Source of the DNA: Escherichia phage KEP4
Direction: 5' to 3' (one strand)
Sequence record: PP047754
Length of the DNA stretch: 64,000 nucleotides
A program made the position numbers and the translations under genes. A model generated the notes under the pieces. It saw nothing but the letters and a program-made list of their open reading frames with translations. It did not search any database and had not been told where the DNA came from. Positions within the stretch are counted from its first letter, which is position 1; each line of letters starts with the position of its first letter. Below are positions 1 to 64,000 of this stretch, piece by piece.

Positions 1-101
1 TGCGCCGAAGTGGGCAACTGTTTACCGGACTGATCGGGTAGACCCAGGAGAGAGCAGGTAATCCCGATCAGGAGGATGAGGAGTAACATCATGTAAAACA
101 T
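1..101 (-). CDS. hypothetical protein, N-terminal fragment (hydrophobic N-terminus MFYMMLLLILLIG); gene runs off the window start
   Basis: minus-strand ATG at 101 with GAGGG 6 nt upstream; open frame to position 1; too short to judge. Confidence 0.3.
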   Translation of the reverse strand, partial: MFYMMLLLILLIGITCSLLGLPDQSGKQLPTSA

Positions 102-158
102 AGTGTTCCCTCCCTTCCATGCAACTAACTTTACTACAATTATTTATTGAATAAAGCG

Positions 159-728
159 TTATTTTAACACTTCTAACTTCACAACACGACGCAGAAGGTA
201 AACATATTCGCCAGCAGCTTCATGCGTCATATAATGGGTAGAAGGTGTGGAATGATTGTTCTGGGTTTCTTTTAATCCAACACGTTCTGCCCAACCATTA
301 ATAGAGTTCCCATAGAAACCGATAATCGCGCCAAAATAAATGCGCTGGCTTTCTGGCTCTAAAACATAGTTGACAGTGAAGCAAATATCAGAACGAATAG
401 ACTCCAGTTTCATACCAACACGACCTTCGGAGAATTCGTTACGAACATATAAATGACGGAAACGATCGCGCCGCGCTTGTGATGATTCTTCCAATTCTTG
501 TCGGAGTGAAGAAGTTACGTCAATATTAAATGAAAATGTTGGATTCTGTAAATCGGAACGGGCCAACTCTAACGCAGATTCAACAACGCGACGGAAATTG
601 ATACTTTTACCTGTCAGGCGTTTCACTTCATCTGTGATTGTTCCAAAAGGGATTTTCGTGGCGCGTTCCCCTTCGTATTTTGCCAATAAAGGAATAATGT
701 GTTTCATGATTGCTGTGTTAATGTGCAT
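159..728 (-). CDS. hypothetical protein (189 aa)
   Basis: 569-nt minus-strand ORF; GAGG SD 9 nt upstream of ATG at 728; no recognisable motif. Confidence 0.55.
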   Translation of the reverse strand: MHINTAIMKHIIPLLAKYEGERATKIPFGTITDEVKRLTGKSINFRRVVESALELARSDLQNPTFSFNIDVTSSLRQELEESSQARRDRFRHLYVRNEFSEGRVGMKLESIRSDICFTVNYVLEPESQRIYFGAIIGFYGNSINGWAERVGLKETQNNHSTPSTHYMTHEAAGEYVYLLRRVVKLEVLK

Positions 729-1044
729 TCCGGAGCCTCACCGAATTGATTAAATGTCTCCATTATTATATTGGAGATACGTTTATTGAATATAAACACA
801 GGAATGGCCAATAAAATAATGACAGTGATTATTAATAGGTAAAAACTACTTTTCTACAACATCAAGAAACTGTATCTTAACGCGGTGCCCTTCGAGTTGT
901 GAGTGTTAACGAACAACGAGAAGCAGCCTCCATGGCTGTGGAATGGGACTGCCTGTCAAGGCGGTGTTACGAGCGAGGGCGTCAGCCCCCTCGCGAGTAT
1001 ATTCGAATAAATTAAACGCGCGCGAGCGTTTTGATTCCCGTTGG

Positions 1045-1051
1045 CTAAATA
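1045..1051 (+). promoter_or_regulatory. late-promoter-like box CTAAATA
   Basis: CTAAATA about 40 nt upstream of the baseplate gene start; analogue of the T4 late promoter TATAAATA. Confidence 0.4.
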
Positions 1052-1091
1052 TCTTCAACACCATATTCAAACTCAGGTGATGGAGATTATC

Positions 1092-2873
1092 ATGGCCACG
1101 CAAACAGTTCCTTCACTCGACGTCAGAGCATTTGAATACATTATTAAACAGCGAATGAAAGCTGATCCCACCTTTAAAGATTATGACTTTGAAGGTTCTG
1201 GTCTTAGTGCGATTATTCGTTTGTTGGCATCTGACGCGAACGCCATAGCCTTTATGCAAAACATGCTTAATGGTGAAGGCCATTTGAAGACAGCAAATCA
1301 ACGTTCAAACGTCGGTTTATCTGCTGCATTTCTTTCCTACACGCCTGACAACTATCGGGCAGCATACATGTATGTCAACATCAAAGTTACGCCTTATGAC
1401 GCCAGCACAGCCCCCAATGAGATCATCATGGATCGGCGCGTAATGTTCGTTGGGGCAAAAGACGGCAGTTCCTACAACTTTACTGTTGAGAAACCAGTGT
1501 CGGCAACGTTGACTGCAGACGGTTATTACATGTTCAACAATGTAAAGTTGATACAGGGGAATTGGTTGTACAAGACATATGATGTTGAAGGAAGCGCGAT
1601 TTCAACATATACGATTCCTTCTGGGAATGTCGATATCAATCATATGGTCGTGCAAGTACAAGAATCAGAGTCTTCCGACGTTTCGACGACATATCAACGT
1701 TACAACAGTCCATTTGATCTGAGCCAATATGCCTACCTGTATTTCGTAGAATTGGGTATTGATGGTCTGTATGTGTTTGAATTCGGAGATGGTTATCTTT
1801 CGCGTCGAGTAGAAGATGGGAACGTCATATTCCTTCAATACTTAGAAACTTCTGGTGCTGATGGGAATGATATCACAAGCCTGTCATCAGCGTCATCCAT
1901 AGGCGGGTTTAACCAGGTCGATGTAGAATTGGTTTCCGAACGTAGCGCAGGTGGAGACGATCCGGAATCTATTGAGGACACTAAACGGTTGGCTCCTTTA
2001 GCTTATCAGGCTGATGGTGCTGCGGTTACAGAAACAGATTATGGTGTATTGACTGAAAGGTTATTCTCCAACGTCTCCCGAGCTAAATCATATGGTGGTG
2101 ACACGCTGTCTCCTCCTGATTCTGGCTATGTTTACATCGCTGTTATACCTTCTGTTGGTGAGACACTTTCGGACGCTGAGAAGGCCGATATCGTTGCTGC
2201 TCTGGACAAGTATAATGTGGGATCTATTACCCCCAAAGTGGTAGACTCCGAGATCACATATATCCAAGTCTCAACGACTATATTTTGGGATCCGACTTCT
2301 ACAGTCTACGTTGAAGAACAGATGAAAGTTGTTGTTGGAAACAGTATCGTTAAATGGGGTGAAAATAATCTCGGCGGATTTGACCAATTGTTTGACAAAG
2401 AAATATTGCAGGAAGCAATTACAAAAATGGAGCGTTCTATTAACTCGAATATTACTTCGGTTGGTTATAAACGCCATTTCAAACCCGATTATGGAGTCTT
2501 AGACAGTTTTACATTCAGTTATGGAAGAAGTATCAAACCTGGTTCTGTGAAAATAACGGGGTTCAAACCGCTTCCTGCCGAGGTGGATTTCACTTACTAC
2601 ATGCGCGACAATAATGGCGATTTGAACATGTATAAAGTGAATAACAATGACACGACAAAAGAGTTTTTAGTTCAAAAAACAGGGGTTGTAGATTATGCAA
2701 ATGGGGTTGTAGACCTTCAACAGATCACAGTCTCCAACTATAACCCTGAAGGGGTGACCATAGTCGTGTTACCGGATGGACTGAACCAGAACATACAGGC
2801 TACACAAAACCAAGTATTCAAGATTGGTGATGTGGTTGTTACGCCAGAGGTGCGCTATGTCCAAAGATCTTAA
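1092..2873 (+). CDS. baseplate wedge protein (T4 gp6-like), tentative
   Basis: 593-aa ORF; track start 1041 is TTG, ATG at 1092 has GGAG 6 nt upstream; position at head of the baseplate/tailspike block; product by synteny and size only. Confidence 0.5.
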   Translation: MATQTVPSLDVRAFEYIIKQRMKADPTFKDYDFEGSGLSAIIRLLASDANAIAFMQNMLNGEGHLKTANQRSNVGLSAAFLSYTPDNYRAAYMYVNIKVTPYDASTAPNEIIMDRRVMFVGAKDGSSYNFTVEKPVSATLTADGYYMFNNVKLIQGNWLYKTYDVEGSAISTYTIPSGNVDINHMVVQVQESESSDVSTTYQRYNSPFDLSQYAYLYFVELGIDGLYVFEFGDGYLSRRVEDGNVIFLQYLETSGADGNDITSLSSASSIGGFNQVDVELVSERSAGGDDPESIEDTKRLAPLAYQADGAAVTETDYGVLTERLFSNVSRAKSYGGDTLSPPDSGYVYIAVIPSVGETLSDAEKADIVAALDKYNVGSITPKVVDSEITYIQVSTTIFWDPTSTVYVEEQMKVVVGNSIVKWGENNLGGFDQLFDKEILQEAITKMERSINSNITSVGYKRHFKPDYGVLDSFTFSYGRSIKPGSVKITGFKPLPAEVDFTYYMRDNNGDLNMYKVNNNDTTKEFLVQKTGVVDYANGVVDLQQITVSNYNPEGVTIVVLPDGLNQNIQATQNQVFKIGDVVVTPEVRYVQRS

Positions 2874-3711
2874 TAATGGACACAACGGGGTTAAGTATGA
2901 AACTCCGTTGTTCTACCAGAATGATTTCCCTCTGTTCATAGAATTTATGGACACGTTTTTCAATTGGCTGTATAGACAGCAGGGGTTCACTCAAGAAGAG
3001 ATCTTGGCATATCTGGCAGATACGTCTAGTTGGATGAATCCCGAGAGTGAAGATTCTCCGGTTAAACAGCTGATTGATTTAAAGGCTGACAAGACTCCAG
3101 GCTCAGAGGCCAAGGATTATTTGTCTGATAAATTCTTGGTTCGTACCTTTGAGAACATGATGGCTCTGGATGCCGAAGAACTTTTAGATGCCGACGGAAG
3201 GCCGCTATTGTCAATAGAAGATAAGAACAAACAGATAGATGACTGGTATAATGATTTTGGTTTCCAACGAACTGTTGATAAATCATTTCAGGAATTTGGT
3301 CATTTTATCCCAGTTGGTTCGGATTCTTTGCTGACGGCAACGGGAGACAGGTTCTCAGTTTACATTGAAGGAACGAAACGGAGAACGCTAGATCATCCAC
3401 GTTGGTTGAAACTGTTAAAACATATCTATAAAATCCGCGGAACCAAGAAAGCAATTGAATTGTTCTTTTGGATATATTTTGGTTGTCCAGTCAGTGTCTA
3501 TTTCCCAAAAGAGGAAATAGGCGGTCTGGATGGCAATTTTGAATGTGACGGTATGACAGGGATGCGTGATGACTATTATTATGATGAGTACACTTACGTG
3601 ATAAGAGTCCCAGGCGACGTATCTGATTTCGAAGGCGTATTTGAACGTGTCTTCCGTCAGCATTTCCATCCTGCTGGGTTTACTGTATTCCTAGAAAGTT
3701 CAAGGAGCTAA
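2857..3711 (+). CDS. putative baseplate/tail structural protein (284 aa)
   Basis: ATG at 2857 with GAGG 7 nt upstream, overlaps upstream gene by 17 nt; no motif recognised. Confidence 0.5.
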   Translation: MSKDLNNGHNGVKYETPLFYQNDFPLFIEFMDTFFNWLYRQQGFTQEEILAYLADTSSWMNPESEDSPVKQLIDLKADKTPGSEAKDYLSDKFLVRTFENMMALDAEELLDADGRPLLSIEDKNKQIDDWYNDFGFQRTVDKSFQEFGHFIPVGSDSLLTATGDRFSVYIEGTKRRTLDHPRWLKLLKHIYKIRGTKKAIELFFWIYFGCPVSVYFPKEEIGGLDGNFECDGMTGMRDDYYYDEYTYVIRVPGDVSDFEGVFERVFRQHFHPAGFTVFLESSRS

Positions 3712-3713
3712 AA

Positions 3714-4904
3714 ATGGCCGATTTCCTGAGTCAATATACAGGTCAGCAGATAGATCAGATATTGGGTTCTGTTGACGACAAAGTAAGTAAAAATGACGTT
3801 ATTAACGATTTTGAAGTTAACGACCCATTGTTTCCACCATCTGCTCGCCTGACATATGAGTTGAAAAGATCTGTTGACACAATCAATGATACTCTGGCCA
3901 ACAAAGTTATTCGTACAGATAGTGGTGAACAAACAATCAATGGCAAAAAGACTTTCAATGCGTTGTTGGTGACCAATGGGGGCATACAAGTCCCCGCCGG
4001 AAAATCCGTTTCAATCACAGATGAACCAACGAACTCGACAGATGGTGTTAACCTGAGCATGTTGAGAAAGCATGGCGTCAGTGAAGACACTACCCCGCCT
4101 GGTTCTGGTTTGGCTGGGGAGTTGTTGACATCCGGATATTACAAATTCAATTTGGATTTCACCAGATTGTCTGCGTATACCGGACCAACGTTGCCGACTT
4201 CAGTTCCTGTACAGACAGATTCTGGAGCGCGTTATTGGACAATGACTGCATTTTTTGATGCGTTGTTTGCAGACAACCGATTTAATGGATATGTGACAAC
4301 GACAGCGTATGACGCAGATATGCTGAGTCTAGAGTCTCAAATTAATAACATCAACACGTCGTTGAACGGGAAAGTCAACACCTCGACTTACAACACTAAG
4401 ATGGCGTCGTTGGATTTGAGTATCTCCAATATCAACACGTCTCTGGGTAATAAAGTCGAGGTCAGCACATATAATACGAAGATGACTTCCTTGGACGGCA
4501 GTATCAGTTCTCTCACGACTGGTAAGGTCGATGTATCAACGTATAATGCCAAAATGACCACAATTGATAACAGTTTAGGGAACGCAGTTTATCGCACAAA
4601 AACAAACTTGTCGTCATACACGGTTTCGGCTTCGGGAACGACGGCTCTTCCAGATTTTGATTTGGTGAACCTTTGTCAAATACTGGTAACTGCGCAATGG
4701 GGGACAGGTAACGTTGTTGACACATATCGAGTAACCATAACTCGTGACGGAACGATCAAATCAGAGTTGTTGGTTCAGAAAAGTACGAGTGGTACAGTGA
4801 CGTTCACAGGGTCTGTGGTGGGCGGTAAATTGAGAATTTCCGTTGTTAATGCGAATACAACAACTGCTTGTTCTGTCGATTATTCTATTGCAGCTTCTTT
4901 CTAA
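3714..4904 (+). CDS. tail fibre-like protein with tandem 27-aa repeats
   Basis: 396 aa; N-terminal KVIRTDSGEQTINGKKTFN fibre-type motif; central repeats NINTSLNGKV-TSTYNTKM-SLD. Confidence 0.6.
   Translation: MADFLSQYTGQQIDQILGSVDDKVSKNDVINDFEVNDPLFPPSARLTYELKRSVDTINDTLANKVIRTDSGEQTINGKKTFNALLVTNGGIQVPAGKSVSITDEPTNSTDGVNLSMLRKHGVSEDTTPPGSGLAGELLTSGYYKFNLDFTRLSAYTGPTLPTSVPVQTDSGARYWTMTAFFDALFADNRFNGYVTTTAYDADMLSLESQINNINTSLNGKVNTSTYNTKMASLDLSISNINTSLGNKVEVSTYNTKMTSLDGSISSLTTGKVDVSTYNAKMTTIDNSLGNAVYRTKTNLSSYTVSASGTTALPDFDLVNLCQILVTAQWGTGNVVDTYRVTITRDGTIKSELLVQKSTSGTVTFTGSVVGGKLRISVVNANTTTACSVDYSIAASF
4347..4580 (+). repeat. two full and one partial 81-bp in-frame tandem repeats inside the fibre gene
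   Basis: units start at 4347 and 4428 (aacatcaacacgtc / aatatcaacacgtc); third unit degenerate. Confidence 0.6.
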
Positions 4905-4909
4905 AACTA

Positions 4910-4946
4910 AATACCCCTAGATGACATGAATACATTTAGGGGTATT
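4910..4946 (+). promoter_or_regulatory. hairpin fused to late-promoter box (CTAAATACCCC at 4907-4917); 10-bp stem aataccccta/taggggtatt
   Basis: perfect inverted repeat 4910-4919 / 4937-4946; right-arm GGGG lies 8 nt before ATG 4951. Confidence 0.6.
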
Positions 4947-4950
4947 ACAA

Positions 4951-7900
4951 ATGGCCAACAAACCAACACAGCCTCTTTTCCCTTTGGGTTTAGAAACTTC
5001 TGAGTCTTCGAACATAAAAGGCTTCAACAACTCCGGCACTATTGAGCATTCCCCTGGTGCCGTAATGACATTTCCTGAAGATACTGAAGTTACAGGTCTT
5101 CCATCTTCTGTGCGTTACAATCCTGATAGTGATGAATTTGAAGGTTATTACGAAAACGGTGGTTGGTTGTCTTTGGGTGGCGGCGGAATACGCTGGGAAA
5201 CGCTCCCTTACGCTCCCTCTAGCAATTTGTTAGAAGGTCGCGGCTATCTCATTAATAATACGACAGGGACTTCTACAGTGGTTCTCCCTTCCCCTACGCG
5301 CGTTGGTGATTCAGTTACAATTTGTGATGCCTATGGGAAATTCGCGACGTATCCATTGACTGTATCTCCAGCGGGAAATAACCTGTACGGCTCCACCGAA
5401 GATATGACGATATCCACCGATAACGTGTCGGCGACTTTCACTTGGTCTGGTGCCGAGCAGGGTTGGGTTGTTACATCTGGTGTTGGCCTCGGCCAAGGTC
5501 GTGTGTACAGTCGTGAGATTTTCACTCAAATTTTAGCATCTGAAACAAGTGCTGTCACTCTCAATACTCCACCAACAATCGTGGACGTGTATGCTGACGG
5601 AAAACGTCTTGCGGAATCCAAATATTCACTAGATGGGAATGTAATCACTTTCGACCCTTCTTTACCTGCCAGCACTGAATTGCAGGTAATAGAATATACT
5701 CCGATTCAGTTGGGCACTGGCGGCGGGGGTTCGGGCGCTTCTGCAATCACCTGGATTTACAATGGCGGATCCGCTATTGGTGGCGAAACCGAAATAACGC
5801 TAGATATCGTTGTAGATGATGTTCCGGCTATTGATATAAACGGGTCTCGTCAGTACAAAAATCTTGGATTCACGTTCGACCCATTGACGAGTAAAATCAC
5901 TCTGACGCAAGAACTGGAACCAGAAGATGAAGTTGTTGTGGTTATAAATGGGACACCAAACATTTATAACCAAATCGATCGTTCTTTACAGGAAGTTGCT
6001 CGCGCCTACAATTTTACAAATGCTCAAGTTATTTTGAGCAACGATTATACTTCTGTTCTGGATAATAAAGTCGTTATTTATGATACGACATCCCAACGTT
6101 CTTGGGGGATTCCATCTGGAATCCCAGCAGGTTCTACAGTGGTTTCCGTCAATGGGGATCAACTGAAGTACAAAAATGGATCAACTGAAACCACTGTTAC
6201 ATTGGTGAGTGTACCAGGTAGTGCAGAGAAATTGAAGAACGATCTGGCTTCAAACTCTGGTTCAGGTATGTTGAAAACTTCTAGAGGTGATACCGTAGAA
6301 GAAGAATTGACTTTCATTAATCAGAATATGGTCGTTCAAATTTCAGATTTCGCGAGTCTTAGAACTTTAGTGCCAGCCACAGCGGGTATCCGAGTCAAAT
6401 TGAAAGGTTATTATTCTGGTTCTGAAATCGGTGGCGGAGAATTCATTTCTGTCGCTGGAGATGCTGTTGATGATGCTGGGATGATTGCTCGAGTGTCAAG
6501 CAGCTTCTATTGGAAGAGAATTATCGACAAACACATTACTCCTGGCATGTATGGCATCAAAGGGAATCTTCCAGAAGATCCGGCAGTGAAACTGAACGCT
6601 ATGTTTACGGCTGCGGCTGCGGCTAACGCTTATGTCTTACTGAACGATGTCGACACTCTGGTCTGTAAAAGCCCTGTCGTGATTCCAGCACATTCATTAG
6701 TGTACGGCAACAAACGAACTATACTGAAACGTGATGCATCGTTGTCATATGCTAATGATTTCTTGACAATTATGAATGATTCATATGTCAAGGGGATCTA
6801 TGTTGATGGTAGCCGTTTAGATTCTCAGACTCCTCTAGAAGCAGTTTTGGTGCGTATCGCTGGGAATGTAACTATCCATAAGAGTGAGATCCGAAACAAT
6901 GCTGGCTATGGCGTTGTTGGTAACGCAGTCCCTGGTATTCGTATCACCAAGAACATTTTTTCCAACTTCGCCAAAGGTTGTGTAGCCATGTTTGGCGACG
7001 GAACAGCGACGAGTGATGATCTGCAAATTAATGATAACAGATTCTTTAACCTGGGCGCGGGAACCATTTATGTTGGCGGTTACTCAAACTTCCTTGTCGA
7101 CAAAAACGTCGGAAGAGGCACTTACGTGGGTTCTCCAGGAAACCGTCTGTATGTTGTGACCAATACTAACGGGACTATCACCCAAAGCGCTGGGCCAGAT
7201 TTTGGGCCATTGAAAACGGGTATGTTCTTTGTATTGCCTGGTGGTTCTGAACATATGATAACGGCGGTCAACAGCCTTACCAGTGTGACAGTAACCCCAC
7301 CACCGCCGTCGAACGCCACAGTTCGTGCAATCGCAGGGACAGGGGATCTTCTGGGCATCCAATCATGCTCCTACGGCACCATCAGCCGTAACAACCTGAC
7401 CGATTGCGTGACTTACGGAACTGGTGGAGGCACGATGGAGGGGAGCACTCTGGGTTGCAATTATGTCACTTGGGAAGACAACTTCATCCGCAACACAGGT
7501 AAGAACGGAATCAACGTCGGGCAATCAGGCGCTGGGGTTGCCACGTGTTCTATCCTGAGGAACACTCTGATACAGGTTGGTAACGGCGGTCAGGGTGTTG
7601 GCCCAGCGTATCTTCTGCCTTGGTTCGATACGCTAGGTATCGCTCTGTATCAGGGAAACCCAGGTTATATGGCGAATATGGACGTCAGTGATAACAACGT
7701 CTCTACATGGTCTGGCGATCTGAATGACGGCGCTGCTTGGTTTGGTATGAGCGGTTGTACGGAAGCCACTGTGACTTGTACAGGCAACAAATCTTCTGGT
7801 TATTCCGACGGCTATGTTCGTGGAGATATATTAGAAGTCACGTTGACAGGTTATGGTACAGGGGCGGCTGCGACTTCATTCGTTAGTGATGGTGAGTCTA

Positions 7901-8124
7901 TACAGATAACCGTTCAAACAGGTACTTCACCAACAGCTTCACCTTATTTTTCAGTGCGGAAGGCGATCCGCACCCGCCATCAACCGATGATAACGGCGCA
8001 GATCGTCACCACAACTGGGAACATGTCTCATTGTTGGGGTATGCAATCTAGTACAGCAGGAAACTGGATGGTGGGTCAGAATACAACTCCTTCGGGGCTT
8101 ACGACATATTACGCAAAAGGGTAA
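4951..8124 (+). CDS. tailspike protein, long form (1057 aa) with N-terminal attachment domains and a C-terminal beta-helix-like region
   Basis: shares an internal module with ORF 10771 (SLQEVARAYNF...VVIYDTTSQRSWGIPSGIP vs SIQEIARSANV...VVYDVAAQTSYGLPTIP); Gly/Asn-rich periodic C-terminus. Confidence 0.7.
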   Translation: MANKPTQPLFPLGLETSESSNIKGFNNSGTIEHSPGAVMTFPEDTEVTGLPSSVRYNPDSDEFEGYYENGGWLSLGGGGIRWETLPYAPSSNLLEGRGYLINNTTGTSTVVLPSPTRVGDSVTICDAYGKFATYPLTVSPAGNNLYGSTEDMTISTDNVSATFTWSGAEQGWVVTSGVGLGQGRVYSREIFTQILASETSAVTLNTPPTIVDVYADGKRLAESKYSLDGNVITFDPSLPASTELQVIEYTPIQLGTGGGGSGASAITWIYNGGSAIGGETEITLDIVVDDVPAIDINGSRQYKNLGFTFDPLTSKITLTQELEPEDEVVVVINGTPNIYNQIDRSLQEVARAYNFTNAQVILSNDYTSVLDNKVVIYDTTSQRSWGIPSGIPAGSTVVSVNGDQLKYKNGSTETTVTLVSVPGSAEKLKNDLASNSGSGMLKTSRGDTVEEELTFINQNMVVQISDFASLRTLVPATAGIRVKLKGYYSGSEIGGGEFISVAGDAVDDAGMIARVSSSFYWKRIIDKHITPGMYGIKGNLPEDPAVKLNAMFTAAAAANAYVLLNDVDTLVCKSPVVIPAHSLVYGNKRTILKRDASLSYANDFLTIMNDSYVKGIYVDGSRLDSQTPLEAVLVRIAGNVTIHKSEIRNNAGYGVVGNAVPGIRITKNIFSNFAKGCVAMFGDGTATSDDLQINDNRFFNLGAGTIYVGGYSNFLVDKNVGRGTYVGSPGNRLYVVTNTNGTITQSAGPDFGPLKTGMFFVLPGGSEHMITAVNSLTSVTVTPPPPSNATVRAIAGTGDLLGIQSCSYGTISRNNLTDCVTYGTGGGTMEGSTLGCNYVTWEDNFIRNTGKNGINVGQSGAGVATCSILRNTLIQVGNGGQGVGPAYLLPWFDTLGIALYQGNPGYMANMDVSDNNVSTWSGDLNDGAAWFGMSGCTEATVTCTGNKSSGYSDGYVRGDILEVTLTGYGTGAAATSFVSDGESIQITVQTGTSPTASPYFSVRKAIRTRHQPMITAQIVTTTGNMSHCWGMQSSTAGNWMVGQNTTPSGLTTYYAKG

Positions 8125-8137
8125 TATTGAATGCCTA

Positions 8138-8171
8138 AATACCCCATATTGGTCATCCTTTATGGGGTATT
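8138..8171 (+). promoter_or_regulatory. hairpin fused to late-promoter box (CTAAATA 8135-8141); 11-bp stem aataccccata/tatggggtatt
   Basis: perfect inverted repeat 8138-8148 / 8161-8171; GGGG 7 nt before ATG 8175; near-identical copy at 10726-10765. Confidence 0.65.
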
Positions 8172-8174
8172 ATC

Positions 8175-10715
8175 ATGATTTCTCAATTCAATCAACCACG
8201 CGGTTCCACTTCCATAGAAGTTAACAAACAATCTATCGCTCGAAATTTCGGTGTCAAAGAAGACGAAGTCGTTTATTTCACTGTCGGTATTGACCTCAGT
8301 GGATTTAAAGTAATTTATGATGAGTCTACCCAACGGGCTTATTCTCTCCCTTCCGGTATTGTTTCAGGGACAACTGCAATTAGTCTGGATGAAAGAGCTA
8401 TCCTCACTCATTCTTCTGGCTCTGTTGACCTTGGGGAATTAGCAGTAAGCCGCGAAGAATATGTGACTTTACCTGGTTCTTTTAATTTCGGCCATACCAT
8501 TAATGTGAAAAATGAACTTCTTGTTCACGATGATGAAAAATATCGATGGGATGGTTCTTTGCCAAAGGTAGTTGCCGCTGGTTCTACACCCGATAACTCA
8601 GGCGGTGTTGGCACAGGCGCGTGGATACCTGTTGGCATTAATTCTTTGTCTGGCGATGGTGGTTGGTCGCGTATCGGATCAGAATTTGGTAAATCTTTGA
8701 AAGAACATATTCAAAGTCTTCCCAGCTTGTCTGCTGTCAAATATATGACATTTGTTGAATACGCAGCCCTTTTGGCAGGAAACGACACGGTCAATCATGA
8801 CGTTAAAGTTCAGCAAGTTATGGATGAAGCGCATGAATTGAAATGCTCTGTTTATTTTCCAACAGGGCGTTATGTATTTGACACTGCAGTCAACGTTTGG
8901 ACATACGTTCGCGCTGTTTGGGGAGACGGTTCGGCCATTATCACCAGACGTTACGGAAGTCAGTTTAGTTCCCCTGGGGTGATAGATCCGGCGCATGATA
9001 CGCGTAAATTATTCCGAATGATGGGCGGAGCGTTGGGACCGCAGTCTATTCATGGTCTTATTATTGATGGTAATGCGCGTTCATTTACAGTCCCAAAACA
9101 TACTGATTCGGATCAAACTTATCCCAACCAAACTTATTATGGCGATGTTGAACCAGTCGATGTTGGCCCATATGTATTTGGACCGGAAGGAAATACTTCT
9201 GTTCCTGGCGCTTCTTACTATAACCATGATAAGAAAGAATCCGGTCTGACCGTTTTCGATATGGTGTTTAAAGATCAACCTGGTGGTGGTGTCGTAGGTA
9301 ATGGCCAAAACGTCCGTGTGTTTGGAAATCACTTTATGGGTTGGTATGACCATGCTGTGTATATCGCCGGAAGTAACTTTGCCTCGGAAGGAGACGGAAT
9401 TTTGTGTAGTGATATTGTTGTCACTGGTAACGTATTCCGAAATCGTATTAACAATCGAGGCAATGGAGCAGTCAAAGCACGATTTGGTGTTAATCGTTAC
9501 GCAGTTACAGGCAACTCCTTTGATATAGTTGACTATTGCATGGCATTTGAGATGGGTAATGGACCAGCGACTCAACCATTTGGCCAAATTGTTGTGGACG
9601 GCAACGTGTGCACTTCAGATGGTATGTTTATGCAAATCGGGAATGATATTGGGACTGAGTGGTTCTCGACCAATTGGCTCAAATCAATGACTATTACGAA
9701 TAACACAGCACGGTCGTTGGATCGCATTTTCTTGTTAGGGGTTAGCGGATCTTCCAGTTATATTATGGATGGGTTTTCTGTACAAGTGGCCAATAACCGA
9801 TTTTATGCGCCGTCATTTTTGTCCGTGTACACATTCATGACGAATACGGAATGGATGTTGAATAACAATATCGTGGAGATCACAGGAACTGCTATGATCA
9901 CAGGAGTTGATCAATCGAACATCAACAATTCACGGATATATCTTAAAGATAATGTTTTAGGAGTTCTCCGGACTGATGTTCAAGGTTATGCTGCAGTCAG
10001 TAATTTTCAACAAGTTGAAATTTCTAATAATACATTGCGTAATTTGTATTTCCAAATAGGAAGTTATACCACAGATCTGTTTATTAAAGGAAATACTGTT
10101 AACTACACATCTGCATTATCCAGTAAAAACTTGGCGCTCATGTATTCAAGTGCTGGGAATGGTTTGATAACAGCCGATATCAGTGATAATAAGTTTTTCG
10201 GTGGAGTTGGTCGTTGCCAACTTAAATTCAGTAGCAGCGCTTCTCTGGATTGTATTAACAACAAATTCTTTACAACTTCGGCACCGTTTTTGGAATTGCA
10301 TCCGGCTGGTTATACTCCACGTGTCGTTCGTATAAAGGACAATTTAATGCGTGGTGCAGGCGTATTGCTGGCTCCTCTTGCTTCTGGTGTTTCTTTGTCC
10401 GGTGCTGGGAATTATATGGTAATTTCGGGAAACACGTTGATGGCTAATAACCCATCTGCGCCTGAAAATATAACTTTGTATCAGGACACAGGTGCGCAGA
10501 GTTGGGTGGCCCATTATGAAACTATCAGATGTGTTCGAAATGATTTCAAATCTGCGCTGTTGGCGATTAATGCAACAGGGACAGCACAATCTGGTTTGAG
10601 TACTACCAATAAATTCTGGTTCGGGGATAACGCGACGATTAATACCACGGTTGTTTGTACTTATCCTGCTGGCAACAAAGCCAACACCGACATCACCCAG
10701 ACAGTTTCAGTTTAA
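8175..10715 (+). CDS. tailspike protein (846 aa), parallel beta-helix type
   Basis: N-terminal ~150 aa paralogous to ORF 13591; middle region has pectate-lyase-like repeats (GNGQNVRVFGNHF, VTGNVFRN, VTGNSFD). Confidence 0.7.
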   Translation: MISQFNQPRGSTSIEVNKQSIARNFGVKEDEVVYFTVGIDLSGFKVIYDESTQRAYSLPSGIVSGTTAISLDERAILTHSSGSVDLGELAVSREEYVTLPGSFNFGHTINVKNELLVHDDEKYRWDGSLPKVVAAGSTPDNSGGVGTGAWIPVGINSLSGDGGWSRIGSEFGKSLKEHIQSLPSLSAVKYMTFVEYAALLAGNDTVNHDVKVQQVMDEAHELKCSVYFPTGRYVFDTAVNVWTYVRAVWGDGSAIITRRYGSQFSSPGVIDPAHDTRKLFRMMGGALGPQSIHGLIIDGNARSFTVPKHTDSDQTYPNQTYYGDVEPVDVGPYVFGPEGNTSVPGASYYNHDKKESGLTVFDMVFKDQPGGGVVGNGQNVRVFGNHFMGWYDHAVYIAGSNFASEGDGILCSDIVVTGNVFRNRINNRGNGAVKARFGVNRYAVTGNSFDIVDYCMAFEMGNGPATQPFGQIVVDGNVCTSDGMFMQIGNDIGTEWFSTNWLKSMTITNNTARSLDRIFLLGVSGSSSYIMDGFSVQVANNRFYAPSFLSVYTFMTNTEWMLNNNIVEITGTAMITGVDQSNINNSRIYLKDNVLGVLRTDVQGYAAVSNFQQVEISNNTLRNLYFQIGSYTTDLFIKGNTVNYTSALSSKNLALMYSSAGNGLITADISDNKFFGGVGRCQLKFSSSASLDCINNKFFTTSAPFLELHPAGYTPRVVRIKDNLMRGAGVLLAPLASGVSLSGAGNYMVISGNTLMANNPSAPENITLYQDTGAQSWVAHYETIRCVRNDFKSALLAINATGTAQSGLSTTNKFWFGDNATINTTVVCTYPAGNKANTDITQTVSV

Positions 10716-10730
10716 ATTGAATTGAGCCTA

Positions 10731-10765
10731 AATACCCCATATTGGCAAATCCTTTATGGGGTATT
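10731..10765 (+). promoter_or_regulatory. hairpin fused to late-promoter box (CTAAATA 10728-10734); copy of the 8138 element
   Basis: inverted repeat 10731-10741 / 10755-10765; the in-frame ATG at 10756 lies inside the right arm. Confidence 0.65.
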
Positions 10766-10770
10766 TTCAA

Positions 10771-13536
10771 ATGACCAGAAATGTAGAAGAATTATTCGGC
10801 GGCGTAATCACAGCTCCCCACCAGATTCCTTTCACTTATAAATCAAGTGTCGGTGGAGAAACTTTCTTTTCTCTACCTTTCTATCCTGTCACTGGCGTAG
10901 TCACAATTAACGGCGGCATGCAAGTTCCGTTAGACAACTTCGAGATAGACGGGAATACGTTGAATCTCGGGCGCGCATTGTCCAAAGGCGATGTTGTGTA
11001 TTGCTTATTCGATAAAATTCTTTCACCAGAAGACACTGCCAAAGGCATCCGCATATACAAATTTCAAGCCGTGGGTGGAGAAACTGAATTCACGCCTGAC
11101 TTTACTTCTTATGGTGTACAGTCTCTTTATATCGGTGGCGAATACAAAACTCCTGATATAGAATATTCCTATAACAGCACGACAGGGAAAGTGTCTTTGC
11201 AAACTGCATTGACTGCAGGCGTTTGGGTAGTCGCTGAAATGTCTGTTAAACAACCGAATATCAGTCCGGCGTTTGATCGCAGTATTCAAGAAATTGCCCG
11301 TTCTGCTAATGTGAAAGACTCTGAAGTCATCGTTAGTACGGACACCATATCTTTATTGGATGGGAAGAAAGTTGTTTATGACGTAGCGGCGCAAACCAGT
11401 TATGGCTTACCAACCATTCCTGATGGTTCTGTCATTTCTTCTGTTAGTAATGGGCAACTTACTTATAATCCAGGTAATGTTGTAGTGGATTTGTTACCTT
11501 TAGAAGATTCATTTATTAATGTGATAAACACTCTGGGGCGCAATGATGGTGCCAAGTATATCGGAGAATGCCATTCTGTTGCTGATCTCAGGAATACTGA
11601 ACCCACTATGGATGGACAACGCATTATTCTTAAGCAACACACTGCGGGTACTCTTCTTGGTGGAGGGGTATTCCGTGCGTTAATTGATGGTACAGGAAAG
11701 ACTGATGATAACGGCACTGTGATCAAAACTGTTGGCGGCGCAGCCTGGTTACGTGTTAATGCTGATAGAGTTAACCCATTCATGTTTGGTGCTTTGGGCG
11801 GTTCTAATGATGATACTATTCCAGTACAATCTTGTGTGGACAGTGGTAAGGCCACACAATTAACTGGTGTACATTACGTTAGCAATATCCGGTTAAAATA
11901 TAATACGTCGTCTATTTATGGGTCTGGATTACATTACTCCAGGTTGCATCAGTTGCCTTCTGCTACTGGGAATTGTATTACCATAAAAGATACATGCTCC
12001 CTTATTGTATTAGACTCCTTTGGGGTATATGGCACAGGTGCACAACAAGGCACATCATTTACTGCGGGTACAACAGGTATCTATATAGAAACTCCTTCAG
12101 GTCTCTCAGCCGATTATCCGTTCCACACTACCGCAGACCCAAGACGCGACTTGTGTATTTCTAAGGTCCATATAGCAGGTTTTGATGAATATGGGTTAAA
12201 TATTGATAGTGGTAACTTTAGTGTTACTACAGATTCTCTTTTAGTCAACCACATCAATCAGGTGGGCGTCCGTTGTGCTACTACTGATTGGACTTGGACA
12301 AATATTCAGGTTAATACCTGCGGTAAACAATGTCTGGTTCTTGATGGTTGTGGTAATGGTCGTATTATTGGTGGTAAATTCATTTGGGCTAACTGGCAAC
12401 CTTATGGTACAGTAGGACAGTTCCCAGGCATTACTATTAATAATAGCCAGAATATGGTTATTAATGGTATTGAGGTACAAGATTGTGGCGGGAATGGCAT
12501 TGAGATTAGCGATTCATATTCAATTTCCATGAACGGATTGAACACCAATCGTAACGGCATCAACGCTAACAACACTTTCTACAACATCGTATTTAACAAA
12601 AGTGATGCAGTTATCAACGGATTCGTAGGACTCAATTATGCTGCGAATAGTGGTTCAGGTGCTAACTCTAGTGCAGGCAATTTTCAGTTCCTGTCTAATG
12701 ATTGCAGCGTCACCATTAATGGTGTGGTTGAGACTGGTTATATGGGCATTAACTTTATTGGTGATAACAATATTATCAACCCCACAAATTCCGAACTGAG
12801 CATTAACGGATTGGTTAATTATTCCAAGACTGGTTTGCAAACCATGAACGAGACCCCTACATTTGATGGTGTTAGCACTACACCTGTTTATGTAAGTGTC
12901 CCATCTTCTGTAGGGCAAGTAAATGGTCTGAGACTATCACAAGCCAACAAAGATAAATTACTGTACTCAAGAACAGCAGGTCCAGAAGGTATTACCATGG
13001 CTGCTGTTGTAGTACCTACCATATCTGGAGCTGAAGTATTTAACTTCATGGCCATTGGTTCAGGGTTTAGTGATACATCCAACAGTCTTCATCTTCAATT
13101 AGTTATAGACGCTTCTGGAAAACAAACAATTGCTTTGCTATTGGGGGGCGATGGTACAACCCAAATTTTATCTGGGGATTTACCTAACGACCTTAAACTA
13201 CAAAGTGGTGTGCCATATCATATAGCTATTGGTGCTAAACCTGGATATTTCTGGTGGAGTATTCTTAATATTCAGACGGGTAAGAGAATCAGACGGTCAT
13301 TCCGAGGCGCTTATTTAGCTGTACCATTTAATTCTATATTCGGATTAACTTCTTCATTAACATTCTTCTCGGATAGCAATGCTGGTGGGGATGCCTGTTC
13401 TGGTGTAGGTGCTAAAGTGTATGTTGGTATGTTCTCTTCTGAGAATGATTATGTAGCTTCACGGTACTACAACCTGATTAATCCTGTAGACCCTAATAAG
13501 TTAATTAGTTACCGTATATTGGATTCTTCTATTTAA
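10771..13536 (+). CDS. tailspike protein (921 aa) with N-terminal attachment domains and beta-helix
   Basis: start set to ATG 10771 (hairpin-spacer-ATG as at 4951 and 8175) rather than track ATG 10756; repeats GNGRIIGG, NGIEVQDCGGNGIEISD. Confidence 0.7.
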   Translation: MTRNVEELFGGVITAPHQIPFTYKSSVGGETFFSLPFYPVTGVVTINGGMQVPLDNFEIDGNTLNLGRALSKGDVVYCLFDKILSPEDTAKGIRIYKFQAVGGETEFTPDFTSYGVQSLYIGGEYKTPDIEYSYNSTTGKVSLQTALTAGVWVVAEMSVKQPNISPAFDRSIQEIARSANVKDSEVIVSTDTISLLDGKKVVYDVAAQTSYGLPTIPDGSVISSVSNGQLTYNPGNVVVDLLPLEDSFINVINTLGRNDGAKYIGECHSVADLRNTEPTMDGQRIILKQHTAGTLLGGGVFRALIDGTGKTDDNGTVIKTVGGAAWLRVNADRVNPFMFGALGGSNDDTIPVQSCVDSGKATQLTGVHYVSNIRLKYNTSSIYGSGLHYSRLHQLPSATGNCITIKDTCSLIVLDSFGVYGTGAQQGTSFTAGTTGIYIETPSGLSADYPFHTTADPRRDLCISKVHIAGFDEYGLNIDSGNFSVTTDSLLVNHINQVGVRCATTDWTWTNIQVNTCGKQCLVLDGCGNGRIIGGKFIWANWQPYGTVGQFPGITINNSQNMVINGIEVQDCGGNGIEISDSYSISMNGLNTNRNGINANNTFYNIVFNKSDAVINGFVGLNYAANSGSGANSSAGNFQFLSNDCSVTINGVVETGYMGINFIGDNNIINPTNSELSINGLVNYSKTGLQTMNETPTFDGVSTTPVYVSVPSSVGQVNGLRLSQANKDKLLYSRTAGPEGITMAAVVVPTISGAEVFNFMAIGSGFSDTSNSLHLQLVIDASGKQTIALLLGGDGTTQILSGDLPNDLKLQSGVPYHIAIGAKPGYFWWSILNIQTGKRIRRSFRGAYLAVPFNSIFGLTSSLTFFSDSNAGGDACSGVGAKVYVGMFSSENDYVASRYYNLINPVDPNKLISYRILDSSI

Positions 13537-13540
13537 AAAT

Positions 13541-13562
13541 ATACCCCTCTTCGGAGGGTATT
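13541..13562 (+). terminator. terminator-like hairpin (tacccctc-ttcg-gagggta) followed by TTT
   Basis: GC stem with ttcg tetraloop directly after stop 13536; shares the ATACCCC motif with the promoter hairpins. Confidence 0.5.
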
Positions 13563-13590
13563 TACTAGAGAAAAACAGGAGATTCTTATT

Positions 13591-15825
13591 ATGAATCCGC
13601 AATTTGCTCAACCAAAAGGTTCTACTTCAAAAGAATCGAATAAAGATAGCATCGCCCGTAAATTTGGGTGCAAAAAGTCGGAAGTCGTTTATGCGAAATC
13701 AGGACAGTCCTTGTCTGGTTATAAGGTTATTTATGACAAGGAAACACAGAGAGCGTATTCCTTGCCTGTAGATATTCCAGCAGGAACCACGGTTATTAGC
13801 CTTAGCGCCAGTGCTCTGCTTGTACACTCTGGGGGTTCTGTAGACCTGGGCGAACTAGCTTCCCAACGCAATGAATATAATGTATTACCTGGTTCTTTTA
13901 CTACTGGTGCAATAGTATCCACAAAGAATGATGTACTTACCCACAATGGTATCCAGTATCGTTGGAATGGTTCATTACCTAAAGTTGTACCTCAGAACTC
14001 TTTACCATCCAGTGATGATAATTGGATTGGCTTGGGTGCTTCTTATCTGAAGGAACAGCTTAACAGTACCAGTGGTGCATCCATGGTAGTACTGGCTAAT
14101 GGCAAAACCATTGAAGAAGAATTTGCCGAAGAAGCTGCATGGCAGAACCAAGAGAATATGGTGAGAACCGTTATTCCTAATGTTTATCACCATATCCGTG
14201 GCGTTCAGCGTCACTCTGGTAAAAACTTAGCATGGTCTGCTCCAGACGTTGCTATTGATAAACTTAACCCTACGGATACCGTCTTCTACCGTATGCCCCA
14301 GATTGTTAAAACTGGTGATGGTACTCTGATGATTTTCTGTAATGAGTTGCATGGTAACAATACAGATATTGGTGCTACTCCAGATCAGCAATGTAATATC
14401 GTTATGAAATACTCCATTGATAATGGGTGGTCTTGGTCGGCTAAGGTAGTGGTAGCTAACTTTGGGGCTACGTATCAGAACGGTGAGATTGCTGCTGTGT
14501 ATAACCCAGCAGATGGTCGGGTATACTGTTACTTTACTTCCTGCAAAGGCCAGTTGGGTTGGGGATACTCACAGCCAGGCAATGACCCTAATACATCATC
14601 CCAGATATATGTTACCTACTGTGATGCGGAAGCTCCTACTATATGGCGTACACCAGCTAACCTTACTGCTACCCTTAAGCCAGCAACGGCAGATTTTATC
14701 TGGACTTCACCAACTAAACCAGTTGTTTTACCGGATGGTAAGATGGCAATGATTGTGTCTACCGTCACTGGTTCACGGGTTGATTCTTTCCTTACCATCA
14801 TGAAGTATGACATTAAGTACAGCATGGACTACGTACTTAGTTCCGAAGAATCTGGTGGGGAAGTCGGACTGAACCTTTTGCCGGATGGTCGTATGGTGAT
14901 GAACTCTCGTGCTTACCACACCACAGACCTTAAAGGGCTTCAGAAATTCTATATCAGTGATCATCAGTTTAAGAACTGGCAGCACTTATCTGATTTAGTT
15001 ACATCGGATAGTAAGGGTGACCTGGTTCCTATTTTTGATGGGGTTAATGGTGTTCTTACTTGGGCGTTTACTTGTGCTAATGGTGTAGGTGATAATTCTA
15101 TTGGTCGTACTAACTACCGAGTATGGATTAGTCGTGACCTAGTTACTTGGGGGTTAGCTCCTACTGGGGATATCAACACAAGTGATTCTGTTGGGTACAT
15201 CGCATCAATGCCTGGTGGTGATGATGGTTATGTAATCTCTACATCTGAATCAGGTGGTTTTGGTGGTATTTGGTTTACTCAATGGAATGCTAAGTATATC
15301 CAGAACAGAAACTACAACCGCTATCACAAAGAGTTGCGAGAATTAGAGTCAGTAGATGAAACAGCAATGCTCGCATCCGGTGCTATTCCTAACTACTCTT
15401 TTTACGTAAACAAAGACTCCAACCTAATTAACTTCAACCGCAACGGTACTCCAGTTAAGATTCAGCAGTTGGGGGTTAGTCAGAATGCTGTTGATAAGTA
15501 CACTACAACTCAGACCCTAGCATCTATTCCTGTAGATGGTGTTGATATTGTATTAGTCACTGGTTCTGGTACTACTCTTACCCTTAGTGGGTTTAGCGGT
15601 GGATATATGGGCCAGCGTGTGACAGTTATCTCTGATTCATCTGGTGGTGGGGTGGTGCTTAAACGTGCTGATACAACATTGCCTACTGTAACGGACAGAT
15701 TCCACTTTAATGTGGCAGGAGCCTTTACTGCTTTGAGGGTAGACTATGCAACTAAGATGATGGCTACTTTAGTTAAGACTCCATCTGGTTGGTTCACGGA
15801 AAGTATTGCTAACGTAACAATCTAA
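13591..15825 (+). CDS. tailspike protein (744 aa) with sialidase/BNR-like beta-propeller catalytic domain
   Basis: AGGAG SD 9 nt upstream; N-terminal anchor domain paralogous to ORF 8175; FYRMPQIV (RIP-like) motif and Asp-box SIDNGWSW. Confidence 0.65.
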   Translation: MNPQFAQPKGSTSKESNKDSIARKFGCKKSEVVYAKSGQSLSGYKVIYDKETQRAYSLPVDIPAGTTVISLSASALLVHSGGSVDLGELASQRNEYNVLPGSFTTGAIVSTKNDVLTHNGIQYRWNGSLPKVVPQNSLPSSDDNWIGLGASYLKEQLNSTSGASMVVLANGKTIEEEFAEEAAWQNQENMVRTVIPNVYHHIRGVQRHSGKNLAWSAPDVAIDKLNPTDTVFYRMPQIVKTGDGTLMIFCNELHGNNTDIGATPDQQCNIVMKYSIDNGWSWSAKVVVANFGATYQNGEIAAVYNPADGRVYCYFTSCKGQLGWGYSQPGNDPNTSSQIYVTYCDAEAPTIWRTPANLTATLKPATADFIWTSPTKPVVLPDGKMAMIVSTVTGSRVDSFLTIMKYDIKYSMDYVLSSEESGGEVGLNLLPDGRMVMNSRAYHTTDLKGLQKFYISDHQFKNWQHLSDLVTSDSKGDLVPIFDGVNGVLTWAFTCANGVGDNSIGRTNYRVWISRDLVTWGLAPTGDINTSDSVGYIASMPGGDDGYVISTSESGGFGGIWFTQWNAKYIQNRNYNRYHKELRELESVDETAMLASGAIPNYSFYVNKDSNLINFNRNGTPVKIQQLGVSQNAVDKYTTTQTLASIPVDGVDIVLVTGSGTTLTLSGFSGGYMGQRVTVISDSSGGGVVLKRADTTLPTVTDRFHFNVAGAFTALRVDYATKMMATLVKTPSGWFTESIANVTI

Positions 15826-15831
15826 AATACA

Positions 15832-15857
15832 AGCCCCCAATAAGGGGGCTTTCTTTT
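15832..15857 (+). terminator. rho-independent terminator (agccccc-aataa-gggggct + TTCTTTT)
   Basis: 7-bp GC stem plus U-tract after the tailspike block. Confidence 0.75.
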
Positions 15858-15915
15858 GCTATGTCTCGTTAACCTGACAGGAACTGGAAGTTCAAAACTA
15901 TCTATTGGCTGTATA

Positions 15916-15922
15916 CTAAATA
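15916..15922 (+). promoter_or_regulatory. late-promoter-like box CTAAATA (also TATAAAAT at 15926-15933)
   Basis: about 35 nt upstream of ATG 15956. Confidence 0.4.
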
Positions 15923-15955
15923 TCTCTATAAAATGGCACTCGATGGAGCATCAAA

Positions 15956-18900
15956 ATGCAATCTACAAATTTAAACCGTCGCCCGTATTGGGATGACTGG
16001 AATCCTGGGAAACGTTTTTCACGGATTCTTTTTCGTCCGATGCCTATCAAGGTTCAGACTCGCGAACTGAATCAGATGCAGACTATTCTTCAGGATCAAA
16101 TTGAAAAACTGGGCAACCATTTGTTCAAAGATGGTTCTATGGTTATCCCTGGCGGTTTGACGATCACTAACGCCGCAGTCTCTTTGAAATTCACTTTGGC
16201 TGGTGGTACTGAATTCACTGATCTGGAAGGTATTTCTGAACTCTACGTTTTGGGGAAAGACAATAACGCCAAAGCGCGTGTGCTGTCTCTTGAACGTGAT
16301 CTGTCTGCTCCTGATACAATGCTGGCTATCCTTGAGATGACTGAAGCGGGTAATGCTGACGGATTCCATGTTAACGATAATCTGTATTTCCAGACTTACG
16401 ACGTGAATGATAATTTCATTCGTATTGGTTATGGGATCGCGGCTGCTGTGACTGGTTCTATCGTTGCTCGTATGACGAAAGGCGTTTACTTCATTCGTGG
16501 GATGTTCCTAGACGTTGATGACGCGACTCTTATCGTTGATAAAACTTCGAACACGTCTTCCCACCGCGTCGGATTTAAAGTCACTGAAACCATCGTGACT
16601 GAATCTGAAGACGAATCCCTTTATTCAAATGCTCAGGGAACGATTAACTCCAAAGCCCCAGGCGCTCATCGTCTTCGAATAGATCTGGTCTTATCTCGAT
16701 TTGATTATGATGCTGTGGTTGAAGACTTTGTTGAACTGGCCAAAGTTCGTGATGGTAAAATCCAGTCTATGGTGACTCAGTCCACCTATAATATTCTGGA
16801 AGACACGTTGGCCCAACGGACGTATGAAACCAACGGCGATTACAACGTTTCAACGCACCAGATCGACATCCGCGAACACCTGAAAGTCAATAACAATGGT
16901 GGTGTATTCAATGCTGCTGATGGCGGCGACGAAAGTAAATTCGTGTCTGTAATGAAACCAGGTATTTCCTATGTTCGCGGTCGCCGTATCGAAAACGTCG
17001 GGGAAGAGTTGGTGATCGTTGATAAGGCGCGGGATACCGATGTCCTGAACAACACCCCTGTTGCGGTGGCCACAGGCAATTATCTGGTCACTAAGAATTC
17101 TAAAGGTGTGCCAGTGATATCCCGCACCGTTCGATACAAATTACTGAATGCTTCAGGCGTTACCCAGGCTACAGCACTTTGTATATCAGCTGAACGTAAT
17201 TCAACAGAATTTCGTCTGTATATGCGCGACCTGGTCGTTACTGGCGATGCATCCACTATCACCAAAGTGTCTTACGAAGAAAGCGGTATCACCATGTTCT
17301 CTGCTGAACTGGAATCCAATCAGTTTAACCAGAGTTCTATGATAGATCTGATCTTCTCTCTTCCGGTATTCGGTGTCAAGACTTTAGCACCAACTGGCTC
17401 CGTGGATATCAACTACACTGTTCTCAGAACGTATAAAGTGACGTTGGACAACAGCGGCGCGGGTTCTATTTCTGCTCCATTGGGATATAGTTTTTCCCCA
17501 GAATTTTCGTTGTACTCTGCAGCGAAATCTGATGGTTCTGAAGCGCAGTTCGATATCTCTGGTTCTTTGTCTTTGACTGGTTCTCCGGTCGGTTCGGCGT
17601 TGCAGATTTCTCTGGGCAGTGGTAATGCTAACCAGTCAATCAATTTGCTGGCGCTGATGATTCGTACCACGGCCACAATCAAAACGAAGACCATCACTGA
17701 AACAACTGAAACAGTGACGTTCACCTCGCAGACTAGCCACCCTTTGGCGAATCACGATGGTTGGAAATTGGTGTCGGTCAAAAACGATACTGGCGCAGAC
17801 GTGACCTCCAGCTTCGTCCTAGATGGCGGACAGCGTGATGCAGGGTATTACAAGTCTAACTTGTTATCCAGCGCTGGAGCAATCTCAGGGACGTATACAG
17901 TGGTGTATCAATACTTCGCCCACAGTTCCGGTGATTTCTTCTCTGCTGATTCGTATACTTCGATGGATTATAAAGATATCCCGAATTATACATCTTCTAC
18001 ATCAGGCGCGGTGTACGGCCTGGCAGATAGTTTGGATTTCCGTCCGAAAATCACCAACGGAACTTCTGACACAGATATGGTTCGTCCAAACACTGCAGTT
18101 ATTCTGGACACAGAATATTATCTGCCGCGTATTGACGCGATTTATCTGGCAGATAACGGTGTGTTTGGTGTGGCTCGTGGCATCAGTTCGAACAATCTGG
18201 CTTCTCCAGCAATCCCAGCGAACGCCATGCGTTTGTATGAATTGTTGATCCCACCGTATACGCCGAATATTGATGATATCCAAATTCGCACTATTGACAA
18301 TCGTCGTTATACGATGCGCGATATCGGTAAACTGGAAACCCGTATTTCCAATGTTGAATACTATACCTCTCTGTCACAGTTGGAATCTTCAGCGATGACA
18401 CAGCAAGTGTTTGACCCCATCACGGGTAATCCTCGTTTCAAAAATGGTATTGCAGCTGATCCGTTCAAAGACTTCCGGTTGATTGATGACTTGTCTGAAG
18501 ATTGGATGGGTTCTATCGATACCGAAAACGGACGTCTGCGCCCGTTTGTACAACAAAACGTTGTTGACATGACTCCGGTTGGCTGGAACAAAGTGATGGA
18601 TGGGATGGTGGTTTGTAATTACACGCCTGAAATCTCAGTGAACCAAGAATATGCGACGACGACGATCAACGTTAACCCGTATGCAGTATTCAACTGGGAA
18701 GGTTTCTTGAAGATTAACCCGACCACGGACTACTGGTTCGAAAACTATTATGTTGCCCCGCGTATTATTAATGAAACGATCAACACCCGTGGTACTGTAC
18801 AAGAAGGTTCAGTGTACGGAACATGGCGGACTGTTTCTGTTTCTGATCGTGTTTGGGAGCCGCATGGTGCTGGTGGTGTGTGGTGGGGATATCGTTACCG

Positions 18901-20794
18901 CACGACTGTTTCTGCCCGTGATGTGACCACATACACATACACAGACAAAACAACCACGACCATGACTGGTGAACAGATTGTGGAGACGCAAGTTATCCCA
19001 TACATGCGCGAGATCGATATTTCTTTCGACGCATCTGGACTGCGACCTTTCACTCGTATGTATGCGTTCTTCTCTGGTCGTGACGTCAATCTGTATTGCA
19101 AACCGAATGGCGGTAATTTCGGTGACCCAATCACCACTGATGCCAATGGTGCTGTTAAAGGTGTATTCCGCGTTCCACAGAACGATACAATCAAGTTCAA
19201 CACAGGTGACAACGTGTTCCGCTTGACAGATAGCCCTGTTGATAGTAAATCTGCGGATGATACACTGACCAATGCAGAAATTGTTCATAAATCTTTCGGC
19301 AAGAAACAAGGTATTCAAAAGACCTTTGTCAACACTCGTGTCTTGGGTTACACTGCCAGCACTCGCACCGAAACTTCTACTTCTGAAGTTGTGGTCGACC
19401 AATGGCGTGATCCGATTGCCCAATCGTTTATGGTGGCGACTAAGATTGGCGGCGAGTATATCGAAGGCGTGGAAGTATTCTTCTCTACCAAATCTCGCGA
19501 TGTACCGATCACTTTGGAAATTCGCGAGATGGAGAATGGCTTACCTTCTCACACAGTCATTACTCGTAAGACTTTGAACCCATCTGAAGTGACGATCTCT
19601 ACAGACTCTTCCGGCGGTACGAAGTTCACCTTTGATTATCCGGTGTATCTGCAAGCATCGACTGAGTTTGCTATCGTTTTGTTGGCGAATACTCAGGATT
19701 ACAACGCGTATATCGCGGAAATGGGCAAGAAAAACCTTCTGTCCAACGAATATATCGCCAAACAACCGTATACAGGGGTGTTCTTCACTTCTTCAAACGG
19801 TTCAACTTGGTCTCCGAACCAAATGGCTGATATGAAATTCCGCATATATCGTTGCAACTTTGCGGCTGGTCAGAACGTTGTAACATTTGATCCGAAGCTC
19901 GGGCCAAAACAACGTCCTCTGGGTCTGAACACTCTCAACTGTGTGAGCGGGTCTTCTGTTGTGACGGTGTTTGCACCTGGTCATGGTTTGGTTGCTGGGA
20001 ACAATGTTACTCTGTCTGAATTGACAGGTGGTTGTGGGTTCACCCCAGAACAACTCAACAAAACATTTACCGTGACAGACGCAAGCTATACTTCATTCAA
20101 GATTGATGTTGGCGCAGCAGCAGACAGCAACGGTCAGATTGGTGGTGACAACGCATCTTTCTTGGGCAATTATCTGGTTGATATGTTCTATGCCAGTGTC
20201 ACCAATTCAGCTCTGGAAGGTTCAATTCTGAAATTGGAATATCGCTATCGCGATGCTACTTCCAATTCTATGTCTGATTGGGCTGAATTTGAAACTGACA
20301 CTGACGTGGCGTTGCCGACTGAAGGGATCTATCGTCAGGTCGGGGATTTCCAGATCCGAGCCACCATGACGCGCAGTGAAAACAACGTGTACACCGCTCC
20401 AATGATTGATGGTGATGACCTGAGCGTAATCTTCAACTCATACGGCGTGGATCCATTTGAAGATGTCTTCAAATATGTGACAAAAGACATCGGATTTGAT
20501 AACCCATGTTCGACTGTGAAGTTGTTCTTTGGTGCAATGCTCCCATCTCAGTCTTCTATGAAGGTGCAGGTGAAACTTCTTAGAGCAGGTCAGGAGATGG
20601 ATAGTGTGGCTTGGGAAGATGTTACTCCAACGTCGCCTCTGGTCAACGACGGTTCTACATTCTTTGAATATGAATACGACAAGACTGTGGCGAGCAATAA
20701 CCCGTTTGTTGGCCTGAAAGTCCGAGCGCTTGTACGGGGGAACCGCGTTGCTCCTCCATCATTCAAAGACTTCCGTCTTATTGCTCTGGCATAA
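15956..20794 (+). CDS. very large virion structural protein (1612 aa), function unassigned (possibly baseplate/wedge)
   Basis: 4.8-kb uninterrupted ORF with GGAG SD 7 nt upstream; lies between tailspikes and neck genes; no catalytic motif recognised. Confidence 0.6.
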   Translation: MQSTNLNRRPYWDDWNPGKRFSRILFRPMPIKVQTRELNQMQTILQDQIEKLGNHLFKDGSMVIPGGLTITNAAVSLKFTLAGGTEFTDLEGISELYVLGKDNNAKARVLSLERDLSAPDTMLAILEMTEAGNADGFHVNDNLYFQTYDVNDNFIRIGYGIAAAVTGSIVARMTKGVYFIRGMFLDVDDATLIVDKTSNTSSHRVGFKVTETIVTESEDESLYSNAQGTINSKAPGAHRLRIDLVLSRFDYDAVVEDFVELAKVRDGKIQSMVTQSTYNILEDTLAQRTYETNGDYNVSTHQIDIREHLKVNNNGGVFNAADGGDESKFVSVMKPGISYVRGRRIENVGEELVIVDKARDTDVLNNTPVAVATGNYLVTKNSKGVPVISRTVRYKLLNASGVTQATALCISAERNSTEFRLYMRDLVVTGDASTITKVSYEESGITMFSAELESNQFNQSSMIDLIFSLPVFGVKTLAPTGSVDINYTVLRTYKVTLDNSGAGSISAPLGYSFSPEFSLYSAAKSDGSEAQFDISGSLSLTGSPVGSALQISLGSGNANQSINLLALMIRTTATIKTKTITETTETVTFTSQTSHPLANHDGWKLVSVKNDTGADVTSSFVLDGGQRDAGYYKSNLLSSAGAISGTYTVVYQYFAHSSGDFFSADSYTSMDYKDIPNYTSSTSGAVYGLADSLDFRPKITNGTSDTDMVRPNTAVILDTEYYLPRIDAIYLADNGVFGVARGISSNNLASPAIPANAMRLYELLIPPYTPNIDDIQIRTIDNRRYTMRDIGKLETRISNVEYYTSLSQLESSAMTQQVFDPITGNPRFKNGIAADPFKDFRLIDDLSEDWMGSIDTENGRLRPFVQQNVVDMTPVGWNKVMDGMVVCNYTPEISVNQEYATTTINVNPYAVFNWEGFLKINPTTDYWFENYYVAPRIINETINTRGTVQEGSVYGTWRTVSVSDRVWEPHGAGGVWWGYRYRTTVSARDVTTYTYTDKTTTTMTGEQIVETQVIPYMREIDISFDASGLRPFTRMYAFFSGRDVNLYCKPNGGNFGDPITTDANGAVKGVFRVPQNDTIKFNTGDNVFRLTDSPVDSKSADDTLTNAEIVHKSFGKKQGIQKTFVNTRVLGYTASTRTETSTSEVVVDQWRDPIAQSFMVATKIGGEYIEGVEVFFSTKSRDVPITLEIREMENGLPSHTVITRKTLNPSEVTISTDSSGGTKFTFDYPVYLQASTEFAIVLLANTQDYNAYIAEMGKKNLLSNEYIAKQPYTGVFFTSSNGSTWSPNQMADMKFRIYRCNFAAGQNVVTFDPKLGPKQRPLGLNTLNCVSGSSVVTVFAPGHGLVAGNNVTLSELTGGCGFTPEQLNKTFTVTDASYTSFKIDVGAAADSNGQIGGDNASFLGNYLVDMFYASVTNSALEGSILKLEYRYRDATSNSMSDWAEFETDTDVALPTEGIYRQVGDFQIRATMTRSENNVYTAPMIDGDDLSVIFNSYGVDPFEDVFKYVTKDIGFDNPCSTVKLFFGAMLPSQSSMKVQVKLLRAGQEMDSVAWEDVTPTSPLVNDGSTFFEYEYDKTVASNNPFVGLKVRALVRGNRVAPPSFKDFRLIALA

Positions 20795-20846
20795 ATAGTG
20801 TTGAAAGGTGGGCGTAAAGCCCACCAAACCAATAGAGGATAAAGAT

Positions 20847-21095
20847 ATGCGTGGAATGAAAGTACAGGGGCACGCATCCATGTTGAGAAGCAGTTCTTGT
20901 CCAGGCGCGATCATTTGTACTGATCATGCTGCAGGTATGGCTGCATTGCAAGCCCGTCAACGCAACGAAACCCGTGAAGCCACCATTGTTGAACAATCAA
21001 ACCAGATATCGAATCTGGAGGCGACGATCAAAATGATGGCCGAAAAGTTGGGGATAGAAATCCCCGAAGGAGGTCAGAATGGCGACGCAAGCTGA
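20847..21095 (+). CDS. hypothetical small protein (82 aa)
   Basis: ATG 20847 with GAGGA SD; track start 20808 is an alternative. Confidence 0.45.
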   Translation: MRGMKVQGHASMLRSSSCPGAIICTDHAAGMAALQARQRNETREATIVEQSNQISNLEATIKMMAEKLGIEIPEGGQNGDAS

Positions 21096-21420
21096 AAGAT
21101 CTGGGCTTGATATCCGTGGTATCTTGACTGCTGTCGTGGCTTCTGCATTGGTCTCGGCGGCGTCGTTCCTTTGGTTTATGGGTGGGATGGAAACACGCGT
21201 GAATGTATTGGAGCGAGATTCTAATAAAATGGATCAGGTCCTTCAAAAGGTGAATGACATGAGTGAGCGCATGGCGATCATGAATACAGACCTCGCATAT
21301 GTCAAACAAAATATGGCTGAGTTAAAACTCAATAGCAGCAGCCTATCAGACGATGTCCGCACATTGCGGATTACTGTATCTGATTTGCAGCAACGAGGGA
21401 ATAACAATGGCCGTCAATAA
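21079..21420 (+). CDS. hypothetical membrane-anchored coiled-coil protein (113 aa)
   Basis: GAAGGAGG SD; N-terminal TM helix ILTAVVASALVSAASFLWFMGG then coiled-coil-like region. Confidence 0.5.
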   Translation: MATQAERSGLDIRGILTAVVASALVSAASFLWFMGGMETRVNVLERDSNKMDQVLQKVNDMSERMAIMNTDLAYVKQNMAELKLNSSSLSDDVRTLRITVSDLQQRGNNNGRQ

Positions 21421-22159
21421 AATTCGCGACAAGAAATCTTTTATGAACTATGTCTTGCGTAAATTGGGCGCTCCGGTCATCCAAATTAACCTTGACAGTT
21501 CACAAGTAGAAGATGCTGTTGATGATGCTCTACAGAAGTTTTGGGAATATCATCGCGACGGTAGCCAAGATGCGTTCTTCCTGTACCAAGTTAAGCAAGA
21601 AGATATCGACAAGGGTTATATTGAATTCCCAGAAGATATTGACGATGTGATTGAAGTTATCCCTGGACCTCCTATTGAGTCAATTGGAAACTGGGCAACT
21701 CCTCAATGGCAAATGGCCCAAGCCATGCTTGTACCAAAAGCGGCGCTTGTGTCTATTCGTCTCATTGATTACGTTTCCATGCAACAGCGCCTGTCTGATA
21801 TCACAAGCGTCTTGAATGTTCGTCGTAATTTTGTGTACAAGAAGTTCCAGCGACGCCTTTACCCGCAATTTGCTGCCACCATTGATGAAACTCTGGCTTT
21901 CCGTTGTTATCAGAATATCGACCCCGAATCGGAAGAAAACGCTGAAGCATGGAATGACATGTGGTTGAAAGCGTATGCGACTGCATTGGTTAAGCGCCGT
22001 TGGGCAGAGGTGCTTAAGAAGGCAAGAGGCATCCGTCTCCCAGGTGGTATCGAACTGGATGGTGATAGTATGTTCAGTGAGGCCGAGACCGAGATAGAGC
22101 GGTTGGAGGAAGAATTGCGTACTGGTCAGCAATACCCTATCGATTTTATGATGGGATAA
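21407..22159 (+). CDS. neck protein (T4 gp13-like)
   Basis: motifs LRKLGAPVIQINL, FWEYHRDG and C-terminal YATALVKRRWAEVLKKARGIRLPGGIELDG resemble T4 gp13; synteny. Confidence 0.75.
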   Translation: MAVNKIRDKKSFMNYVLRKLGAPVIQINLDSSQVEDAVDDALQKFWEYHRDGSQDAFFLYQVKQEDIDKGYIEFPEDIDDVIEVIPGPPIESIGNWATPQWQMAQAMLVPKAALVSIRLIDYVSMQQRLSDITSVLNVRRNFVYKKFQRRLYPQFAATIDETLAFRCYQNIDPESEENAEAWNDMWLKAYATALVKRRWAEVLKKARGIRLPGGIELDGDSMFSEAETEIERLEEELRTGQQYPIDFMMG

Positions 22160-22162
22160 GAG

Positions 22163-22189
22163 AAGGCGGGATAACCCGCCTTTCTTTTT
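22163..22189. terminator. bidirectional hairpin terminator (aaggcggg-ataa-cccgcctt, T-run on + side)
   Basis: follows gp13-like stop (22159) and overlaps the stop of the convergent minus gene (22188). Confidence 0.7.
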
Positions 22190-22400
22190 ATAACTTGATG
22201 TCGCGTTCGGAAGGATTTGAATTTGCTAGAATATAACCATCAACCACGTTCTTTTCATCCCACCATTCAATAAAATCATTCCCATCTTTGCCTTTAATAA
22301 GACCCACAATGTTATAAGAATTATTTGCGACTTTAGCGTCCACACAGATAATTCTCACACGCCTTCCGTCACGAGTTTCTTTAATATCTTCAACCTTCAT
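22188..22400 (-). CDS. hypothetical small protein (70 aa) on the opposite strand inside the neck module
   Basis: minus-strand ORF with GAGGA SD 9 nt upstream of ATG 22400. Confidence 0.5.
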   Translation of the reverse strand: MKVEDIKETRDGRRVRIICVDAKVANNSYNIVGLIKGKDGNDFIEWWDEKNVVDGYILANSNPSERDIKL

Positions 22401-22431
22401 TTATCAATTCCTCAAAAGAATTAATGATTGA

Positions 22432-22456
22432 CTAAATACCTTCAAAATTGAGGGTA
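22432..22456 (+). promoter_or_regulatory. late-promoter box CTAAATA plus hairpin (taccttc/gagggta) whose 3' arm GAGGG is the SD of the next gene
   Basis: same architecture as the tailspike-upstream elements; 7-bp stem with one G-U pair. Confidence 0.5.
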
Positions 22457-22461
22457 AAGTC

Positions 22462-23103
22462 ATGGCTACTTCAAAATATTTCAACTATACAGCACACCAA
22501 GGTACTCAGAAATTAATTGACGACTTGGTGGTCGAGATGATACAACTACGTGGGATTGACGTCAAGTATATTCCACGTTCCATCGTTGAAAAATACCCAA
22601 TTTTAAACGAGGCTGAACATAAATTCGACCAGGCGTTCGATATCGAAGTATACATGCAAGATTACCAAGGCTTTAACACCCAAATGTGGGAGAAGTTTGG
22701 CGGTATTCAATTACAAGATGAAGTGACGTTCACCATTGCTCGTCGCCGTTTTTCGGAAGTGATTGGTAATGGGCCAGGACTTGAGCAGATGCCTCAAGAA
22801 GGTGATTTGATATACCTCCCAATGGCGAACAAGATATTCAAAGTGAATAACCCGAATAACGACGAAGAATTTATGCAATTCGGTAAATGGTACACATATT
22901 CCTTACCGTGCACGTTGTTCCAATATGGTAATGAAGATTTTGATACTGGTGTATCTGAAATTGACGACATCGATAAACGTTTACAAGATCTAGACGGCGA
23001 TGGTGTCTATAAAGATGCCAGTCTACAGACAGATAACCAATTTGCGGACGAAATAGAGAAAGATCTTTCGCCCAATAAAATGAAGATAGACTTCGGGGAA
23101 TAA
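22462..23103 (+). CDS. neck protein (T4 gp14-like), tentative
   Basis: 213 aa; assigned by position between gp13-like and gp15-like genes. Confidence 0.55.
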   Translation: MATSKYFNYTAHQGTQKLIDDLVVEMIQLRGIDVKYIPRSIVEKYPILNEAEHKFDQAFDIEVYMQDYQGFNTQMWEKFGGIQLQDEVTFTIARRRFSEVIGNGPGLEQMPQEGDLIYLPMANKIFKVNNPNNDEEFMQFGKWYTYSLPCTLFQYGNEDFDTGVSEIDDIDKRLQDLDGDGVYKDASLQTDNQFADEIEKDLSPNKMKIDFGE

Positions 23104-23105
23104 TC

Positions 23106-23804
23106 ATGGCCAGACCATTTGAAAAATATTTCTACCATGAATCGTTGTTGAAATACATTCATGTCTTCAACGCTATCATGTCAGATTTAAAAGTCAAAAC
23201 CGAACGTGGCTTGATGGAAATCCCGCTGCATATGGCTATTGGCCGTCGCAATGACCTCAACAGGAACGTGCCAGCCAATATGCTGCCATTTGCGACTATG
23301 TCCTTCGGTCAATTCGAAATTAATAAACAAGTGACCAAGTCGTATCATAATCAGATATCGACTGCAACTGCGCGGTCCAAACAACGAATTCCGATCATTA
23401 TAGATTTTGAATATAACATCAGAACGAAGAAACTGGTCGAAATGCTACAGGTGTTGGAACAAATTTATTCTGTGTTCACTCCTTCTATTGATTGTCAGAT
23501 AAAAGACAACGATACGTTATCTCAAGATCAAAACGTGAAGATTATGTTGACATCCCATACCATTTCCGATAACTGGGAAGGGGATGCCGCTGAATCACCC
23601 CATATAGATTGCACCTTTAATTTTCAATTACATGGGCACATTTATGGCGAAGATTATTGGGTCGATGACGGCTCTGGCGGTGGTGATCCGAACGTTATCA
23701 AAGAGATAATTATTGAAATGTCTAATGATTTGAACACGCCATGGTCGGAACTGCCTGAGTGGTTCCGAGTTGACAAAGATGGCATACATCATCCGGAGGA
23801 TTGA
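23106..23804 (+). CDS. tail sheath stabiliser / tail terminator (T4 gp15-like)
   Basis: 232 aa; synteny and loose similarity to T4 gp15. Confidence 0.6.
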   Translation: MARPFEKYFYHESLLKYIHVFNAIMSDLKVKTERGLMEIPLHMAIGRRNDLNRNVPANMLPFATMSFGQFEINKQVTKSYHNQISTATARSKQRIPIIIDFEYNIRTKKLVEMLQVLEQIYSVFTPSIDCQIKDNDTLSQDQNVKIMLTSHTISDNWEGDAAESPHIDCTFNFQLHGHIYGEDYWVDDGSGGGDPNVIKEIIIEMSNDLNTPWSELPEWFRVDKDGIHHPED

Positions 23805-23806
23805 TC

Positions 23807-24487
23807 ATGAGCAATATGTCAGAAAGGTTACTTGCGACGCTAGACGCGGTGACTGCCAGAGATGAAGTTGGTAAGGAGGCGATGGAAGCCGTCTCTCCAC
23901 GTCCAGGTATTGACTTCGATGAAAAAACGGGCGAGTGGTTTGGTGAACGCCCAGAAGGTTATCAGCCGATTCCAGAACCTCCATCATTGGAAGATATCGC
24001 GTCCAAAGAATCCAAGGTTCCGGAGTTTGCGGATACTGATGCCACAACAGATTACAAGCGGATACGCGACACAACATATGCCATGCAAGAAGCCACGATG
24101 TTCATGATGGGGCAAGCTGCTAAATTAGCTGCATCTACCGAAGCCCCAAGAGCGTTTTCCGTGTTTCGTGAATTGGGCGAACTCATGCGCGGCCTGAACA
24201 AAGACCTGATGGAAAACCAAAAAACCATCAAAGCTGTGACAGGGGATAAAGAACCGCCGACTGATGACACAACCGTGGATGTTACCACTTCACCCGACGG
24301 GACCACAACAGTATCTGTTGGGAAGAAAGCGAGATCTTCGCGCGATTTATTGAAAACGATCGAAGATGCACGCCGCCGCGCTGAAGAACGCGCCCAGGCA
24401 AAAGCCACCCAACAAACCGAAGATGAAATTATCGACGGAGAAACGGTTGACGTGAAGGAAGAAGACGATGGCGTATCAGAAGCGTGA
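23807..24487 (+). CDS. terminase small subunit (T4 gp16-like)
   Basis: GGAGGA SD 6 nt before ATG 23807 (track start 23801 is TTG); segment MQEATMFMMGQAAKLAAS...FRELGELMRG resembles T4 gp16; directly upstream of TerL and overlapping it. Confidence 0.7.
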   Translation: MSNMSERLLATLDAVTARDEVGKEAMEAVSPRPGIDFDEKTGEWFGERPEGYQPIPEPPSLEDIASKESKVPEFADTDATTDYKRIRDTTYAMQEATMFMMGQAAKLAASTEAPRAFSVFRELGELMRGLNKDLMENQKTIKAVTGDKEPPTDDTTVDVTTSPDGTTTVSVGKKARSSRDLLKTIEDARRRAEERAQAKATQQTEDEIIDGETVDVKEEDDGVSEA

Positions 24488-26678
24488 TATAGAATATGCT
24501 CCGATAAAAACGGGGTTTAAAATCGACGACGTGAAATTGCGTATGGACCAGACGTTCATGCGCAAGCCTTCTGTGCGCGCTCCACGAGTCGAGTTGATGC
24601 TAACAGATGAACAAGAAGACGAATTTGTTGAATGTTCAATGGACGCGCATTACTTCGCTGCCAATTACTATAAGATAACGACAATCGATAAAGGCTTTAT
24701 CCTTTTCGATATGCATGATTATCAGAAACAATTATTTCACGATTTTCAAGATTATCGTTTCAATGCCGTTGTCCAGGCGCGTCAGTCCGGTAAATGCGTC
24801 CGTGGTGATACTCTTGTTTATGTCTATGATACAGTCAGTCAACAAGAGTTGCATCTCACCATAGAAGAGCTTCACAAGCGCTTCGAAGGACCGAACCATG
24901 CTGTGCCACTGAATACCATTGGCAACCACAATAAGTTTGTAGACAGCCGTTTCGGGAAACGATATTTTGTTGAGTCCGACACTGGCTGGGTTCCGGTTAT
25001 TGCCGCTCATAAAACGAAAGAATACGCTGAATACGTGGTCAGGACTGAAACCGGACGCACAATTCATGTCGCAGATGAGCACATGTTCTTCAATGAATAT
25101 GGGCGCGAAGTATTTGCTAAAGACATGGAGGCCGGAGATGCCATAATGACCCAGGAGGGAATAGAATTCATCTCTGAGATCTGGGAGACTGGTGAGTACC
25201 ACCACATGTATGACTTGCAAGTCAAGTCCAGCGATCAACGTTATTACACGAATGGGTTCCTCAGCCATAATACCACGGTCGTGGCTGCGTTTCTTCTTTG
25301 GTATGCGATGTTCCACTCAGACAAAGAAATCGCGGTACTGGCAAACAAAGAGAAACAAGCGATTGAAATTCTTGACCGTATCAGGAAGGCGTATCAGGAC
25401 CTCCCATTCTTCCTTCAGCAGGGTTGTGAGAAGTTTGGTTCTACACTGATAGAGTTTGAGAACGGCTCTAAGATATATGCTTATGCAACGTCTTCGGACT
25501 CTATTCGTGGTCGTTCTGTATCTCTCTTGTACGTGGACGAAGTCGCATTCATCGAAAATGACTTTGAATTTTGGGAATCAACATTCCCAGCGATCGCATC
25601 TGCTGATACTTCACGTTGTATTCTGACCAGTACTCCGAAAGGCCAGCGAGGGTTGTTCTATGATATCGTCACCAAAGCAGACCCGCGCCATCCGCAATAC
25701 AACGACTTCCATCTTACCGAAGTCCCTTGGTACAAGGTTCCGGCGTACACCAAAGACCCTGATTGGGAAACCAAACAACGCGCTCGTCTGGGGGATGCCC
25801 GTTTTGACCAGGAATTTGGAATCAAGTTCCGTGGTTCTGTAGGTTCATTGATACCAGCCAAATGCTTGGATAAAATGACATCCAAGTTATATCGAGAGCC
25901 TAATGAATTCACCAAAATTTACAAGGAATATGACCCGCAACGCATCTACTTCGGGATTGCAGATACGGGGAAAGGTGTTGAAGGAGATTATTCGGTTCTG
26001 ACAATTCTGGATATAACGGAATACCCGCATGTCATAGCGGCCAAGTACAGGAACAATACAATACCTCCGATGATGTATGCATACACGATAGCCGATATGT
26101 GTACTGAATACGGGGAATGCCCTGTCCTTGTAGAAACCAACAACGACGTTGGTGGACAGGTTATTACGATCTTGTATCAAGAAATTGAGTATCCAGAGAT
26201 CATATTCACGTCGACGGATAACAAAGGGACAGGGAAACGGATTGGTGGTCGTAAACCAGAGCCAGGCATTAACACCAACAGGAAAGTGCGATCTATTGGT
26301 TGTGCTAACCTGAAAGCGCTTATTGAGAAAGAAATGTTGGTGATTGAAGATCAAGACACGATAGATGAACTCAGCACATTCGTGTTCCGTGGTGCGCGTT
26401 ATGAAGCAGATGATGGATGTCACGACGACTGCGTTATGCCGTTGGTATTATATTCTTGGGCAGTTAAACAAGAATGGTTCAGTGATCTGACTTCTACCAG
26501 TATTTCTCAAGACATGAGAAATAGAATGTCTTCGACTGAGTCACAACAAGTATTCCCGTTTGGTGGTTTAGTCGTGGGAGACACTCCATCTGGAACTGAG
26601 CATCTCCCTGGGTTCGGTGGTGTTCAAGTCTTCGACGAACGTTCAGGGATGACCATGGATGAGTGGTTTAAGAATTGA
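24468..26678 (+). CDS. terminase large subunit (T4 gp17-like), intein-containing
   Basis: extein reads ARQSGK/TTVVAAFLLW (T4: SRQLGKTTVVAIFLAHF), downstream YVDEVAFI Walker B-like and nuclease region; 736 aa vs ~610 for T4. Confidence 0.9.
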   Translation: MAYQKRDIEYAPIKTGFKIDDVKLRMDQTFMRKPSVRAPRVELMLTDEQEDEFVECSMDAHYFAANYYKITTIDKGFILFDMHDYQKQLFHDFQDYRFNAVVQARQSGKCVRGDTLVYVYDTVSQQELHLTIEELHKRFEGPNHAVPLNTIGNHNKFVDSRFGKRYFVESDTGWVPVIAAHKTKEYAEYVVRTETGRTIHVADEHMFFNEYGREVFAKDMEAGDAIMTQEGIEFISEIWETGEYHHMYDLQVKSSDQRYYTNGFLSHNTTVVAAFLLWYAMFHSDKEIAVLANKEKQAIEILDRIRKAYQDLPFFLQQGCEKFGSTLIEFENGSKIYAYATSSDSIRGRSVSLLYVDEVAFIENDFEFWESTFPAIASADTSRCILTSTPKGQRGLFYDIVTKADPRHPQYNDFHLTEVPWYKVPAYTKDPDWETKQRARLGDARFDQEFGIKFRGSVGSLIPAKCLDKMTSKLYREPNEFTKIYKEYDPQRIYFGIADTGKGVEGDYSVLTILDITEYPHVIAAKYRNNTIPPMMYAYTIADMCTEYGECPVLVETNNDVGGQVITILYQEIEYPEIIFTSTDNKGTGKRIGGRKPEPGINTNRKVRSIGCANLKALIEKEMLVIEDQDTIDELSTFVFRGARYEADDGCHDDCVMPLVLYSWAVKQEWFSDLTSTSISQDMRNRMSSTESQQVFPFGGLVVGDTPSGTEHLPGFGGVQVFDERSGMTMDEWFKN
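24795..25271 (+). mobile_element. mini-intein (159 aa) inserted in the TerL Walker A P-loop between GK and T
   Basis: starts Cys (CVRGDTLV, block A), contains GRTIHVADEH (block B-like), ends FLSHN followed by Thr +1; no homing-endonuclease domain. Confidence 0.75.
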
Positions 26679-26681
26679 TCA

Positions 26682-26688
26682 CTAAATA
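26682..26688 (+). promoter_or_regulatory. late-promoter-like box CTAAATA upstream of the sheath gene
   Basis: immediately after TerL stop; about 40 nt before ATG 26731. Confidence 0.4.
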
Positions 26689-26730
26689 TCTTTCAAATTG
26701 AGCGAAACTCTACCGAGAAGGAATGATATT

Positions 26731-28626
26731 ATGGCAACTCAAAGCTTCAGCGTTGCGCCGTCCGTTCAGTGGACTGAGCGTGATGCCACGCTTCAGACGT
26801 CCCCGTCCGTTGTTGTTCAGGGCGCGACCGTCGGCAAATTTCAATGGGGTGAAGTTGAACTTCCAGTGCTGGTGACTGGTGGTGAGACAGGTTTGGTGAA
26901 GAAATTCTTCAAACCCAACGACAGCACCGCGACCGATTTTCTCGTAATCGCGGACTTTTTGTCTTACAGCTCTATGGCATGGGTGACCCGTGTTGTTGGT
27001 CCTCTGGCCAAGAACTCTGTTACCAAAGGTCAGACAGCGATTGCGATCAAAAACAAACTGGATTTTGAAACAGCAAGTCCTTCGGCGTCCATCACTTGGA
27101 CTGGTCGTTATCCAGGTTCCCTGGGTAATGATATTGCTATCAATGTTTGTGATGCTGCTGGGTTCTCAACTTGGGAATTCCGTAATAACTTTGCATACGC
27201 ACCTCAGTCTGGTGAATTCCATGTAGTTGTCGTAGACAAAGTTGGTCGCATTACCGACTCTGCTGGCGCGGTCGGTCAGGTTGACCGTATCTCCGTTTCT
27301 GGTACGGCTACTGCTGCTGGCACCATCAGTGTGGCAGGTGAAGATATCGCATATCTGGATACTGATACTCCAGCCGATTTGGCAACCAAAATCGGCACAG
27401 CGCTAACTTCCCTGACAAGTGTTTATTCTTCTGTTGTCGTGAAGTCCAACACTGTCATCGTGACACATAAAGCTATCGGTCCTCAGGCCGTTACAGCTAT
27501 CGTTCCTGATGATAAAGGACTGACTGCAACAGCCGTAATCACTACTGTTGGCGCTTCTGGTTCCATCATTGAAAAATACGAACTGATGCAGAACACCCAG
27601 GGTTCTAAAAAATCCGATGGCGCGAATGCGTACTTCAAAGACGTGATCAACGATACTTCAAATTGGGTGTATACCTTCGCGAGCGAACTGGTTGCAGGTG
27701 TCGTTGAATTAGAAGGCGGCGTAGACGATTATAACATCAACCGCGTGGCAGCTATCCAAGTCTTGAACAATGCTGAAGCATATGATGCGAAGCCAGTATT
27801 TGCGTACTGTGAAGAACTGATTGAGCAACAAGCATTGATCGACTTATCTACTGAGCGAAAAGATACTGTATCTTTCGTATCCCCGCTCCGTGATACGGTT
27901 GTTGGCAACCGTGGTCGTGAAATGGATGATGTCGTTGCTTGGCGTGAAAGTCTGGTGCGCGACTCCTCCTATTTCTTCATGGACGACAACTGGGCATACG
28001 TGTACGATAAATACAACGATAAGATGCGTTGGATTCCGGCTTGTGGCGGCACCGCAGGTGTTTGGGCGCGAAGCATTGAAATCGCGGGTATCTACAAATC
28101 TCCGGCGTTCCACAACCGTGGTAAATACAACAACTATAATCGAATGGCGTGGTCTGCGTCTTCTGATGAACGTGCTGTGTTGTACCGCAATCAGATCAAC
28201 AGCATCGTAACCTTCTCCAATGAAGGCATCGTCCTGTATGGTGACAAAACTGGCCTGACCCGCCCGTCGGCGTTTGACCGCATCAACGTTCGTGGTCTGT
28301 TCATCATGGCTGAGCAGAACATCGCCGCAATCGCCAAATACTATCTTGGTGAGAACAATGACGCGTTTACACGTGGTCTGTTCAGCAATGCGGTTCGTCC
28401 ATATATTCGCCAGCTGGCGAATATGGGCGCGATTTACGATGGTAAAGTCAAGTGTGATGAAGATAACAACACTGCTGATGTCATTGCGGCAAACCAAATG
28501 GTTGCTGGTATCTGGTTGAAACCGGAATACAGCATAAATTGGGTGTATCTTGACTTTGCTGCAGTTCGACCAGATATGGAGTTCAGCGAAATCGAATCCG
28601 GTGGCGGCATCGTTGCTGCTTCATAA
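26731..28626 (+). CDS. tail sheath protein (T4 gp18-like)
   Basis: GKFQWGEVELP near the N-terminus as in T4 gp18 (GKFQWGPAFQ); 631 aa; synteny; track start 26698 is TTG. Confidence 0.85.
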   Translation: MATQSFSVAPSVQWTERDATLQTSPSVVVQGATVGKFQWGEVELPVLVTGGETGLVKKFFKPNDSTATDFLVIADFLSYSSMAWVTRVVGPLAKNSVTKGQTAIAIKNKLDFETASPSASITWTGRYPGSLGNDIAINVCDAAGFSTWEFRNNFAYAPQSGEFHVVVVDKVGRITDSAGAVGQVDRISVSGTATAAGTISVAGEDIAYLDTDTPADLATKIGTALTSLTSVYSSVVVKSNTVIVTHKAIGPQAVTAIVPDDKGLTATAVITTVGASGSIIEKYELMQNTQGSKKSDGANAYFKDVINDTSNWVYTFASELVAGVVELEGGVDDYNINRVAAIQVLNNAEAYDAKPVFAYCEELIEQQALIDLSTERKDTVSFVSPLRDTVVGNRGREMDDVVAWRESLVRDSSYFFMDDNWAYVYDKYNDKMRWIPACGGTAGVWARSIEIAGIYKSPAFHNRGKYNNYNRMAWSASSDERAVLYRNQINSIVTFSNEGIVLYGDKTGLTRPSAFDRINVRGLFIMAEQNIAAIAKYYLGENNDAFTRGLFSNAVRPYIRQLANMGAIYDGKVKCDEDNNTADVIAANQMVAGIWLKPEYSINWVYLDFAAVRPDMEFSEIESGGGIVAAS

Positions 28627-28633
28627 AATGACC

Positions 28634-28660
28634 AACCCCGCTTCGGCGGGGTTTTCCTTT
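28634..28660 (+). terminator. rho-independent terminator (aaccccgc-ttcg-gcggggtt + TTCCTTT)
   Basis: 8-bp GC stem, ttcg tetraloop, U-tract after the sheath gene. Confidence 0.85.
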
Positions 28661-28683
28661 GTCTTATTGATTTGAGTTATTGA

Positions 28684-29142
28684 ATGATATACGCATACAA
28701 AATTGAAACGATAACTAATGGAAAGGTCTACATCGGTGTGACCAATCACCCACAACGAAGATATGATCAGCATTTTGCGAATGCTTTTCATCATGGAGTC
28801 CAAAGTGAATTGTATGATGCCATGCGTAAGTATGGAACATCTGGATTTACTTTCGTTGTAATTGCTCAGACCGATGAAGTCCATAAATGGGAATTAGAGA
28901 AGCAACTCATCGCTCAATATAATTCTTATGAGATGGGTTACAACATGAATAAAGGCGGTAATGATGGAAGTCATATGCTGGGTAAAACTGCAGCAAAATT
29001 GACATCTACAGGTGAACACATTGGTCTTGTTTCTCTCATAGATCCCCGTTGGGAATTGTGTGAAATCGAACCCGTTTTAAGCAATGTTGACCACGGATTT
29101 GATTTTTCTTCCATGAAGATTAAAAGATTGACGACTAATTAG
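28684..29142 (+). CDS. GIY-YIG nuclease (free-standing, homing-endonuclease-like; 152 aa)
   Basis: IYAYK...KVYIGVT...RRYDQH...E...YNMNKGG matches GIY / YIG / Arg / Glu / Asn catalytic pattern; inserted between sheath and tube genes. Confidence 0.7.
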   Translation: MIYAYKIETITNGKVYIGVTNHPQRRYDQHFANAFHHGVQSELYDAMRKYGTSGFTFVVIAQTDEVHKWELEKQLIAQYNSYEMGYNMNKGGNDGSHMLGKTAAKLTSTGEHIGLVSLIDPRWELCEIEPVLSNVDHGFDFSSMKIKRLTTN

Positions 29143-29172
29143 AATTGTGTACTCTTATTTGGAGATATAAAA

Positions 29173-29706
29173 ATGGCGACAGTCAATGAGTTTCGCGCAG
29201 CCATGTCACGAGGGGGCGGCGTACAACGCCAACACCGCTGGCGTGTGACTGTAAACTTTCCTTCTTTTGTTGCTGGTTCCGACACAATTCGTGACGTGTC
29301 CTTGCTGGCTGTAACCACCAACACCCCAACAGGTCAGCTGGGCGAAATTCTGGTGCCCTGGGGTGGTCGTGAACTTCCGTTCCCAGGGGATCGTCGTTTC
29401 GAAGCGCTTCCTGTGACGTTCATTAACGTGGTGAACAACGCTCCATACAATGCTTTTGAAGTGTGGCAGCAATTCATCAACGGTAGTGAAAACAACCGCG
29501 CCAGCGCGAATCCAGATGATTATTTCCGTGATATCATCATGGAACTTCTGGACGCGAATGACAACGTGACTAAGACATGGACTTTGCAGGGTGGCTGGCC
29601 TCAAAACCTCGGCCAATTGGAACTCGATATGTCGGCAATGGACTCTTACACACAGTTCACTGTCGACTTGCGTTATTTCCAAGCCGTTTCTGACAAGTCA
29701 TTGTAA
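29173..29706 (+). CDS. tail tube protein (T4 gp19-like)
   Basis: 177 aa; C-terminal WTLQGGWPQNLGQLELD resembles T4 gp19 GLWPTNVGELQLD; GGAG SD. Confidence 0.8.
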   Translation: MATVNEFRAAMSRGGGVQRQHRWRVTVNFPSFVAGSDTIRDVSLLAVTTNTPTGQLGEILVPWGGRELPFPGDRRFEALPVTFINVVNNAPYNAFEVWQQFINGSENNRASANPDDYFRDIIMELLDANDNVTKTWTLQGGWPQNLGQLELDMSAMDSYTQFTVDLRYFQAVSDKSL

Positions 29707-29719
29707 TGTCCTCGGTGCT

Positions 29720-29738
29720 GGGGGAATGTTATTCCCCC
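29720..29738 (+). terminator. hairpin gggggaat-gtt-attccccc after the tube gene (weak terminator or attenuator)
   Basis: 8-bp perfect inverted repeat; no clear U-tract. Confidence 0.4.
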
Positions 29739-29773
29739 TCACTAATTACAAGAAAATGTTGAGGACTTAGATC

Positions 29774-31456
29774 ATGGCTGGATACGGCAGAGGGTTCTTC
29801 GGTTTGTTTGGCGGCGGCGGTTTAGTCAATGCCAAAGTCGACACCGATAAGTTAGCCCAAAAACAAGATGAATTGTTGCTCACCAAGGCGACAGTTGTTG
29901 CTCTGGACGATGCTCAAGACGGTTCTATAATCCTTCAGGGCGGTGCAAACACCTACAACTATGTTGGCGTTGAGAGTGAACTTCTCAGCGTTAAAACAGT
30001 TGTGGAAGAATATCAGTCCATGGCTCAACAGCCTGAAATTCGCAAAGCGGTGGACATTATTGTCAATGATGTTGTCACCTGTGAGGAAGATGAAACTCCA
30101 GTGACAGTAAACCTTGACAAAGTTGAAGGGATATCTGATACTGTTAAAGAATCTATCACCGAATGCTTCAAAGAAGTTATGCACTTGATGGACTTTGACA
30201 ATACAGCATATCAGAAGATCCGGAAATGGTATGTTGACGGTCGACAAGCATATCATGTCATCGTTGATCCCACGAATAAAAAAGGCGGGATCAAGAAATT
30301 GGTTATGCTTGATTCTCGTTGCATTCGTCCTGTCTATATCGTTGAGAAGGCGATGCGTGAAGGCGGTATTGAAGCAATAGAATCTGTAACATTGAAGTAT
30401 TATTACAACCCGAATTATAATCGAAACCAATTCACTGGCCAATCTGGTACTTCCCAGAACTTCCAGCCTTCACAGCAAGAACTCGTATTCGATGACGAAA
30501 GCATTGTTTACATCGATAGTGGTGAAGAGCCATTGGCCAATGGTATTGTCCCAGGCCTTTTAAATCCTGCTATCCGTCCGTTGAACAACCTGGTTACGAC
30601 TGAAGATGCGACTGTAATTTATGCCATCACTCGCGCCCCTGAGAAACGCGCATTCTATCTTGACGTCGGTACTCTCGGTAAGAAATCTGCTGAAGAATAC
30701 ATGACCATGATGATGGGTAAATTCAAAAACCGCAACGCATATGACCGCACCACTGGTAAGATAACAGGTAATGCCCATCTTATGGGTATTGCAGAGGATT
30801 ATTGGTTGCCGCGCCGCGAAGGTCAGAATGCTACAGAGATTGCGACTGTTGGGGGTGGGAATCAATTGGGCGAAATGGATCACGTGAACTATTTCCGTGA
30901 AAAACTCTATGATGCTCTAATGATCCCTAAGAGCCGCCTCCAAGAGGAAGGATCTATTAACATTGGGGGTTCTAACCTTGCGGAGATTACACAGGAAGAG
31001 CTGCGCTTCAGCAAGTTCTGTGCTGGGTTACGACGCCGTTACTCCCATTTCTTCATGGAATTCTTGCGCCGCCAGTTAATTTTGAAAGGCGTTACGGATG
31101 AAAAGGATTGGAATGAGAAGATCAAACCGTTTATAAAGTTTGAATTCACATCCGATAGTTACATTCGTGAACAACAAGAAAACGCTATCTTGAATGATCG
31201 TCTGGCTTCATTGAACACTGTTGAGCCATTTGTTGGTTCCATTTTCTCCATAGACTACGTCATGAGAAATGTATTGCGTATGTCTGATGAAGAAGTTAAA
31301 GAACAACAAACGAAGATCGCGGAAGAGAAAAAGAAAGGTCTCTATCCGAAGGTTCAAGCAGATGAAACTGGCAATTATAGCGGTTCAGATGTTAGTCCGT
31401 TGAAGTTTAAACCTGAGACTATCCCATTCTCCGGTTCAACAGACGATAGTATTTAA
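29774..31456 (+). CDS. portal protein (T4 gp20-like)
   Basis: 560 aa; ITRAPEKRAFYLDVGTL and EDYWLPRREGQ resemble T4 gp20 (ITRAPDRRVWYVDTGNM, EDYWLQRRDGK). Confidence 0.85.
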   Translation: MAGYGRGFFGLFGGGGLVNAKVDTDKLAQKQDELLLTKATVVALDDAQDGSIILQGGANTYNYVGVESELLSVKTVVEEYQSMAQQPEIRKAVDIIVNDVVTCEEDETPVTVNLDKVEGISDTVKESITECFKEVMHLMDFDNTAYQKIRKWYVDGRQAYHVIVDPTNKKGGIKKLVMLDSRCIRPVYIVEKAMREGGIEAIESVTLKYYYNPNYNRNQFTGQSGTSQNFQPSQQELVFDDESIVYIDSGEEPLANGIVPGLLNPAIRPLNNLVTTEDATVIYAITRAPEKRAFYLDVGTLGKKSAEEYMTMMMGKFKNRNAYDRTTGKITGNAHLMGIAEDYWLPRREGQNATEIATVGGGNQLGEMDHVNYFREKLYDALMIPKSRLQEEGSINIGGSNLAEITQEELRFSKFCAGLRRRYSHFFMEFLRRQLILKGVTDEKDWNEKIKPFIKFEFTSDSYIREQQENAILNDRLASLNTVEPFVGSIFSIDYVMRNVLRMSDEEVKEQQTKIAEEKKKGLYPKVQADETGNYSGSDVSPLKFKPETIPFSGSTDDSI

Positions 31457-31463
31457 AGTTCAA

Positions 31464-31470
31464 CTAAATA
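31464..31470 (+). promoter_or_regulatory. late-promoter-like box CTAAATA
   Basis: 28 nt upstream of ATG 31498. Confidence 0.4.
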
Positions 31471-31497
31471 TAGAAAATTAATTCGGAGATCAAAATC

Positions 31498-31668
31498 ATG
31501 AGCGCAATTGATATCGTTCGTGCAGTAATTGACGGTGACACTGAAACTGCTGTTGCAGAATGCAACATGGAACTTGATGCACGTAGTCAAGAACTATTAA
31601 ACCAAGGCACCGCATATGTTCTGGATTCTATCGCAGCTGATATGAATTCAAACAACAACGGCCAGTAA
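31498..31668 (+). CDS. small prohead core protein (T4 gp67-like position), 56 aa
   Basis: not in ORF track (<60 aa); ATG with GGAG SD, acidic 56-aa product between portal and protease genes. Confidence 0.5.
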   Translation: MSAIDIVRAVIDGDTETAVAECNMELDARSQELLNQGTAYVLDSIAADMNSNNNGQ

Positions 31669-31676
31669 GGAGATGC

Positions 31677-31994
31677 ATGATGGAAATCACAGAGATCGCC
31701 ACGTTCGCTGATTTCCTGGCCTCTCGTATGGACGAGCAGCGAGTCATCGATAAAGTGAACGCTCGTGGTAAACGCCGCCGCCGCTTGAAATGTGCCCCTG
31801 GGTTCAAATTGTCGGCTGATGGTTCACGTTGTGAAGTTATGGACGCCAGCGAACGTCGTGTTCGCAAGATCGGCAACCGCAAAGCCCTCCGCTCTAAAAA
31901 GCGTATGGGAATGGGCTATCAACGTAAAATCGAGCGCCGCAAGAAAAAGGCTATGAAGTTCCGCAAAATGATGGGACTGAGTAAGAACAAGTAA
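31677..31994 (+). CDS. highly basic prohead core / internal head protein candidate (T4 gp68-like position)
   Basis: 105 aa with Arg/Lys-rich C-terminal half (GKRRRRLK, RKALRSKKR, ERRKKKAMKFRK); AGGAG SD. Confidence 0.55.
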   Translation: MMEITEIATFADFLASRMDEQRVIDKVNARGKRRRRLKCAPGFKLSADGSRCEVMDASERRVRKIGNRKALRSKKRMGMGYQRKIERRKKKAMKFRKMMGLSKNK

Positions 31995-32001
31995 GGAGTT
32001 T

Positions 32002-32670
32002 ATGATGAAACTGTTGCGTGAGATCACAGCGATAGGGAAGGATCTTCAAATCGGTGAGGCCACAACCTCAACTGGTGGGAAGGCCATGTTCATCGAAGGT
32101 CCGTTTGTGATGTGTAACCAAGTCAACCGTAACGGGCGTAACTATGATCTGCAGAAAGTGGGTATTCCTGCTGTCGAAGCATACGACAAAGAGTATATCC
32201 AAGATCGTCGCGCAATCGGTGAAGTCACACATCCTGACTATCCTTTCCCTAATCTGGTGGAAGCTGCGCTCAAAACCGAATCCCTTCGCTGGGAAGGCAC
32301 TAATGCCATCGGTCGGGCGCGAATTTTAAATACACCAAAAGGCCAAATCATACGTGCATTGGCCGAAGCAGACTTCAATCTGGCCGTGTCTACACGTGGC
32401 CTGGGTGAGACCAAGTCAGTAAACGGTTATGATGACGTTCAGCCTGGCTTTATGCTCACCGCTGTTGATGCAGTCGACCGTCCTTCTGGACAAGTTTGTT
32501 ATGTTAAGGCTGTGAGTGAATCTGTTGAATGGCAGCTTGATGAGGCTTCGGGTATTTGGATGCCTCGTGATGTTAAAGGGAAAGTTGTAGACCAGTTGGT
32601 GAAAACCAATATCCAGGTTGAAGACGATTTCCTGCGCCGCCTTGATGCAGCATTGAATCATCTGGGCTGA
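32002..32670 (+). CDS. prohead core protease (T4 gp21-like)
   Basis: 222 aa at the gp21 position; AAGGAG SD fits ATG 32005 better than 32002. Confidence 0.75.
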   Translation: MMKLLREITAIGKDLQIGEATTSTGGKAMFIEGPFVMCNQVNRNGRNYDLQKVGIPAVEAYDKEYIQDRRAIGEVTHPDYPFPNLVEAALKTESLRWEGTNAIGRARILNTPKGQIIRALAEADFNLAVSTRGLGETKSVNGYDDVQPGFMLTAVDAVDRPSGQVCYVKAVSESVEWQLDEASGIWMPRDVKGKVVDQLVKTNIQVEDDFLRRLDAALNHLG

Positions 32671-32681
32671 ATTTCAGCTCA

Positions 32682-32688
32682 CTAAATA
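32682..32688 (+). promoter_or_regulatory. late-promoter-like box CTAAATA
   Basis: 29 nt upstream of scaffold ATG 32717. Confidence 0.4.
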
Positions 32689-32716
32689 CTGAAAAATCGT
32701 TCAGAAGGAAACTATC

Positions 32717-33556
32717 ATGAAACCTGAATTGCAAAATCTGTTTGAAGGCGTTAACGGCATCAGCCCAGATTTCCTGGATAAAGTATCCAATTTGCTGGAA
32801 TCGAAAGTTGAAGCGGCTCGTCTGAAAGCTATCCAAGAAACCGAAGCAGCTGGCAACGTCGAGCGCCTGAATTTGGTAGAATCTCACCAGAAAGAAATCG
32901 CCGACCTGAAAGAAAATTTCATTCTGCAATTGGCTGGGAAAGTTGACTCATTCCTCAACGCGGTGGTTGAAGAATGGGCTAACAAAAATGCCCCAGCTAT
33001 TGACGCTCAGATCAAAACTGAAGCTGCTGAACGCTTCCTCACTGGTTTCTCCAACGTGCTGAAAGAAGCAGGTGTGAGTTTCGCTACTGACCCAGACGGT
33101 CAGATTGCTGCCCTCACCAGTCGCCTTGCTGAAGCAGAACAACGCGCCAGCATTGCCAATACTGAATTGGCTCAGCTCAAAGAAAGTGAAACCAAACGCC
33201 AGCGCAATGATGTCATTGATCGTATTTGTGAAGGTATGGTTGACACCAAGAAAGACACTGTTGTCAACCTGCTGGAAGGTATTGAATTCCAGACCGAGTC
33301 TGAATTTGAATCCCGTGTGCGCACCTTCCGTAACCTGGTAGAAGGCAAAGATGACTTCTCTGATAAAGTCGGCAAAGACAATGAAAAAGGCAAGCCGGAT
33401 GGCGACAATTCTGAAAAAGACATCAAAGAAGGTAAAAAACCGAAGAAAGAAGGTGAAGCCGACGATGATGACGATGACGATGATGACAAAGACGAAGTTG
33501 GCAAAGAAGTCAACGAAGCCGTCCGTCGCCAGATCAGTGCTTTGATGAACGGCTAA
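32717..33556 (+). CDS. prohead scaffolding core protein (T4 gp22-like)
   Basis: 279 aa, alpha-helical, acidic C-terminal run EADDDDDDDDKDE; synteny. Confidence 0.8.
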   Translation: MKPELQNLFEGVNGISPDFLDKVSNLLESKVEAARLKAIQETEAAGNVERLNLVESHQKEIADLKENFILQLAGKVDSFLNAVVEEWANKNAPAIDAQIKTEAAERFLTGFSNVLKEAGVSFATDPDGQIAALTSRLAEAEQRASIANTELAQLKESETKRQRNDVIDRICEGMVDTKKDTVVNLLEGIEFQTESEFESRVRTFRNLVEGKDDFSDKVGKDNEKGKPDGDNSEKDIKEGKKPKKEGEADDDDDDDDDKDEVGKEVNEAVRRQISALMNG

Positions 33557-33569
33557 TTTTAGCAGCCAC

Positions 33570-33597
33570 AGCCCTCGAAAGGGGGCTTGATTTTGAA
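33570..33597 (+). terminator. terminator-like hairpin (agccctc-gaaa-gggggct + TGATTTTG)
   Basis: 7-bp stem (one G-U pair), GNRA-type loop, U-rich tail between scaffold and capsid genes. Confidence 0.55.
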
Positions 33598-33647
33598 CTA
33601 CTAAGTAATTTCAACTTAACTGAATATCAATGTAAGGAACGAGCATC

Positions 33648-34970
33648 ATGACTAAGAAACTTGTAACCGAAGAAATGCGCAAACAGTGGCTGCCAGTTCT
33701 CCAAAAAGAATCTGAAGCTATTCAACCTCTGTCTGCCGAAAACGTAACCATCCGTCTGATGCAGAACCAGGCTGAATGGAACGCAAAAAACCTGGGCGAA
33801 TCTGACGCACCTGGTTCTGTGAACAGCACTGTCGGTAAATGGCAGCCAGTTCTGATCGACATGGCAAAACGTCTGGCGCCGATCAACATCGCGATGGACT
33901 TCTTCGGTGTTCAGCCGCTGTCTGGTCCTGACGGTCAGATCTTTGCACTGCGCGCTCGCCAGGGTGTTGGTGACAGTTCCAACACCGCACAGTCTCGTAA
34001 AGAACTGTTCATGCAGGAAGCCGATTCCGGCTATTCCGGTGATGGTACTGTACAGGCTGGCGACCCGTCAGGCTTTAGTCAGGCTGAAATCGAAGGTTCT
34101 GGCTCTGGCGTGACCACTATCGGTAAAGGTATGCCGTCAACCGACGCGGAACTGCTGGGTACTACCACCAATCCGTGGGCGCGTGTTGGTATCACCGTTC
34201 AGAAAGCGACCGTTACTGCCAAGTCTCGCGGCCTGTATGCTGATTACAGCCATGAACTGCGTCAGGATATGATGGCAATTCACGGCGAAGACGTGGATAA
34301 TATCCTGTCTGACGTGATGGTAACTGAAATTCAGGCGGAAATGAACCGTGAATTCATCCGTACCATGAACTTCAGTGCTGTTCGCTTCAAAAAATTCGGA
34401 ACCAACGGTGTTGTTGATATCGCGCAGGACATCTCTGGTCGTTGGGCGCTGGAAAAATGGAAGTTCCTGACTTTCATGCTGGAAGTTGAAGCGAACGGTA
34501 TCGGTGTTGACACCCGTCGTGGTAAAGGCAACCGTGTTCTGTGTTCTCCGAACGTGGCATCCGCTCTGGCGATGTCTGGCATGCTGGACTATGCTCCAGT
34601 TCTGCAGGAAAACACTAAACTGGCTGTTGACCCGACTGGCCAGACCTTCGCTGGTGTTCTGTCCAACGGTATGCGCGTCTATGTTGACCCGTATGCTGTA
34701 GCAGAATATATCACTCTGGCATACAAAGGCGCAACTGCGCTGGATGCTGGTATCTTCTTCGCGCCGTATGTGCCGCTGGAAATGTACCGCACCCAGGGTG
34801 AAACCACCTTCGCTCCGCGTATGGCGTTCAAAACCCGTTACGGCATCTGTGCTAACCCGTTCGTACAGATTCCGGCTAACCAAGACCCGCAGGTTTACGT
34901 GACTGCTGACGGTATCGCTCAAGACAGCAACCCGTATTTCCGCAAAGGTCTGATCAAATCTCTGTTCTAA
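33648..34970 (+). CDS. major capsid protein (T4 gp23-like)
   Basis: FFGVQPLSGPDGQIFALRA, AKSRGLYADYSHELRQD, ICANPF and NPYFRKGLIK match conserved T4 gp23 segments. Confidence 0.9.
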   Translation: MTKKLVTEEMRKQWLPVLQKESEAIQPLSAENVTIRLMQNQAEWNAKNLGESDAPGSVNSTVGKWQPVLIDMAKRLAPINIAMDFFGVQPLSGPDGQIFALRARQGVGDSSNTAQSRKELFMQEADSGYSGDGTVQAGDPSGFSQAEIEGSGSGVTTIGKGMPSTDAELLGTTTNPWARVGITVQKATVTAKSRGLYADYSHELRQDMMAIHGEDVDNILSDVMVTEIQAEMNREFIRTMNFSAVRFKKFGTNGVVDIAQDISGRWALEKWKFLTFMLEVEANGIGVDTRRGKGNRVLCSPNVASALAMSGMLDYAPVLQENTKLAVDPTGQTFAGVLSNGMRVYVDPYAVAEYITLAYKGATALDAGIFFAPYVPLEMYRTQGETTFAPRMAFKTRYGICANPFVQIPANQDPQVYVTADGIAQDSNPYFRKGLIKSLF

Positions 34971-34988
34971 TCGACAGGTTTTGATAAC

Positions 34989-35016
34989 AAACCCCGCTTC
35001 GGCGGGGTTTTTCTTT
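34989..35016 (+). terminator. rho-independent terminator (aaaccccgc-ttcg-gcggggttt + TTTTCTTT)
   Basis: 9-bp stem, ttcg loop, U-tract after the capsid gene. Confidence 0.9.
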
Positions 35017-35104
35017 ATAGGGATTCACTATAAGACCGCTAATAGTTTTCAATAAATGGGCAATGAACGATCATTACCCAACTTTCACAATAGGAATACA
35101 ACTC

Positions 35105-35299
35105 ATGGCAAAAGAAACTCTTAACAATGAAAACTCCAACTTTGCAGAATGGCATACCGAATTAGAGCGCGTTGCCCGTTCTCAACATGGTTCTGCCGCT
35201 GATGCAGATGCTTGGCGTGAAGATTATGAATCTGGAAAAACTCCACGTCAGGCTTGGGAAGACGAATGGGGGTGGGATGATGCCGACTCTAATCCGTAA
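35105..35299 (+). CDS. hypothetical acidic small protein (64 aa)
   Basis: ATG 35105 with AGGA SD; Trp/Asp/Glu-rich; track start 35063 is an alternative. Confidence 0.45.
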   Translation: MAKETLNNENSNFAEWHTELERVARSQHGSAADADAWREDYESGKTPRQAWEDEWGWDDADSNP

Positions 35300-35510
35300 G
35301 ATATATCTGGATAAGAACTATTTGGAATCTAAAATCGAAGTTTTCACGGCTCAAAAAATATTTGAAGACGGTGAAACGAGATATTATCTGAATCCAGACC
35401 TTTATCTCCCAGGAAGTAATTTGAATCGCGACATATCCCAAATAGATGGCACAATCATTCGTTGGGAAATAGCGACGCAAGAAGACAACTGTCACAACAT
35501 AACACTTTGA
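35277..35510 (+). CDS. hypothetical small protein (77 aa)
   Basis: ATG 35277 after GGGGGTGGG; overlaps upstream stop. Confidence 0.4.
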   Translation: MMPTLIRKIYLDKNYLESKIEVFTAQKIFEDGETRYYLNPDLYLPGSNLNRDISQIDGTIIRWEIATQEDNCHNITL

Positions 35511-35525
35511 AGAGAGAACTACATC

Positions 35526-35972
35526 ATGTCTAAACAAAATTATATCTTTATTAGTCCAGGACGTTCCCAGTTTTTTCGTAGCGACATCGATACACCTATC
35601 GAAGGTTTTCGCATTTTCAAATGCTATAAATTGGCCAGCGGTGACATTGATTATCAAAGTCACGACAATGACCGCCAAGACTTGGTTGATAACGGTTGGG
35701 AAGAAATAGATTCTCCTCAATATCTGACCGTCAACCTTTATTATATGAAGGAAAGCGGTAAATATTATTCGACTGGGGAGTTGAAAATCCGAGTTTCAGA
35801 AGCCCAATCCAATCCAGCAAAAAGTTGGTATGACACGCAAGAGTTAGTGCGTGATCTCCTGAAGAAAGGCGAACTGCCTGGCTTGGTTAAAGGTTCCCGT
35901 TTTGATACCTTCATGTCCTGTGAACAACACCCGTGCTATGTTCCGACTTTATTTAAAATCAGCAACATATGA
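35526..35972 (+). CDS. hypothetical protein (148 aa)
   Basis: ORF only; weak SD. Confidence 0.5.
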   Translation: MSKQNYIFISPGRSQFFRSDIDTPIEGFRIFKCYKLASGDIDYQSHDNDRQDLVDNGWEEIDSPQYLTVNLYYMKESGKYYSTGELKIRVSEAQSNPAKSWYDTQELVRDLLKKGELPGLVKGSRFDTFMSCEQHPCYVPTLFKISNI

Positions 35973-35983
35973 GAGATTAATAT

Positions 35984-36358
35984 ATGAGCAATTTACCACT
36001 GCTTCAAGTCGGCGATGTGTTCGTTCTCACAGAAGAAATGACCATTGAAACTCAGGTGCCTAAACATTTCTTGTATTCTAATTGCAAGGGAGATTGGCAA
36101 ACGGACTCTGGTTATATCACCCCTGAGGGATTCTTCGGTTACATGCAAGGGCATTATGTCGTTACCAAAACAGCTCTACAAGGAGGTAGCGCTGGTCACG
36201 ACCCATACCCAGACGGTCATCATGTTTGGGCACAGCATACCGAAAATGAACGCATCAGGATCTGTTTTTATCAGACAGGCAGCTTCAGAAACATGCACCG
36301 TAACGTTCCAGTAGTCGGAAAAGCCAAGGCGCAAACATGGACTTGGGAGAAATTATGA
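35984..36358 (+). CDS. hypothetical protein (124 aa)
   Basis: GAGAGA SD 7 nt upstream. Confidence 0.5.
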   Translation: MSNLPLLQVGDVFVLTEEMTIETQVPKHFLYSNCKGDWQTDSGYITPEGFFGYMQGHYVVTKTALQGGSAGHDPYPDGHHVWAQHTENERIRICFYQTGSFRNMHRNVPVVGKAKAQTWTWEKL

Positions 36359-36591
36359 GAATCAAAAAGATTGGAGCAAGCCCGTTGACGGGCACTATCT
36401 TCCAAGGTACATTGAATACCAAAACCAGTATGTGGGTAGGTGAGAAGACCGACGTGACTAACGACTGTGTAGCGGCTACGGCTGAACACATGCGCCACAT
36501 CAAGAAAGACTACTGCTTCCCTACTAAAGACGGCAAGTTTCTGGTGCTGAGCGCTGAGGTTCACGACACTCTTCCTGATCGCTTCAAATAA
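36355..36591 (+). CDS. hypothetical protein (78 aa)
   Basis: ATGA overlap with upstream stop (translational coupling). Confidence 0.45.
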   Translation: MRIKKIGASPLTGTIFQGTLNTKTSMWVGEKTDVTNDCVAATAEHMRHIKKDYCFPTKDGKFLVLSAEVHDTLPDRFK

Positions 36592-36610
36592 ATTTAAAAT
36601 TTATTCAATA

Positions 36611-36640
36611 AACGGGGTTTACTTCTTCAATAAACCCCGT
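36611..36640 (+). promoter_or_regulatory. hairpin aacggggttta-cttcttcaa-taaaccccgt
   Basis: 10-bp stem; contains the 15-mer ggggtttacttcttc also present at 55264-55278. Confidence 0.4.
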
Positions 36641-36694
36641 ATACTTCATTCCATAAGCAGCACAACACTGACTCTGAAATGAAGGAACTACATC

Positions 36695-37159
36695 ATGACA
36701 ACCGTAAAAATCTCCGTCTGGGCATTCAACAATTTCACCAAATTTGACGCGTTTGTTAAAAACGCTCTGGGCATCACCAACATAGAATCTTTCACTTCTT
36801 ATGACCGCGAAGATCAGGTCAAAATGCTTCGTCCTGAAATCGACCTTGATGCAATGCTGAACGCCATCAAGAATCACGATGACAATCTGGCTGAATTCGA
36901 AAACCTCCGCACCTCTATCTTCAAAAAGAATGGTGGCATCCGTAAGCTGAGCAACAAAACCATCAAATATGTCACCGAAGGGTTCTTTGTGGTGTTCGAC
37001 TTCATAGAAACCAAGCCGAACGAACTTCGTAAAGATTTAGACGGCAACGTTATCACCCTGAAAATGTTTGGCGAAGCCAAGGCCGATATGATGCGTGACG
37101 GCCTGTGTGATGAGACATTCACATACGACGAATATTGCGATCAGTGCCAAGATCTGTAA
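36695..37159 (+). CDS. hypothetical protein (154 aa)
   Basis: AAGGA SD 8 nt upstream. Confidence 0.5.
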   Translation: MTTVKISVWAFNNFTKFDAFVKNALGITNIESFTSYDREDQVKMLRPEIDLDAMLNAIKNHDDNLAEFENLRTSIFKKNGGIRKLSNKTIKYVTEGFFVVFDFIETKPNELRKDLDGNVITLKMFGEAKADMMRDGLCDETFTYDEYCDQCQDL

Positions 37160-37180
37160 TTTGTTCTAAACCATTTGAAC

Positions 37181-37201
37181 GGGTATGTTAAAATCATACC
37201 C
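37181..37201 (+). promoter_or_regulatory. hairpin gggtatg-ttaaaat-cataccc in the 5' leader of ORF 37228
   Basis: 7-bp perfect inverted repeat 27 nt upstream of the start. Confidence 0.4.
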
Positions 37202-37227
37202 AACCCCTACAAATAGAGGACTATAAC

Positions 37228-37545
37228 ATGGCTTGTAAAACACCAGAAATGAAATTAGTTGTTTCGTCAAAGGGGCGTCGCAGCCGCAGTCGAAATCTCA
37301 TCACCCGTTTAGATATTCTACGTCAAAAATATCAAGGTCACAGCGTGTTCACACGCATCCGTAACGCATTAAAGGAAGGGCGAATCGAGTTGGAGCTATA
37401 TCGTCCAAACGGTTCGACTCGTGCGTATCAGACCACCGACGGTTTGCTGGAACTGATCCGCCTCTCGGGAATGAGCATAGAACCTCGTTCATCAGGGACT
37501 CCCTTGTGCAGCCTGTATGTAATCGGCAATCTTGGGGCGCTGTGA
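37228..37545 (+). CDS. hypothetical basic protein (105 aa)
   Basis: AGAGGA SD; Arg-rich N-terminus (KGRRSRSRNLITR). Confidence 0.5.
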   Translation: MACKTPEMKLVVSSKGRRSRSRNLITRLDILRQKYQGHSVFTRIRNALKEGRIELELYRPNGSTRAYQTTDGLLELIRLSGMSIEPRSSGTPLCSLYVIGNLGAL

Positions 37546-37550
37546 GTTCT

Positions 37551-37973
37551 ATGAAGAAGTATATCGTTCTTATAACGGGTTCCCGTTCTATAACTGAGCG
37601 GGATAAAATCTTCGCCAAACTGGATGAACTGTTAGATCCCCACGAGATCGAAACTTTTATAGAAGGTGAAGCGGTTGGTGTGGACTTGATATCTCGTGAT
37701 TGGTGTGAAATCAATTATGTTCATGTTACACCAATGGAGATCCCTAAGAATTATCACACGATATATGGGAAAGGCGCAGGAAACCAACGTAACAAAGATA
37801 TGTTAGACAAAGCTACAACCCTGGCCAAACAAAAAGGTCTTGAGGTCTTTGGAATTGCATTATGGGATGGTTCGTCTACTGGGACGCAAGACATGATTAC
37901 CCGCATGAAAAAAGCAGGTGTCAATGTCAATATCACTCTCATGGGCAAACCCAAAACCAAACGATTGTTATAA
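37551..37973 (+). CDS. SLOG-type (DprA/LOG-like, DUF2493-like) Rossmann-fold protein, tentative
   Basis: KKYIVLITGSRS...EGEAVGVDLISRDWC pattern; 140 aa; track start 37506 is GTG. Confidence 0.4.
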   Translation: MKKYIVLITGSRSITERDKIFAKLDELLDPHEIETFIEGEAVGVDLISRDWCEINYVHVTPMEIPKNYHTIYGKGAGNQRNKDMLDKATTLAKQKGLEVFGIALWDGSSTGTQDMITRMKKAGVNVNITLMGKPKTKRLL

Positions 37974-38007
37974 ATATGTTTGCCTTCACACCCATATGGA
38001 GTTAGCT

Positions 38008-38178
38008 ATGCTGCAATTAATTTTGATTCTTTGTGTCGCTTTTACCATGTACTTTCTGGCGCGAATCAGTTATATCACACTAAATGATCTGAAAGATACA
38101 CCACGCGAACCTAAATTTATATTTCTAAAGAAATACACCAAAAAGTTCTGCGAGAATTTTATCTATCATCTTCCGTGA
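38008..38178 (+). CDS. small membrane protein (56 aa, one TM helix)
   Basis: GGAG SD 6 nt before ATG 38008; LQLILILCVAFTMYFLARISYI hydrophobic segment. Confidence 0.4.
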   Translation: MLQLILILCVAFTMYFLARISYITLNDLKDTPREPKFIFLKKYTKKFCENFIYHLP

Positions 38179-38179
38179 T

Positions 38180-38207
38180 TATAAATACCCCCAAAATTGG
38201 GGGTATT
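38180..38207 (+). promoter_or_regulatory. exact T4-type late promoter TATAAATA (38180-38187) fused to hairpin aataccccc-aaaatt-gggggtatt
   Basis: 9-bp perfect stem 38184-38192 / 38199-38207; GGGGG 6 nt before ATG 38210. Confidence 0.65.
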
Positions 38208-38209
38208 TT

Positions 38210-38938
38210 ATGAACGCACAAATCTACGATGTCCTTTCCTCTGGTAATGCATTTAGCAACCCGCTTCCGTCCCTCTCCGGTCCCTCACAGGATTTAATCA
38301 CCAGTGGTAGTACCAATATACCATTGATAACTGCCAACGCGACTCCGGAGATGCAGGCGGCTATGGTTGCTGGTGGACTAACACCAGAAAAACTCACAGC
38401 AGCCACCACCATGTATAGCGCCGCCAACACGGGGATAACGACACTGAACACATATGGAGACCAAAGTATCAATGACGCGTATTCTCGCATCGGTACTTCC
38501 GTGTCATACAAATCAGGTCTGAAGGGTATATCACGAGAGCCAAACAATTGTGATTTGATCAACAAGGCTTTTGGTGTTGTTCAGGATTTAGGACGCCAAT
38601 GGCTGAATGCTATGGAAGGTGCTCTACAGACCGTAACAAACAAGATATCGGAATTGTATGACATGATTATGGAAGGTGCCTCAGAAGGGATGGCAAAACT
38701 ACAGCAATTGGCTGCTGAAGTAACAGGACATATCAATGAGGCAATAACCGCCGTCAATGGAGTTATAAACGATATCACCGATGGGATAGCTGCAGAACTT
38801 GCTCATATTGAAAGTATGATCAAAGAATGTCTAAACTTCTCTTTTGCGAATGTTCTTGGAGAATGGGCTAAAGATCTCTGTGCTGGAGGCGTTATTGATA
38901 AAATAGGGACTCCAGAATTAAAAGAGTCCCTGAAATAA
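38210..38938 (+). CDS. hypothetical late protein (242 aa), likely virion-associated
   Basis: driven by late-promoter/hairpin element; Ala/Thr-rich N-terminus, alpha-helical C-terminus. Confidence 0.55.
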   Translation: MNAQIYDVLSSGNAFSNPLPSLSGPSQDLITSGSTNIPLITANATPEMQAAMVAGGLTPEKLTAATTMYSAANTGITTLNTYGDQSINDAYSRIGTSVSYKSGLKGISREPNNCDLINKAFGVVQDLGRQWLNAMEGALQTVTNKISELYDMIMEGASEGMAKLQQLAAEVTGHINEAITAVNGVINDITDGIAAELAHIESMIKECLNFSFANVLGEWAKDLCAGGVIDKIGTPELKESLK

Positions 38939-39592
38939 TCAATGTCTAGCGGGGAGAACTCCCACTGGTTCGATACCTTCCATCACCAGGGAGTTCACCC
39001 CAACATCACTCATTCGAATCCATACTTTACCGCCTGGTCTTATTTCATAGATGTTCATTTCATTACCCACAGCAGATCCATTAACGAAAACACCCTGAGT
39101 GGCAATTCGGATCGGAGATTTGGTGTTATTAACTATCTGAAATGATATTGCAACGTCTCTGGTGATTTCTACGTCCCTTGCTTGAGTATTCCTTCTGAGT
39201 TTGTCAAAGAAAGAAGGGTTGAAAGTCGCTATGATGCTATTATTCTGAGAGTAATAAATACTTGCGGATAGATATGGGATCTTTCCTTCGTCACCTTTCC
39301 TCAATAGGGGAATCGTGGTTTTCCAGTATGGTCTCAGTGACTGGTTGTTATCATCAAAACAACCAACAGCTTGAAGAGTCTGGAAGTTCTGAAAATCAGA
39401 TACTACTTGATTCAGAATATTTTTATTGCATTTATCAATGTCGGCTGAGATGTTAACAGGTATGGTTCTGATTTCAGGATCCCAGAGGTCGGTTACAGAA
39501 ATGACGGACGTGACAAAGATACGGCAACTTGTGAGTGCAAGCACCATTATCATCGTCATGATCCATTTTCTGAATCCGCGTATCAGGAACAC
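38939..39592 (-). CDS. putative lipoprotein on the opposite strand (217 aa from GTG 39592; 206 aa from ATG 39559)
   Basis: GTG 39592 with GGAG 9 nt upstream; n-region RGFRKW, h-region IMTMIMVLALTS, lipobox LTSC; abuts the stop of ORF 38210. Confidence 0.5.
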   Translation of the reverse strand: MFLIRGFRKWIMTMIMVLALTSCRIFVTSVISVTDLWDPEIRTIPVNISADIDKCNKNILNQVVSDFQNFQTLQAVGCFDDNNQSLRPYWKTTIPLLRKGDEGKIPYLSASIYYSQNNSIIATFNPSFFDKLRRNTQARDVEITRDVAISFQIVNNTKSPIRIATQGVFVNGSAVGNEMNIYEIRPGGKVWIRMSDVGVNSLVMEGIEPVGVLPARH

Positions 39593-39622
39593 TAAAACGT
39601 TCTCCACAGCAAAGGTGCTAAC

Positions 39623-40117
39623 ATGACAGGTGTACAATTCAAAAACGAAAATCCTAATTTCGCGGCTTCCGATAAATGGCGCTTAACTATCGGAGACCTA
39701 ATATTGCTTACTCGTTCAATACATGACTTCAGTATTCCTGGAGTGTATTCTGAAGGTATCGAGGGACCATCCCCTGGCGATGTGCTCAACTCCATACCTT
39801 CAGAACGTCTCACGTATGACCCCATCGTATTTACGTTCGTTATCGATGAGAGTTGGTACAACTGGGAACAGATTTACAATTGGATTGCGTCCAATGCTGG
39901 ATCTGATTTAGCTGTTAGCCGTGACATCACCATCGACCTTCTTGATAACATGAATCGACCTGTTGGTCTACAATTGTTGTTGGAAGAAGCCCGTCCCACA
40001 GCTTTGGACAACGTATTGGTGGATGTGGATGCTGCGGTTCCCCAACTGGTCACGACTGTCACGTTCAAATATTTGAAACTGACTCCGACTCGCGTCACCC
40101 GCGAAATTGATAAATAA
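39623..40117 (+). CDS. hypothetical protein (164 aa)
   Basis: ORF only. Confidence 0.5.
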   Translation: MTGVQFKNENPNFAASDKWRLTIGDLILLTRSIHDFSIPGVYSEGIEGPSPGDVLNSIPSERLTYDPIVFTFVIDESWYNWEQIYNWIASNAGSDLAVSRDITIDLLDNMNRPVGLQLLLEEARPTALDNVLVDVDAAVPQLVTTVTFKYLKLTPTRVTREIDK

Positions 40118-40158
40118 TAAGTTATAATACAGAGAGTTGAAACAGCAGGGAATAAATC

Positions 40159-40614
40159 ATGAGCGAAACAAAACTTGAAACGATGAAAACCGAAGATATA
40201 ATGGCAGAATTGGAGCCTCTTATTTCGGTAAATCCTGAAGACATGAACTTAGACCAAATGTCATTGAAAATTGGTCGTTCGTGGATGACTGTGCAACGCC
40301 ATTATATTCGTGAAGGAAGATATCTGGAGTATCTAACTGGCAAATTCCGCCAAATAGATCTCTATTTACGCCGATTTTATGCAGGGGAATTGCCGCCCAA
40401 CGTTTATGTTGAACGCCCATTAAAAGTTCGACCCCTGAAATCTGATATAGATGTTTGGGTAAAAGCAGATGATGATTATATCGAATTGTCTAGCATGCTT
40501 CAAGAGCAGAAAGCCAAAGTCAAGTTTATCGAAAGTTGCTTAGATCGTTTGAACAAACTCGGATATGAAGTGAAGAATGCTATTGATTGGCGAAAATATT
40601 TGGATGGGATGTAA
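40159..40614 (+). CDS. uvsY: recombination mediator UvsY-like protein, tentative
   Basis: 151 aa; C-terminal CLDRLNKLGYEVKNAIDWRKY resembles T4 UvsY ALDAIKSRGFAIKHIQDMRAF; sits upstream of uvsW. Confidence 0.4.
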   Translation: MSETKLETMKTEDIMAELEPLISVNPEDMNLDQMSLKIGRSWMTVQRHYIREGRYLEYLTGKFRQIDLYLRRFYAGELPPNVYVERPLKVRPLKSDIDVWVKADDDYIELSSMLQEQKAKVKFIESCLDRLNKLGYEVKNAIDWRKYLDGM

Positions 40615-41360
40615 TGGTTTCTCTACAGGCTTTGCGCAAACTTAATGACTTTGAAAATCGTCATCATACATTTCAGCAATATTCCTTGCCGTTTAAGGAA
40701 CTGACTTGCGTAACTACCGAAAATGGTCGTCACTATGTTTCCCCCACTGGAGTCAAACTAACTTCAGTGACGACCATGTTAGGGCGTACTGGTGACCACA
40801 CATGGTTAGAAGCCTGGCGGGACAAGTTGGGGCATGAAGCTGCTGATATAGAAACACATCGTTGCGCAGACCGTGGGGAAAAACTTCATTTGGCTTGTGA
40901 GTTGTATCTCAAAAACAGACCAATGAAGGAAGTTCTGGAAGCTGCAGGGGAATACGTGTTTATGTTCAAACAGGTTTTCCCCTACCTTAACAAAATGAGC
41001 AAGATATATGCACAAGAGATTCCATTATATAGCGAAGTCCTGGGTCTTGCTGGTCGTGTTGACCTCATCGGGGTTTACGAAGGAATTCCAAGCATAATCG
41101 ATTTCAAAACATCTAACACCCTAAAAACTCGAAGCATGATAGAAGATTATAGTATTCAATTGTGTCTATACTCAGTCATGTTTCAACAAATGTTTAATGT
41201 CAAGATAGAGCGTTTAATCAATATTATATCCAACGAAAATGCCCTTGTTCCCACCATAATCGAATTCGATCGCAAAGACGTTATTTCTAAAATGTTTGAC
41301 CGTGTCCGTCTGTATCACAAAATGGACAAAGAACAGAAAGGAATCTGGGCGGATCGCTAA
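40614..41360 (+). CDS. PD-(D/E)XK-family nuclease (Cas4/RecB-like fold), tentative
   Basis: GRVDLIGVYEGIPSIIDFKTS fits the D...(I/V)DxK motif; TAATG overlap with the upstream gene. Confidence 0.45.
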   Translation: MVSLQALRKLNDFENRHHTFQQYSLPFKELTCVTTENGRHYVSPTGVKLTSVTTMLGRTGDHTWLEAWRDKLGHEAADIETHRCADRGEKLHLACELYLKNRPMKEVLEAAGEYVFMFKQVFPYLNKMSKIYAQEIPLYSEVLGLAGRVDLIGVYEGIPSIIDFKTSNTLKTRSMIEDYSIQLCLYSVMFQQMFNVKIERLINIISNENALVPTIIEFDRKDVISKMFDRVRLYHKMDKEQKGIWADR

Positions 41361-41363
41361 ATA
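41357..41363 (+). promoter_or_regulatory. late-promoter-like box CTAAATA overlapping the upstream stop codon
   Basis: 27 nt upstream of uvsW ATG 41390; GGGGG 9 nt before the ATG. Confidence 0.35.
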
Positions 41364-41389
41364 CTCCATAATATTGGGGGAAATTAGTG

Positions 41390-42889
41390 ATGTCTGAGAT
41401 CCAAATAGTCAAAGTGAACGAAGTTAGAATGCGGATCCTCGCCGAGGATTATATCCGTGAAGAACTCAACGATTACTTCAAATTTGAAGATCCTAATTTC
41501 CAACCGAATCCGTTCAGTAAATGGGACGGCGTAGTGCGGCTGTTCACAAAGAGTTCTGGGCTTATCGACATCGGCCTGTTATTTGAGGTGTTCAAATTCT
41601 GTAAGATGAACGGTTACACCATCAAATTAGATCCGACCTTAAAATATATTCAAGATATTCCGGATGAAGAAATTCATGCGTTCATCGATACATTGAATGC
41701 GGTGTACCGAGACGAAAACAAACAATATCAAAAAGCGATTGTCCGTGATTATCAATTTGATTCTGTTGCCACAGCAATACGCCAAAGCAGATGTGTCCTC
41801 GAAGCTGCCACGAGTGCTGGCAAATCCTTTATTTTGTACATCATGGCGCGTTACTACAGGCAACGCAGAGATGCCCTCGAAAGTAATCTGAGGACGTTAA
41901 TTGTTGTACCATCCATTCATTTGGTGACTCAGTTGTATGACAACTTCGAAGAATATAGCCACGGGACAGAATGGAAGCCATTGATGAACGTCCAGACAAT
42001 ATACGAAGGGGCAACGAAAGAGATTTTCAAACCCATAGTTATTTCAACTTGGCAAGGTATCCAGAACCAACCCAAAGAGTGGTTCCATCAATTTGGAGAT
42101 ATCGTCGTTGACGAAGTACATACATCAAAATCAGATAAATTGTCTTACATCTTGAACAACTGTATTAACGCTGATCAACGTTTGGGAGTAACCGGAACCC
42201 TGGCGAATACAAAGGTCGCAGGGTTACAAGTCGTTGCTCACTTTGGCGCATATCATAAAATTATTACAGCGCGCGATTTAATCGATCTAGGATATGCGGC
42301 AGACATCAATGTTAATATGATTGAAGTCATACATCCTATGGCAGACTGTATTGAAATGCACGGTGCTGAGTATCAAAAGGAAATAGAATTCCTCATTGCT
42401 AACGAACGCCGAAATGAATTGATAGCTCGAATGGCTCTATCTTTGAAAGGGAACGTGGCAGTCATGTTCGAACGTATCGATGCACACATGATGTTGGTTT
42501 ATGAAATGCTATCGGCAGTCAAGAAAAACGTATTCGTCATCAACGGGGAAGTCAAGACAGAAGTTCGTAAACAGATTCAGGCTGCTATGGAAGAAGGGGA
42601 AGATATAACACTGTTGGCATCATATGGTACTATGCAACAGGGCGTATCTATCAAAAAACTCCATCATCTGATATTGGCCCATCCCAGCAAATCTTATATC
42701 CGTGTTATACAGACATTGGGGCGTTTGATGCGTCAGCATTCCTCTAAGGATGTTGCGCGAATCTGGGACCTGGTAGACAACCTGCGTTACAACGGTTCCT
42801 ACAACCATGCTCTCAGGCATTCTCATGAGAGATATAAATTTTATCTTATGGAGCGCCACCCTGTTAAAATGAAAAAAGTGGCGCTCTAA
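41390..42889 (+). CDS. uvsW: UvsW-type SF2 DNA helicase
   Basis: WDGVVRLF, ATSAGKS (Walker A), VDEVH (DExH), STWQGIQNQPKEWFHQFG, KKLHHLILAHP, IQTLGRLMRQHSSK, IWDLVDN parallel T4 UvsW motifs; track start 41387 is GTG. Confidence 0.9.
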   Translation: MSEIQIVKVNEVRMRILAEDYIREELNDYFKFEDPNFQPNPFSKWDGVVRLFTKSSGLIDIGLLFEVFKFCKMNGYTIKLDPTLKYIQDIPDEEIHAFIDTLNAVYRDENKQYQKAIVRDYQFDSVATAIRQSRCVLEAATSAGKSFILYIMARYYRQRRDALESNLRTLIVVPSIHLVTQLYDNFEEYSHGTEWKPLMNVQTIYEGATKEIFKPIVISTWQGIQNQPKEWFHQFGDIVVDEVHTSKSDKLSYILNNCINADQRLGVTGTLANTKVAGLQVVAHFGAYHKIITARDLIDLGYAADINVNMIEVIHPMADCIEMHGAEYQKEIEFLIANERRNELIARMALSLKGNVAVMFERIDAHMMLVYEMLSAVKKNVFVINGEVKTEVRKQIQAAMEEGEDITLLASYGTMQQGVSIKKLHHLILAHPSKSYIRVIQTLGRLMRQHSSKDVARIWDLVDNLRYNGSYNHALRHSHERYKFYLMERHPVKMKKVAL

Positions 42890-42894
42890 CCATT

Positions 42895-43260
42895 TCAAAT
42901 ATCTTGATTCACATAGGCGGGGGTTGCCTCGCCTTCTTTGTTGGAACCAAATAAACAGTCGATCGTGCCAATACATTGTTGTAGCACTTTCGGCTCAAGA
43001 ATCTGAGAAAACAATTCTTCATTAGATGCCAGCAGTGGAACAACTTTCACTTCCCGCGCCTGGCCTTGTTGAATAATGCCAACATACAGACCTTTGTTAT
43101 TTGGGAGTAATGGTATCACCAACATCGGTGACACAATAAACCCCGATGTACAGAAAAGGCTTTGTAAATAAACGCCTTTTAATGACGAACGTTGTTCTGA
43201 TATGGAAAGAATTGCTTCTTGGTCTTCCCCTACTGCGTATAAACCAACAAATTGCTTCAT
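42895..43260 (-). CDS. hypothetical protein (121 aa), convergent with uvsW
   Basis: minus-strand ORF with ATG at 43260; no motif recognised. Confidence 0.45.
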   Translation of the reverse strand: MKQFVGLYAVGEDQEAILSISEQRSSLKGVYLQSLFCTSGFIVSPMLVIPLLPNNKGLYVGIIQQGQAREVKVVPLLASNEELFSQILEPKVLQQCIGTIDCLFGSNKEGEATPAYVNQDI

Positions 43261-43599
43261 ATATTATTTCTCACGTGTTAGCAAACTTGGCTACATAATA
43301 ATGTCATGCTCTGTTTAGACCAAATAAAATATTTTACTTGTTGAATAAAAATCGCTTTCTTGTTGAACAATCCGTGCGTAATATACGAGTTGTGAGCTTT
43401 GCGAGCAACGAGTATTATCACGAGCGAAGCGAGTAGACTGATAAAGAAAGGTTTTATTAAAACAGAATATTATAAATGCCGTCAGGCATTTATTTATCGC
43501 GCGTAGGGCAATTTATCACTTGTTCTATAACTACAAACACGCGATACTAATTTGCGTCAAATATGACTTGAACCCCACTATATTTTGAGGATACAACTA

Positions 43600-44268
43600 A
43601 TGCAAGAGATCACTCTCTCCGAACGCACTTTACAACTGCTGGCTAACTTTGAAACCATCTGCCCCTCTATCGTTCTGGCACCTGGTAAAAAGTTGCGCAC
43701 TGTTAACGATTCCAGTACAGTTATCGCTATTGCCGACATTGACGAAGACTTCCCGTTCGAATTCCCGATTCTGGATCTGACCAAATTGCTGGCAATCCAG
43801 CGTCTGCCGAGTTTTAAAGGCGGTAAAATTGAAATGTCGGAAGACCACATTTTGCTGAAAGGTGAAAACTCCCAACTGCAATTCTGGCGTTCCGCTAAAG
43901 AACTGACTGTCGTTCCGGCAGACAGCATCGATCTCCCGTCTGTAGAATTTGAAGCAACAGTCACTCCTGAAAAAATGAAAGAGCTGACCCGCGCATGTTC
44001 TACTCTGGGCCACAAAACTGTACGCCTGGTTGCCAGCGGCGGTAAAACTCGTCTGGTGGGCACGACCACTACTATCGACAATTCCAACGATTACACTGTT
44101 GAGTTGGGTGAAACAACTCTGGGTGATTTTGCTATGCCTGTTGATGTGGTCAACCTGAAAATGATCGAAGGCAACTACGTGATCCGCGCCTGTGCCGAAA
44201 TGCAACTGGTTAACTTCCAATCCGCAGACGGCACCATCAACTATTACGTCGGCATGCAGCTGGATTAA
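43600..44268 (+). CDS. sliding clamp (T4 gp45-like)
   Basis: 222 aa; N-terminus TLQLLANFETICPSIVLAPG parallels T4 gp45 TTALLKNFATINSGIMLKSG; GAGGA SD; precedes clamp-loader genes. Confidence 0.8.
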   Translation: MQEITLSERTLQLLANFETICPSIVLAPGKKLRTVNDSSTVIAIADIDEDFPFEFPILDLTKLLAIQRLPSFKGGKIEMSEDHILLKGENSQLQFWRSAKELTVVPADSIDLPSVEFEATVTPEKMKELTRACSTLGHKTVRLVASGGKTRLVGTTTTIDNSNDYTVELGETTLGDFAMPVDVVNLKMIEGNYVIRACAEMQLVNFQSADGTINYYVGMQLD

Positions 44269-44298
44269 TCAATAACGATTCGGCGCTTTATTATCGGT

Positions 44299-44320
44299 GG
44301 CGGGGGTTTCCCCGCCCTTT
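44299..44320 (+). terminator. terminator-like hairpin (ggcgggg-gttt-ccccgcc + CTTT)
   Basis: 7-bp GC stem after the clamp gene. Confidence 0.6.
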
Positions 44321-44346
44321 GAAACGTTTTATCTAAAGAGGCTGCA

Positions 44347-45336
44347 ATGTCTAACATCACTATCGTCACAGATCAATACGCGTGGGAAAACAAATATCGT
44401 CCTGACAATCTGGATGAGATCGTCCTCCCTTCAGACGTCCGTGCAAAAATCCATGGCTATGTTACATCAGGTAATGGAAACATCCCCTCAATGCTGTTCT
44501 ATTCCCCTCAGCCTGGTACGGGCAAGACTACTTCTGCTCTGGCTGTGTGCAACGAAATCGGTTGTATCAAACCGTTGACGATCAATGCGTCACTGGATAA
44601 CAGCATTGATGTCATCCGTGACCGTGTTATTCAATACGCAACTGGCGTCAGTGTTTTCGGTGGCCGCAAAGTCGTTATCCTCGATGAAGTTGAGCGACTT
44701 TCCATGGCGGCGCAGGAATCCCTGAAAGGCATCGTAGAGAAAGTCTCAAAAAACTGCTCCTTCATCCTGACGACTAATGCGAAACAGCGCGTTAACGAAC
44801 CTCTGCGTTCCCGCTGTCGTGAAATTGATTTTATCTGGTCTGAAAAGGAAGCAGATGAAGTTAAACTTCAATTCATGCGTCGTTGCGCAACTATCCTGAC
44901 AGAGGAAGGCATTCCGTATGAAGCTGGTGTAATTGCTTCCATTGTGAAATCATATTTCCCAGATAATCGCAAAATTATGGGAACTCTTCAGGATAATGCC
45001 ACCACGTTTGGTAAAATCGATGAACGCGCTCTGGCACAGGTTAAAGCAGGGGAATTCCAAGCGTTGGTGGATTTCCTAAAAACCAATGATTGGGCTGGGA
45101 TGAAGCAGTGGGTGACCGACAACCAAAACTACATCACTGAAGATTTTTATTCCCGTTTCTTCCATTTCTGCGTTCCCCAGAACAAGGAAAAGACTCCTTT
45201 GATTCAAAACGAGTCAATCCCTGATCTGGTATGTGTCTGTGGTCAGTCTCAGATTGAACATCGTTCCGTCGGCGACGTCTGGTTACACGGCGTTTACTTC
45301 TTGACTAACGTCATGCTCAACATCAAATGGAAGTAA
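44347..45336 (+). CDS. clamp loader large subunit (T4 gp44-like AAA+ ATPase)
   Basis: Walker A PQPGTGKTT, Walker B ILDEVE, sensor SRC motif (RSRCREI). Confidence 0.85.
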   Translation: MSNITIVTDQYAWENKYRPDNLDEIVLPSDVRAKIHGYVTSGNGNIPSMLFYSPQPGTGKTTSALAVCNEIGCIKPLTINASLDNSIDVIRDRVIQYATGVSVFGGRKVVILDEVERLSMAAQESLKGIVEKVSKNCSFILTTNAKQRVNEPLRSRCREIDFIWSEKEADEVKLQFMRRCATILTEEGIPYEAGVIASIVKSYFPDNRKIMGTLQDNATTFGKIDERALAQVKAGEFQALVDFLKTNDWAGMKQWVTDNQNYITEDFYSRFFHFCVPQNKEKTPLIQNESIPDLVCVCGQSQIEHRSVGDVWLHGVYFLTNVMLNIKWK

Positions 45337-45340
45337 TATT

Positions 45341-45763
45341 ATGGCCGCTCCGTCACTGTTCGATTACCTCGGTGCGTTGAATAGCACCAAAGAGAATCTG
45401 TTGATGACCGAAGACCCCGAAATCAGAAAGGCTTTTGATCCTTTCATGACTCGGCGCGGCCTTGCTCAGAGTAAAGACACGCTTGTGGTTGCTGAACAAA
45501 TGAACCGCTTCCATGCCATTACTCCTTGGATGCAATGGAACCTGGCGTTTCATAGCATTCCGGCAAAACGTCGCTATGGCAAGTGGTCTAAGAAGGGAGC
45601 TATGGATCCTGATGTGAAATTGATTTCTGAGTATTATTACATCAGTCCTGAAAAGGCTTCAGAATATGTTCGATTCCTGCCGAAAGAAGTCCTGGCTGAA
45701 ATCAAGGCGAAGGTCGAACGTTCCAACAGCAACGAAAAAGCCAAACCGCGCAAGGCTAAGTAA
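45341..45763 (+). CDS. clamp loader small subunit (T4 gp62-like)
   Basis: 140 aa; AKRRYGKWSK matches T4 gp62 GKRYGKWAK; synteny. Confidence 0.7.
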   Translation: MAAPSLFDYLGALNSTKENLLMTEDPEIRKAFDPFMTRRGLAQSKDTLVVAEQMNRFHAITPWMQWNLAFHSIPAKRRYGKWSKKGAMDPDVKLISEYYYISPEKASEYVRFLPKEVLAEIKAKVERSNSNEKAKPRKAK

Positions 45764-45792
45764 TTCAAATAATTGTTAAAGGGGTATGAGTC

Positions 45793-46257
45793 ATGGCGCG
45801 TAATACGCTGGACATCTTAAAACTTTCAGCTGTCAACGATGAGGCCAGCATTGTTGACTGTATGGTTGAAGTTCAATTGAACCAAGACAAACCAGGGATT
45901 TTCCTGGGTATCAAGGAAACGCTGAGTCGGATAGGGGTTAACACTCGTCAAGAGCCTAACACCTTGTATCAAACGTGCCATATCCTGCATAAATTTGGCA
46001 GATATCACATCGTGCATTTCAAGCATTTGTTCATGCTAGATGGGCACTACAACGGCTTTACGCGTGAAGATGTCCTGCGTATGAATCGGATTATACGGCT
46101 TCTGGAGCAATGGAATATGGTTAAGATCTTGCATCCGGAACAAATAACCGAAGTGGCTGACATGTCTCGGATCAAAGTTGTAAAACATGACCAAGTTTCT
46201 GAGTGGAAATTGGTTCCAAAATACACTATTCGCCCAAGTCGGGCAAAAAGCGAATAA
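45793..46257 (+). CDS. regA: translational repressor RegA
   Basis: LYQTCHILHKFGRYHIVHFKHLFMLDG and EWKLVPKYTI match T4 RegA (LYQSCHILQKKGLYYIVHFKEM...EWKLVPKYTIG); about 25-30 aa longer at the N-terminus if ATG 45793 is used. Confidence 0.85.
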   Translation: MARNTLDILKLSAVNDEASIVDCMVEVQLNQDKPGIFLGIKETLSRIGVNTRQEPNTLYQTCHILHKFGRYHIVHFKHLFMLDGHYNGFTREDVLRMNRIIRLLEQWNMVKILHPEQITEVADMSRIKVVKHDQVSEWKLVPKYTIRPSRAKSE

Positions 46258-46273
46258 CTGGAGTCGCTATATT

Positions 46274-47137
46274 ATGACAACTACATTTAATAAAAACGTG
46301 AGATTGAATTTGGCTTTTGGTAATGCGGCTGGAGATATTACAGCCCCTGACTTCGGTAAAATTCGCAATCAGGCCAAACTGGTTCTGGAAGAGACCCGCG
46401 AATTACTGGAAGCGGCTTATTTCGATCATGACATCAAACTTGAGCTGGTGGCAACTCCAAAAGAAGACACCGATGATGTTGATATGGATAAAATCCTGAA
46501 AGCCATCATGGACGCTCAGGGTGATATCACAACTGTTAATGACGGCGTGGCCCATATCGCTGGTTTTAATGGTGATGAATGTTTACAACGTGTGTTTGCC
46601 TCTAACATGAGCAAATTTATTCGCTCAGAAGATGAAGTCGGTCCGGCACTGGAATATTATTATTCACGCGGTTTCCCAGATGGCCAGTTACGCGTTGAAG
46701 GTGAATTCCCTCAGGCATGCATCAAAGTGAATGAGACTGTGATGTGGAATGGAAAAGAATATCCGAAAGGAAAATTCCTGAAAAACATGGCTGTGTTCAA
46801 AGAGCCTGATTTCTCTGATATGCTGACGAATACCCCTTCCCGTCAGATCAATGACATCGTTGCCAGCATGGCAATTGAAGAAGGTCAGGTATTTGTTGAT
46901 GATCTGAACGGCGTGGCGTTGGTATCTCCAAAAACGTTGGAAGTAATTCTTTCTATGGCAGTTGAAAAATCTTCTCGACCCGTAGATGTTAACGGCCAAA
47001 TTGAAAGTTATGTGCCAGCGTATATCATTAACGATACCAATATGCCTAAGCTGTGTGGGGTGTGGGGTGCTAATGTTCGTGTATACGCGTGCGCACCTGT
47101 TCAAAACACTGTGACACACCTCTCTCGCTTCGATTAA
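46274..47137 (+). CDS. hypothetical protein (288 aa); N-terminal EExxELLEA segment is MazG/all-alpha NTP-pyrophosphatase-like (weak)
   Basis: ATG 46274 (track start 46187 overlaps regA); LVLEETRELLEAAYFDHD. Confidence 0.5.
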   Translation: MTTTFNKNVRLNLAFGNAAGDITAPDFGKIRNQAKLVLEETRELLEAAYFDHDIKLELVATPKEDTDDVDMDKILKAIMDAQGDITTVNDGVAHIAGFNGDECLQRVFASNMSKFIRSEDEVGPALEYYYSRGFPDGQLRVEGEFPQACIKVNETVMWNGKEYPKGKFLKNMAVFKEPDFSDMLTNTPSRQINDIVASMAIEEGQVFVDDLNGVALVSPKTLEVILSMAVEKSSRPVDVNGQIESYVPAYIINDTNMPKLCGVWGANVRVYACAPVQNTVTHLSRFD

Positions 47138-47160
47138 TATAATCCGTTATTCACTAAACA

Positions 47161-47188
47161 ACAGAGGCTATAATGGCCTCTGTTTTTG
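47161..47188 (+). terminator. rho-independent terminator (acagaggc-tataat-ggcctctgt + TTTTTG)
   Basis: 8-9-bp stem, U-tract. Confidence 0.8.
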
Positions 47189-47206
47189 TATTCTAGAGAG
47201 GATACC

Positions 47207-48433
47207 ATGAAAGATAAACCGTGTGACATTCCTTATTGCGGTGTTCGGGAAGCTAAAATTAAATCTGCACATCCCATGTTAAGCCCATTCCATAAACAAC
47301 TCGCATACGAATGGATGAGCGAGCGCTATAAGATCCACGTGAGAAAGGACGTCCAGCGTCTTCCTGCTCCTTGGACGGATAATCCCATACTACGGCAGGT
47401 CAAGTTCTGTAACGTCCGGAGAGAGCACGACAGGCAGTCTCTTAACCTGATCAATAATATCGTCAAGAACGACGCTCTGAGCATGGCCGACAAAATGTTC
47501 AACTGTGTTCTGTTCCGCATGTTCAATCTCTGGGATCCGATCAAGGTGGCGCTCGAGGGCGCTATGACGATTTCAGACTTTGCTAAAATCAACCTGGACG
47601 AGACCCGCGCCCGTCTTCAGAAGTTTGAATCTGAAGGTGGTAAGATCTTCACCAACGCATTCAACACAGGCGGTCTAAAACAATGTCTGGCGTTCCCCGA
47701 ACTTGTTGTCAACCACAAGGAGCAGCGCTTCGGTGGCATGATGGTTAAGGTACACCGTGTTGGCCAGGGTGTCGTGGATGAATTGGATTACAAGGTCGCC
47801 AAGAAGCTGGTTGAAGAGAATCCTGGGGAGTACACCATTGAGGGTTGGGAGCCGTACATGCCAATGCGTGTCATCCGCTCTTTGAAGGCATTCGTCAACA
47901 AGTACCCCGATTACTTCAATGATCTTTTACGTCTTGACTCTCCGCTGAAAGTTTACCAGCGCATGTATGATGACATTGAAGGGCTTGGGCCATTCCTGGC
48001 ATATCAGATCTGGGTGGACTTCACATACATCCCTGAGTATCCATTCAGTGAGAATCATTTCACTATTGCTGGTCCAGGTTGCCGTGCGGGTATTGACCTG
48101 ATGTTCCTGGATAAGGACGGCATGACTCATGAAGAATGCATATTCTGGGTTCGTGATCATCAGTATCAATTGTTTGCTCAGTATGGTTATGTCCAAGAGC
48201 AGTTCTGGTCAGCCGAAGCGCCGGAAGATCAGTGCATGAACGTCATGCAGCTGGAGAACATGTTCTGTGAATTGAGCAAGTACACCCGCTGTGTTGAGGC
48301 TATCGAGAGAGGGGAAAAGCCACGCGGCAAGGTCGGTTATGATGGAGGCGGGAGATACAAAAATCGATGCGATGAAATTGTCCTCAATCGCGGATCGGTC
48401 AATTTATTAGATCGTTTGAAGAAACCTGAATAA
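47207..48433 (+). CDS. hypothetical protein (408 aa); speculative DNA/nucleotide-modification enzyme
   Basis: GAGAGG SD; Cys/His-rich N-terminus (CDIPYCG, KFCNVRREHD); no Walker motif; function not assignable by eye. Confidence 0.55.
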   Translation: MKDKPCDIPYCGVREAKIKSAHPMLSPFHKQLAYEWMSERYKIHVRKDVQRLPAPWTDNPILRQVKFCNVRREHDRQSLNLINNIVKNDALSMADKMFNCVLFRMFNLWDPIKVALEGAMTISDFAKINLDETRARLQKFESEGGKIFTNAFNTGGLKQCLAFPELVVNHKEQRFGGMMVKVHRVGQGVVDELDYKVAKKLVEENPGEYTIEGWEPYMPMRVIRSLKAFVNKYPDYFNDLLRLDSPLKVYQRMYDDIEGLGPFLAYQIWVDFTYIPEYPFSENHFTIAGPGCRAGIDLMFLDKDGMTHEECIFWVRDHQYQLFAQYGYVQEQFWSAEAPEDQCMNVMQLENMFCELSKYTRCVEAIERGEKPRGKVGYDGGGRYKNRCDEIVLNRGSVNLLDRLKKPE

Positions 48434-48546
48434 AGAATCGCGTTACTTCGTTCTTCAATAACTTTTTCAACGTATATATTGACCTCACTTTAACGACGCG
48501 CCCCGATAAGGGCGCTCACTTTGAACTGAAACAGGAAGACTATACC

Positions 48547-50562
48547 ATGGCAGAATTCAAACCCTTCGCAACGGCAGTTAATAACAACGTGCTGGCGATG
48601 TCCGCAACTGGTCTGTTCATGACCAATATCGATAAAGATGCTCTTTGGGATCTGTATCTGGCATCTTTCCCTGCTGGTACCAACCCGCTCTACCGTGAGC
48701 GTACTGAGCACGACTGCACCTGCTGTAAACAATTCATCCGTAACATCGGCGGTGTGGTCACCATCGACTCCGACCTGAACGTAATTTCTATCTGGGACAA
48801 CATTGATCTGGGTAATGAATATGACGTGGTGGCTGCGGCTCTTTCCGCGTATGTCAAACAACACGCAATCGTCGATGTTTATTTTAACGATTCTGCCAAA
48901 GTCGGCCTGTCTCACAATCACGAAATGAAAGACGGCAATGTCCGCACCTACAACCACTTCCACACCGACCTGCTGGGTAGCTATGTTCTGCGTCCGGACG
49001 CAATCGCTTCGAAAAAAGGTGAAATCCGCCAGGCTATTGAATTGTTTGAACGCGGTCTGCGTGAAATTACTCTGGAATCAGCTGAAATCGTTCTGGAACT
49101 GATTGACCAGAATTCTCTGTATCGCGGCGCAGAACACAAAGCAGCAGTGAAGGGATTTGTTGAAACCAAAAAGGCATATGAACAAATCCCCGAATCAGCC
49201 CGTTCTCTGTGGGCATGGCATACTGGATACCGTTCAAACAATCATGTTCCACACGGCATCCGTAACACAGTTATCGGCACTCTGCTGACAGATATCAGCG
49301 AAGGCGTGGAACTGGAAAAGGCTGTTAAATCGTTTGAATCCAAAGTTGCTCCGGCGAACTACAAACGTCCGACAGCGCTGGTTTCAAAATCCATGATCGA
49401 AAACGCTCAGAAAGAAGTTATTGCTCTGGGTTTGGAAGACTCACTGGCGCGTCGTTATGCGGTTTATGATGATCTGACAATCAACAACGTTCTGTTCGCA
49501 GATCTGGCTGCTCAGAAAGCGATGGATCCGTTTGCTCAGCTGGCTGCCGAAGTGAAAACTCCGACCAAGTCCCTGGAAAAAGTTGAAGAGATCAGCGTTG
49601 ATGATTTCCTGAGCAATGTTCTGCCAAAAGCGCATTCAATGGAAGTGCTTGTAGAGAATTCTCATACTAGCAACCTGATGTCCCTGGTTGCTCCGGCGAA
49701 CCCAGATGCGCCTAACCTGTTCAAGTGGAACAACGGTTTCTCCTGGTCTTACAACGGTGAAGTGACCGATTCCATTAAAGAACGTGTAAAGGCTGCTGGC
49801 GGTAAAGTTGACGGGTATCTGCGCGTTTCCTTGGCGTGGCACAATAACGACGACCTCGATCTGCATATGTTCAACAACATGGAGCACGTTTACTTCCGCG
49901 ATCGCCGCTCTATGACAGGTGCCCATCTGGATATCGATATGAACGGTATGGATGGTATTGATCCAAACCGCGCTCCGGTGGAAAATATCATCTTTACAGA
50001 TGAAAGCAAGCTGCGCGATGGTGAATACCGTTTCGAAATCCACAACTACAATCAACGTGAAAAAATCGACGAAGGGTTTGAAGTCGAAGTAGAATACAAA
50101 GGCGCAACGCATCGTTTCAGCCATCCTGGCCTGAAAGATCAGGGACGTATCACCGCAGTCATCTTGACTGTTAAAGACAAACAAGTTGTTGGCATTAAGT
50201 CCGAACTGGCTAATGTTGATAAGTCTAAAGAAGTTTGGGGTATCAAGACAGCGACCTTCCAGAAAGTACAGCTGGTCCTGAACTCACCAAACCATTGGGA
50301 TGGCGAGCAGACAGGCAACAAGCACGTGTTCTTCATCCTGGAAGGTTGTGCTAATCCTGAAGGTACTCGTGGTTTCTACAACGAATATCTGAAGCCAGAA
50401 CTGGATAAACATCGTAAGGTTTTTGAAATGTTGGGTAGTAAAATGAAAGTCCAGCCGAATGAAAACCAACTGTCCGGTCTGGGATTCTCGACGACGCAAC
50501 GCAACCATGTGTTCGTCAAAGTGTCCGGCGCGTTTAACCGTACTGTAAAAGTCATTTTCTAA
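48547..50562 (+). CDS. hypothetical large protein (671 aa)
   Basis: AGGAAG SD 8 nt upstream; TEHDCTCCKQF motif; no recognisable catalytic signature. Confidence 0.6.
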   Translation: MAEFKPFATAVNNNVLAMSATGLFMTNIDKDALWDLYLASFPAGTNPLYRERTEHDCTCCKQFIRNIGGVVTIDSDLNVISIWDNIDLGNEYDVVAAALSAYVKQHAIVDVYFNDSAKVGLSHNHEMKDGNVRTYNHFHTDLLGSYVLRPDAIASKKGEIRQAIELFERGLREITLESAEIVLELIDQNSLYRGAEHKAAVKGFVETKKAYEQIPESARSLWAWHTGYRSNNHVPHGIRNTVIGTLLTDISEGVELEKAVKSFESKVAPANYKRPTALVSKSMIENAQKEVIALGLEDSLARRYAVYDDLTINNVLFADLAAQKAMDPFAQLAAEVKTPTKSLEKVEEISVDDFLSNVLPKAHSMEVLVENSHTSNLMSLVAPANPDAPNLFKWNNGFSWSYNGEVTDSIKERVKAAGGKVDGYLRVSLAWHNNDDLDLHMFNNMEHVYFRDRRSMTGAHLDIDMNGMDGIDPNRAPVENIIFTDESKLRDGEYRFEIHNYNQREKIDEGFEVEVEYKGATHRFSHPGLKDQGRITAVILTVKDKQVVGIKSELANVDKSKEVWGIKTATFQKVQLVLNSPNHWDGEQTGNKHVFFILEGCANPEGTRGFYNEYLKPELDKHRKVFEMLGSKMKVQPNENQLSGLGFSTTQRNHVFVKVSGAFNRTVKVIF

Positions 50563-50600
50563 TTGATTTTGACCACAAATTCGTAATAAGGAACAATGAA

Positions 50601-50972
50601 ATGTTTGATCAAGCAACCCGTTTAAAACTGCGTTTCAACTCTAACAAAGGTCTGCTATCTGTTGAGCAGGTTTGGGATCTGAATCTGAACGCACTGAACG
50701 AGCTGGCGAAAGATCTGAGCCGTCAGGTGAAAGAAGCAGCCAGCGATGAAGAAGACTTCATCGGTGTGAAAAGCGCGGTCGATTCTCAGTTACAACTGCG
50801 GTTCGATATCGTGAAAGCGATCATCGGTGTTAAACTGAAAGAACGCGATGAAAGCGCGACCGCAGCAGAGCGTAAAGCGAACAACCAGGCGATCATGGAA
50901 CTGATCCAGCGTAAGAAACAACAGGAACTGGAAGGTCTGTCTGTTGAAGAACTGGAAAAACTCCTGAAATAA
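50601..50972 (+). CDS. hypothetical helical protein (123 aa)
   Basis: AAGGA SD; predicted coiled-coil C-terminus. Confidence 0.5.
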   Translation: MFDQATRLKLRFNSNKGLLSVEQVWDLNLNALNELAKDLSRQVKEAASDEEDFIGVKSAVDSQLQLRFDIVKAIIGVKLKERDESATAAERKANNQAIMELIQRKKQQELEGLSVEELEKLLK

Positions 50973-50992
50973 TCTGACGGCTCCGGCCTGAG

Positions 50993-51020
50993 AAACCCCG
51001 CCGTGTGCGGGGTTTCTTTT
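50993..51020 (+). terminator. rho-independent terminator (aaaccccgc-cgtgt-gcggggttt + CTTTT)
   Basis: 9-bp stem plus U-tract closing the 47207-50972 unit. Confidence 0.85.
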
Positions 51021-51031
51021 GGACAAAAATC

Positions 51032-51442
51032 ATGAAATCTATTACGTGTGATTACTGCGGTCAACCTGCCCAATACGTCGGGTGTGATGTTGTATACCCC
51101 CACCGCCCCGACCTCCGCAATCTGAAGTTCTGGGTATGCTCGCCATGCGACGCTCGTGTGGGTTGCCATACCCATGGGGATGGTAGACAACCTCTGGGAA
51201 GGATGGCGAATGCCGCTCTCCGTGCTGCTAAGCAGGAAGCTCATAGATCGTTTGACCCTATCTGGAAAGGTGGGCAGAGGAGCAGGAGTGATGCTTACAG
51301 CTGGCTGGCTCATAATCTGGGGATCAAGAAGCGCGATTGCCATATCGGCTTGTTCGATATCGATATGTGCCGTAAAGTAGTCGCTGTGTGTAATCAACTA
51401 AAGGCACAAGATAATGTCAAAGGAAATACAAGAAGCATTTGA
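51032..51442 (+). CDS. zinc-ribbon protein (136 aa)
   Basis: CDYCG...C(x)VGC and CSPCDARVGCH Cys clusters; ATG 51032 (track start 51005 is GTG inside the terminator). Confidence 0.5.
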   Translation: MKSITCDYCGQPAQYVGCDVVYPHRPDLRNLKFWVCSPCDARVGCHTHGDGRQPLGRMANAALRAAKQEAHRSFDPIWKGGQRSRSDAYSWLAHNLGIKKRDCHIGLFDIDMCRKVVAVCNQLKAQDNVKGNTRSI

Positions 51443-51665
51443 AAATTTATCTCAGGTAATGACCGACTGTAACCGCCGGAATTATTGTGATGAAGCGTAT
51501 ACCAAATTGAAAACTACTGTTGAAACCGAGCTGGCAGGTCTTTCCGTTTTCAAAGATATTCAGACCGAAGCGCTATATCTGTCGGATGAAGATTTAAGGC
51601 GTTGCCCCCGCAAGATTTACCAATTACTGGATCGTTTGGTGAAAGTGGGGGTGAATAATGGGTAA
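51414..51665 (+). CDS. hypothetical protein (83 aa)
   Basis: AAGG SD 9 nt upstream. Confidence 0.45.
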   Translation: MSKEIQEAFENLSQVMTDCNRRNYCDEAYTKLKTTVETELAGLSVFKDIQTEALYLSDEDLRRCPRKIYQLLDRLVKVGVNNG

Positions 51666-52383
51666 TCGTGAAGGGATTAAACTCACACCAGAACTTCTGA
51701 AGTCACATATTGCTGAAGTGATTTATGAAGACCGTGAAGTTGGTGGTCACCGCGTCATTACATGCCATTTCAAGATGGACAATGGGTTCGTTGTGTGGGG
51801 TAAGAATAGTTCCACATCGGTAGACCCTGCCAACTTCGATGAAGAAATGGGCAAGCAGCTGGCCTATGAAAAGACCTTTTCTCAACTGTGGGAACTGGAA
51901 GCATATCGCGCGATGGTAGAAAAGCAGATCATCGATGTGTCTGCCGAAGATGCTAAGATCAACATTGATGAATATGTGTCAGAAAGGGAAGCGATACATG
52001 AGATGGGTGGTTCTGAATTTCTTAAGGGTAAAGGACAATCCATCGTGTTTCGTCATCCCAAAGATCCAAGTCGGGGATTTCGCGTTGAATTTGTTCGCAC
52101 CGATAATGAACGTTATAACGAACGACGCAATGGTGAGGCACGATCTTTGGTGGAAGCGTATCTTCGCTCGTTCATGACTTCTGAAGAACTAAATTCTGAA
52201 CTTGTCTTGCGTTTGGCGAAAACGTGTAATGCTGCTTCAGGGGATTATCCGTGGTGTGACCTGTCAGAAGACAAACGCCAAGCAGCCTGTGATCGTGTTA
52301 AGAAATTCTTGTTAGATCCGAAAGCCCAACCTGGTGATTCCGTAGGGGCACTGTATAGAGCCATTGTGGTGTCCTACTTGTAA
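51658..52383 (+). CDS. phage protein with N-terminal N4 gp49 / Sf6 gp66-like domain, tentative
   Basis: HRVITCHFKMDNGFVVWGKNSSTSVDPANFDEEMGKQLAYEKTFSQLWELEAY fits the family pattern as I recall it. Confidence 0.45.
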   Translation: MGNREGIKLTPELLKSHIAEVIYEDREVGGHRVITCHFKMDNGFVVWGKNSSTSVDPANFDEEMGKQLAYEKTFSQLWELEAYRAMVEKQIIDVSAEDAKINIDEYVSEREAIHEMGGSEFLKGKGQSIVFRHPKDPSRGFRVEFVRTDNERYNERRNGEARSLVEAYLRSFMTSEELNSELVLRLAKTCNAASGDYPWCDLSEDKRQAACDRVKKFLLDPKAQPGDSVGALYRAIVVSYL

Positions 52384-52650
52384 TTCTTCAAAAGTCTTTC
52401 AAAATCAATAACGTCCGGCAAAATGCTGGGCGTTTCAATTAATAAGCCAAGGTATAATGGCCCAACTGAAAACGCGGGGGAATTTCTTTGTCCAAGCCAT
52501 TCATTCGTTCCGGAGTTGATTCTCTAGACTCCCAATTTAAGCCGAGCGAAGTTTTAATCCAACAAATTGAAACCAATCGTGAATTCATAGAACACATGTT
52601 GGCAAAGCCGGAAGGTGAAGCCGCTCAAACCACCAAAGAAGGTAATAACG

Positions 52651-54867
52651 ATGATTGAATCATTAACATTTAAAAATGCGGTAGCAACCGTCGCGCCGTC
52701 TAACCATGTAATCGTTGTGGATATCTCCGGTTCCATGTACCGTTCACTTCCTGAAGTTCGCAAGCATCTGAAGGAAAATCTCCCGTCTCTGGTTAAACCA
52801 GAAGATACCGTCAGCATTCTTTACTTTTCATCCCGTGGTGATTTCGGTACGGTATTCGCTGGCCGTCAGATCAATAGCGCGACCGATCTCAGTGAAATCA
52901 ATAAACTGATTGACCGCTTCCTGCAACCGTCCGGTTGTACGGGATTTGTAGAACCTCTGAAGTTGGCTGCTGAAACCGCGTTGAGCCTGAACAAACCTGG
53001 TTATGTCAATAACCTGGCGTTCATGACCGACGGCTATGACAACTGCTGGCGCTCTAATGAAATTCTGGCAGCAGCTGAAGTACTGCCCAAGGCGTTCGAT
53101 AATATTACATTCATCGAATATGGCTGGTATTGTAACCGCGAACTTCTGGCTCTGATGTCCGAGCGTTCTGGCGCGACTCACGTGTTTGCCGAAGGTCAGA
53201 CTGAATATCAGACCGAACTGGAAAACGTACTGAAATCATCTACGCCGAAAGTGGTTGTTGATGTTCCCCTGGTTTACACTCATGCCATCTACGTTGAAAA
53301 CGGCGTGGCAACTGTGCTAGCCGTACAACCCGATGAAGAACACCCGATTGGCCACGTCAGCATCCCTGAAAGCGTTTCTCAGCTGTGGGTTGTAAACCCT
53401 AACATGATCGACCAGCTGGATAATCTGGCAGACACCCAGGCGGCATACGTGCTGGCATTCTATGGCGTGTACACCATGGACGCCGATCTGGTCTGGGCCG
53501 CGCTGAAGAAGACGGGTGACGTCCGCTTCATCAAACAATACAGCAACTGTTTCACCAAGCAGGACTATTCCAACATCAAAGTCGATCTGACCCAGGCTAT
53601 CGTGGATGAAACTCTACGCGGCGTAGATGGCATCGATTACAATATGGTTCCAGCTGAAGATGCAACGACCATTGTTGATGTCTTGACCTACCTGGCCGAA
53701 GCCGATGTCTCTGTTGTCACTAAGCATCCATTGTTCTCTTACAACAGCATCGGTCGCGGCACTGTGCAGAAAGTTGATGACACTGAAGACAAGCTGGCTG
53801 AACAAATCGCCGAAGCCAAAACCAAAGCAGAGCGTAAAGCGCTGGCTCTCAAACTGGCTGAGCACGAAGATTGGACACCGGAATTTACTCCGGTTGATGA
53901 CAAAGGGATTGTCCCAATTAGCAATCTGGTCTACAATTCAGAGCGCCCTAACATCAGCATTCAGACCGTTCAGCATGGGACGGTTGTTGTGCCGGAGTTC
54001 GTACAGAAGAAATATGAACTCCCTGAAGAACTGGGAACCTGGCGTTATCGTAATTACACCATCGTCAAAGATGGAATCATCAACCTGAAGACGATGCCGA
54101 TTACTGCCGAATCTCCGATTGTCCGAGCTAAGGTTGTCCAAGATTTGATCGCCATGGGCGTTAATGTATTTGGTGGACCGGAAATCTTCATCGTTAATTT
54201 AGAAAGCGTTCCGATGGTCAACCGCGCCATGACCAAGAACATCAGTGCTGCCGAATTCTTCGCTGACAACGTTCGTCGCGAAGCGCTGAAGGCAAAACAG
54301 AAAGTTCTGAAATTCTATCGTGATGAACTGGTTGGCAAAGGCAATGCAACTGGTCTGGCTTCTAAATATGGTAAAGAAGCCGCCGATTTCTTGTCGGCAA
54401 ATGGCATTCGCGACTACGGGTTCTCGCCGAAAACTACTTCTGTGGAATCAACCGATGTCTACATGAGCCGTGAGCTGAATGTGAAAATCAAAGGTGCTTC
54501 GTCGCTGCCGAGCATTGCGTCAGTTATCAAAAAGCAAGCAGATGGTAAAAAACTGAATGTCGCTGATCAGTTGATTGCCAATGCTTTGGCCGAATACGAC
54601 GCTTTTGTTAAATCGCCAATGATCACCAGCGTACCTGAAGAGACTCAGAAAAAGCTGATTGAAAGCTGGATCGGGGACGCAGCAAAAGCGGCCATTAACG
54701 AAGTCCGCGCCCTGAACAAAACTCTGTCTAAAGTAGTTTACGGCATCGTCGCTGGTCATGGTTGGTTCACTGATTTGGATCTGGAAGAGTCTACGATGGA
54801 TGTAGAAGTTGATGGGGTGAAATACACCGTCACTGCCGAACTGGCCGAAAAAGAAATCAAAATCTAA
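52651..54867 (+). CDS. von Willebrand factor A (vWA) domain protein, 738 aa
   Basis: N-terminal MIDAS-type motif VVDISGSM with downstream TDGYDN; track start 52615 is GTG; 267-bp untranslated region upstream. Confidence 0.65.
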   Translation: MIESLTFKNAVATVAPSNHVIVVDISGSMYRSLPEVRKHLKENLPSLVKPEDTVSILYFSSRGDFGTVFAGRQINSATDLSEINKLIDRFLQPSGCTGFVEPLKLAAETALSLNKPGYVNNLAFMTDGYDNCWRSNEILAAAEVLPKAFDNITFIEYGWYCNRELLALMSERSGATHVFAEGQTEYQTELENVLKSSTPKVVVDVPLVYTHAIYVENGVATVLAVQPDEEHPIGHVSIPESVSQLWVVNPNMIDQLDNLADTQAAYVLAFYGVYTMDADLVWAALKKTGDVRFIKQYSNCFTKQDYSNIKVDLTQAIVDETLRGVDGIDYNMVPAEDATTIVDVLTYLAEADVSVVTKHPLFSYNSIGRGTVQKVDDTEDKLAEQIAEAKTKAERKALALKLAEHEDWTPEFTPVDDKGIVPISNLVYNSERPNISIQTVQHGTVVVPEFVQKKYELPEELGTWRYRNYTIVKDGIINLKTMPITAESPIVRAKVVQDLIAMGVNVFGGPEIFIVNLESVPMVNRAMTKNISAAEFFADNVRREALKAKQKVLKFYRDELVGKGNATGLASKYGKEAADFLSANGIRDYGFSPKTTSVESTDVYMSRELNVKIKGASSLPSIASVIKKQADGKKLNVADQLIANALAEYDAFVKSPMITSVPEETQKKLIESWIGDAAKAAINEVRALNKTLSKVVYGIVAGHGWFTDLDLEESTMDVEVDGVKYTVTAELAEKEIKI

Positions 54868-54875
54868 ATCTAATT

Positions 54876-54899
54876 GGCGGGGAAACCCGCCTTTACTTT
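54876..54899 (+). terminator. terminator-like hairpin (ggcggg-gaaa-cccgcc + TTTACTTT)
   Basis: 6-bp GC stem after the vWA gene. Confidence 0.55.
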
Positions 54900-54911
54900 C
54901 AGGAAATGAAT

Positions 54912-55223
54912 ATGAGCAACAAACCGACTTATGTTGATGTCATGCGCGATTTGGCCCAATACGCATGTGACAACCTGAACATGGAAACTTGGCGCGACGG
55001 CGATCATAAAGAAAAGTTCGATAATATCGACGACAACATCGATGCGTTGGCTCCTCTTCGGGCCAAGAGCGATCTCGGCGGTGATGATCTTGACATGATT
55101 GAACTCATCATGGAAGTTGAAGAACAATATGATGTTGAAATCAGTGATGACTGGGTAGGCAAACATGGTGATGATCCCACGCTCGGCGAATTAGCTGAAT
55201 TGGTAGTTGCCCTCAGCAAGTAA
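54912..55223 (+). CDS. acyl carrier protein-like protein with Asp at the phosphopantetheine-attachment position
   Basis: SDLGGDDLDMIELIMEVEEQYDVEI aligns with ACP helix II ([24 protein letters not shown]) but has D where the conserved Ser lies (codon 55086-55088 gat). Confidence 0.6.
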   Translation: MSNKPTYVDVMRDLAQYACDNLNMETWRDGDHKEKFDNIDDNIDALAPLRAKSDLGGDDLDMIELIMEVEEQYDVEISDDWVGKHGDDPTLGELAELVVALSK

Positions 55224-55231
55224 ACCAAAAG

Positions 55232-55259
55232 AATCCCCAATATTTATTGGGGATTTTTA
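55232..55259 (+). terminator. rho-independent terminator (aatcccca-atatttat-tggggatt + TTTAC)
   Basis: 8-bp stem plus U-tract. Confidence 0.7.
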
Positions 55260-55343
55260 CTTTTAGGGGTTTACTTCTTCTAAAGAATATCCTATTATTC
55301 AATAACTGGCTAACGTGGGGTTGGCTAGAAAAGGAGATACAAA

Positions 55344-55583
55344 ATGAAACTACCAGGTCATATTGAAGTTTATATGCGGTTATACAAAGAAGGTAACGCC
55401 GCTGCTAAAGAACTACACGAACTGATTTTGTCATACGGCGTTAAGTCTGTTACAGAAGTAAAGAACAACAAAATAGACGGCGAATATGTGTCAATCAATG
55501 GGCGTGGTCTGAAAACCAACCCAACATATTTTGTGGGTGTCCATTTAGACACAGGGAAAGAAGTCGTGGAGATCGTGGCATAA
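55344..55583 (+). CDS. hypothetical protein (79 aa)
   Basis: AAGGAG SD 7 nt upstream. Confidence 0.5.
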   Translation: MKLPGHIEVYMRLYKEGNAAAKELHELILSYGVKSVTEVKNNKIDGEYVSINGRGLKTNPTYFVGVHLDTGKEVVEIVA

Positions 55584-55822
55584 TGTCTAATAAGAAAGTT
55601 GAAACGACGGTAGAAATTGATCGTAATTGGGGATTACTCCGCGCTAAAGGTTTTCGTCGTGTTTATATGACCAAGGAAGTTTATGTTCAGCGTCGCGACG
55701 TTATTATCAGCAAGAAAGGTAAAGAGTGGGTTGCTGAAGAAGTTGACATTGAAACAGGTGTCGTGGGCAAAGTAAAAGCGAAGGCGGCTATTTTGTTTTC
55801 TCTTCTGAAGCATATCAATTAA
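55583..55822 (+). CDS. hypothetical basic protein (79 aa)
   Basis: TAATG overlap with upstream gene. Confidence 0.5.
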   Translation: MSNKKVETTVEIDRNWGLLRAKGFRRVYMTKEVYVQRRDVIISKKGKEWVAEEVDIETGVVGKVKAKAAILFSLLKHIN

Positions 55823-55835
55823 TTCTATAAACTCC

Positions 55836-55863
55836 GGCGGGGTATGATTACCCCGCCTATTTG
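55836..55863 (+). terminator. terminator-like hairpin (ggcggggta-tgat-taccccgcc + TATTTG)
   Basis: 9-bp stem. Confidence 0.6.
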
Positions 55864-55906
55864 AAATTGCAGGAACTTATATCATGATCTCTGTCGAGGG
55901 TATAAT

Positions 55907-56194
55907 ATGACAAAGGAACAAGAACTCGCTTTGTTCTCTATGGTTCGCAGTAATGTTAAATTGAGTTTTAGACAAGTGGACTCCATTATTGATCTTATGA
56001 AAATTAAGAATTCCATAGATAACGATCATTTGCGCACCGCTCTTTTGGGATTGTTGGAATTCGTTTTGCGCGGATCTGATCTTGGACCAGTGAATGATAT
56101 TGACGACCTGACCAAATTGTTAAACACTGGCGGTGATGGTTTCGATACCGCTCGTATTCTGATTAACTGTGGTCCTAACAAAGAAGAGGTATGA
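55907..56194 (+). CDS. hypothetical protein (95 aa)
   Basis: GAGGG SD 6 nt upstream. Confidence 0.5.
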   Translation: MTKEQELALFSMVRSNVKLSFRQVDSIIDLMKIKNSIDNDHLRTALLGLLEFVLRGSDLGPVNDIDDLTKLLNTGGDGFDTARILINCGPNKEEV

Positions 56195-56195
56195 T

Positions 56196-56354
56196 GTGGA
56201 CAAAGATTTGGTTTGGGAAATCGTGAAAGGTATCCTGGTAATAATTGCTGTGGTCTTTATCCTAGGAGGAAACTTCTTCTATTGGTTATTGCGGTATGAA
56301 GAGAAGCGTCGAGAGCGGAAAGAACAGAAGAGAAAAGATCGATGGATGAACTAA
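56196..56354 (+). CDS. small single-TM membrane protein (52 aa), tentative
   Basis: GTG start with GAGG SD; ILVIIAVVFILGGNFFYWLL then KRRERKEQKRK tail. Confidence 0.3.
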   Translation: MDKDLVWEIVKGILVIIAVVFILGGNFFYWLLRYEEKRRERKEQKRKDRWMN

Positions 56355-56386
56355 CTAAGGGATAACCCTATATCCCGAGGTGTGTC

Positions 56387-56836
56387 ATGTTTCTTACATC
56401 CTTTATTGACTGGATGAATATCATAAATGGCCTGAGGATTCCTGTTGGGAATCTTGGGCTTTCTCGTTCTTCTATGCCGCAAATCGATACCGACAAACAA
56501 GAAGATTTTCACAAATATCTTGAAGACAACGGCGTGTCCATAGATGCTGCGCAAGTGCCCATCAAAATGCTTCGTCTTACCCAGAACGAAATCAATAAAA
56601 TGAAGGTCTGGAAGATCATGAAGCAAATCAGAAATAAGAAACCTATGGGTAGAGTTTGGGTGTCTTCTGACAATTACGTTGTTGACGGTTCTCACCGATT
56701 TGTCGCTGCGTTGAACATGGATGGTAAACAGCGCATGAAGGTCTACAAAGTTGATTTGCCTGCGATGGAATTCGTAAAACTCGCCAAACAATTTCATGGT
56801 GTGCGGTACAGAACGGTCAGCGATACCCGTTTCTGA
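56387..56836 (+). CDS. ParB-like nuclease domain protein, tentative
   Basis: VVDGSHRFVAA matches the ParB/sulfiredoxin-type DGxHR motif; GAGG SD. Confidence 0.45.
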   Translation: MFLTSFIDWMNIINGLRIPVGNLGLSRSSMPQIDTDKQEDFHKYLEDNGVSIDAAQVPIKMLRLTQNEINKMKVWKIMKQIRNKKPMGRVWVSSDNYVVDGSHRFVAALNMDGKQRMKVYKVDLPAMEFVKLAKQFHGVRYRTVSDTRF

Positions 56837-56915
56837 ATACGATAGTTTATTGAAACCCTTTACTCAACATGGTGAGTCGACTATCATTTTATCCAATGAA
56901 ATAAGGAGAATCACC

Positions 56916-57605
56916 ATGAAACGTTTAATCCTCGGGGTTGTGCTGGCAGGTCTGGCATTACCCGCCGCCGCCAAGCTGAACTCCACAGGTGACAAACTGT
57001 GGTCTGATCTTTCCTACTGTGCTGGGTTCTCCCAGGCGGTCGCTATCGACAAGTCCGGTTCCATAGAGAATTTCGCTGAACTTTGGAACACGGGTAACGT
57101 CTCCACTGCTGTTGTTAATGCTGGGATTGAGTTCAACCGTTACAAACAGGGAGCCTACAACTTGAAAGGCTACCTGAATGACGATGAATTTAACCGAGGA
57201 GGCATGGAGGCTGGCGATCTCATCATGACTGGCCGTATGGGCACACAAGGCCGTATGACTGTAAGGCAATGCCGTTCTCTCCCCTCTCCGGCATTACAGA
57301 AGGGTGTGCAAATCGGGCGTCGACATTTGGATCTGATCAATGATGGCAACCAATGCATCAAGGTGTTTGAATATAGTGCCGACCAAGAATCAGATCGACG
57401 TTTGAAAAAGGAATGGCGGACACGTGCCCTTGGATTGAGAGCATGGCTCGTAGAAAACGATTATTACTACGAGGATCGTGTTCAGAACGGATTGAAAGAT
57501 CTTTCTACTAATTTGTCTGTCAATCTAGACGACCCAAGGCTTTCGCGTGAACTCAAGCAAACACGGATTGACTGCGACAATATGATGAAGGAGAACGAAA
57601 GATGA
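56916..57605 (+). CDS. exported protein with signal peptide (229 aa)
   Basis: AAGGAG SD; MKRLILGVVLAGLALPAAAK signal peptide; track start 56796 overlaps the upstream gene. Confidence 0.55.
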   Translation: MKRLILGVVLAGLALPAAAKLNSTGDKLWSDLSYCAGFSQAVAIDKSGSIENFAELWNTGNVSTAVVNAGIEFNRYKQGAYNLKGYLNDDEFNRGGMEAGDLIMTGRMGTQGRMTVRQCRSLPSPALQKGVQIGRRHLDLINDGNQCIKVFEYSADQESDRRLKKEWRTRALGLRAWLVENDYYYEDRVQNGLKDLSTNLSVNLDDPRLSRELKQTRIDCDNMMKENER

Positions 57606-57922
57606 GAAACATAATATTCTTGTTATTCTTTTCTATGTTGGCATCATTCCAAGTTGTGGCAACTCCGGCTAGCAAATTGAATATCTGTGCGGCCTGGTTG
57701 TCTACTTATCAACAATTTCACCCTGATGATAAAGATACATCCATCCTTTTATCAGATTATGAAGGTGAGTTGAAACGCCTTGATCTCTACAGCGTGGATC
57801 AAATAGAGAATGCTTTGGATTTGCCAATGATGGAGTCCGCTGCCGACAATAGCAAACAGACGATCAAAGATCTGACTATGTGTCGGGAAATAGCGACTAA
57901 TTTCGTTGGAAATCAAAGATAA
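57602..57922 (+). CDS. small exported protein with signal peptide (106 aa)
   Basis: AGGAG SD; MRNIIFLLFFSMLASFQVVA signal-like N-terminus; ATGA overlap with upstream gene. Confidence 0.5.
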   Translation: MRNIIFLLFFSMLASFQVVATPASKLNICAAWLSTYQQFHPDDKDTSILLSDYEGELKRLDLYSVDQIENALDLPMMESAADNSKQTIKDLTMCREIATNFVGNQR

Positions 57923-57972
57923 TTTTCAGGTTAAAATTTAACTTCCATTGAACTGAAAGGAAATACTTCGTG

Positions 57973-58935
57973 ATGATTATTACTAAAAAGATCGCCGAAT
58001 CGATCGTTGAAAAGAATAAGATGTTCGCGCCCAACAAAGCAAAGGTCATTCTGATTCACGAAGACGGGCGCGTCATCTTCGCTGAGAAGTTTGAGCAGGG
58101 TTGTGCTTTCTGGTTCGCAGATACTATGCGCGAAAGCAAGCTGCAGGGCATCATCTATAAATTGACTCTGGTTGCCAAGCGCAATGATCAGGGTGATTGG
58201 GTTACGGTCTGCGATTTCAGCTCTAAAGTTGAAACTAAACCCAAAACCCGCCAAGAAAGGATTTTAGAGGCTCAGGAAAAACTTCGAGTCGCTCGCACAT
58301 CATCCGCGGAGAAGCCGGAAATCAAACCAGCCGTTATGCCTGTCACCAAACTGCCTCCAGTGAGTGAAAAATCTGTTGAGCAGTACGCCGAGAAGCGCAA
58401 GGGTGACGGCATGTCTGTTTCTAAGATGTGTAAGATTGTTGAGCCTTTTAAGGGCGATTCTCCACATGAGCCGAATCCAGTATCTGAATCCCAGCGTTTG
58501 GTGAAACTGGAAGACGGCCATGTTGTGGAGAAGTCTGTTTTGACAGTAGAACCGTTCTTTCCAGATACAGCAAAAGTCAAATCGCTGGCTGAAAAAGTTC
58601 ACGGTTCAGAATTCATCTCCCTGCGCGAACTCGAACCACCTACCCGCCGCCGGATCGCAAATGAGTTATTTGTGTCTTTCAGACCTGACGGGAAGATCAT
58701 CCTGTGTAAAGCCCTGCGGGATTCTCTACCTTGGACAACCTTGAACATGGTAGTGACACGCGACTTCAATAGATTCGGTATCATGCAAGGCAAGGATTAC
58801 AACGTTAACCAGAGCGGCACTTACGTCAATCGTGCCATGTGTTCCAAGTTGGTCTTCCCTGAAGATACCGGAACCATACGTGTTCGTTTAGAATGGGATG
58901 AAACCCTGAACATGTATGTTGGTGATATAAAATAA
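57973..58935 (+). CDS. hypothetical protein (321 aa)
   Basis: ORF only; GTG 57970 is an alternative start. Confidence 0.55.
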   Translation: MIITKKIAESIVEKNKMFAPNKAKVILIHEDGRVIFAEKFEQGCAFWFADTMRESKLQGIIYKLTLVAKRNDQGDWVTVCDFSSKVETKPKTRQERILEAQEKLRVARTSSAEKPEIKPAVMPVTKLPPVSEKSVEQYAEKRKGDGMSVSKMCKIVEPFKGDSPHEPNPVSESQRLVKLEDGHVVEKSVLTVEPFFPDTAKVKSLAEKVHGSEFISLRELEPPTRRRIANELFVSFRPDGKIILCKALRDSLPWTTLNMVVTRDFNRFGIMQGKDYNVNQSGTYVNRAMCSKLVFPEDTGTIRVRLEWDETLNMYVGDIK

Positions 58936-58947
58936 TTCAATAACATT

Positions 58948-58978
58948 AAGGCGGTTATTATTAAACCGCCTTTTATTT
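58948..58978 (+). terminator. rho-independent terminator (aaggcggtt-attatt-aaccgcctt + TTATTTG)
   Basis: 9-bp stem plus U-rich tail. Confidence 0.75.
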
Positions 58979-58992
58979 GAGAGATCTATATT

Positions 58993-59661
58993 ATGAATAA
59001 GAAGAGTCGTATCATCATCGGCGCGGATCAGGGAAATCTGTATTTTGATACAACTGGTGCTATCGCCCACGCCATCCTTCCAACAGGTATTTCTGTTTAT
59101 TGCGTCGAACATCCAGATCCAGCGATCAAACGACTTTGTTACATCCATCGTGAAAAGGGATTGATCGTATTACCAGAAGGCGCAATTATGCGCGCTCGTT
59201 TTTGGCCGATTGATTTTAATTCCATGAGCAATAGGGAGATCGACGCCCGTTTCTTCGCATATAATATGAACCGGACTCTAAAAAATGAAACTCAGAGAGT
59301 TGTTCATTTCGACAATGAAACTCATGGAGTGACGTTAGAATTCAGAATTCGTGGTGAAGCTATTCAGGTGAAGAAATCAAGCTGGAAAACTGAAGGGACG
59401 TTCACATATGATTATGCGTTAATCGACAAATTGTGCAATCAGTTTCGCATTAGTCTGACTGCCAACGACGATTTAGGTCAGTATGTTGTATGGACAGCCC
59501 GTTCACCACATATGAACGGTATCATGATGGAGAGTGAAACTCGTAATCGCGCTGTGCTCCAACTGCTGCTGTTAGACGCGTATTCTCGCAACCCGTTGGA
59601 ATATCTGTCTCGGGAACAGATTGATAACGCGCTTTCTCATTGTAACCGTCTGGAGGTGTAA
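58993..59661 (+). CDS. hypothetical protein (222 aa)
   Basis: ORF only. Confidence 0.5.
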   Translation: MNKKSRIIIGADQGNLYFDTTGAIAHAILPTGISVYCVEHPDPAIKRLCYIHREKGLIVLPEGAIMRARFWPIDFNSMSNREIDARFFAYNMNRTLKNETQRVVHFDNETHGVTLEFRIRGEAIQVKKSSWKTEGTFTYDYALIDKLCNQFRISLTANDDLGQYVVWTARSPHMNGIMMESETRNRAVLQLLLLDAYSRNPLEYLSREQIDNALSHCNRLEV

Positions 59662-59662
59662 T

Positions 59663-59950
59663 ATGTCCGGCGTATGGTGTGATGTATTATTAGTGAGATT
59701 TTCAAATGGGATGGATAACCAGATTATTTCATTCTTTTATCCTGTTCCCTTTTCTTCTATGGGTCTGACTGTCAAGCGCGTTCTTGACATAGAAGAAAAC
59801 CTCAACGCTATGCCGTATATGGCGCGACCACACGTGCTGGGTTGTGAACTGTTAAACGAAATGATGATTGATGAGAATCTTGTTGAAACAATTATCACGC
59901 GTGAACAGATGAAAACCATACTGGCTCAGGGAGAACCCCATGTCGAATAA
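59663..59950 (+). CDS. hypothetical protein (95 aa)
   Basis: GGAGG SD 6 nt before ATG 59663. Confidence 0.5.
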   Translation: MSGVWCDVLLVRFSNGMDNQIISFFYPVPFSSMGLTVKRVLDIEENLNAMPYMARPHVLGCELLNEMMIDENLVETIITREQMKTILAQGEPHVE

Positions 59951-60260
59951 ACCGTTTGAACTTAAATTTCGCGTTTGGCATATTCCCCAGGTTCCTGGGA
60001 TCGCTTTTCATGTTGAGGTTCCAACATTTGAAGAAGCGCAGCGCCTGAAGAATGCTCTGGGTGATTATGATTTGTTCCAGTTCAACAACAATATCAAGCC
60101 GGATTATTGCAATGCTTCGGGCATTCAGATTTATCAACATGATCTGACCGATGATGATCTTAATGATATGGGTCTGGATGATCGTTGGGTTGATATGGAA
60201 GATGTTGACGAACTCAACGATTATTTCGAGCATCTGCGCAGTACAGGGTGGGAAATATGA
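59940..60260 (+). CDS. hypothetical acidic protein (106 aa)
   Basis: GGGAGA SD; Asp-rich C-terminal half. Confidence 0.5.
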   Translation: MSNKPFELKFRVWHIPQVPGIAFHVEVPTFEEAQRLKNALGDYDLFQFNNNIKPDYCNASGIQIYQHDLTDDDLNDMGLDDRWVDMEDVDELNDYFEHLRSTGWEI

Positions 60261-60565
60261 TTTCAAAATATATTGTAAAGCCTGGGGATACTCTGTCCAG
60301 GATCGCTCTAAAATTATATGGTGATGCCCAACAGTATATCAAATTAGCCAGATTCAACAATATCCAAAACCCAGGCCATATCACGGTTGGTCAGATTATT
60401 TGTTTACCCACACCTGTCGAAGACAAAGAACACATTATGATTCCGGTTCAACCGACTCAGAAGTGTTTGGATGCGATAGCTGGTTTATTTCGGCCAGGTT
60501 TTTGTGATGGAACTATTGAACGTCACATTTATCAAGCGATTGTGGAAAACGCAGGTGTAAAATGA
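60257..60565 (+). CDS. LysM-domain (peptidoglycan-binding) protein
   Basis: YIVKPGDTLSRIALKLYGDAQQYIKLARFNNIQNPGHITVGQIICLP is a canonical LysM motif; ATGA overlap with upstream gene. Confidence 0.65.
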   Translation: MISKYIVKPGDTLSRIALKLYGDAQQYIKLARFNNIQNPGHITVGQIICLPTPVEDKEHIMIPVQPTQKCLDAIAGLFRPGFCDGTIERHIYQAIVENAGVK

Positions 60566-60771
60566 TCGGATTAATTCGTTACCTGTTCATATTCGTAATT
60601 TCAACATTCATTTTATTTTTCTTTTTCAAATACTTGAAAGAGACTAAAATCTACCGAAGTAAACGTTGGCGCAAACGGGTGAGGGTAACTTTCCTGCTGC
60701 TGATTTCTTCGGTTACAATAACCGCACTCACATTGGGTGCATATATCTACATTTTTGAAGGGGTACATTGA
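60562..60771 (+). CDS. small membrane protein with two TM helices (69 aa); holin-like topology
   Basis: two hydrophobic segments separated by KETKIYRSKRWRKRVR; ATGA overlap. Confidence 0.45.
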   Translation: MIGLIRYLFIFVISTFILFFFFKYLKETKIYRSKRWRKRVRVTFLLLISSVTITALTLGAYIYIFEGVH

Positions 60772-61562
60772 TGTTCAAGAAATTGGTGTTCGGTGCAATT
60801 ATGGTTCTGGCTGCAAGTCTACTTTCTGGTTGTGGCGGCGTTATCGATGAAGGTAATGTCGGCGTTCGCACCCAATGGGGTGAAGTAGACATGAACCCTG
60901 TAACAGCGGGGATCTACACCAGCTTTGTTTCAAGCGTGGATGTTTACACGACCAAAGAAGCCGTTGTGAGTCTGACTAAAATGACGCCAAAGGCCAAAGA
61001 CAACCTGACTCTGGAAGACTTGGATGTGGATGTTTATTACACACCCAATGTCGCAAAGGTTCCGTGGTTCCATACCAAATTTGCTGGCCAGAGCGCCGAA
61101 CTCGATGATGGCACGATAGCGGTGGGTTTCAATCTAGTTAAAACTGCTGCAGCATCTTCTTCGATGGACGCCGTTTCTTCTCTTGATTCTATGACAATTC
61201 ACACCCAACGTGCTGAATTAGAGAAGATGATTAAAGACCGCACTCAGCAACAATTAGAGACTGCTGCGCCTGGCATGTTCACAATCACACGCGTGTTGGT
61301 CAAAAAGGCGCTGACGGATCCTTCTATTGAGCAGTCTATCCGTGATAATGTTATGGCGGACAAACGATTGGATACGGCAAGAAAGAACGTTGAAATTCGC
61401 GAGCAAGAAGCCCAAGCGAACCAGAAACTGACCACTTCGCTGACGCCTGAATATCTTCAACATGAATATAACATGGTATTACAATCATGTGCCAATAGTG
61501 GAAAATGTACTCTGATCGTTGACGGATCCGGCTCAGGTAAAATGCTGAACGTCGGCAAATAA
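60771..61562 (+). CDS. lipoprotein with SPFH/band-7-like domain, tentative
   Basis: signal plus lipobox MVLAASLLSGC; GNVGVRTQWGEV resembles the SPFH domain start; GAAGGGG SD. Confidence 0.5.
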   Translation: MFKKLVFGAIMVLAASLLSGCGGVIDEGNVGVRTQWGEVDMNPVTAGIYTSFVSSVDVYTTKEAVVSLTKMTPKAKDNLTLEDLDVDVYYTPNVAKVPWFHTKFAGQSAELDDGTIAVGFNLVKTAAASSSMDAVSSLDSMTIHTQRAELEKMIKDRTQQQLETAAPGMFTITRVLVKKALTDPSIEQSIRDNVMADKRLDTARKNVEIREQEAQANQKLTTSLTPEYLQHEYNMVLQSCANSGKCTLIVDGSGSGKMLNVGK

Positions 61563-61645
61563 ACGCTTTATTCAATAATATTTGTTAGGTAAGCTGTAGT
61601 CCTCTTGTAGTGAAACATTGTAAACAACTAACTGGAGTAATCCGA

Positions 61646-61924
61646 ATGAACCGTACTGATTTTATCGCTCACATCGCCCAGACTCAGGGTATGACCAAAG
61701 GCGAAGCAGAGAAGATCGTGGCATCCTTTATCAACGGCGTAAAAACTGCAGTCGCAGCTGGCCAATCTGTCCAATTCGTCGGCTTTGGCGCGTTTGAAGT
61801 TAAACATCAGGAAGCGCGCACTGGCCGCAACCCGCTGAACGGGCAAGCGATTCAGATCGAAGCGAAAAATGTTGTTAAATTCAAAGTCGGTGAAGGTCTG
61901 AAAGCTGCTGCCAACGGCCAGTAA
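61646..61924 (+). CDS. HU/IHF-family histone-like DNA-binding protein
   Basis: MNRTDFIAHIAQTQGMTKGEAEKIV...FGAFEVKHQEARTGRNPLNGQAIQIEAKNVVKFKVG is a canonical HU fold signature; GGAG SD. Confidence 0.8.
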   Translation: MNRTDFIAHIAQTQGMTKGEAEKIVASFINGVKTAVAAGQSVQFVGFGAFEVKHQEARTGRNPLNGQAIQIEAKNVVKFKVGEGLKAAANGQ

Positions 61925-61973
61925 TCACATCCAGAGCGGTCGTGCCTAGCACAGCGTGTTAGGCTAAAAGAGA

Positions 61974-62002
61974 AAGCCGAGGTTAATGCCTCGGCTTTTT
62001 CG
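61974..62002 (+). terminator. rho-independent terminator (aagccgagg-ttaatg-cctcggctt + TTTTCG)
   Basis: 9-bp stem plus U-tract after the HU gene. Confidence 0.85.
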
Positions 62003-62049
62003 TTGTTGGAATTCGGGTAAACTATAACAGAACCCAAAGGAGGAACAAC

Positions 62050-63771
62050 GTGACAGCATTTAATCAATACCGAAAGGCGATTGACGCCATAGGCCGTAAG
62101 GTTCCTATAGAAGAAATACAAAGCCTTGCCAAAAACGAATTTCCATATGACAAGGCGAACCAAGGCCAGATGGAATGTATCGTCGAAGCCGTTGATGCCT
62201 TGGTCAACAAAAAGGTCAAACACGTGATCATTGAAGCCCCAACTGGCGTGGGGAAATCTTTGATTGGGACAACAATTCATAAAGTGATTCGCCATTTGGT
62301 TTTACAGGCCGATCCTTATGGGCAATTCCGCACGTCTATCAGTACGCCTACCAAAGGTCTACAAGATCAGTATGCTGCTGAAAAGGCGGTAGCGATAGAC
62401 ATCCTGAAAGGCAAGAAGAACTATCGTTGCCACGTACACCCAGATGTGTATTACAACGCTGTGCAATGCCGTATAGCATGCCGCGACGGGCATTGTAGCA
62501 AACGCCGTTGTCCTTATGTACAGGCGCGTAATTTGTGGACGGATATTTCATCATTGCGTTGTACTAATGCTGCCATGATGATCGAAATGTGTACAACCAT
62601 CTGCATGAAGCCCGAAAACCGTTCCGATATGCTGATCCTTGACGAGTGCCATAAAATGCCCTCTACGCTCCTAGAGCACACGATCATGGAATACAATACA
62701 AAGGCCGTGGAGGGGCTGCGTTCTATCCCTGAGGGCAAGGAGATCGTCTCTACCATTGGTGATATCGTAGAACGTACCAAGGACTATGTCCTGGGCAAGT
62801 TATATTCTTTGTCTGGTGAACTACATTCAATGTTTGAAGACCTCCATCTCAAAGTAGAAAATTTGTTGGAAGTTCTTGAAGAATTGGTCGAAGATGATCG
62901 CTTGAGTGAAAGCCAAGTGATGAAACTCGCCGACATTATAGATGTCTTGCATAACTTGAGTGATTATTGTGGTATTATGTCACAAACCCAAGCAAGTACA
63001 TTTATTGTGCAAGATAAGGGGGAAGATTTTATCCGGTTTAAACCTGTTATGCCTTCTGATGTAAGCGAATTCGGGTTATTCCGAAAAGCCGATTATCACG
63101 TTCATATGTCAGCAACGATCTGTGGTATAGATTCGTATGCTCGTTCATTGGGTATTCGACAGGGGGATTATCATTCCATTCAGATCGGCAATCCTATCCC
63201 AATTGAAAACAGAAAAGTCAACTATATGCCCATAGTGAAGATGACTAACAATATGGGCGACTATGAAATGAAAAGGTTGACGGAATATATTGATGAAATA
63301 ATCGCGTTCCACCCAGGTCAGTCCGGCATTATCCATACAGTGAGTTATGATCGCGCCTTGGCAATACAAAAATTCAGCAAATATCAGAATTTTATCCATG
63401 TTCCGCGTACCCGAAAGGCGTTGATGGATATTATGGAAAATGCTTTTAGAACAAAGTCCCCATGCGTCATTGCCAGTCCGGCTATGGAAGAAGGTTATGA
63501 TTTCAAAGGGGATTACAGCCGTTTCCAAATACTGATCAAAGTCCCTTATGATTATCTGGGCGATCCACTGATAGCACATATCAATTCAGTGGATCCGTCG
63601 GCATATTTCCGCAATGCAGTACTGCGCATTGTTCAAATGTGTGGACGTTCGGTCAGGGGTGTTGATGACTGGGCTGCGACATACATCATTGATTCATCCT
63701 TTGAATCTCTTATGATGCGCAACCCAGAATTCTTCCCAACCTGGTTCACCGATGCAGTGTTTGAGGTTTAA
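62050..63771 (+). CDS. DinG/Rad3(XPD)-family Fe-S helicase
   Basis: GTG start with AAAGGAGG SD; Walker A APTGVGKS, DEAH-type LDECH, Cys cluster (CHVHPD...CRIACRDGHCSKRRC), motif VI QMCGRSVRG. Confidence 0.75.
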   Translation: MTAFNQYRKAIDAIGRKVPIEEIQSLAKNEFPYDKANQGQMECIVEAVDALVNKKVKHVIIEAPTGVGKSLIGTTIHKVIRHLVLQADPYGQFRTSISTPTKGLQDQYAAEKAVAIDILKGKKNYRCHVHPDVYYNAVQCRIACRDGHCSKRRCPYVQARNLWTDISSLRCTNAAMMIEMCTTICMKPENRSDMLILDECHKMPSTLLEHTIMEYNTKAVEGLRSIPEGKEIVSTIGDIVERTKDYVLGKLYSLSGELHSMFEDLHLKVENLLEVLEELVEDDRLSESQVMKLADIIDVLHNLSDYCGIMSQTQASTFIVQDKGEDFIRFKPVMPSDVSEFGLFRKADYHVHMSATICGIDSYARSLGIRQGDYHSIQIGNPIPIENRKVNYMPIVKMTNNMGDYEMKRLTEYIDEIIAFHPGQSGIIHTVSYDRALAIQKFSKYQNFIHVPRTRKALMDIMENAFRTKSPCVIASPAMEEGYDFKGDYSRFQILIKVPYDYLGDPLIAHINSVDPSAYFRNAVLRIVQMCGRSVRGVDDWAATYIIDSSFESLMMRNPEFFPTWFTDAVFEV

Positions 63772-63998
63772 TAACCCGCAATAAACGATAAATGGCACTT
63801 GATATTTGGTTCAAGTGTCGTTATCGTGATAATCATATTGTCCACATCTTGGCTGAAAGATATATTTGCGATCGGTTTGGTTTGAACATGATTATACAGG
63901 CTATAAATCAGATCTTCACCACGATAACCGATTTTGCCATCAGTGTCCTGCCAATGACCGAGGGTAGACTCTCGAGCGTGTACTCGGAATTCGACCAT
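63768..63998 (-). CDS. hypothetical protein (76 aa or longer), convergent with the helicase; may extend beyond the window
   Basis: minus-strand ORF with ATG at 63998, 2 nt from the window end. Confidence 0.35.
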   Translation of the reverse strand: MVEFRVHARESTLGHWQDTDGKIGYRGEDLIYSLYNHVQTKPIANISFSQDVDNMIITITTLEPNIKCHLSFIAGY

Positions 63999-64000
63999 AT

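Follow-up and report, generated by a model that had tools for sequence, protein, structure and literature searches.

A phage protein annotated as an acyl carrier protein has an acidic residue at the phosphopantetheine attachment site and is a candidate cofactor-free binding module

Bacterial AcpP is a hub protein that serves fatty-acid and lipid A synthesis, MukBEF, SpoT, IscS and AcpS. In bacterial type II AcpP (PF00550, TIGR00517), a serine carries the phosphopantetheine. The ACP fold has also been reused as a subunit of mitochondrial complex I, of mitoribosome assembly intermediates and of ciliate ATP synthase. None of the described ACP-fold complex subunits (complex I SDAP/NDUFAB1, trypanosome mt-SAF32, Tetrahymena ATPTT11 and Euglena NDUEG11) is viral, and most of them retain acyl-phosphopantetheine, which is inserted into LYR-type partners. 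By analogy, Plasmodium falciparum mACP offers the best precedent for how a cofactor-free ACP can function: it is a phosphopantetheine-free homologue that is likewise kept under selection and is a pure protein-binding subunit, stabilising Isd11-Nfs1 (Falekun et al. 2021, PMC8547962). Ser-bearing ACPs occur in phages as well, including the 'COG0236' protein of Vibrio phage ICP1, the ACP of Brevundimonas phage Bajun and IMG/VR ACPs of about 71 aa. These are small stand-alone genes in large virulent phages, and their role is mostly unknown. The D-S-L serine is kept in 52 of the 92 viral ACP-like ORFs that we examined, and such proteins may be true carriers loaded by host AcpS.

Here we describe an ACP-like gene in a 64,000-nt stretch of DNA (the window) from the genome of a Kuttervirus (Ackermannviridae), a Salmonella/E. 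coli phage. The coding sequence (103 aa; 54912..55223, plus strand) ends with a TAA stop codon at 55221-55223 and was identified from the ORF list, from Pfam, PHROG and PDB matches and from the AlphaFold fold; these observations confirm that the ORF is real. A second ATG at 54906 is used as the start in some GenBank records, and the start at 54912, which corresponds to the first Met of the family alignment, is favoured. Reading the sequence also revealed a Shine-Dalgarno-like AGGAAA (54901..54906, plus strand), of which AGGA (54901-54904) lies 7 nt before the ATG at 54912, and an RBS is annotated at the equivalent spot in phage Mooltan. Two antisense ORFs that overlap the gene (54870-55166 and 55004-55240, minus strand) received no support and were taken as coding-frame shadows. 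The gene sits in a replication/recombination module with genes for the clamp, clamp loader, RegA, helicase, RNase H and thymidine hypermodification. A role in thymidine hypermodification was considered and rejected: the case for it amounts to adjacency, the 5-hmdU kinase/aGPT-Pplase gene lying 6.5 kb upstream, and we know of no ACP step in that pathway.

In Kuttervirus genomes this gene is routinely annotated as 'acyl carrier protein', and sequence comparison indeed indicates a relationship to ACP far beyond chance. PHROG 4154 ('acyl carrier protein') matches the full length of the protein (E=4e-55), while the Pfam PP-binding match (PF00550; E=4.5e-7, 30.5 bits against a gathering score of 20.8) spans residues 53-98 only. 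The top PDB sequence match is B. subtilis ACP (E=6.5e-7), and BLASTP aligns residues 54-84 to E. coli AcpP with 16 of 31 positions identical (E=3e-9). The HMMER and BLASTP alignments bear out the preliminary description of this gene, made from the sequence, in which the C-terminal half was aligned with the ACP helix II motif. Structure prediction, proposed there as a check, gave the same answer, since the alignment-based AlphaFold model (pLDDT 86) has the four-helix ACP fold, with helix II predicted at residues 59-73 and helix IV at 91-102, and every fold match found by structure comparison is a carrier protein. Compared with bacterial AcpP, the phage protein has about 23 extra residues after helix I and a family-specific W-x-G-x-x-G-D-D-P-T insertion before helix IV, which includes a 5-residue DDPT insertion; alignments and the model place this insertion and helix IV in residues 81-103 (55152..55220, plus strand). 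W81, G83, D87, D88, P89 and T90 are invariant in family alignment A1, and P89 is also invariant in A2; the N-terminal half is poorly conserved across the family. Recent capture of a host acpP gene was rejected as an origin, given the Bacillus ACP as best PDB match, the 31 residues alignable to AcpP and the large insertions.

A functional acyl carrier is expected to present the attachment serine. In the HMMER and BLASTP alignments, however, the query D-L-G-G-D-D-L-D falls onto the ACP motif such that Asp59, the first residue of predicted helix II, occupies the column of AcpP Ser36, which is phosphopantetheinylated; its codon is GAT (55086..55088, plus strand). The column was surveyed in 26 clustered homologues and 9 distant representatives that were informative, in 28 loci either annotated or from IMG/VR, and in Miltonvirus KNP4. 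All family members examined, down to 32% identity, have D or E there; S, T and A do not occur, in contrast to the Ser-bearing phage ACPs. In Plasmodium mACP the residue that replaces the serine is reportedly a hydrophobic Phe, not a carboxylate. Positions 56-57, beside Asp59, vary freely across the phage family, and the acidic residue at 59 is therefore itself under selection. No Ser, Thr or Cys is conserved across the family, at the attachment site or elsewhere, apart from T90 at the start of helix IV, which was rejected as an alternative attachment point.

The replacement of the serine bears directly on the possibility that the annotation is right and that the protein works as a carrier of acyl or peptidyl groups, loaded elsewhere or by unusual chemistry. 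The Pfam PP-binding score above the gathering threshold and the name carried by many GenBank records speak for a carrier. Against one, the serine is missing in all members, with only T90 at the helix IV cap as a conserved hydroxyl, and the protein falls below every NCBIfam ACP cut-off: all 14 of the matching ACP or carrier models score under their cut-offs, and TIGR00517 gives 33.4 bits, under half of its cut-off of 70.45. Further, the depositors' annotation of the near-identical phage sal1 (157-kb genome), on which this point rests in place of a fresh profile scan, lists no phosphopantetheinyl transferase (PPTase), KS, AT, Lpx-type or other acyl-processing enzyme; cognate transferase and fatty-acid enzymes, which accompany bacterial AcpP, are not annotated in the phage. 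We consider this reading close to refuted and give it almost no credence. The alternative conclusion, that the protein is not a phosphopantetheine carrier and should be unable to carry acyl groups, is well supported by these comparisons, and on the same grounds the 'acyl carrier protein' label appears functionally wrong for the whole Ackermannviridae family. Because the serine is always Asp or Glu, acyl carriage would be precluded and the action of the protein must be purely by binding proteins. The preliminary description had placed an Asp on the invariant Ser at exactly this codon and had concluded that carrier function is lost; both points have held up, and the survey of homologues proposed there extends the acidic residue to every family member examined. 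Under the ACP name, the gene is treated as an auxiliary metabolic gene in many phage records.

Loss of a key catalytic residue, together with a poorly conserved N-terminal half, could also mean that an ancestral phage ACP is decaying here and that the gene is now functionless. However, dN/dS of the ACP-like gene is 0.04-0.24 in unsaturated comparisons, well below 1 and indicating purifying selection, and 270 phage records carry an intact ORF; a pseudogene was rejected on these two observations. The set of invariant residues and the conserved acidic residue 59 also count against decay, as does expression of a homologue: a peptide of Sajous1 gp186, which is 63% identical to the protein of the window, was detected by mass spectrometry, as was one peptide of gp185, the homologue of the upstream gene product discussed below (PMC10892097). 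The remnant reading is thus contradicted by the sequence-based selection analysis, and we see hardly any chance that it is correct. The phage family shares with mACP the loss of the attachment serine and the retention of purifying selection; in contrast, mACP is a eukaryotic organelle protein with a known partner, whereas the phage protein is viral and its partners are candidates only.

Although constrained, the gene evolves faster than its surroundings. Its dN is 2.5-4 times that of the neighbouring gene for a von Willebrand factor A-type (VWA) protein, and between phage maane and the window the VWA proteins are 96% identical whereas the ACP-like proteins are just 61% identical. Phage maane carries one allele replacement that is confined to the ACP-like coding sequence. 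Fast evolution and an allele swap resemble the behaviour of a host-interaction gene.

If the protein acts by binding, the docking surface of ACP is expected to be preserved. Helix II is the universal docking site of ACP, and its acidic and hydrophobic residues have defined docking roles in AcpP (PMC3340395, PMC8602292). The acidic recognition helix II of the phage protein (residues 58-73, D-D-L-D-M-I-E-L-I-M-E-V-E-E-Q-Y; 55083..55130, plus strand) aligns with AcpP residues 35-50. D58, L60, I63, E64, M67 and E70 never vary across family members of 32-97% identity and D61 is almost constant, and these correspond to the docking residues of AcpP (D58 to D35, L60 to L37, D61 to D38, I63 to V40, E64 to E41, M67 to M44 and E70 to E47); E71 also aligns one to one with AcpP E48. 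The earlier claim that an acidic docking helix is kept is therefore sustained, and retention of both the ACP fold and the docking helix is well supported by the alignments and the predicted model.

The protein as a whole is strongly acidic, with a net charge of -18 over 103 aa and a pI of about 4, and this charge is conserved across the family (-12 to -18). We considered whether it could be a generic polyanionic decoy: as a DNA mimic it would block a nuclease or restriction enzyme of the host, or a defence protein that binds DNA, and the ACP fold would provide no more than an acidic scaffold. A small, fast-evolving protein with a swapped allele would suit such a role, and T7 gp5.9, a small, strongly acidic phage decoy that occupies a basic site and inhibits RecBCD and MukBEF, works in this way, as do similar acidic phage mimics (PMC7617805). 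However, E. coli AcpP is as acidic (-15 over 77 aa), so the acidity is inherited and is not evidence of mimicry. The structure comparison retrieved carrier proteins only and no known DNA mimics, and neither the ACP-like nor the VWA protein matches PADLOC, a library of defence-system proteins. This explanation is very improbable in our judgement. The folds of T7 gp5.9 and the ACP-like protein are unrelated; the former mimics DNA, whereas the latter would mimic AcpP, with MukBEF as a shared candidate target.

Directly upstream lies the VWA gene (52651..54867, plus strand), whose 738-aa product has a VWA domain at its N-terminus (Pfam VWA, E=8e-7; PHROG 2426, function unknown). A complete MIDAS motif (D24-x-S26-x-S28, T97 and D127) can be read from its sequence, and no sequence relative was found for it in the PDB. 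In all of the complete Ackermannviridae loci of the cvivirine/aglimvirine type that were examined, the VWA gene is the immediate upstream neighbour of the ACP-like gene, at a distance of 35-53 nt in the 13 loci measured; in Miltonvirus KNP4, about 880 nt and three small ORFs lie between them. Within the gap of the window, the terminator scan identified a hairpin (GGCGGG-GAAA-CCCGCC; stem-loop 54876-54891 with a weak T-tract to 54899; 54876..54899, plus strand; -15 kcal/mol, z=-3.3). A hairpin occurs at the same spot in 13 diverged loci with differing stem sequences, and it is probably a partial terminator or an RNA-stabilising hairpin. Downstream of the ACP-like gene, the scan identified an intrinsic-terminator hairpin, AATCCCCAATA...TATTGGGGATT, followed by a T-run (55232..55259, plus strand; z=-3.0), which is kept in diverged relatives and is annotated as a terminator in phage Mooltan; it ends the transcription unit. 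Terminators on both sides had been noted beforehand. Both hairpins do exist, but the idea of an independent, insulated unit does not stand: the start codon follows the upstream hairpin after just 20 nt, leaving no space for a promoter there, and expression must therefore occur via read-through from the VWA gene or from a promoter inside it.

This arrangement raises the possibility, not considered in the preliminary description, that the ACP-like protein is a dedicated partner of the VWA protein, with the ACP fold serving as a subunit or regulator of a phage complex. In integrin I-domains, ligand carboxylates complete the metal coordination of the MIDAS, and Asp/Glu59 (or D58/D61) could do the same here. 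Adjacency of the genes in complete loci even where the ACP-like protein is down to 32% identical, co-transcription (as there is no space for a separate promoter), an intact MIDAS, the invariably carboxylate replacement of the serine and the detection of one peptide each of gp185 and gp186 in Sajous1 are all consistent with such a partnership. On the other hand, Straboviridae (Lw1, PMBT1 and relatives), Bacillus phages and Rhizobium phages encode full-length VWA homologues (23-48% identity) but no ACP-like gene within 3 kb of them, and tblastn with the ACP-like protein found none in these groups; conversely, Asp/Glu-type ACP-like proteins of other phages have no VWA neighbour. The three ORFs that intervene in KNP4, the conserved hairpin between the genes, the 2.5-4 fold difference in rate and the swapping of the ACP-like allele independently of the VWA gene also argue against it, and synteny within one family is weak evidence for functional linkage. 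We regard a dedicated VWA partnership as unlikely, though it is the main rival of the reading favoured below.

ACP-like proteins and domains with Ser-to-Asp/Glu (and also Ser-to-Ala) changes recur in unrelated large phages, suggesting a general, hitherto undescribed viral use of the ACP fold. On unrelated phage contigs, the Asp/Glu-type genes lie among genes for RNR, dUTPase, ThyX/ThyA, DHFR and ligase, and some of the proteins are domains inside larger proteins of 248-669 aa. Together with the location of our gene inside a replication/recombination module, this would fit an adaptor or scaffold in the phage replication or nucleotide-metabolism machinery, a small acidic structural subunit. However, an all-against-all comparison of neighbours of the Asp/Glu-type genes outside Ackermannviridae identified only an upstream dUTPase as a shared genomic partner, in two contigs that are probably related, so that this co-occurrence is probably shared synteny. 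Position within a module is weak evidence, and for one Asp/Glu-type homologue the setting is a Mu-like head module instead. An adaptor of this kind seems quite unlikely to us. No LYR-type partner of the kind that receives most ACP-fold complex subunits is evident in the phage genome.

A conserved, selected and cofactor-free ACP fold points to a protein-binding role. Starting from the homology, the fold, the family-wide loss of the serine, the purifying selection and the retained helix II residues reported above, we tentatively favour, at somewhat less than even confidence, a cofactor-free ACP-fold binding module (a 'pseudo-ACP') that mimics host AcpP and acts on a host client. That the partner is an AcpP client, and which client it is, we infer. 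Such a protein would be an ACP descendant with the four-helix fold and the acidic helix II, and with the serine permanently lost. During infection, its helix II would dock onto a basic patch where host AcpP normally binds, and the phage protein would either compete with AcpP or substitute for it. An apo-ACP mimic that titrates host ACP-binding proteins, as first suggested in the preliminary description, is a plausible candidate function. The strictly acidic replacement could equally mimic the phosphodiester of holo-ACP, a point absent from that description; the fixed negative charge at position 59 may do so. The likeliest targets would be sites with cofactor-independent binding, such as the MukB joint, AcpS or AcpH, and PlsB. 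Apo- and holo-AcpP are equally active on MukB (PMC8602292), MukBEF is known as a phage target through T7 gp5.9 (PMC7617805), and the Plasmodium protein illustrates how a Ser-less ACP can serve as a pure binding subunit (PMC8547962). Host AcpP is extremely abundant (about 50 uM; PMC8602292), and a simple competitor would therefore need high expression or far higher affinity. Several observations count against mimicry of AcpP: the phage protein is no close copy of AcpP, its best PDB match being a Bacillus ACP and its sequence carrying a 23-residue insertion after helix I and the DDPT insertion; a phage-encoded partner could explain the conservation of helix II just as well; and the strict synteny with the VWA/MIDAS protein points to such a partner.

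If the partner is an AcpP client, the phage protein would offer a naturally occurring, genetically encoded tool with which to probe or inhibit that interface. Phages used in therapy or biocontrol against Salmonella, E. coli O157, Klebsiella and Dickeya belong to the Ackermannviridae. In the literature searched, the ACP-like gene appeared only in annotation tables, and no statement on its function was found. A broader and rather doubtful proposal is that Ackermannviridae and, independently, several other large-phage lineages deploy ACP mimics in which a carboxylate replaces the serine and mimics the phosphodiester of holo-ACP; by occupying the AcpP-binding site they would disable or re-tune an AcpP-dependent host machine. 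Candidates would be machines for which AcpP is a subunit and not a carrier, such as MukBEF condensin (at its MukB joint), SpoT, AcpS or PlsB. If true, this would be a new class of host takeover based on mimicking a metabolic cofactor protein.

At the upstream end of the locus, a small ORF of 56 aa from the ORF list (52488..52658, plus strand), annotated in phage sal1, overlaps the VWA start codon. Diverged loci have a small gene of 54-70 aa in the equivalent place, in most cases also overlapping the VWA start; the match is one of place. The 56-aa ORF is probably the first gene of the VWA/ACP-like unit.

The ACP-like protein is the 103-aa product of an intact open reading frame of 103 codons (54912-55223, plus strand), with AGGA ahead of its start at 54901-54904 (plus strand). 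In some GenBank records the start lies at 54906, two codons further upstream, but the Met of 54912 is where the family alignment sets in. Over 2 kb around the gene, the window matches Escherichia phage Sa157lw and several Salmonella kutterviruses at 100% identity and phage Vi01 at 98%, which places it in a Kuttervirus (Ackermannviridae) genome. Many records name the product 'acyl carrier protein' or 'phosphopantetheine attachment site protein', and the remainder 'hypothetical protein'. Two antisense ORFs cross the gene (54870-55166, 98 aa, and 55004-55240, 78 aa, both minus strand); no homology supports either, and both are probably shadows of the true frame.

Homology to acyl carrier proteins (ACPs) was detected by several routes. 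Pfam PP-binding matches residues 53-98 (E=4.5e-7; 30.5 bits against a curated threshold of 20.8), PHROG 4154 'acyl carrier protein' aligns over the full length (E=4e-55), and solved ACPs are matched as well, the top one being B. subtilis ACP (E=6.5e-7). By BLASTP, E. coli AcpP is identical at 16 of 31 positions across residues 54-84. The Pfam, PHROG, PDB and BLASTP alignments all place DLGGDDLD of the ACP-like protein on DLGADSLD of ACPs, so that Asp59 (codon GAT, 55086-55088, plus strand) occupies the place of the phosphopantetheinylated serine, as the preliminary description had read it. That description had also staked the assignment on the fold. An AlphaFold model built with a 33-sequence alignment (pLDDT 86, pTM 0.77) predicts helices at residues 7-21, 24-29, 33-46, 59-73, 79-84 and 91-102, indicating that helix II starts exactly at Asp59. 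All 50 PDB matches listed by Foldseek are carrier proteins, 49 of them ACPs, with TM scores (normalised to target) of up to 0.79 among the matches listed, and the BFVD model of the ViI homologue, made independently, superimposes on ours with a TM score of 0.96. The predicted fold is therefore that of an ACP, in agreement with the assignment.

Replacement of the serine is a property of the whole family. L-G-G-D-[D/E]-L-D is present in 25 of 25 clustered homologues (46-97% identity), and D or E occupies the Ser column in 28 further GenBank and IMG/VR loci. An exhaustive profile search over 1.84 billion representatives yielded only about 11 full-length clusters, and every informative one carries D or E in this column (LGGDELD, FGCDELD, CVGDELD, LQGDDLD, LQCDDLD, MMGDDLS, FWADELD, LDGDDLD, FDADELD). 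The column is likewise acidic in the aglimvirine phage CRW-SP2, and Miltonvirus phage KNP4 reads NFDELD. Thus, when homologues are surveyed for Ser versus Asp, each informative family member has D or E and none has serine. The two positions before the acidic residue vary freely (G/Q/V/M/W/D and G/C/A), indicating that selection acts on the carboxylate itself. In a diverse family alignment the invariant residues are D58, L60, I63, E64, M67, E70 and P89, the first six of which correspond to AcpP D35, L37, V40, E41, M44 and E47. Retention of the acidic docking helix, proposed earlier from the one sequence, is solidly supported by this correspondence.

The ACP-like protein scores below half of every NCBIfam ACP cut-off, and the annotation of the near-identical phage sal1 (157 kb) lists neither a phosphopantetheinyl transferase nor an enzyme for fatty acids, polyketides or lipid A. 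Together with the family-wide loss of serine, these results solidly bear out the proposal that this is no functional acyl carrier, and they make the 'acyl carrier protein' label right on ancestry and fold and wrong on function. Of the hydroxyl residues, the family conserves T90 alone, where helix IV begins; that the protein is nevertheless a true carrier is very improbable.

Selection on the gene was assessed by Nei-Gojobori dN/dS on codon alignments, used where dS was unsaturated. In all such comparisons dN/dS is 0.04-0.24, indicating purifying selection. The gene nonetheless evolves quickly, its dN being 2.5-4 times the value for the adjacent gene (52651-54867, plus strand), which encodes a 738-aa VWA protein. 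Mass spectrometry of phage Sajous1 preparations has picked up one peptide of the homologous gp186 (PMC10892097). That the gene is a relic is scarcely credible. When the window (52651-55223) is compared with Salmonella phage maane (L028, IMG/VR 2974516482, 1740-4324), the VWA proteins are 96% identical (dS 0.69) and the spacer up to the ACP-like start has two differences in 50 nt, but the ACP-like proteins are only 61% identical, with dS saturated, and the maane allele is nearer to those of Dickeya limestoneviruses. In maane, allele replacement is confined to the ACP-like coding sequence. Net charge across the family ranges from -12 to -18, and action as a generic polyanionic decoy is unlikely. 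Taken together, these data show that the protein has the ACP fold, cannot receive phosphopantetheine at the canonical site, is kept by selection, and retains both the acidic and the hydrophobic residues on the face of helix II.

The ACP-like gene is the last in a three-gene block, after a 56-aa ORF (52488-52658, plus strand) and the VWA gene. The VWA protein (PHROG 2426) carries a VWA domain at its N-terminus (Pfam, E=8e-7) with a complete MIDAS motif (D24xS26xS28, T97, D127), no PDB sequence match, and about 550 residues without detectable homology; some records name it 'magnesium chelatase' or 'minor tail protein'. It is highly conserved, with identity of 69-84% among Ackermannviridae genera except Miltonvirus, and 55% to Miltonvirus phage KNP4. 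In all complete Ackermannviridae loci of cvivirine/aglimvirine type that were examined, the VWA gene lies directly 5' of the ACP-like gene; in KNP4 three small ORFs lie between them. The main alternative to a host partner is that the co-transcribed VWA protein is bound, with Asp/Glu59 or a nearby carboxylate completing its MIDAS metal site, a reading that we consider doubtful. Full-length VWA homologues occur in Straboviridae (Lw1, PMBT1 and related phages; 48% identity), Bacillus phages and Rhizobium phages, and no ACP-like gene was found near these.

The spacer between the two genes (54868-54911) holds a GC-rich hairpin (54876-54891, plus strand). A hairpin was seen in 13 of 13 diverged loci inspected. 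In the window and in L003, L004, L009, L011, L013, L016, L021, L023, L024, L028, L031 and L032 its stem is 6-7 bp long, except in L009, where it has seven to ten pairs. Stems differ between lineages (GGCGGG/CCCGCC, GGGGGC/GCCCCC, CCGGGG/CCCCGG and others), indicating that structure rather than sequence is conserved. The hairpin leaves no room for a promoter, so expression of the ACP-like gene has to come from read-through or from inside the VWA gene. As an attenuating terminator, the hairpin might fix the ratio of VWA to ACP-like expression. A strong terminator (55232-55259, plus strand) ends the block. It is followed by a promoter-like site of sigma-70 type (TTTACT-17-TATTAT, 55270-55298), from which a further group of small genes begins. 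The motif TTTACTTT comes after both hairpins flanking the ACP-like gene. Upstream of the block (52405-52460) a hairpin is followed by a perfect TATAAT at 52453-52458. Further upstream, 6.5 kb from the ACP-like gene and on the same strand, 47186-48433 (plus strand) matches Pfam HMUDK_hel very strongly (5-hmdU DNA kinase helical domain, E=1.4e-83). Its product, which phage sal1 labels alpha-glutamyl/putrescinyl thymine pyrophosphorylase clade 1, belongs to the pathway by which ViI-like phages hypermodify thymidine.

Helix II of AcpP is a universal docking surface that makes electrostatic contacts with basic patches on many clients (PMC3340395; PMC8602292). MukB is bound and activated by apo-AcpP as well as holo-AcpP (PMC8602292), MukBEF is a phage target, being hit by T7 gp5.9 (PMC7617805), and in Plasmodium mitochondria a Ser-less ACP works as a pure binding subunit (PMC8547962). 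We tentatively favor protein binding through helix II, with the ACP-like protein most probably mimicking host AcpP, or competing with it, at a site that does not need the cofactor. The permanent carboxylate at 59 might imitate the holo-ACP phosphodiester, stabilise the helix N-terminus, or both. Titration of host ACP partners, as originally proposed from the sequence, is plausible and competes with a phage-internal partner. The searchable literature gave no account of serine loss in Ackermannviridae or of phage Ser-to-Asp/Glu ACP-likes; the gene appears there in annotation tables only and is absent from a 2024 review of Ackermannviridae. The present analysis amends a widely used annotation and delineates a protein family that can be tested.

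Serine-less ACP-likes extend beyond the Ackermannviridae family. In 92 ACP-like ORFs taken from viral contigs and fetched loci, the residue aligned with the serine is S in 52, D/E in 33 and A in 7. Asp/Glu-type ACP-likes on phage-like contigs outside Ackermannviridae adjoin genes for ThyX, RNR, dUTPase, ThyA/DHFR and ligase. For the ACP-like protein of the window, service as a scaffold in complexes for phage replication or nucleotide metabolism is a rather improbable reading. No neighbor shared across the Asp/Glu-type lineages was found. One 80-aa protein with Glu in the column (LGADELD; L096, JGI contig Ga0683308_0000047, 6001-6243) is encoded in a Mu-like prophage head-morphogenesis module, between the gpT major capsid and Gp36 genes. 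A bacterial 106-aa protein (L094, GCA_016744675.1, 6001-6321), also with Glu, has a signal-peptide-like N-terminus and is encoded in a cluster of small unannotated genes; the related P0181 and P0185 have hydrophobic N-termini too. Fourteen further IMG/VR contigs carry the Asp/Glu type, in three cases as an internal or C-terminal domain of a larger phage protein (L132 2942-4951, 669 aa; L117 3-854, 283 aa; L133 3527-4273, 248 aa) whose remainder has no obvious annotation. The Ala-type proteins (L041, L054, L055, L058, L076, L077 and L082, all IMG/VR; DL[GQK]GDALD), mostly 73-79 aa and 90 aa in L082, are a separate group and a second kind of Ser-less viral ACP-like protein. Unlike the Ackermannviridae family, other ACP homologues from phages, for example those from Vibrio phage ICP1 and Brevundimonas phage Bajun, retain the serine. 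Serine is also present in P0043 (6001-6276 of the ENA metagenome contigs L104/L105), which has the family's DDPT motif before helix IV and may therefore resemble the ancestral state. Its gene belongs to an island resembling a mobile element, which also encodes ParB_N proteins, methyltransferases and a ThiF/E2-like pair.

Follow-up and report, generated by a model that had tools for sequence, protein, structure and literature searches.

In phage T4, Spackle (gp61.3) and RI are early periplasmic proteins that act in superinfection exclusion or lysis inhibition. Two-component spanins, such as Rz/Rz1 of lambda and PseT.3/PseT.2 of T4, are encoded by adjacent or overlapping genes; both partners go to the envelope, and their periplasmic parts have conserved cysteines. 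For the phages related to Vi01, Kongari et al. count Vi01, SFP10, Maynard, SJ2, SJ3, CBA120, ECML-4, AG3 and RC-2014 among the spanin-less (PMC6139136). On the side of the virion, the concept of injected polyvalent proteins that contain ParB modules comes from Iyer et al. 2017 (PMC5512222).

Here we analyse a stretch of 64,000 nucleotides of Escherichia phage KEP4 (PP047754), hereafter the window, which belongs to a Vi01-like Kuttervirus (Ackermannviridae). Three consecutive genes near its end, which we call the ParB-like gene, SP1 and SP2, had been read in an earlier note as a ParB-like nuclease followed by two exported proteins. Our analysis favours, with a probability of about 60%, a joint explanation in which the locus combines a packaged protein of ParB fold with a secreted periplasmic pair that does not correspond to canonical spanins.

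Gene layout and transcription signals

The three open reading frames are present on the plus strand, each with a good ribosome-binding site: GAGGTG upstream of the ParB-like gene, AAGGAG 7 nt upstream of SP1 and GGAG upstream of SP2, whose start overlaps the SP1 stop as ATGA. A longer SP1 frame opens at 56796, at a start used by no homologue. The order ParB-like, SP1, SP2 was found in 25 of the 29 loci examined. The four most distant ParB-like loci are without SP1 and SP2 and have other neighbours, which, from a reading of their translations alone, look like helicase, topoisomerase and exonuclease genes. The number of phage records is also higher for the ParB-like gene (431) than for SP1 (271) or SP2 (277). 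Because distant phages have the ParB-like gene without SP1 and SP2, and because the promoter types appear to differ, the locus divides into two modules that are independent of each other, the ParB-like gene alone and SP1 together with SP2, and is not a single unit.

Table 1. Features of the ParB-like/SP1/SP2 locus of KEP4 (positions in the window)
Feature	Position	Strand	Remarks
Putative late-promoter (-10-like) motif ACTAACTA	56350..56357	+	29 nt upstream of ParB-like start
Inverted repeat GGGATA-ACCCTA-TATCCC	56359..56376	+	Between ACTAAnTA motif and Shine-Dalgarno
ParB-like gene	56387-56836	+	Start ATG 56387; 149 aa, pI 9.9; ParB/sulfiredoxin fold
DGSHR motif of ParB-like protein	56684-56698	+	Codons 100-104
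Sigma-70-like promoter candidate TTTACT-17-TATCAT	56859..56887	+	ParB-like/SP1 intergenic region
SP1 gene	56916-57605	+	Start ATG 56916; 229-aa precursor
SP1 predicted Sec/SPase I signal peptide	56916-56972	+	aa 1-19
SP2 gene	57602-57922	+	106-aa precursor
SP2 predicted Sec/SPase I signal peptide	57602-57661	+	aa 1-20
Intrinsic-terminator-like hairpin	58948..58972	+	9-bp stem then T-run, after gene 57970-58935

The motif ACTAAnTA occurs 13 times in the window against 6.05 expected, and 11 of the matches are on the plus strand. Nine of these 11 are followed by a start codon at a distance of 23-42 nt; eight precede virion genes (encoding a 1612-aa structural protein, neck, sheath, tube, portal, a small head ORF, scaffold and MCP) and the ninth, the sole match between 34 and 64 kb, precedes the ParB-like gene. 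The gene coordinates of sal1 match the register of the window only near the three genes and are shifted in the structural region, so the distances between promoters and genes were measured anew in the window. Upstream of ParB-like genes the motif is kept across Ackermannviridae, even where the sequence farther upstream varies. We consider ACTAAnTA a putative late promoter. The T4 late promoter TATAAATA showed no enrichment, with 2 matches where 2.4 are expected, and ACTAAnTA was taken instead. The arms of the inverted repeat that follows the motif are conserved across loci, with a loop variable in length and sequence. The fold energy of the 5'-UTR RNA (-11.6 kcal/mol, z = -1.63 against shuffles) is not significant and no compensatory changes were seen; the repeat may form a hairpin in the 5'-UTR or bind a protein.

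The sigma-70-like candidate upstream of SP1 matches the consensus at 9 of 12 positions in the scan, which is weak by itself. Both hexamers hold their position in Kuttervirus, Limestonevirus-like and Klebsiella/Serratia-phage loci (TTTACT-17-TACTAT), while the spacer varies. SP1 and SP2 are probably transcribed from this sigma-70-type promoter, and the transcription unit to which they belong likely ends at the hairpin downstream. A literature search for Ackermannviridae transcriptomes returned nothing relevant.

The ParB-like protein and the virion

The ParB-like protein displays the alpha/beta fold of the ParB N-domain, and the phosphate-binding loop that follows strand 3 in this superfamily (GxxR, GERRxR or DGxHR) is present as DGSHR, as the earlier note had proposed. 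The five residues of the motif (D100, G101, S102, H103 and R104) do not vary among 40 homologues, the most distant of which shares 39% identity, so the motif passed the conservation check that had been named for it. Across the wider family, D, G and H never vary, and some members have Q or T in place of R. Identity to sulfiredoxin, SerK, SbnI, pNOB8 ParB-N, Noc and the ParB N-domains is 10-20%. On its fold and its motif we classify the protein as a divergent member of the ParB/sulfiredoxin superfamily, from a subfamily invisible to Pfam ParBc.

A Pfam search with the protein gave no match at E<=1 and no Pfam ParB model above threshold, and its relatives gave sub-threshold matches alone (ParBc_2, 0.0025; ddrB-ParB, PF18763, 0.027-0.073). 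In PHROG, the protein matched a ParB-like partition family with E=0.0018. Searches of PDB sequences with the protein and its profile returned chance matches alone, and Pfam, NCBIfam and PADLOC gave nothing significant for any of the three proteins. Membership of the DdrB-ParB family (PF18763) was rejected, as the best score, 15 bits, lies below the cut-off of 27.6. With hhalign, no relationship to P1 DdrB (probabilities 0.15% and 0.24%) or to the DarB N-terminus was detected. The protein is not a canonical partition ParB either: it consists of the N-domain and a family-specific N-terminal extension with an invariant R-x-x-M-P-Q, and no ParA-like gene lies nearby. Unlike its partition relatives, it shows no HTH, dimerisation domain, ParA partner or Pfam ParBc match. 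Of the label 'ParB-like nuclease' given by the earlier note, the ParB/sulfiredoxin fold stands, but 'nuclease' is only a nickname of the family that does not imply an activity, and no Pfam ParB model reached its threshold; a nuclease activity is possible.

Close homologues of the protein have been found in virions. In LIMEstone1, ORF102 was reported as an 'unknown structural protein' of 17.31 kDa, with 5 peptides and 35.6% coverage, and the authors state that the protein is also in ViI virions (PMC3296691). The ParB-like homologue of presumed LIMEstone origin has a computed mass of 17.30 kDa, close to that of ORF102, and the RefSeq note on a protein of phage bering points to LIMEstone1 ORF102. 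Additionally, the ParB-like homologue Sajous1 gp192 was detected with 11 spectra in CsCl-purified virions, by authors who caution that low-count virion mass spectrometry may include contaminants (PMC10892097). The ParB-like protein is a virion component according to this mass spectrometry, which was done on close homologues and not on KEP4. The earlier note had missed the virion association.

The ParB-like domain, along with its R-x-x-M-P-Q motif, is also found inside 'polyvalent' podophage proteins of 3,000-3,900 aa. With tblastn it was detected in a 3867-aa protein of ZX1 (E=1e-7) and in a 3164-aa protein of Claudette (E=1e-6), both of which begin with a lytic transglycosylase. The ZX1 protein contains SLT, helicase (ResIII/Helicase_C), MTase (MTS), GNAT and LPD39 domains, and the Claudette protein SLT, LPD3 and LPD38. 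The BFVD structure matches of the domain are polyvalent relatives, with a TMq of ~0.7. A solo homologue adjoins genes for a baseplate hub and an internal virion protein, and some relatives adjoin or are fused to NMN adenylyltransferase or NAMPT genes. The ParB-like protein and the ParB/sulfiredoxin modules of polyvalent proteins, including P1 DdrB, are alike in being phage-specific, solo or within giant LPD-bearing proteins, virion-associated and presumably delivered at infection. In contrast to DdrB-ParB, the ParB-like protein has its own N-terminal extension, as described above, and no detectable membership in that family.

In the mechanism that we propose for the first module, this small basic protein would be made from the late-type promoter, packaged in the virion and, most likely, delivered together with the phage DNA. 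Judging from other members of the superfamily, its DGxH(R) pocket may bind or hydrolyse a nucleotide, and the protein would probably act on DNA, either early in infection or against defence. The most likely description of its role is that of an NTP-binding protein which is packaged and enters the cell along with the DNA.

The putatively exported pair SP1 and SP2

The precursors of SP1 and SP2 start with leaders (MKRLILGVVLAGLALPAAA in SP1; MRNIIFLLFFSMLASFQVVA in SP2, Cys-free and followed by TP) that have n-h-c architecture and small residues at -3/-1, AAA/K in SP1 and VVA/T in SP2. Cleavage was judged by rules and conservation: small -3/-1 residues are kept in homologues with unrelated leaders (AWS/E, ASA/A, ANA/G, VLA/T, ARA/D and AQA/A). 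We predict that both leaders are of the cleavable Sec/SPase I type, which agrees with the claim of the earlier note that the two products look exported. A heuristic export scan of every ORF of at least 50 aa preceded by a Shine-Dalgarno sequence in the window gave eight candidate starts in seven ORFs. Among these candidates, SP1, SP2 and one SPFH lipoprotein alone match annotated genes in the relatives inspected, and the signal of SP1 and SP2 is therefore not due to chance in this genome. The earlier remark that exported proteins are uncommon in such a phage is correct for the window, with about three such genes in its 64 kb, although T4-type phages offer familiar examples (Spackle, RI and spanins).

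Mature SP1 has 210 aa (~24 kDa) and four conserved cysteines (C35, C119, C147 and C220), and mature SP2 has 86 aa (~9.7 kDa), is acidic (pI 4.5) and contains three prolines and two conserved cysteines (C29 and C94); the number of cysteines is thus even and conserved in both. SP1 is in phrog_4260, with no function annotated, and SP2 in phrog_3843, labelled 'Rz-like spanin'. An exhaustive HMMER search with the SP1 profile among 1.84 billion representatives returned 10 matches alone, all from the same narrow family, and the AF2 model of SP1 (pLDDT 41) is too poor to judge coiled coils. The SP1-SP2 pair is found in enterobacterial Ackermannviridae alone. In GenBank and other public records the proteins carry the labels i-spanin, o-spanin, Rz-like spanin or lipoprotein, which the earlier note had also missed; the spanin labels go back to similarity-based notes for the phages Marshall and Maynard.

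For the second module, we propose that the two genes are translationally coupled through the ATGA overlap and that their products are Sec-exported and cut by signal peptidase I. Mature SP1 and SP2 would be soluble periplasmic proteins, probably disulfide-bonded, and likely act together. Their most plausible role is, by conjecture, to modify or protect the envelope of the infected cell, for example through superinfection exclusion like that of T4 Spackle and RI, and this assignment is a guess by analogy. SP2 resembles these two proteins in being small (~100 aa), in its N-terminal export signal and in belonging to a T4-type phage. The hhalign comparison of SP2 with Spackle and RI gave probabilities of 6.2% (leader alone) and 0.3%, with no PHROG cross-match, and therefore adds no positive support for the proposed periplasmic role.

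Alternative readings and significance

The public labels would make SP1 and SP2 a canonical two-component spanin, a reading that we find very unlikely. The pair does resemble separated or overlapped spanin genes, as it is adjacent and overlapping with the large gene before the small one; its periplasmic cysteines are conserved, and an IAGC lipobox is present in SP2 of the Maynard/Ag3 subgroup. The PHROG label is, however, the only sequence link to Rz/Rz1-type spanins. The lipobox [LVI][ASTVI][GAS]C is absent in KEP4 SP2 and in 29 of 36 homologue clusters (present in seven), distant homologues likewise being without it, and the SPase I site is conserved instead. The hydrophobic stretch of SP1 is short, with 16 uncharged residues and AXA always next to them. 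Its leader ends in a conserved P-A-A-A/K, and cleavage is thus favoured over an uncleaved transmembrane domain, although some chance of an uncleaved membrane anchor has to be allowed. The three prolines among the 86 residues of mature SP2 do not give it the proline-rich character of lambda Rz1. In addition, both genes appear behind the sigma-70-like promoter among early-type genes, with no lysis genes nearby. The pair differs from lambda Rz/Rz1 and T4 PseT.3/PseT.2 in the missing lipobox of SP2, in the absence of a convincing transmembrane domain from SP1 and in its position outside a lysis cassette. Surveys class these phages as spanin-less, the lipobox-bearing Maynard included; the Young lab lists Vi01-like phages without spanins, consistent with the supplements of PMC6139136, which have no entry for them, and the Mutine genome announcement found no spanin reliably identifiable. 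The spanin labels on SP1 and SP2 are not supported by the sequence features. A bolder reading is that the pair disrupts the outer membrane in a non-canonical way, without anchors, and takes the place of spanins in these enterobacterial phages, which have no recognised spanin or disruptin and yet lyse Gram-negative hosts. The pair is tightly coupled, its conservation extends to all 271-277 records of enterobacterial Ackermannviridae, and Kongari et al. explicitly allow other topologies (PMC6139136). No positive sign of membrane activity was found, however; SP2 is acidic whereas the phiKT disruptin is cationic, the sigma-70-like promoter suggests expression before lysis, and Vibrio and Aeromonas relatives have the ParB-like gene without SP1-SP2, in a comparison that covered the ParB-like gene, SP1 and SP2 alone. 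A literature search for later work on spanin-less lysis in Ackermannviridae returned nothing relevant. We regard a new soluble or variably anchored periplasmic pair performing the outer-membrane lysis step as quite unlikely, and a new periplasmic superinfection-exclusion pair as the less dramatic alternative.

For the ParB-like protein, the main competing view is an intracellular enzyme (a DNase acting on host DNA, an enzyme of nucleotide metabolism or a replication factor), with contamination as the reason for its detection in virions. It is consistent with the presence of DNases, kinases and NTPases in the superfamily, with the position of the gene amid replication and nucleotide-metabolism genes, with the NMN adenylyltransferase and NAMPT associations of some relatives, and with the modest spectral counts and the caution of the authors (PMC10892097). 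This view is nevertheless unlikely, given that homologues were recovered in two independent virion proteomes and in ViI, at a coverage notable for a 17 kDa protein in LIMEstone1 (PMC3296691, PMC10892097), that the late-type motif is otherwise found only at structural genes, and that the domain occurs in polyvalent proteins opening with a lytic transglycosylase and, as a solo gene, beside those for baseplate hub and internal virion protein. The least credible proposal joins all three genes into one functional system, such as a DNA-acting protein with periplasmic partners. It could draw on their contiguity in most loci and on the lack of a predicted terminator in the interval from the ParB-like gene to SP1. 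Against it, the ParB-like family is broader and occurs in contexts without SP1 and SP2, the promoter types of the ParB-like gene and SP1 appear to differ, mobile genes lie between the two in some relatives (PS5_70 in PS5; longer gaps at L015 and L021), and the destinations differ, the virion in one case and the periplasm in the other. The explanation by two modules, a packaged ParB-fold protein and a secreted pair, is the one we retain.

Taken as a whole, the locus is ordinary to moderately interesting and current views are not overturned. Hundreds of Ackermannviridae records, many of them from therapy candidates, bear unsupported spanin labels on SP1 and SP2, and these labels mask an unexplained outer-membrane disruption in the family. 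Since the ParB-like subfamily is invisible to Pfam ParBc, fold surveys based on PF02195 (e.g. PMC12704722) are expected to miss its members. ACTAAnTA offers a usable late-promoter signature in Kuttervirus. The ParB-like subfamily connects the modules of polyvalent injected proteins with a virion protein that stands alone in large myophages, and provides a small, tractable model of what ParB modules do as infection begins, in this case in a phage whose DNA is hypermodified. If the pair did carry out outer-membrane lysis, SP1 and SP2 would explain how the spanin-less enterobacterial Ackermannviridae exit from the cell.

Layout and context of the three genes

All three genes of the earlier note, a ParB-like gene and two genes whose products (SP1 and SP2) carry predicted leaders, were found on the + strand at 56387-57922. 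Homologues gave no support to a longer SP1 reading frame from 56796. Wherever both SP1 and SP2 were found, their genes lie side by side with an overlap of 1-4 nt. Many Kuttervirus (Vi01-like, Ackermannviridae) genomes match segment 55800-58300 at 99-100% identity, among them Salmonella phage vB_SentM_sal1 (MT499896.1) at 100%. Coordinates annotated for sal1 agree with those of the window around the three genes and are shifted in the structural region, and distances there were therefore recomputed on the window itself; 21000-29200 is non-collinear with MT499896.1, with gene starts displaced by up to ~700 nt.

The stretch around the ParB-like and SP1 genes is an insertion hotspot in relatives. 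In some relatives an extra gene of ~830 nt separates the two, as in phage PS5 (locus L002, 4506-5339), and the gap is also longer at loci L015 and L021; in others, a gene for a denV-like pyrimidine-dimer glycosylase lies several genes before them. The 3' end of the phrog_14464 gene abuts the conserved promoter-like element before the ParB-like gene.

Coordinates of the genes and sequence elements discussed
Feature	Position	Strand	Remarks
ACTAAnTA copies before start codons	15915, 22431, 26681, 29134, 29741, 31463, 32681, 33600, 56350	+	motif scan
Tail sheath	26731-28626		single 631-aa ORF; two sheath CDSs annotated in sal1
GIY-YIG gene	28684-29142		between sheath and tube
von Willebrand factor A (VWA) protein, 750 aa	52615-54867	+	
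Acyl-carrier-protein (ACP)-like gene region	54906-55223	+	small ACP-like genes flank VWA gene
phrog_14464, small single-pass membrane protein	56169-56354	+	directly upstream of ParB-like gene
ParB-like gene, 149 aa	56387-56836	+	ATG 56387; GAGGTG upstream
SP1, 229 aa	56916-57605	+	ATG 56916; AAGGAG 7 nt upstream
SP2, 106 aa	57602-57922	+	start 57602; ATGA overlap with SP1 stop; GGAG upstream
Terminator-like hairpin	58948-58972		next after SP1-SP2
SPFH/band-7 protein gene	60771-61562	+	classic lipoprotein signal MFKKLVFGAIMVLAASLLSG/C; no other convincing lipobox gene in window

Fold, relatives and expression of the ParB-like protein

The DGSHR motif (nt 56684-56698) that the earlier note had picked out is invariant in 40 homologues with identity down to 39%, as are LTQNExNK and an N-terminal PVGxLxxSRxxMPQI block; R27, M30, P31, Q32, Q66, D95, D100, G101 and H103 are constant across the wider ParB-like family. 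Searches of Pfam, NCBIfam and PADLOC gave no match and PDB sequence searches chance matches only, while PHROGs placed the protein in phrog_2859 (function unknown) with a weak ParB-like match (E=0.0018). Because the top Foldseek-PDB matches of the AF2 model (pLDDT 83, pTM 0.78) were ParB/Srx structures only (pNOB8 ParB-N, Noc, sulfiredoxin, ParB-CTP, SbnI, SerK, PadC), a ParB/Srx fold is confirmed at the level of the model for about residues 55-145. The description as a ParB-like nuclease holds for the fold, but 'nuclease' was not confirmed, since members of this fold include CTPases, ATP-dependent reductases, kinases and DNases. Membership of the DdrB-like ParB family could not be detected.

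A comparison with predicted viral structures gave matches over the entire protein, N-terminal extension included, and these fall into two groups: solo 'ParB/Sulfiredoxin' proteins in several phages and segments of very large phage proteins. The family was detected by tblastn in 431 phage records (Ackermannviridae and Vibrio, Aeromonas, Stenotrophomonas and Ralstonia phages). The domain that stands alone here is embedded in a 3867-aa protein of Klebsiella phage ZX1, together with SLT, helicase, methyltransferase, GNAT and LPD39 domains, and in a 3164-aa protein of Ralstonia phage Claudette, with SLT, LPD3 and LPD38. Such domain sets typify the 'polyvalent proteins', for which delivery at infection has been proposed (PMC5512222). 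The family also lies beside NAD-salvage genes (NMN adenylyltransferase, NAMPT, NAPRTase) in Acidovorax phage ACP17 (L042), Stenotrophomonas phage Ps15 (L041) and locus L006, and in one case the domain is fused to a cytidyltransferase-like domain (BFVD match A0A6J5M804 is among the cases cited). These recurrent neighbours and the fusion hint at a nucleotide- or NAD-related ligand.

In virion mass spectrometry of phage LIMEstone1 (PMC3296691), ORF102 (17.31 kDa, 5 peptides, 35.6% coverage) was classed as an 'unknown structural protein'; according to the authors, every protein in that class has a structural counterpart in ViI. The ParB-like homologue taken as ORF102 has a computed mass of 17.30 kDa, and a RefSeq note for phage bering gives this protein as its match. 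A homologue of the VWA protein was detected in LIMEstone1 virions (6 peptides), so a second unexpected packaged protein would be encoded just upstream.

The octamer ACTAAnTA has 13 matches in the window against 6 expected. Of the 11 on the + strand, nine precede a start codon by 23-42 nt: eight stand in front of virion genes (large structural protein, neck, sheath, tube, portal, small head ORF, scaffold, major capsid protein), and the ninth, the sole copy in the non-structural half of the window, in front of the ParB-like gene. Judged by this placement, the octamer is likely a late-promoter element of this genus. The T4 late motif TATAAATA has 2 copies in the window and is not enriched. Some 40 nt in front of the ParB-like genes are kept throughout the family, including at loci where the sequence beyond them is unrelated, and the leader AGGGATAACCCTATATCCCGAGG (56358-56386) is very conserved; its GGGATA/TATCCC inverted repeat keeps its arms across genera while the loop varies, and its fold energy is not significant (z = -1.63). 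We infer that the gene has a late promoter and that its product is packaged into the particle; one step further, late transcription and packaging would be followed by injection of the protein, which might then act early in anti-defence or in a DNA-related process.

Predicted export signals and possible roles of SP1 and SP2

Both leaders show an n-h-c layout with small residues at -3/-1. Homologue leaders differ freely in sequence and length, each ending in an AXA-type site before the conserved mature part, and this persistence is the strongest argument for the predicted cleavage. Rules and conservation alike support the signal peptides proposed earlier. Distant homologues (P0108, P0109, P0115) and their downstream partners keep cleavable-type leaders and cysteines. 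Four cysteines in mature SP1 and two in mature SP2 occur in all full-length homologues, which fits predicted disulfide-bonded periplasmic proteins; periplasmic localisation is reasonably supported by these sequence features. A rule-based survey covering all SD-preceded ORFs of at least 50 aa in the window picked out eight candidate starts (seven ORFs), among which only SP1, SP2 and one SPFH lipoprotein match genes annotated in the relatives inspected. In compact relatives (L006, L030) the SPFH/band-7 gene lies 1-3 small genes downstream of SP2, and 3 spectra of its product were reported from Sajous1 virion preparations. The portions consulted of a relative's virion mass-spectrometry table hold no SP1 or SP2 entries.

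SP1 occurs in 271 phage records and SP2 in 277, each from an Ackermannviridae phage with an enterobacterial host, and an exhaustive SP1 profile search of 1.84 billion representatives returned only 10 matches. The SP2 leader is hypervariable, with at least six unrelated types of 20-33 aa on a 64-100% identical mature domain (alignment A2; P0071-P0107). One of them has a lipobox (IAGC, Maynard/Ag3 group) and another is long and hydrophobic (Klebsiella phages), so that whether the protein is attached to a membrane seems open to evolutionary change here.

SP1 carries the label 'i-spanin' in public records and SP2 appears there as 'o-spanin', 'Rz-like spanin' or 'putative lipoprotein'; the spanin labels go back to by-similarity notes made for phages Marshall and Maynard. 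An o-spanin is defined by a lipobox, whereas the SP2 of this phage has none; IAGC is found in 7 of 36 homologue clusters, in the Maynard/Ag3 subgroup only. The hydrophobic stretch of SP1 comprises 16 uncharged residues followed by the conserved AXA site, and would be an AXA-ended leader, not a transmembrane anchor. The survey by Kongari et al. (PMC6139136) has Vi01, SFP10, Maynard, SJ2, SJ3, CBA120, ECML-4, AG3 and RC-2014 among its spanin-less phages, and the Mutine announcement reports no reliably identifiable spanin. Non-canonical outer-membrane disruption by the pair is the most interesting open reading, and an improbable one. Our best guess, from analogy with periplasmic T4 proteins and from a neighbourhood with a gp17-like superinfection-exclusion gene, a LysM protein and the SPFH lipoprotein, is that SP1 and SP2 may serve envelope protection or superinfection exclusion; the SP2 profile showed no similarity to T4 Spackle or RI.

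One system or two modules

A sigma-70-like candidate, TTTACT-17-TATCAT, lies in the ParB-SP1 spacer, and its hexamers hold position in other genera despite different spacer sequence. The four most distant ParB-like loci lack SP1 and SP2 and have different neighbours, some resembling helicase, topoisomerase and exonuclease as judged by reading translations. Because of these loci, the inserted genes and the differing promoter types and product destinations, the ParB-like gene and SP1-SP2 are best read from sequence as two modules, not one system. The earlier observation is confirmed and its interpretation is partly right: SP1 and SP2 are an orphan, probably periplasmic pair mislabelled in databases, and the ParB-fold protein is a new, Pfam-invisible relative of known phage virion/polyvalent ParB modules.

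Follow-up and report, generated by a model that had tools for sequence, protein, structure and literature searches.

A conserved phage gene pair encodes a predicted SPFH-family lipoprotein and a small two-helix membrane protein in Escherichia phage KEP4

SPFH-family cages, such as those of HflK/C, prohibitin, stomatin, flotillin and erlin, are represented by many recent cryo-EM structures, and their function is debated. HflK/C encloses FtsH, and the cage formed by QmcA and YbbJ consists of 26 heterodimers in which the partner protein is present at a 1:1 ratio (PMC13086221, PMC12624060). Genes for SPFH/Band-7 proteins are also known from the phages 44RR, Aeh1, RB43, Efbeekayvirus GIB1 and Burkholderia CSP3, from cyanophages, and from giant viruses (PMC1524935, PMC13239085, PMC10269572), and the purpose of the phage SPFH lipoproteins has been called unclear (PMC13239085). 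We found no description in the literature on phage SPFH genes of the arrangement reported here, namely a lipobox-bearing SPFH protein with a partner carrying two transmembrane (TM) helices. Likewise, nothing usable was found in the literature on Kuttervirus transcriptomics or on the roles of cyanophage prohibitins.

The locus examined here lies in a 64,000-nucleotide stretch of Escherichia phage KEP4 (PP047754; hereafter 'the window'), which is Vi01-like Kuttervirus sequence with 99.8% identity to phages of this type. Upstream, the transcription unit is bounded by a terminator-like hairpin on the plus strand (58948-58972; 9-bp stem followed by a T-run), at a site that is also a terminator in the annotation of phage Mooltan. 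The genes of interest are all on the plus strand, where a P22 gp17-like gene (59940-60260; Pfam PF17420, 6e-52; phrog_1510) is followed by an accessory gene for a 102-aa LysM protein (60257-60565; PF01476), a gene for a 69-aa protein with two TM helices (60562-60771; phrog_11680), hereafter termed 2TM, and a gene for a 263-aa SPFH/Band-7 lipoprotein (60771-61562). The last gene of the unit encodes an HU-like DNA-binding protein (61646-61924; Pfam PF00216, 1e-29), and is so annotated in relatives. A GC-rich palindromic hairpin that follows the HU gene (61973-61998) was scored on the minus strand in our scan, and the corresponding position in Mooltan is annotated as a terminator on the plus strand; the unit probably ends at this hairpin.

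The original prediction held that the LysM, 2TM and SPFH genes overlap through ATGA/TTGATG junctions. Both the reading frames and the junctions (ATGA and TGATG overlaps) are as claimed, and the chain proves to be even longer. The stop codon of the gp17-like gene and the start codon of the LysM gene share an ATGA (60257-60260), as do the LysM stop and the 2TM start (60562-60565). The 2TM stop codon (TGA, 60769-60771) overlaps ATG 60771, the SPFH start codon, by 1 nt; were TTG 60768 the start, the overlap would be 4 nt. The ATG is a better fit than the TTG to the Shine-Dalgarno sequence GAAGGGG, and an ATG at the equivalent position is the annotated SPFH start in both Mooltan and CBA120. With an 11-nt overlap between the gp17-like gene and the gene upstream of it, five genes are chained in total. 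Such overlaps are frequent in this region (in the near-identical phage Mooltan, 12 of 34 same-strand junctions over 26 kb of annotated sequence), and so by themselves they are weak evidence of a functional unit.

A sigma-70 scan yielded 9 sites compared with 8.3 in shuffled sequences, which is no excess and gives no recognisable promoter, and the T4-type late motif TATAAATA was not found near the operon, so that the timing of expression is judged from the neighbouring genes rather than from promoter sequence. A PADLOC search returned no matches among six operon proteins. The gp17-like gene carries the label 'superinfection exclusion', although P22 gp17 acts against exclusion by counteracting the exclusion system of a prophage (PMC9409062).

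The SPFH protein was originally predicted to be a lipoprotein with lipobox LSGC, and this is borne out by a signal peptide at residues 1-20 followed by Cys21 (codon 60831-60833). Its assignment to an envelope-directed SPFH family also stands, but the description of an SPFH/band-7-like 'start' was too narrow, as the Band_7 match (PF01145; 50.6 bits versus a curated cut-off of 23.6) spans residues 24-216 and thus most of the protein. An AlphaFold2 (AF2) monomer model (pLDDT 87) covers the full length and places SPFH1/2 from residue 22 onward, followed by a 40-aa CC1 helix (residues 184-223), a second helix (226-242) and C-terminal strands. Foldseek aligned this model over its full length, with a probability of 1.0, to the prohibitin, erlin, HflK/C, stomatin, QmcA-YbbJ and flotillin cages, the QmcA match being 8z5g and the match 9zd2 being stomatin with aquaporin-1, and matches in BFVD were to viral SPFH/Band-7 relatives. 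These links came from fold comparison alone, as an hmmsearch of a profile made from the SPFH alignment against PDB sequences gave no matches at E<=0.01. Judged by its model, the lipoprotein has all the parts of a cage-forming SPFH protein, the anchor being a lipobox in place of a TM helix. The protein also has a Cys-x5-Cys element near its C-terminus, conserved in many lipoprotein forms, which would be compatible with a periplasmic disulfide.

Two stretches of the 2TM protein, approximately residues 7-22 and 42-64, are hydrophobic, in agreement with the predicted two TM helices and basic loop; the loop carries a net charge of +9. Because this loop is strongly basic, the predicted topology is N-out/C-out with the loop in the cytoplasm, and the termini are about 5 residues each, with FEGVH forming the C-terminus. 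Members of this family are 55-71 aa long and have no soluble domain. A word-indexed homologue search with the 2TM protein returned only three close relatives, and NCBIfam gave no match (E 0.01) for either the 2TM or the SPFH protein. An NfeD identity was rejected given that none of 18 partner proteins matched PF01957 (E<=1). A spanin identity for the pair was likewise rejected, as the inner-membrane protein has no periplasmic domain and the lipoprotein, an SPFH protein of 242 aa, lacks a C-terminal TM helix.

Comparison of diverged phages indicates that these two genes travel together. A 2TM gene coding for 55-71 aa is present upstream of the lipoprotein gene in 21 of 22 diverged lipoprotein-type phage loci, and in 20 of the 22 distinct loci the co-oriented 2TM ORF ends no more than about 30 nt away from where the SPFH gene starts. 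Locus L034 has the 2TM ORF about 200 nt upstream of the SPFH gene, and phage Ab15 has it two genes downstream. The lipoproteins of all 21 aligned 2TM partners carry a canonical lipobox. Divergence in one family tracks that in the other (Mantel r 0.46, 0 of 2000 permutations), as is expected of any two linked genes, and pairwise SPFH identity drops to 34% across the loci. Cyanophage B3 has a 54-aa 2TM gene upstream of its SPFH gene. Carriers of the pair are large virulent phages, and the neighbouring genes encode gp17-like and HU proteins, helicase, RNA ligase, RNase T, rIIB, a RecA-intein and dCMP deaminase.

The distribution among TM-anchored homologues differs. In about 60 homologues on bacterial chromosomes the anchor is an N-terminal TM segment, preceded by basic residues that predict a periplasmic domain. 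None of these roughly 60 genes has a small 2TM ORF with an Arg/Lys-rich loop upstream (the scan flagged two longer, dissimilar ORFs), and no conserved operon surrounds them. This contrast between lipoprotein and TM anchor is also one between phage and bacterium, and the counts are therefore phylogenetically non-independent. As judged from these gene comparisons, the 2TM and SPFH lipoprotein genes are a conserved two-gene phage module that resides among genes for DNA and RNA metabolism rather than among lysis or virion genes.

We favor an explanation, to which we assign a probability of about 0.55, wherein the phage makes a periplasm-facing SPFH cage together with an integral-membrane partner, the LysM gene is a separate add-on, and the pair has no role in lysis. 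The pair probably builds a cage that sits on the inner membrane of the host. The SPFH protein would be exported and lipidated, would most likely be kept at the inner membrane on its outer face, and would then oligomerise to form a dome facing the periplasm. Entering the CC1 helix length into the regression of PMC12624060 gives an estimate of about 17 subunits, which derives from a monomer model. The 2TM protein would be made in step with the SPFH protein by means of the overlapping stop and start codons, and by analogy with QmcA-YbbJ and HflK/C-FtsH it might either supply membrane-spanning helices or be an enclosed client; linkage of the genes is what suggests that the two proteins touch. The complex could fence off or stabilise a patch of the host inner membrane during infection, with the aim of controlling a host membrane machine or of protecting against damage by a secondary phage or by abortive infection, and the pair would not be a cause of lysis. 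We infer that its role in infection may be one of membrane control or protection.

A role in superinfection exclusion would call for the same predicted architecture and differs from our favored explanation in role alone. Soon after infection, the pair would alter the envelope on its periplasmic face, as do T4 Imm and Sp or T5 Llp, such that later phages fail at DNA delivery or at lysis from without. Both products are predicted to reside in the envelope, and T4 Imm is itself a small inner-membrane protein with two helices. The genomic setting also fits, as the carriers belong to a kind of large virulent phage that typically encodes exclusion functions, and the pair lies in a DNA/RNA-metabolism region where the gp17-like anti-exclusion gene adjoins it in Kuttervirus and is close by in phiEa2809. 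However, outside Ackermannviridae this linkage to gp17 is not conserved. Moreover, we know of no exclusion protein with an SPFH fold, which we count against this explanation. Similarity to the Imm, Sp, Llp and Cor families is also lacking, as the only PHROG matches of the pair are phrog_11680 and phrog_200, whereas the Imm family is phrog_1039 (PMC9409062). On balance, we consider exclusion to be an unlikely purpose of the pair.

A more daring version of our favored cage explanation can also be put forward, and we hold it to be speculative and rather improbable. The pair might form a 'split' SPFH nanocage, comprising a lipid-anchored dome and a separate two-helix subunit, that acts as a viral mimic of HflK/C. 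From the periplasmic side, such a structure might cage an inner-membrane machine of the host, for example FtsH, and thereby reprogram membrane-protein quality control or shield the membrane against abortive-infection effectors during infection.

Control of lysis timing fares worse, and we regard it as very unlikely. Here the 2TM protein would form lesions like a holin or pinholin, and the SPFH cage would sequester it, or the true holin, until a trigger arrives, so that the two would act as a holin/antiholin-like pair or as a lysis-inhibition device. Like class II holins and pinholins, the 2TM protein is small and has two TM helices, and its gene is translationally linked to one for a periplasmic protein. 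SPFH cages are known to hold membrane proteins inside them (FtsH within HflK/C, aquaporin-1 within stomatin), and the pair follows a rIIB homologue in loci L007 and L008. However, the 'holin-like topology' of the original prediction does not hold up, because the N-out/C-out arrangement predicted from the basic loop is opposite to that of class II holins, whose charged C-terminal tail is also missing from the 5-residue C-terminus. There is no consistent match to a holin family, with a holin profile matching weakly (E 0.03) in just 1 of 18 2TM family members; by family, as by topology and context, this protein is no holin. Furthermore, holins have lysis genes as neighbours, whereas in more than 20 loci no endolysin or spanin adjoins the pair. 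The Kuttervirus endolysin is encoded elsewhere in the genome, and a gene labelled 'Rz-like spanin' lies 2.3 kb upstream of the pair, beyond a terminator. The original suggestion that this is no classical lysis cassette is supported.

We give similarly little credence to the proposal that the lipoprotein is located in the outer membrane, apart from the 2TM protein. The residue at position +2 is Gly (Cys-Gly-Gly) and not Asp, and the plain +2 rule for lipoprotein sorting, as summarised in PMC5727369, would by default send such a protein to the outer membrane in enterobacteria and hence away from an inner-membrane partner; that source has no text on inner-membrane retention by Gly at +2. Against this, the two genes adjoin each other almost universally and co-diverge across loci whose pairwise SPFH identity drops as low as 34%, the 2TM partner occurs solely with the lipoprotein form, and in the TM-anchored relatives this domain is placed on the inner membrane. 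The AF2 model also has no disordered linker after the lipidated Cys21, and deletion of the linker is known to re-route E. coli outer-membrane lipoproteins to the inner membrane (bioRxiv 10.1101/2021.01.05.425367).

The LysM gene has a history of its own. As predicted, its 102-aa product matches PF01476 (E 4e-11), and the domain is limited to residues 5-51, which the AF2 model folds as E-H-H-E (pLDDT 79-89), the beta-alpha-alpha-beta order that defines LysM membership. Beyond it lies a conserved C-terminal domain of ~50 aa with two Cys residues, modelled at low confidence (pLDDT 54-59). A search with this half among 1.84 billion representatives gave two real relatives, plus three matches that on inspection resembled low-complexity or repeat matches, and the word-indexed search with the whole protein found three close relatives only. 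The absence of an endolysin catalytic domain was correctly foreseen: Pfam matches only the LysM domain, NCBIfam matches are confined to that region, and the C-terminal half matches no catalytic family. We therefore rejected an endolysin identity; the 'endolysin' label goes back to phrog_7348 alone. The protein has neither a signal peptide nor a TM segment, and so it would not reach peptidoglycan alone.

Alignment with CBA120, where the order is gp17-like, 2TM and SPFH, reveals the LysM gene to be a clean 305-bp indel. Conversely, Klebsiella phage Magnus has the gp17-like and LysM genes in succession without 2TM and SPFH; Taipeivirus phages have LysM and lack the pair. At 95% identity or more, LysM is found in 49 records (~1/3 of Kuttervirus records), compared with 156 for 2TM and 169 for SPFH, and in about 20 distant loci no LysM gene lies upstream of the pair. 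By this distribution, the LysM gene is an accessory with a mobility of its own, inserted in this lineage between the gp17-like gene and the 2TM-SPFH pair. Thus, although all three genes adjoin and are linked through overlapping stop and start codons here, in Vi01, in Mooltan and in other records, the originally predicted single module, which we take to be a three-part envelope complex that LysM would tether to peptidoglycan, is contradicted by gene distribution and largely refuted, and we find it extremely improbable; only 2TM and SPFH are a conserved unit.

Several database labels should be revised accordingly. The LysM gene is no endolysin, and the 2TM gene is often unannotated or is placed under a 'superinfection exclusion' feature. 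The pair offers a compact and tractable two-gene system with which to ask how SPFH cages affect a bacterial membrane, and it is a candidate for a host-takeover or protection function in therapeutic Salmonella and E. coli phages.

The phage form is a distinct SPFH design that recurs in many unrelated large phages, with a lipid in place of a TM anchor and nearly always a small 2TM partner. Even among phages it is not universal, as the SPFH protein of RB43, unlike the lipoprotein form, is TM-anchored and has no 2TM partner, just a 32-aa single-TM ORF downstream of its gene. HflK and HflC have the same full-length fold (Foldseek probability 1.0, E 5e-12 to 1e-8), and they resemble the phage protein in their periplasm-facing SPFH domains, N-terminal membrane anchor, long CC1 helix and C-terminal cap elements. 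However, they are two paralogous TM-anchored subunits that form heterodimers, whereas the phage has one SPFH gene, a lipid anchor and a separate 2TM partner. Identity to the phage protein is 15-18%, with no NCBIfam HflK/HflC match, and at such identity FtsH binding is not transferable. QmcA-YbbJ and other SPFH-NfeD operons likewise have an SPFH gene paired and co-transcribed with one for a small integral-membrane partner, but the phage partner lacks the NfeD OB-fold domain and has two helices only, and the orientations differ, with QmcA facing the cytoplasm and the phage protein predicted to face the periplasm. The closest cellular relatives are prohibitin-like, TM-anchored SPFH proteins of Beta- and Gammaproteobacteria, which share 33-44% identity over the full length and the same predicted periplasmic orientation. 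These have a TM anchor in place of the lipobox and are encoded by single genes with variable neighbours, whereas the phage lipoprotein is accompanied by its 2TM partner.

The 2-kb region examined here is 99.5-99.8% identical to Vi01-like phages of Salmonella and E. coli (genus Kuttervirus, Ackermannviridae). Seven plus-strand genes lie between terminator-like hairpins at 58948-58972 and 61973-61998: a phrog_5426 gene (58993-59661), a phrog_5397 gene (59663-59950), a P22 gp17-like gene (59940-60260; PF17420, 6e-52), a LysM gene (60257-60565), the gene for a 69-amino-acid membrane protein with two TM helices (2TM; 60562-60771), an SPFH lipoprotein gene (60771-61562) and an HU-like gene (61646-61924). 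The curated annotation of the near-identical phage Mooltan has terminators at the equivalents of both hairpin positions, and a Rad3-type helicase gene (62050-63771) follows on the plus strand. The three overlap junctions noted in the original prediction are present in the sequence (ATGA at 60257-60260 and 60562-60565, TTGATG at 60768-60773). The preferred lipoprotein start is ATG 60771, located 7 nt past GAAGGGG and used in both the Mooltan and CBA120 annotations. Overlaps alone are given little weight because they occur at 12 of 34 same-strand junctions annotated across 26 kb of Mooltan, and because the chain at this locus spans five genes. The gene at 59940-60260 is labelled 'superinfection exclusion' in many records, but is actually a homologue of P22 gp17, which acts against a prophage's exclusion system (PMC9409062). 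In several records the 2TM gene is unannotated and sits under or beside this label.

The LysM, 2TM and lipoprotein genes had been proposed to form one envelope module. Searches of 50,697 phage records by tblastn recover the SPFH protein in 169 records at ≥90% identity, and the 2TM and LysM proteins in 156 and 49 records, respectively, at ≥95% identity; only about one third of Kuttervirus records carry the LysM gene. The order in phage CBA120 is gp17-like, 2TM, SPFH and HU; here the stop codon of the gp17-like gene overlaps the start of 2TM. Alignment of this locus (L039, ~1501) with window positions 60257-60561 shows that the LysM gene is a 305-bp indel with clean edges, bordered on each side by ATGAT, such that the ATGA stop/start overlap is kept with or without the cassette. 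Erwinia phage phiEa2809 has the order 2TM, SPFH, hypothetical, gp17-like and HU, and Klebsiella phage Magnus (Taipeivirus) has gp17-like, LysM and HU. Thus, every gene combination is found, and the LysM gene is an independent accessory gene. The single-module proposal does not hold, given that LysM is absent from CBA120 and phiEa2809 and that both 2TM and SPFH are absent from Magnus. The LysM cassette is unrelated to the 2TM and SPFH pair, and is inserted beside it.

The LysM domain is genuine, but is limited to residues 5-51 of a protein in which no signal peptide or TM segment was found. Likewise, no catalytic domain was found with Pfam and NCBIfam, as had been anticipated; the 'endolysin' label of several records derives from phrog_7348. 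The C-terminal half (residues 52-102, window 60410-60562) carries the motif PTQxxLDAIAxLFxPGFCDGxxERxIY with two conserved cysteines, and is conserved more strongly than the LysM domain when Kuttervirus and Taipeivirus copies are compared. This same motif is found at the N-terminus of a 260-amino-acid protein (P0070) that lacks LysM. An AF2 model of this half is of low confidence.

The SPFH identity of the lipoprotein (lipobox LSGC, Cys21) is supported by a Band_7 match covering residues 24-216. With 34 aligned homologues as input, AlphaFold2 (mean pLDDT 87) predicts strands from residue 22, immediately past the lipidated cysteine. The SPFH domains extend to ~182; after them come two helices, the first of 40 residues (184-223) and the second at 226-242, and then short strands at the C-terminus. 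Several ring- or dome-forming SPFH assemblies in the PDB give full-length Foldseek matches (probability 1.0): the human prohibitin complex, erlin1/2, HflK/C with FtsH, stomatin, QmcA-YbbJ, flotillin and the major vault protein. A sequence-profile search of PDB sequences recovered none of these structures, and therefore the lipoprotein represents a divergent branch. When the predicted CC1 length is entered into a published regression for subunit number (PMC12624060), the rough estimate is ~17 subunits. A Cys-x5-Cys element near the C-terminus, retained in many lipoprotein forms, would fit a periplasmic disulfide. Proteins with the SPFH fold occur in many phages and giant viruses. Lists of phage SPFH genes go back to 2006 (PMC1524935), and a role in HflC-mediated lysogeny has been speculated for one (PMC10269572). 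According to a 2026 paper, why a phage carries such a gene 'remains unclear' (PMC13239085).

Diverged relatives of the lipoprotein (down to 37% identity to the window protein) were collected from metagenome contigs holding found homologues, IMG/VR viral contigs and GTDB genomes. In 20 of 22 distinct lipoprotein-type loci, an ORF of 55-71 amino acids that encodes two hydrophobic helices has its end no more than ~30 nt from the SPFH start. At locus L034 the 2TM ORF lies ~200 nt upstream, and Acinetobacter phage Ab15 has no 2TM gene upstream, with a similar small ORF two genes downstream of SPFH. The small proteins are homologous, having in common an Arg/Lys close to the N-terminus, a basic loop and, at the C-terminus, the motif [F/L]-[E/D]-[H/R/G], and their identity matrix correlates with that of the SPFH proteins (Mantel r 0.46, 0 of 2000 permutations). 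A canonical lipobox is present in all 21 partnered lipoproteins, whereas ~60 chromosomal homologues from Beta- and Gammaproteobacteria (33-44% identity) carry an N-terminal TM helix after basic residues and no lipobox save two chance motif matches; these counts are not independent events because the contrast coincides with phage versus bacterium. No comparable small 2TM ORF was found upstream of these chromosomal homologues, where the scan flagged two longer, dissimilar ORFs. The sole lipoprotein of the chromosomal set, on a Massilia contig (L042), does have a 2TM partner. In alignments, the lipobox cysteine coincides with the end of the bacterial TM anchor. Judged from sequence, the phage form looks like a periplasm-facing TM-anchored SPFH protein whose anchor has turned into a cleavable lipoprotein signal and that has gained a separate 2TM protein. 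In the literature searched, we found no description of this lipobox and 2TM-partner arrangement or of the contrast with bacterial relatives. The 2TM and SPFH lipoprotein genes are a conserved two-gene phage module. The initial observation is confirmed, and its interpretation is partly supported.

The 69-amino-acid protein has two hydrophobic stretches and an intervening loop of net charge +9. A holin-like topology had been suggested, but under the positive-inside rule this loop would be cytoplasmic and the two short termini periplasmic. With this topology and no charged C-terminal tail, a holin is rejected; only one of 18 family members has a weak Pfam holin match (E 0.03). NfeD is also rejected, as none of the 18 matches it in Pfam. 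The original prediction was correct that this is not a classical lysis cassette: neighbours of the pair in other phages include RNA ligase, RNase T, rIIB, RecA with an intein and dCMP deaminase, and no endolysin, spanin or virion gene. The Kuttervirus endolysin maps elsewhere in the genome (PMC10892097). An 'Rz-like spanin' gene (57602-57922, phrog_3843) is located 2.3 kb upstream, past a terminator. It overlaps the gene at 56916-57605 by ATGA, and both products have N-terminal signal peptides. The phrog_3843 product has no lipobox and the two genes do not have an i-spanin/o-spanin layout; its label looks doubtful. In phiEa2809 (L002 2548-3341), a homologue of the 56916-57922 gene pair lies directly upstream of 2TM-SPFH.

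At two loci (L011 2334-2549, L012 1076-1291), the gene directly downstream of the lipoprotein encodes 71 amino acids and contains a prokaryotic N-terminal methylation (pilin-like) motif, and in phage 44RR SPFH and N-terminal methylation domains occur in the consecutively numbered ORF097c and ORF098c (2006 T4-like phage paper, PMC1524935). In Ab15 (L003 4854-5524), the lipoprotein is followed by an SGDV-type-repeat protein (bactofilin-like by eye) and then the 55-amino-acid two-helix ORF. In one metagenomic phage (L007 612-5617, and L008), an uncalled 57-amino-acid 2TM ORF and the SPFH lipoprotein come after a rIIB homologue; downstream are a protein of 242 amino acids that has TM helices at its N-terminus and a long helical stretch and, a few genes beyond, a Bax1-I family gene. 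RB43 has a TM-anchored SPFH protein (L041 9994-11085, minus strand) without a 2TM partner; an unannotated 32-amino-acid single-TM ORF, MNIKQIILSIFISSFFGFIGGLLGVLIIASVL, occupies the intergenic space just downstream. The T4-type late-promoter-like octamer TATAAATA occurs twice in the 64-kb window (37969-37976 and 38180-38187), which is not above chance. Kuttervirus late promoters, if present in the window, do not use this exact octamer.

The lipoprotein has the components of a cage-type SPFH protein together with signals for export and lipidation, and its gene lies among genes of DNA/RNA metabolism. The 2TM partner of the lipoprotein is tightly linked, co-diverging and confined to the lipoprotein form. 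From this architecture and context only, we infer a function for the pair in which the mature lipoprotein would form a periplasm-facing dome retained on the inner membrane. Such retention is suggested by the TM-anchored relatives, in which this domain sits at the inner membrane, by a partner that is itself an inner-membrane protein, and by the lack of a disordered linker after Cys21; linker deletion re-routes E. coli outer-membrane lipoproteins to the inner membrane (bioRxiv 10.1101/2021.01.05.425367). The main caveat is Gly at +2, which by the simple rule predicts outer-membrane sorting. The complex might enclose or stabilise a region of the host inner membrane, which could serve in controlling a host membrane machine or in membrane protection through a long lytic cycle. 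Superinfection exclusion and control of lysis timing are each possible roles for the pair, but on context only we place both below generic membrane control.

The 2TM protein may be a membrane-embedded subunit like YbbJ, or an enclosed client like FtsH in HflK/C. The QmcA-YbbJ cage comprises 26 heterodimers, and HflK/C encloses FtsH (PMC13086221, PMC12624060). Although the phage pair lacks defining features of membership in HflK/C, and likewise those of SPFH-NfeD, it behaves like an SPFH-plus-partner system.
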